In this document: positions 1 to 11,808 of the stretch, piece by piece | Numbering within the stretch: the stretch's first letter is position 1 | How the letters are laid out: every line of letters starts with the position of its first letter | Origin: Gemmatimonadales bacterium | GTDB taxonomy: Bacteria; Gemmatimonadota; Gemmatimonadetes; Gemmatimonadales; GWC2-71-9 | Length of the DNA stretch: 11,808 nucleotides | NCBI GenBank assembly: GCA_039794085.1 | Contig: JBDIWC010000085.1 | Coordinates: 1 to 11,808, forward strand | Direction: 5' to 3' | Position numbers and translations under genes: made by a program | Notes under the pieces: model-generated | Databases searched by the model: none | What the model was told of the DNA's origin: nothing | The model's input: only the letters and a program-made list of their open reading frames with translations

Positions 1-315
1 GCACAAAAGGCACAAAACCTCTCCCCCCCCTGGTGGCAGAGGGGCGTGCCTCTTGTGACTTCTGTGCTTTTTGTGGCCATTCCCCTCGCCCGCCTGACCA
101 CCCGAATCCCCAGGGCGGGTCCCCGGAATCCGGGGCGTCCCCTCGCACCGTGCGCACAACGCCCGATCGACGTGTCTCTCACCCACGCGAAACCCTGAAG
201 AGCCCCAAGTAGGATGCCGTCACAGACGCCGTCAAACACACGGCCGGAGCGGGTTTCCGGGGGGCGCCAAAAATATTGTTGCCGTTTTGTGTTCAATCTT
301 GTCCGTAAGGGACTA
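1..315. mobile_element. Repeat-targeting non-coding element, copy 1 (left part outside window)
   Basis: Ends in AAATATTGTTGCCGTTTTGTGTTCAATCTTGTCCGTAAGGGACTA (271-315), matching 691-735 and 10331-10375. Has an internal hairpin at 1-76, and block 165-270 is homologous to 10222-10330. Confidence 0.7.
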
Positions 316-322
316 TTCCCCA

Positions 323-735
323 AGCCGGCCGAGCCGGAACCACAGAGGCGCGTCGGGGTCGCGTGGGTTCCCCGGGGCCTTCGCCCAGGGGAATGCCAAC
401 CGCTTGGCCACGGAGCAAGTTGACTCGGGTTCACCAGACGGGTCCATCCACTTCAGGGTTCGGCTCTTCCGGCTTCGGCATGGGTTCCTGTCCCTCCGGA
501 GCCCTCTCCCCGCCCCCAGAGCCAACCACAAGAAGCACAAAAGGCACAGAAACCTCTCTCGCCCCCTGGGGGCCCCGTGCGCCCCGAGGTTGTGCCTCTT
601 GTGACTTCTGTGCTTTTTGTGGCCATCCCCCTTGCACGGCGCGGCCGGGGCGATCCACGGGTCTGACGGGGGGGGGGCGGGCGTCGCCCAAAATATGGTT
701 GCCGTTTTGCGTTCAATCCTGTCCGTAAGGGACTA
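323..735. mobile_element. Repeat-targeting non-coding element, copy 2 (413 bp)
   Basis: Starts AGCCGGCCGAGCCGGAACCACAGAGGCGCGTCGGGGT and ends GTCCGTAAGGGACTA. Flanked by TTCCCCA (316-322) and CTCCCCA (736-742). Confidence 0.75.
526..622. repeat. Imperfect inverted repeat CCACAAGAAGCACAAAAGGCACA ... TGTGCCTCTTGTGACTTCTGTGCTTTTTGTGG
   Basis: Arms are complementary by eye. The same arms occur at 1-76 (left arm cut by the window edge) and 10108-10202, with divergent loops. Confidence 0.85.
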
Positions 736-756
736 CTCCCCACTCCCGACTCCCCG
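736..756. repeat. Heptamer tandem repeat CTCCCCA CTCCCGA CTCCCCG
   Basis: Read directly from the sequence. Confidence 0.8.
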
Positions 757-777
757 GAGGGCGGAAGGGAGAGGGGT

Positions 778-1425
778 TCAAGAGTGCCGCGACACCGCCG
801 CCATCGGCACTTCCATGCGGGTCCGTTCCACCTGGACATCGTGCACCCGGGACAGCGTGAGGAGACTCACCAGGCACCCGGACAGCGCGAGGAACATGTC
901 CCACTGCGTGTCCCACACGTCGCCCTGGGTGCCGAGAAACGCCTCGGCGGCGCTCCCCGTCATCATCGCCACCATCCATTCCATCAGCTCATAGCTCGCG
1001 CTGAAGGCCAGCACGAACGCAATCACCACCGGCGCCAGCCACCGCGAGTCATGGAGCGGCGAGCGGCGGAGAAGAATTTCGCGGATCACGAGGGCCGGAA
1101 CGAACCCCTGGGCAAAGTGGCCCAGCCGGTCGTAGTGGTTGCGCGCCAGGCCCAGCAGATCCTGCACCCAGAAACCCAGGGGGACCTCGGCGTAGGTGTA
1201 CTTCCCGCCGACCATCAGGATCACCGCATGCACCCCAAGAAGCGTGAGCACCAGCGGGGTGAACCGGAACCGGCTCCGGAGCAGCACGAGAACGGGGAGG
1301 CCGATCAGAACCGGAGCCACCTCGAGCACCCAGGTGAACCGGTCATGCGGCTCGAGCCCCGACCAGACCAGCACCGCGAGCACCACGACCACGATGCCCA
1401 CCTCGGCGGGCCGCACCGCAGTCAT
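778..1425 (-). CDS. DUF2238 / YjdF-like inner membrane protein
   Basis: Hydrophobic 215 aa with family motifs TWxLE, GGxYTYAEVPLG, RNHYDRLGHFAQG, FLGTQGDVWDTQWDM. ATG overlaps the rnz stop (ATGA) and GGAGG lies upstream. Confidence 0.92.
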   Translation of the reverse strand: MTAVRPAEVGIVVVVLAVLVWSGLEPHDRFTWVLEVAPVLIGLPVLVLLRSRFRFTPLVLTLLGVHAVILMVGGKYTYAEVPLGFWVQDLLGLARNHYDRLGHFAQGFVPALVIREILLRRSPLHDSRWLAPVVIAFVLAFSASYELMEWMVAMMTGSAAEAFLGTQGDVWDTQWDMFLALSGCLVSLLTLSRVHDVQVERTRMEVPMAAVSRHS

Positions 1426-2423
1426 GTCCCACCTCCCCTCTCCCGCCCTGACTCCCTGCTCCCCGGGGGGGCTGAAGGGGGAGGACCGGGGGGAGCACCG
1501 GGGGTGAGGGCATCCGGGAACGGTACATCCACAACCATCCCGTCCCGCGCGATCCGGGTGGATGGAAATACCGACTGTGCTTCGGCAAGAAGATCGGGCG
1601 CCTCCCGGGTGTACCGCGCCGAGATGTGGGTCAGCACCAGGTTCCGCACCCCGGCTTCCTGCGCCACCTGGGCCGCCTGCCGGGCGGTGGCGTGCCCCGT
1701 TTCGGCGGCGCGCGCCGTCTCGTCATCGCCGAAGGTGGCCTCATGAATCAGGAGCTCGGCGCCCCGGGCCACTTCGACCACGCCCGGAATCGGCCGGGTG
1801 TCCCCGGTGTAGACCACGGTACGGCCCGGCCGCGCGGGGCCCACGAGTTCGGCCGGCTCGATGCGCCGTCCATCGGCGAGCGTCACCGATTCTCCCTTGT
1901 GGATCTTCCCCCAGAGCGGCCCCTCGGGGATGCCGAGTTCGCGCGCGCGATCGGGATCGAACCGGCCGAGCCGGTCGTGCTCCACCAGCGCGTAGCCCAC
2001 CGTGTCGGCCCGGTGATCGGTGGGGAACACGGCGAGGTCATACTCCTTGCGCCGGATCCGGTCCCCCGGAGCCACCTCGATGATCTCCAGGGGGAACTTG
2101 GTTCGCTCCACTCCGACCGACAACAGCCCCCCCAGGATCCGCTTGGCCCCCCGGGGTCCATGGAGTGTCATCGGCTCCTGGCGGTCCTGGAGCCCCAGAG
2201 TTCGCACCAGCCCGACGATGCCGAGGATGTGGTCGGAGTGATAGTGGGTGAAGAACACCTCGCGGAAGGTGAATCCGGCTCCGTACCGCATCATCTGGCG
2301 CTGGGTGCCCTCGCCGCAGTCGAAGAGGAGCATCTCCCCTTCGCGGTGGATGGCGAGGGAGGAGACGTTGCGGTCCACCGTGGGGCAGGCGGCACCGGTG
2401 CCGAGAAAGGTGACGGTCAACAA
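1422..2423 (-). CDS. rnz: Ribonuclease Z (tRNase Z, metallo-beta-lactamase fold)
   Basis: Motifs FLGTG, LFDCGEGTQRQ, THYHSDH (HxHxDH), GIPEGP flexible arm, YTGDT, HEATF, LTHISARY. TTG start. Confidence 0.95.
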   Translation of the reverse strand: MLTVTFLGTGAACPTVDRNVSSLAIHREGEMLLFDCGEGTQRQMMRYGAGFTFREVFFTHYHSDHILGIVGLVRTLGLQDRQEPMTLHGPRGAKRILGGLLSVGVERTKFPLEIIEVAPGDRIRRKEYDLAVFPTDHRADTVGYALVEHDRLGRFDPDRARELGIPEGPLWGKIHKGESVTLADGRRIEPAELVGPARPGRTVVYTGDTRPIPGVVEVARGAELLIHEATFGDDETARAAETGHATARQAAQVAQEAGVRNLVLTHISARYTREAPDLLAEAQSVFPSTRIARDGMVVDVPFPDALTPGAPPGPPPSAPPGSRESGRERGGGT

Positions 2424-2427
2424 GGCC

Positions 2428-2455
2428 GGGAGTAGGGAGTAGGGGGTGGGGAGTA
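2428..2455. repeat. Heptamer tandem repeat (GGGAGTA)-type x4
   Basis: GGGAGTA GGGAGTA GGGGGTG GGGAGTA fills most of the mlaD-rnz gap. Confidence 0.9.
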
Positions 2456-2457
2456 GG

Positions 2458-3345
2458 TCAGAAAAGCTTCACCTGGACCGTGATCTTTCCCGGGTTCCGC
2501 GTCAGTTCATCGAGGAGTTTCCGGAGCGACCTGGTCGTCTCCGTCATCTCGACATACAGCGTCGTGTCGTTGGCCATTCGGCCCAGGGTTCCCTCCCCCG
2601 CGTTGGTCTTCGAGAGGAGGGTGTCGAGGCGGGCCGCGGTCCCGGTGAACCGGGTTGCCAGGTCGGCGAAGCGGGCGGTGGCCGAGTCGGCGTGGGCCAG
2701 GAACCGTTCGATGTCGGGATTGGCGAGGGTGGAGTCGAGCCGTCCGCTGAGCTGCTGGAGGGACCGCATGGTCGTCTGCATCTCGGCCGCAGGGCCCCGG
2801 GTGGTGTCGGAATAGGTGTTCATCATCCGCTGCATCGCTTTGAGCGTTTCGTGGAGATCGTCGGCCAGGCGCTTGCTGGCCAGCTCCTCGAACCCGCTCA
2901 GGACCACCTTCGCCTGTTCGCCGAGCTCGCCGCCCAGGGCCATGAGGCCCTTGTCCTGAGTGCCGATGATGATCTGATCCCGTGGGAGGGGCTCGGCGGC
3001 GGTTCCGGGGTTCAACTCGATCTGCATGTCCCCCACCAGTCCGATGCTGGTGAGCTTGGCGCTGGCGTCGGCCTTCGGGACAATACGGTCGGACAGGGAG
3101 ATTCCCACCAGCACCCGGCCGAACTCCTCGAAGGTGATGTTCTCGACCGCCCCCATGGTCACGCCGCTCACCTTCACCGGATTCCCGCGCTTCAAGGTCC
3201 CGGCATCGGTCACCTGGATGGTGACCCGGTCCCCACCCGATCGAAAGGAGCGGCCGCTGAGCCACATCGTTCCCGCGATGAACAGCGCCAGGGACACCAG
3301 CACGAGTGCGCCGACGCTGGCTTCCTGTCTGTAGTGGAGATCCAT
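2458..3345 (-). CDS. mlaD: MlaD/MCE family lipid ABC transporter substrate-binding protein
   Basis: N-terminal TM helix, MCE-like AGTLKRGNPVKVSGVTMGAV and GLVGDMQIELNPG, helical C-terminal region with GEGTLGRM. Lies downstream of mlaE/mlaF. Confidence 0.9.
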   Translation of the reverse strand: MDLHYRQEASVGALVLVSLALFIAGTMWLSGRSFRSGGDRVTIQVTDAGTLKRGNPVKVSGVTMGAVENITFEEFGRVLVGISLSDRIVPKADASAKLTSIGLVGDMQIELNPGTAAEPLPRDQIIIGTQDKGLMALGGELGEQAKVVLSGFEELASKRLADDLHETLKAMQRMMNTYSDTTRGPAAEMQTTMRSLQQLSGRLDSTLANPDIERFLAHADSATARFADLATRFTGTAARLDTLLSKTNAGEGTLGRMANDTTLYVEMTETTRSLRKLLDELTRNPGKITVQVKLF

Positions 3346-3357
3346 GGACGTGCTCCG

Positions 3358-4110
3358 TCAGGCGGCGTAGGAAGGGTTTTCGAAGTCGCGTTCCAGGAAC
3401 GCCCGGACCTTCGGATCGGTGGAGGCGTGAAAATCCTCCTGGGTGCCCTGGAGGATGATGCAGCCATCGGTCAGGAGGGCCAACCGGTTGGCCACCCGGA
3501 AGGCACCGCGCACATCGTGCGTCACCATCACGCTGGTGACGCCGAGTTCGTTGTCGAGCCGGATCACGAGATCGTCGATGATGTCGGCGTTGACCGGGTC
3601 GAGTCCGGAGGTGGGCTCGTCATAGAGCAGATATTTCGGGCTCCCCGCGATGGCCCGGGCGATCCCCACCCGTTTCCGCATCCCGCCCGACAGTTCGGCC
3701 GGGAGCTTCTTTCCCACATCGATGGCGAGATTGACCAGACCGAGGCACTGCTCGACCCGGGAGCGGCAGTAGGCGGCGTCCTTGTAGAGCGCCTCGTCGC
3801 TGATCCCCAGACGGACGTTCTCGTACACCGACATGGAGTCGAACAGGGCCCCGTTCTGGAACACATATCCGATCCGGCTCCGGAGCTTGGAGAGCTCCCG
3901 GCGCGACACGTGGCAGATGTCCACGTCGTCCACCAGGATGGTGCCCGCATCGGGCCGGATGAGTCCGATGATGTGTTTGAGGAGGACACTCTTTCCGGTG
4001 CCGCTGGGGCCCAGCAAGGCCACCGTTTCCCCCTCGGCCACGGTGAAATCGACTCCGTCGAGCACGACCAGCTCGCCGAACCTCTTGTGCACCCCGCGCA
4101 GCTCAATCAT
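3358..4110 (-). CDS. mlaF: MlaF-type ABC transporter ATP-binding protein (250 aa)
   Basis: Walker A GPSGTGKS, FQNGALFDSM, LSGGMRKRVGIARA, Walker B LLYDEP, H-loop VTHD. ATG at 4110 overlaps the permease stop (TGATG). Confidence 0.95.
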   Translation of the reverse strand: MIELRGVHKRFGELVVLDGVDFTVAEGETVALLGPSGTGKSVLLKHIIGLIRPDAGTILVDDVDICHVSRRELSKLRSRIGYVFQNGALFDSMSVYENVRLGISDEALYKDAAYCRSRVEQCLGLVNLAIDVGKKLPAELSGGMRKRVGIARAIAGSPKYLLYDEPTSGLDPVNADIIDDLVIRLDNELGVTSVMVTHDVRGAFRVANRLALLTDGCIILQGTQEDFHASTDPKVRAFLERDFENPSYAA

Positions 4111-4880
4111 CAGTTCAGCAGGATCTTGGCGAGGAGAGTGTCGAGCAGCAGAATGACCACGGAGCTGCTCACCACCGCCGCCGTGGTGGACTTGCCGACG
4201 CCCGCCGCGCCATGCTGGGTGTTGAATCCCATGTAGCAGGGGATGAGGGTGATCGCCCCGGCAAAGAAGAAGGCCTTGATGATCGAGTAGTACCCGTCGA
4301 AGGCGCGATAGAAGGCCTTGGCTCCGTAGGCAAAATCGGCATCGGTGATGGGAAGCACCTGCTTGACCGCAATCCACCCCGAGGCGACGCCCACCACGTC
4401 GGCGATGACCACGAGGGCCGGCACCATCACGAAGCCCGCCAGCACTCGCGGCAGGATCAGGTGCGACGAGGGTGACCGCCCCAGACTCTCCAGCGCATCG
4501 ATCTGCTCGGTGACCCGCATGGTGCCGAGCTCCGCGGCATACCGGGCCCCGATCCGCCCGGCCAGGATGAGGCCGGCCAGCACCGGACCCAACTCCAGGA
4601 TGATGGTGGAAACCACGAGAGTTCCCAGCACATAGAGCGGGAGATTGGTTTGCCACTGGTACCCCGACTGGAAGGCGGTCACCCCACCGGCAAAGGCCGC
4701 CGTAAGGACCACGATGAAGAGGCTCCCGATTCCAATGGCCCGGGCCTCGATCACGGTCCGAGGCAACCAGATCCGCCACTCGGGGAGCCCCCGGAACAGT
4801 TCGATCACCAGCGCGCTGAAGCGTCCCAGATGGGCGAGCGACTCCAGTACCAGGCGACCCAGAAAACGCAATAATCCCAT
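4110..4880 (-). CDS. mlaE: MlaE family ABC transporter permease
   Basis: Motifs ELGPVLAGLILAGRIG, AELGTMRVTEQIDALE, GVGKSTT. Start is 4880 (AAGGA 9 nt upstream) or 4889. Confidence 0.95.
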   Translation of the reverse strand: MGLLRFLGRLVLESLAHLGRFSALVIELFRGLPEWRIWLPRTVIEARAIGIGSLFIVVLTAAFAGGVTAFQSGYQWQTNLPLYVLGTLVVSTIILELGPVLAGLILAGRIGARYAAELGTMRVTEQIDALESLGRSPSSHLILPRVLAGFVMVPALVVIADVVGVASGWIAVKQVLPITDADFAYGAKAFYRAFDGYYSIIKAFFFAGAITLIPCYMGFNTQHGAAGVGKSTTAAVVSSSVVILLLDTLLAKILLN

Positions 4881-4919
4881 GCCGTCCATTCCTTGGGGTC
4901 GCGTGTATCTTGCCCTGCC

Positions 4920-5642
4920 ATGAGCCCCAAGTCCACCCCTTCACCCGATCGGCTGGTCCGGTTCCGACGGATCATCCTCCGCTGGTTCCGGCGCCACGGC
5001 CGCGACCTGCCCTGGCGACGGACCCGGGACCCCTGGGCCATCCTCGTCTCGGAAACGATGCTGCAGCAGACACCGGTTTCCCGGGTGACCGGCCATTACC
5101 AGCGGTTCCTTGACAGGTGTCCGACACTCCCGTCGCTCGCCGCCTCCCCACCGGCCCGGGTCCGGGAACTCTGGGACGGTCTCGGATACTACCGGCGCGC
5201 CGCGAATCTCCACGCCCTCGCCGTCCAGGTGGTGCGGGACCATCAGGGCACCCTCCCCACCGATCCGGTCCTCCTGCAGCAACTTCCCGGAATCGGACGC
5301 TACACGGCGGGTGCGGTGGCGAGCTTCGCCCACGAGCAGGCGGTCCCCGCCGTGGACACGAATGTGGCTCGGGTGATCCGGCGCGCCTTCCACCCCCGGA
5401 CCGGCCACGATGCCCGCGGGGTGGAACGGATCTGGGCCACCGCGGAAGCGCTCCTCCCCCGGGGGGGGACGGCGGCCTGGACCTTCAATCAGGGCATCAT
5501 GGAACTGGGCGCCCGGGTCTGTACCGCCCGCCGGACGCCCTGCGAATCCTGCCCGGTCCGGTCGGTGTGCAGCACCGGCCAGCGACGGCTCAGCGGAGCA
5601 GGGTCCCGCCGAGCAGCGCGAGAAGACCGAGAATGCCGGTGA
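4920..5642 (+). CDS. mutY: A/G-specific adenine DNA glycosylase, catalytic domain only (240 aa)
   Basis: Motifs RDLPWR, SETMLQQT, WDGLGYYRRA, HhH LPGIGRYTAGA, VDTNVARV and 4Fe-4S motif C-x6-C-x2-C-x5-C. ATG at 4920. Confidence 0.92.
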   Translation: MSPKSTPSPDRLVRFRRIILRWFRRHGRDLPWRRTRDPWAILVSETMLQQTPVSRVTGHYQRFLDRCPTLPSLAASPPARVRELWDGLGYYRRAANLHALAVQVVRDHQGTLPTDPVLLQQLPGIGRYTAGAVASFAHEQAVPAVDTNVARVIRRAFHPRTGHDARGVERIWATAEALLPRGGTAAWTFNQGIMELGARVCTARRTPCESCPVRSVCSTGQRRLSGAGSRRAAREDRECR

Positions 5643-6045
5643 TGAACCCGGTCACCCGCATCCGCTTCCGAAGACCATCGAAGACGACGGCATCCTGCAC
5701 CGGATCGAGACGGGCCACCTTGGAGGCGGTGGGCACGGAGACGACGAGTACCAGGAGGGCGGCGAGGATTCCCGTGGCCTGCATCATCATGAGGGCGTGG
5801 GGAAGTCCCCCGACACTCATCGCGGTGCCGTAGAGTCGCAGCGTGAGGATGAGGCCCGAGATCGTGGTCACGATGGCGCCGGGACCGATCAGGGCCCGGT
5901 AGATCGATGCGAGCAGTCGCGCGCCGGACGCGTACGACTCCCGCGATTCCCGCTTCATGGCGATGCCCACCGCCATTGCGGCGGCTGCGCCGCCGAGCCA
6001 CAGGGTGAACCCGAGGAGATGGGCGAAGAGCCAGAAGTGCCTCAT
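5590..6045 (-). CDS. Hypothetical integral membrane protein (~4 TM helices)
   Basis: Four hydrophobic segments and N-terminal FAHLLG..LWLGG. ATGA overlap with the upstream gene. Confidence 0.8.
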   Translation of the reverse strand: MRHFWLFAHLLGFTLWLGGAAAAMAVGIAMKRESRESYASGARLLASIYRALIGPGAIVTTISGLILTLRLYGTAMSVGGLPHALMMMQATGILAALLVLVVSVPTASKVARLDPVQDAVVFDGLRKRMRVTGFITGILGLLALLGGTLLR

Positions 6046-6464
6046 GACAGGACCTCACTGAAGGGTTGATCGATCGGTTGGCGGCCGCCGAAGCCGGCAT
6101 CCACCTCGTGCCAGTGGGTGATCCGCTCCTCGCCGGCGCACCAGCAGAGGAGCACCACCCGGTCGTCGCGGAGGGAGTGGAAGTCGACGGTGCCGGTGTC
6201 GAACCCCTTGAGCATGCACCCGATCATGTCCAGCTCTCGGAGACAGCCCGAGATGACCTCGGCCCGGGCCGCCACCTCCTCCCGCAGGCGGATGATCTCG
6301 GGTGGCTCTCCCCACTCCGCCCGGATACCACCCGCCGCCAGCTCGTACTGGCGCATCACCCGGCACCAATGGCCATACTCCTCCTGGATGTCGGCCACGA
6401 TGCGCCGCACCAGGGGAAGCGTGCGCTCGGCTTCGGCGCGCGTGAACAGACGGACCTGCCGCAT
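6042..6464 (-). CDS. DUF2203 family protein
   Basis: Motifs FTxxEAxxTLP, GxxLKGxDxGxVDF, LCWxxGExxITHWHxxDAGFxGRQPI. GGAGG lies upstream (6469-6473). Confidence 0.88.
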   Translation of the reverse strand: MRQVRLFTRAEAERTLPLVRRIVADIQEEYGHWCRVMRQYELAAGGIRAEWGEPPEIIRLREEVAARAEVISGCLRELDMIGCMLKGFDTGTVDFHSLRDDRVVLLCWCAGEERITHWHEVDAGFGGRQPIDQPFSEVLS

Positions 6465-6510
6465 CAGGCCTCCGTGGTCTCAGGGGATGAACCTCGGAAA
6501 AGATAGTAAC

Positions 6511-6552
6511 GTTTCAGTTTTCGGTGTTCAGGTTTCAGTGTTCAGTGCTCAT
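6511..6552. repeat. Heptamer tandem repeat (GTTTCAG/TGTTCAG)-type x6
   Basis: GTTTCAG TTTTCGG TGTTCAG GTTTCAG TGTTCAG TGCTCAT. Confidence 0.85.
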
Positions 6553-6560
6553 CGTGCGGA

Positions 6561-6721
6561 GTCATCCCGAGTGAAACGAGGGATCTGAGACCGCCGCGGG
6601 TGCACTTCCCGTCGTCGGGATCTGGATGCCAGTCACCCTGATGCACCTTCCGTCTTGTTCATTATTCATAGCCAACCAATACGCCTACCCAACAGATCCC
6701 TCGCTGCACGCTCGGGATGAC
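6561..6721. repeat. REP-like inverted repeat pair (GTCATCCCGAG...CGAGGGATCTG type)
   Basis: 6561-6587 GTCATCCCGAGTGAAACGAGGGATCTG versus the reverse complement of 6693-6721, GTCATCCCGAGCGTGCAGCGAGGGATCTG. Confidence 0.85.
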
Positions 6722-6750
6722 ACCCCGATGGCGGCACAGCTCCCGACTTC

Positions 6751-6776
6751 CTCCGCGCCTCCGCGTCTCCGCGTGA
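6751..6776. repeat. 8-bp tandem repeat (CTCCGCGY)3-GA
   Basis: A second copy lies at 10732-10757. Confidence 0.8.
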
Positions 6777-6780
6777 ATCT

Positions 6781-6815
6781 CTTCAAACTTCAAACTTCGA
6801 ACTTCACACTTCCCT
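6781..6815. repeat. Heptamer tandem repeat (CTTCAAA)-type x5
   Basis: CTTCAAA CTTCAAA CTTCGAA CTTCACA CTTCCCT, abutting the patatin stop codon. Confidence 0.85.
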
Positions 6816-7633
6816 CAGATCGCCTCCCGCATCGCCCTTCTCCCCTCGGCCACGAACTCACTGAACGACTCGAGGTCGAAGGTGGCTCCGGACCCCACGG
6901 CGGGGCGCACATACCGGAGCGGAGGGAGATCGGACCGGGACCGCCACCAGGCGAGTTCGAGCTCGGAAAGGCCCGCCATCATGATGCGTGATGAATCGTT
7001 GTGCACATGGAGCAGTGGCGGCACCCGGTGGGCCCGCTGCGCCGCCGGGCTGTCGAACCCCGGTCCCACATCGACGGCGATCACCACGCCAGCCGGAAAG
7101 CGGGCCGCCACTCGCAGGGGCACCGCACCCCGCAATCCTCCGTCCGCCAGTCGTCGTCCATCGATGTGACCCGGAGGGTACCAGACCGGGAGCGCGCACG
7201 CGGCGTAGAGGACATCGGCGAGAGGCGCATCGGCTCCCCCGTCTCCAAACACCACCTGCTCCCCGGTGTCGAGATCGGTCGTGGTCACCGACAGTGGGAC
7301 GCGCAACTCGGAGAACCGCACGGCCGGAACCAGCCGCTCGATGGTCCGATGCAGCGGATCACCCCGAAGCAGAGCCCGGGCCAGCCAACCGCGCACCACC
7401 GAGACGGCCGACACCTGAGCCACATCGCTCCGGATCACCCCACCGAGCCGGCGGATCGCCTCCTCGGGCGAGAGCCCGGCGGCAAGCACCGCCGCCATCA
7501 CGGCACCCATCGAGGTGGCCACATAGCGGTCGGGAGCAAGCCCTCGCGCCATGAGCACATCGACCGCCCCGAGATGAGCCGCCGCCTTGGCCCCCCCTCC
7601 GCTCAACACGGCGGTCACCGGACCGTGGATCAT
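6815..7633 (-). CDS. Patatin-like phospholipase family protein
   Basis: LSGGGAKAAAHLG glycine loop, ATSMG nucleophile elbow, DGG motif. ATG at 7633 overlaps the upstream stop (ATGA). Confidence 0.9.
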   Translation of the reverse strand: MIHGPVTAVLSGGGAKAAAHLGAVDVLMARGLAPDRYVATSMGAVMAAVLAAGLSPEEAIRRLGGVIRSDVAQVSAVSVVRGWLARALLRGDPLHRTIERLVPAVRFSELRVPLSVTTTDLDTGEQVVFGDGGADAPLADVLYAACALPVWYPPGHIDGRRLADGGLRGAVPLRVAARFPAGVVIAVDVGPGFDSPAAQRAHRVPPLLHVHNDSSRIMMAGLSELELAWWRSRSDLPPLRYVRPAVGSGATFDLESFSEFVAEGRRAMREAI

Positions 7634-8094
7634 CGATCCCTGTGCGCTTCGCGCCACGCTCGGGCTCGCTCATGCCGGGCCCGTTCCTCGTCCGTTTCCG
7701 GAACGAGACGCGGCACCCGGACCGGCTTCCGGCTTCGGTCGATCGCCACGAACACGGCATGGGCCACGTGCGTGTGGGTTCGCTCCCCGGTCCGGACATC
7801 CTCGGCATACACGTTGACGGTGATGTCCATGGAGGAGTTCCCCACGTAGTCCACGCTGCTGTAGCAGGTGACGAGTGCTCCCACCGGAATGGGGTGCCGG
7901 AAGTCCACCCGGTCGATGCTGGCCGTCACCGCGGCACAACCGGCGTGCCGGATCGCCGCGACGGCCGCGGCCTGGTCCACCAGCGCCATGAGGTGCCCGC
8001 CGAAGAGGTCGCCGAGGATGTTCTGCATGTGCGGCATCACGAAGGTGGTGATCTCGCCGCGGGAATAGGACATCGGCCGGGATTCGGGAATCAT
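7630..8094 (-). CDS. Acyl-CoA thioesterase (hotdog fold, YciA-like)
   Basis: Motifs NILGDLFGGHLMALVD, VTASIDRVDF, VGNSSMDI, VFVAID. ATG at 8094 avoids overlap with nadE. Confidence 0.92.
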   Translation of the reverse strand: MIPESRPMSYSRGEITTFVMPHMQNILGDLFGGHLMALVDQAAAVAAIRHAGCAAVTASIDRVDFRHPIPVGALVTCYSSVDYVGNSSMDITVNVYAEDVRTGERTHTHVAHAVFVAIDRSRKPVRVPRLVPETDEERARHERARAWREAHRDR

Positions 8095-8113
8095 CGCGTC
8101 TCTCTGGGCGGGG

Positions 8114-9907
8114 TCAGTAGTCCACCGGGCGGAGATAGTACTCCCCAATGGCCGTGGAACTCACCATCGCCACGGTGGGAAGTCGCCGCTTCCAGTGCGT
8201 GCTGTCGAGCCGGTGACGCACCAGCTCCACCTCCGCCTCCTCGAATCCGAGTGCCACGATCGACGCGGGCGCGTGTCCGGAGAGGAGCCAGTGGAGGATG
8301 CGGTCGGCTCGCGGATAGGTGATGCCGATGTCGGCCTCGTCGGTCTGCCCCACCACCAGATCGGCGGTGGCCGGCTTGTCGACGATCACCGCGGGCACGC
8401 CGAGGTGACGGGCCAGGTTCCACACCTGGGTCTTGAAGAGGTCTCCAATGGGATTGACCGGCGGCGCGTCGTCGGCGTGCCAGGTGAAATATCCGAAGAG
8501 TCTCTCGGTCTTGTTCCCGGTGCCAAGCGGGAGCGCCGCGTGGGCGGCGGACCGATCGAAAAGGGTGACCATGCGGATCCGTGCCATGATGTTGCCGAGC
8601 CGCGTGGCATCGGGCGCTTCGGGAAGCCGGCCGGCCAGACCATCCACCGCCTCGCTGATGTCGACCACCTCGGTGCCGACGCCGGTCGACTCCACCACAA
8701 GCCGGGCATGGGCCAGGCTCTCGGGGCTCGACGTCCGGTACGGCATGCACACCGCCGTTACCTGCTCCGGTCCGAGCGCCTCGGCGGCGAGGAAGGTGAC
8801 GAGCGCGCTGTCCACCCCTCCCGAGAGCCCGATCACCGCGTGGGAAAACCCGCGCCGCCGCTGCACCTCATCCTGAATGAACGCCACGAGCCAGCGGCGG
8901 GCCAGCTCGGGATCGATGGCCAGCGGGTCTCGTCCCGCCTGCTCGCCGAGCCGCACGGCCTGCGGGGCAAGGGCCGGCGAGGGATGAAGGCGGAGCGGCG
9001 TGGGTGACGTGTGTGCTGGTGGAGCATGTGGGGAGACGCCATCGAGCGCCTCGACCAGATGGGGGAGCCGCATCTCCAGGTCGGACAGCAACGGAGCATC
9101 GGCCCGGGCCCGGTCGATCTCCCCGAGGTCCACCTCGACGCGCAGCACATCCTCCTCGAACACCGCCCCTCGCGCCAGCACCTCTCCCGAGGGGCCCACC
9201 ACGAGCGATCCCCCCGGGAACCCCTTCCCCCCTTCGAACCCGACCAGCTGGGCCAGCACGACGTAGACCCCGTGCTCTGCGGCGATGCTCCGGACCACCC
9301 GCTCCCATCTCTCCATACTCCCCGGACGGCCGGTGCCGCATTCGTCCTGGGCCAGGCCCCGGGCGGGGCTCGCGCTCGGAATCGCGATCAGCTTGGCCCC
9401 GCGGAGTGCCGCGATGGTCGGCACCAGGGAGTGCCACGCATCCTCGCAGACGATCGCCGCGGTGCGACCGAGGGCGAGATCGAAGGCCTCGACCCGAAGC
9501 CCCGGCTCCACGAACCGCTCCTCATCGAAGACCCCATAGGTCGGGAGGAAGATCTTCCGGTGAACGTGGCGGATCCCCGCGTCGGGTCCGCCAAGCCGGA
9601 CCGCGAGGGCGGAATTGTAGAGGCGGGTCTGCCAGAGTTCGTAGAAACCGAGGATCAGATCGAAGGGTGGAGCACCACTTCGGGTGTGCACCGCGGCGAG
9701 GTCGTGGAAGAGCTGTTCGGCGCTCCGGGCCAGTTCCCGTACGCCTCCCTCCAGGAAATACCCGGTGAGACAGGCCTCGGGAAGAACGACCAGATCGGGC
9801 GGGGAATCATCCCCGGCCAGAGTCTCGACGATCTGGCCCAGGCGCGCCAGGTTCTCGGCGATGGCACCCTTGCGGGGGCGGAACTGGATGACGGCGATTC
9901 GCAGCAT
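8114..9907 (-). CDS. nadE: NAD+ synthetase with fused N-terminal nitrilase-family (glutaminase) domain
   Basis: Nitrilase triad motifs LPE, HRKIFLPTYGVFDE and CED. Synthetase motifs GLSGGVDSA, GNIMARIRM, GTGNKTE, GQTDE. Confidence 0.93.
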   Translation of the reverse strand: MLRIAVIQFRPRKGAIAENLARLGQIVETLAGDDSPPDLVVLPEACLTGYFLEGGVRELARSAEQLFHDLAAVHTRSGAPPFDLILGFYELWQTRLYNSALAVRLGGPDAGIRHVHRKIFLPTYGVFDEERFVEPGLRVEAFDLALGRTAAIVCEDAWHSLVPTIAALRGAKLIAIPSASPARGLAQDECGTGRPGSMERWERVVRSIAAEHGVYVVLAQLVGFEGGKGFPGGSLVVGPSGEVLARGAVFEEDVLRVEVDLGEIDRARADAPLLSDLEMRLPHLVEALDGVSPHAPPAHTSPTPLRLHPSPALAPQAVRLGEQAGRDPLAIDPELARRWLVAFIQDEVQRRRGFSHAVIGLSGGVDSALVTFLAAEALGPEQVTAVCMPYRTSSPESLAHARLVVESTGVGTEVVDISEAVDGLAGRLPEAPDATRLGNIMARIRMVTLFDRSAAHAALPLGTGNKTERLFGYFTWHADDAPPVNPIGDLFKTQVWNLARHLGVPAVIVDKPATADLVVGQTDEADIGITYPRADRILHWLLSGHAPASIVALGFEEAEVELVRHRLDSTHWKRRLPTVAMVSSTAIGEYYLRPVDY

Positions 9908-9914
9908 CGGGAGA

Positions 9915-9920
9915 ATAGTA
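9915..9920 (-). promoter_or_regulatory. Putative -10 box (TACTAT) 7 nt upstream of the nadE ATG; possible leaderless start
   Basis: The minus strand reads TACTAT-TCTCCCG-ATG with no Shine-Dalgarno. Confidence 0.45.
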
Positions 9921-9921
9921 A

Positions 9922-10004
9922 GGGGGTAGGGTGTAGGGAGTAGGGTGTAGGGGGCAACGAAAGGCGGTGGGCGGTGGGCGGTGGGGCTGACATCCCATGT
10001 CCCA
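9922..10004. repeat. Three consecutive heptamer tracts: (GGGnGTA)5, (GGCGGTG)3, (CATCCCA TGTCCCA)
   Basis: Read directly at 9922-9956, 9963-9983 and 9991-10004. Confidence 0.85.
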
Positions 10005-10375
10005 AGCCGGCAGAGCCGGAACCACAGAGGCGCGTCGGGGTTTCACGTGGGTCTTCGGGCATGGGTTCCGGTCCTGCCCGAGTACCTCTCCACAGCCCCA
10101 GAGCCCACCACAAGAAGCACAAAAGGCACAAATGTCTCGCGTTCTTGGGAGGGCCTCTCCGCACAGAGGGTGTGCCTCTTGTGACTTCTGCGCTTCTTGT
10201 GGCCATTTGGCGCGGCCGATGCGATCAACGTGTCTCTCACCCACCCGACACGGTGAAGAGCCTCCCAATGGCCAGCCGTCACGAACGCCGTGACCCCCAC
10301 ACGCCCGACGGGGGGGTCGGGAGTCGCCCCAAATGTTGTTGCCGTTTTGTGTTCACCTTTGTCCGTAAGGGACTA
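10005..10375. mobile_element. Repeat-targeting non-coding element, copy 3 (371 bp)
   Basis: Same two ends as copy 2. Flanked by identical TGTCCCA at 9998-10004 and 10376-10382. Confidence 0.78.
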
Positions 10376-10423
10376 TGTCCCATGTCCTGCGTCCCGGGAA
10401 GTCGCGTGTCGGATTGGTATGGA

Positions 10424-10444
10424 AGCGGTAGGCGGTAGGCGGTC
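10424..10444. repeat. Heptamer tandem repeat (GGCGGTA)-type x3
   Basis: AGCGGTA GGCGGTA GGCGGTC. Confidence 0.7.
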
Positions 10445-10491
10445 GTAGGGACGAATCACATCTGCCCGAATACCATTGGCCCTGAATGATC

Positions 10492-10570
10492 AGGCTCCTC
10501 AGGCATCGGCATGGGTTCGTGTCCAGCCGGAGTGCCTGACCTCCCGCAGAGCCAGCCACAAGAAGCACCA
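10492..10570. repeat. Isolated fragment homologous to the element interior (461-540)
   Basis: GGCTCCTCAGGCATCGGCATGGGTTCGTGTCC...CAGAGCCAGCCACAAGAAGCAC versus GGCTCTTCCGGCTTCGGCATGGGTTCCTGTCC...CAGAGCCAACCACAAGAAGCAC. Confidence 0.75.
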
Positions 10571-10642
10571 GAGCAGAACGCGGATCTGGAACGGCCTTCC
10601 GTACGGTGGCGACGACGGTGATTCGGCGGGGAGACAAACTGG

Positions 10643-10721
10643 AACCACGAAATACACGAAAACACACGAAAGAAAGCCCCCCTCCATCCCCGTTCGTGTC
10701 CTTTCGCGTCTTTTCGTGGTT
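10643..10721. repeat. Inverted repeat AACCACGAAATACACGAAAACACACGAAA ... TTCGTGTCCTTTCGCGTCTTTTCGTGGTT
   Basis: Three CACGAA sub-units per arm, complementary to the other arm. Confidence 0.85.
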
Positions 10722-10890
10722 GACTCTTCCCCTCCACGGCTCCGCGCCTCCGCGTGACCCGCTGTCCTCTCGCGGGCCACGCCAGGCCCGACCCACGCAC
10801 ACCCGGAGGAGCCAATAATCATTTGCCCTCGTCAGACCGACATTATCTTCAGAACGACACCACCACCTGCCCTTTTCTCAGGACGCAGCC

Positions 10891-11355
10891 ATGCCAACCA
10901 AGCCCATCGACGCCCTCGCCGGTGTCCCGAATGCCTGTCAGGTCCTTCCCCACGTGGTGACCGGGGGCCAGCCGTCCGCCGAGCAGTTCGCCGCCCTGCG
11001 AGAGGCCGGCGTGGAGGTCGTCATCGACCTCCGGGATCCGATGGAACCACGTCCCTGCGATCAGCCGGAGCTGATGCGGGAACTCGGGTTTGAATACATC
11101 AACATCCCCATCACACCCGCCACGATGACCCCGGAGAATCTCGACCGGGTGCTCACCGCAGTGCGGGCGGTTGGTACCCGGCCCATGCTGGTGCACTGCG
11201 CGAGCGGCAACCGGGTCGGCGGCGCCCTCTACCCCTGGCTGGTGCTCGATCACGGGTTCAGCGAGGAGGACGCCACCACTGCGGCGATGCGAATGGGGCT
11301 CCGGAGCGTGGAGGTGCTGGAGTGGGGGAAGGGGGGAGTAGGGAGTAGGGAGTAG
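10891..11355 (+). CDS. CX5R protein-tyrosine-phosphatase-like / DUF442 (Blh-type) sulfurtransferase domain protein
   Basis: Motifs TGGQP, VIDLR and LVHCASGNRVG (HCxSGxR). AGGA lies upstream of the ATG. Confidence 0.85.
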   Translation: MPTKPIDALAGVPNACQVLPHVVTGGQPSAEQFAALREAGVEVVIDLRDPMEPRPCDQPELMRELGFEYINIPITPATMTPENLDRVLTAVRAVGTRPMLVHCASGNRVGGALYPWLVLDHGFSEEDATTAAMRMGLRSVEVLEWGKGGVGSRE

Positions 11356-11361
11356 GGAGTG
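11334..11361. repeat. Heptamer tandem repeat (GGGAGTA)3 GGGAGTG overlapping the CDS end
   Basis: Read directly; supplies the TAG stop at 11353-11355. Confidence 0.9.
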
Positions 11362-11370
11362 GGGGATGCC

Positions 11371-11406
11371 GTCATTGCGAGGAGACGCAGCCGACGACGC
11401 AATCTC
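11371..11406. repeat. Single REP-like arm GTCATTGCGAGGAG...CGACGACGCAATCTC
   Basis: Internal ATTGCG/CGCAAT stem; begins GTCAT like the 6561 element. Confidence 0.65.
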
Positions 11407-11552
11407 CGTGAGCAGATGCCCGATCGACGGGAAGACAGGCCGGCCTTCATGCCGACGCCCCGCAGAACAAGGCTACGTGTTGGACGACCGTTTCCCTTCG
11501 AGGGGTGATCAACCGGCCACCACACACAATTCCTGATGCCCCCGACGCCCCC

Positions 11553-11630
11553 GACACCCCCGGCGCCCGCCGGAATCCAGTGTCATTCCCGACATCCGGC
11601 AAGATAGACCCCGGCGTTCGCCGGGGTGAC
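11553..11630. repeat. Degenerate REP-like inverted pair ending ACCCCGGCGTTCGCCGGGGTGAC
   Basis: Perfect hairpin at 11608-11627; 11553-11580 is a decayed inverted partner. Confidence 0.65.
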
Positions 11631-11647
11631 GATCCGAGCCCGTTCGA

Positions 11648-11696
11648 GCTCCCTCTCCCTATTCCCCTCTCCCTATTCCCGACTCCCTATTCCCTA
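11648..11696. repeat. Heptamer tandem repeat, alternating CTCCCTA / TTCCCnn x7
   Basis: GCTCCCT CTCCCTA TTCCCCT CTCCCTA TTCCCGA CTCCCTA TTCCCTA. Confidence 0.9.
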
Positions 11697-11808
11697 AGCC
11701 GGCAGAGCCGGAACCAAAGAGGCTTACACACTCGGAGCCACAGATACTGCCCGGGTATGCTCGCGGTCTGCGGGGTTCCTACTCCCAAGACCAGATGCGG
11801 CCCGACAC
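11697..11808. mobile_element. Repeat-targeting element, copy 4 (only one end in window)
   Basis: Begins AGCCGGCAGAGCCGGAACCAAAGAGGC immediately after TTCCCTA. The interior then diverges from copies 2 and 3. Confidence 0.65.

Follow-up and report, generated by a model that had tools for sequence, protein, structure and literature searches.

Gene-less mini-elements of a Gemmatimonadales genome share both ends with a widespread element encoding a predicted Rep_trans-type nickase

The genome of a Gemmatimonadales bacterium (assembly G000; 4.16 Mb in 115 contigs, 66.8% GC) carries about a hundred miniature copies of a mobile element, in which both ends of a widespread, apparently unnamed element of about 1.62 kb are preserved. 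These copies are probably moved in trans by the predicted Rep_trans-type nickase of the larger element, in an IS91-like rolling circle, into CCTA and without target duplication. They apparently constitute the non-autonomous tier of a transposon class that has no published description. The window, meaning the whole stretch of 11,808 nt analysed here, is contig C85 of this assembly; G001 and G002 denote the two congeners of the host.

Mini-elements in the window

Copies of end A begin at 323, 10005 and 11697 and those of end B (TCCGTAAGGGACTA) stop at 315, 735 and 10375 (Table 1), exactly where an earlier note, made from the letters of the window, had put them. As that note also held, the two ends bear no inverted-repeat relation to each other in the window. 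Its statement that every junction abuts a 7-mer in the same phase stands, with five independent units behind it instead of six, because the unit at 316-322 had been counted twice, once as following B at 315 and once as preceding A at 323.

Table 1. Features of the mini-elements and their flanks in the window
Feature	Position	Strand	Remark
Copy truncated by the contig start (3' part only), closing with end B	1..315	+	
Lone heptamer TTCCCCA separating two neighbouring copies	316..322	+	
Complete gene-less copy with another mosaic interior	323..735	+	413 nt
Heptamer tract after end B	736..756	+	
Left target flank with the heptamers CATCCCA and TGTCCCA	9991..10004	+	
Complete gene-less copy, end A to end B	10005..10375	+	371 nt
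End A (putative origin end)	10005..10030	+	matches ends of autonomous ~1.62-kb elements
Conserved hairpin CCGGC-nGA-GCCGG within end A	10007-10019	+	
Internal inverted repeat of tandem 9-mers	10108..10202	+	arms 10108-10131, 10179-10202
End B (putative termination end), TTGC..CA(A)..TAAGGGACTA	10338..10375	+	
Right target flank TGTCCCA TGTCCTG	10376..10389	+	
Heptamer tract (yTCCCTA units) that took an insertion	11651..11696	+	uninterrupted in G001
End A of young ~623-nt gene-less subfamily	11697..11808	+	

The elements are placed between ordinary genes; those around the copy at 10005..10375, for instance, are a phosphatase-like gene and one for a glutamine-dependent NAD synthetase. This copy is an older insertion, found at the same site in G001 with 94% identity. 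Its end B aligns without gaps with the 3' termini of relatives, both autonomous and short, the terminal AGnGACTA being invariant in 12/12, and its 9-mer inverted repeat is a cargo module of about half of the complete copies (the two arms occur in 28/56 and 27/56). Two copies run off the contig. The missing A end of the copy at 1..315 probably corresponds to the open end of contig C42, judging from synteny with G001, and the empty site in G001 places the B end of the 11697 copy on contig C51, as far as can be deduced.

Element-like sequence also occurs apart from the copies. An interior module (GGCATGGGTTC..CCACAAGAAGCAC) lies at 10493-10578, 120 nt downstream of end B, with neither end attached. 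Tandem 8-10-mer palindromic remnants of the CACGAAAATA / CTCCGCGC type, resembling the element-borne 9-mer hairpin, are found at 10643-10765 and 6750-6776.

Genome-wide census

Across G000 the two ends co-occur, A being found 98 times and B 100 times. When A and B ends at most 700 nt apart are paired, 56 complete gene-less copies of 194-529 nt result, within which the longest ATG-started open reading frame is 111 aa. Unpaired ends lie mostly at contig breaks, 37/42 A ends and 35/44 B ends being less than 450 nt from a contig end. The interiors form two groups (22 and 21 copies) and minor types, all of them mosaics of hairpin modules. A young subfamily of about 623 nt contributes 27 A ends, 26 of which have at most two mismatches over 105 nt.

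Copies often sit close together. The gaps between a B end and the A end that follows it are 0 (four times), 6, 7 (four times), 14 (twice), 21 (four times) and 22 (twice), so that G000 contains four direct head-to-tail junctions of the form GGGACTA-AGCCGG, hereafter B-A junctions. A separate repeat with GGTTCTTCTCCAATT ends has apparently captured the 3' half of the element, including end B, to form a composite multi-copy unit (C49+ 292, C107-, C16-, C42- and C5-).

The family is present in the congener G001 and not in G002; it was not found in 28 other relatives searched, and the A pattern occurs in none of 200 searched genomes of the class. All 94 insertions scored lie outside predicted genes, as called by a crude gene caller, in keeping with the earlier note's view of them as intergenic. 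That note had also recognised no named family, and searches of Rfam, Pfam and the literature yielded none; in the window Rfam gave only two chance-level matches, neither of them on an element.

The autonomous partner

Elsewhere, a gene lies between the same ends. A degenerate A pattern occurs at no fewer than 119 GTDB loci in many phyla. Among the 119 A ends listed, 27 are followed by one conserved gene, and nine of these loci are full elements of 1621-1672 nt ending in G(G/A)GACTA; 14 other listed loci resemble gene-less derivatives of 78-245 nt under a loose B pattern. The 29-nt A pattern of G000 is found at 87 metagenome loci, 58 of which have the start of this same gene 71-79 nt in, and 26 of the 29 without the gene have less than 150 nt of contig left. 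An exact B-end scan of the metagenomes gave 0 matches. Past end A, the interiors of the mini-elements have no similarity to autonomous interiors.

The gene-less copies and their sharing of ends with gene-bearing elements elsewhere bear out the proposal of a non-autonomous, trans-mobilised family with asymmetric ends. The enzyme classes suggested for it in advance were HUH, IS110, DDE and tyrosine recombinase; none of these fits the gene between the ends, which appears Rep_trans-like. By end sequence and predicted protein structure, the G000 copies are best described as derivatives, themselves non-autonomous, of an IS91-like element whose enzyme is putatively non-HUH.

The gene was not detected in G000 (best E 0.043 by tblastn and 1.2 by HMM) and is likewise absent from the G001 and G002 assemblies in tblastn, protein and profile searches. 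It may have been lost or may not have been assembled; interiors of other multi-copy insertion sequences are also missing from the G000 assembly. When contigs of the source samples were compared with the autonomous element L013 at 80%, X1 and X2 gave 0 matches, and X5 and X6 only pieces that were short and distant, a result that falls short of proving absence. A homologue occurs in 3/120 genomes of the same family, one of them (L313) full-length with an unlike A-end context.

Several relatives depart from the common plan. The full-length homologue L313 (G245:C534) ends in ..GGTAAGTGACTA and apparently has a second, partial start upstream in the same frame. The locus L085 (1927-3426, minus strand) is a 1704-nt element with the same A and B ends in which a DDE_Tnp_1 gene (E 1.9e-7) replaces the Rep_trans-fold gene; it is either passenger cargo or a nested insertion sequence. 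Two plasmid records, L311 and L312, hold distant homologues (23-27% identity) whose end sequences differ and have CCTAG or CTAG close to the termini, which points to subfamilies that use different targets.

The encoded protein

The representative protein, L016, has 500 aa and at least 7987 relatives, which are called 'hypothetical' or 'MarR' where they are named at all; 3828 representatives match it at E ≤ 1e-10, and one RefSeq homologue is annotated as an 'ArsR family transcriptional regulator'. Curated Pfam and NCBIfam models gave only weak winged-helix matches. PF02486 was unmatched by the query at E ≤ 1 and is not among the 25 families listed for 59 members. There was no sequence match in the PDB, and the ESM Atlas returned only clusters of hypothetical proteins.

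AlphaFold models of the protein are confident (pLDDT 92 and 95.6), and residues 389-500 form a winged helix in the predicted model. This domain swamped whole-protein VIA searches. The top Foldseek matches are the Rep_trans structures 4CIJ, 4CWE and 4CWC (prob 0.96-0.99, E 3e-4 to 3e-3). With VIA-align the core matched TBP at Z 7.9-8.2, 4CIJ at Z 7.1 (188 aa, rmsd 4.5) and 4CWC at Z 7.0. The fold match is middling, with TM 0.23-0.32 and TBP slightly above Rep_trans; matches in a viral library are TBP-like proteins and inovirus Rep.

Rep_trans motifs are given as N' (D), I (RxD), II (T/SxY/ExG), III (YxKxxE) and IV (LxRxE) in the available text of PMC5714925. In the present protein D20 is conserved in 54/54 homologues, E243 and Y317 in 58/59 each, K319 in 57/59, and R325 and E327 in 59/59. 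In the models all of these residues are on beta-strands, and their succession along the chain, D20, E243, Y317-K319 and R325-E327, corresponds to that of motifs N', I, III and IV, an assignment made by order and not by superposition. The consensus is matched by D20, Y317-x-K319 and L324-R325-x-E327; motif I reads Q-x-E243 and not R-x-D, and motif II is divergent (K-H-x-x-G). No H-x-H column pair occurs in more than 20% of the 59 homologues, and Y2_Tnp is not among the Pfam matches listed. The protein is predicted to be a Rep_trans-type, that is TBP-fold and non-HUH, tyrosine nickase.

Target site and empty sites

The four nucleotides to the left of end A (n=98) are CCTA in 66 cases, CCCA in 16, CCTG in five, ACTA in four (the tandem junctions) and others in seven, and end B finishes in GGGACTA in 88 of 100 cases in G000. 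In other genomes CCTA precedes end A in 109 of the 117 GTDB flanks listed and 84/86 metagenome flanks, under a pattern that left only the first C free. The target is thus CCTA rather than the TCCC core proposed earlier, the CCCA junctions of the window being a minority form; a shared TCCC core also fails for TGTCCTA, one of the three main units.

Junctions in G000 were compared with 738 kb of G001 and its element loci, covering 37 end clusters or about 30 sites. Seven sites are empty in G001 with a continuous flank (C2, C4/C29, C67, C86/C78, C113/C40, C39/C18, and the 11697 copy of the window with C51), about ten of the ~30 are common insertions, the 10005-10375 copy among them, and ~13 are uninformative, being replaced intergenic blocks or spurious matches to repeats. 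In the other direction, G000 provides the exact empty site for the G001 insertion L134, CCACCACCTA-element-GAACCCC against CCACCACCTAGAACCCC, which is not a tract; at two more G001 insertions, among seven sites shown, the tracts are present in G000 but diverged. Empty orthologous sites with uninterrupted tracts, which the earlier note had said to look for, do exist.

Insertion takes place on the 3' side of CC(T/C)A, no target is duplicated, and the CTA of end B belongs to the element. A 3-bp duplication of CTA was rejected, since B keeps its CTA beside a left flank of CCCA or CCTG. Transduction of a heptamer unit by read-through was also considered; L134, C39/C18 and C67, the cleanest of the empty sites, do not show it. 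The cut can be placed to within one base, at CCTA^A or CCT^AA: the last A of B is present in 88/88 and the A at -1 of the left flank in 66/73 (p 0.003).

Heptamer tracts as landing sites

Flank periodicity in G000 is maximal at 7, with a match fraction of 0.67 upstream and 0.59 downstream against 0.24-0.33 (periods 3-11). A repeated heptamer precedes 73/94 non-tandem A junctions compared with 2.6% of random positions, and a repeated unit precedes 56/66 CCTA junctions compared with 1020/2934 (35%) intergenic CCTA sites, an odds ratio of 10.5 against a background drawn from a crude gene caller at 81% coding. For the young subfamily the figure is 24/27.

These counts speak for the model of the earlier note, in which the enzyme itself recognises the 7-bp periodicity as an evolved safe-harbour strategy. 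Other results make that model very unlikely. Relatives with the same A end have periodic flanks in only 7 of the 117 GTDB flanks listed and 0/86 metagenome flanks, so that the strategy of reading periodic TCCC repeats finds almost no counterpart outside; the site of L134 is not a tract; and some periodic tracts are avoided. By unit, insertions number 19 in TTCCCTA, 16 in TGTCCTA, 15 in CTCCCTA, one in CCGCCTA (of 283 intergenic sites) and none in TCGCCTA (of 95 sites). G at -5 is rare family-wide (12/116 and 3/79), which explains part of this unit bias.

Three unrelated end families also lie in the heptamer tracts of G000 (10/13, 10/11 and 16/20, against 331/5000 random intergenic positions); two other end families do not (1/14 and 0/5) and are presumably ISL3-like and IS3-like. 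The tract users have CACTA[C/G]TGTCCGG ends (C15+, C23+, C110+), the C22-/C33- ends, which we take to be IS30-like, or GGTTCTTCTCCAATT ends (C1+, C36+), and each has its own unit type, TGTCCTA/TTCCCTA or CTTCAAA. Tracts vary in unit, length and presence between the intergenic regions of G000 and G001, and those of G017 are inverted pairs around a spacer of ~50-80 nt. That the element makes the tracts was rejected, because NNNCCTA tracts occur in G009, G017, G020, G026 and G028 without an element match. They are by far the commonest in the two carriers (581 and 859 matches), and the element-free G002 has none.

Targeting of heptamers is strong in G000, and it is local and no trait of the family. 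Given the unit bias, the use of tracts by three unrelated repeat families and the near-absence of periodic flanks in relatives, a host hot spot combined with sequence preference fits better than an enzyme that reads periodicity. Landing in phase likely follows from units that end in CC(T/C)A, from the disfavouring of G at -5 and from tracts being hot spots for several mobile families, and this explains in part the enrichment in tracts beyond intergenic CCTA.

A different selector may lie in the DNA of the element. Its 3' end (..AGGGAC) would pair with TCCC/GTCC just downstream of the nick, or the enzyme would take the opposite strand of the tract, AGGGA[G/A]TA, for an end B, so that yTCCCTA/TGTCCTA tracts would be selected in one of these ways instead of by host accessibility. 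At the copy at 10005..10375 the right flank is indeed predicted to fold back on end B as GGGAC-TAT-GTCCC. Such a fold-back is possible for 78/96 B ends against 964/2929 intergenic CCTA sites, for 15/21 against 220/1720 where left and right units are unlike (p 1.5e-9), and within tracts for 26/30 against 744/1209 (p 0.004), the copies being non-independent samples in all these statistics; the downstream bases are already there at empty sites. Yet only 4/29 B ends in other genomes fold back, three of the four with the same neighbour, CGTCCTA tracts could pair and have one insertion in 147 sites, and the three unrelated families use tracts too. Selection by pairing is therefore regarded as unlikely, and the host hot spot remains the preferred account of the tracts.

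A rolling-circle model

From the target-derived CCTA beside end A, its mimic at the tip of end B and the nick chemistry of Rep_trans enzymes, we infer movement by an IS91-like rolling circle. Rep_trans enzymes nick one strand, remain bound to the 5' side and leave a priming 3'-OH (PMC5714925, available text). By analogy, Tyr317 would nick the top strand at the junction of CCTA and end A (CCTA^A or CCT^AA) and stay on the 5' end of the element, while displacement synthesis, primed by the 3'-OH of the flank, would run from A towards B. The round would close with a second nick, at the target mimic of B itself, GGGACTA, and the outcome would be a B-A circle or direct strand transfer to a new CCTA. 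End A would thus be the origin, end B the terminus, and B-A the circle junction.

The nick of the pT181 family is printed as CT/AATAGCCGG in the part of PMC8407400 consulted; its resemblance to the A junction CCT-AAGCCGG, together with the A that follows B in 20/29 relatives, is only suggestive as to the nick. Joints from B to A do not occur among the contig matches listed, and the evidence for them consists of the four B-A junctions in G000, which could also come from insertion beside an existing B end.

An alternative keeps the origin of the ends and changes the helper: ends descended from a Rep_trans-fold element would now be spread by a host Y1 HUH transposase (RAYT/IS200-like) as REPIN-like passengers. 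G000 encodes five Y1 HUH proteins, with five Y1_Tnp matches in G001 as well, some copies contain REP-like hairpins, and the assembly is without a Rep_trans-fold gene. However, the CCTA/GGGACTA rule of the autonomous elements is kept exactly at the junctions, the five Y1 genes are not flanked by repeats and are each at least 4.7 kb from the nearest element end, and the family is missing from the 28 relatives and 200 class genomes above, while Y1 genes are common. A Y1 helper is accordingly the least probable of the readings considered, and mobilisation by the Rep_trans-type enzyme is retained.

Significance

If the mechanism is true, rolling-circle transposition arose twice, with HUH enzymes (IS91, Helitrons) and with an unrelated Rep_trans fold, and a very large family labelled 'hypothetical' or 'MarR' consists of transposases. 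The mini-copies map the minimal cis ends through their interchangeable mosaic interiors and one relative with a DDE gene as likely passenger, and they show mobility in trans in effect; dozens of junctions and the empty sites fix the target and the lack of duplication. The result is a two-component, scar-free insertion system with short ends that is open to direct test. As a landing pad common to four repeat families, the heptamer tracts also bear on the role of such abundant tracts. A bolder generalisation, which we regard as doubtful, is an unpublished class of rolling-circle transposons with a Rep_trans/TBP-fold tyrosine enzyme, thousands of them mis-annotated as MarR/ArsR, that would spawn MITE-like families needing ends of only ~26 and ~40 nt around arbitrary cargo. 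In G000 its 3' end would choose the target by pairing with the next heptamer, making it DNA-guided and retargetable.

Comparison with known systems

Mini-elements resemble MITEs and other non-autonomous derivatives of insertion sequences in being short, gene-less and high-copy and in retaining only the ends. Classical MITEs of DDE insertion sequences differ in having terminal inverted repeats and target duplication, both of which are lacking here. REP-targeting members of IS110 insert in a host repeat, as the present elements do; PF02371 was not found in G000 (its controls matched in 6/14), and the gene between the ends has another predicted fold. Helitrons, which have end motifs of their own, are alike in their captured cargo, whereas the present element is bacterial with a predicted non-HUH enzyme.

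The Rep_trans/MOBT group (PF02486), comprising pT181 RepC, RepD/RepDE (4CWC), RepSTK1 (4CIJ) and the relaxases of Tn916 and ICEBs1, shares with the predicted model a TBP-like fold and a putative acidic triad with Y-x-K and L-R-x-E on beta-strands. Known members of this group initiate the replication of plasmids or viruses, or conjugative transfer; the protein described here has a larger core (~380 aa) and no sequence match to PF02486, and a Rep_trans profile had no match in G000 or G001. Archaeal Rep-Arvir also bears a MarR-like winged helix (PMC13107129, available text). Rep_trans initiators are not listed as transposases in the available text of PMC5714925, PMC13107129, PMC5703833 and PMC7563843. 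Literature searched at the level of titles and abstracts, with ISfinder and subscription journals outside the scope, contained neither a Rep_trans-fold transposase nor a CCTA-targeting insertion sequence.

IS91 has no inverted repeats and no target duplication, lies with its oriIS beside a target tetranucleotide and forms ter-ori circle junctions (PMC13181058, available text). The present elements share with the IS91 family (IS91, IS801, IS1294) unlike ends without terminal inverted repeats, the lack of target duplication, integration on the 3' side of a tetranucleotide mimicked by the far end, a subterminal hairpin and ter-ori junctions (PMC13181058; PMC5714925; both in part). IS91 differs in its HUH Y2 enzyme and its CTTG/GTTC targets, against no conserved HxH, a predicted TBP-like fold and CCTA here; the gene of the present element, unlike that of IS91, points from end A, the one next to the target, to end B. 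An IS91 Y2 profile matched nothing in G000 and G001, and its control likewise matched nowhere.

The tracts themselves recall the intergenic heptamer repeats of Xanthomonas (GGGAATC) and Nostoc, which are G-rich 7-nt tandem units often arranged as inverted pairs (PMC4692102, available text). Those repeats generally have no association with mobile elements in that account, whereas four repeat families are found in the tracts described here.
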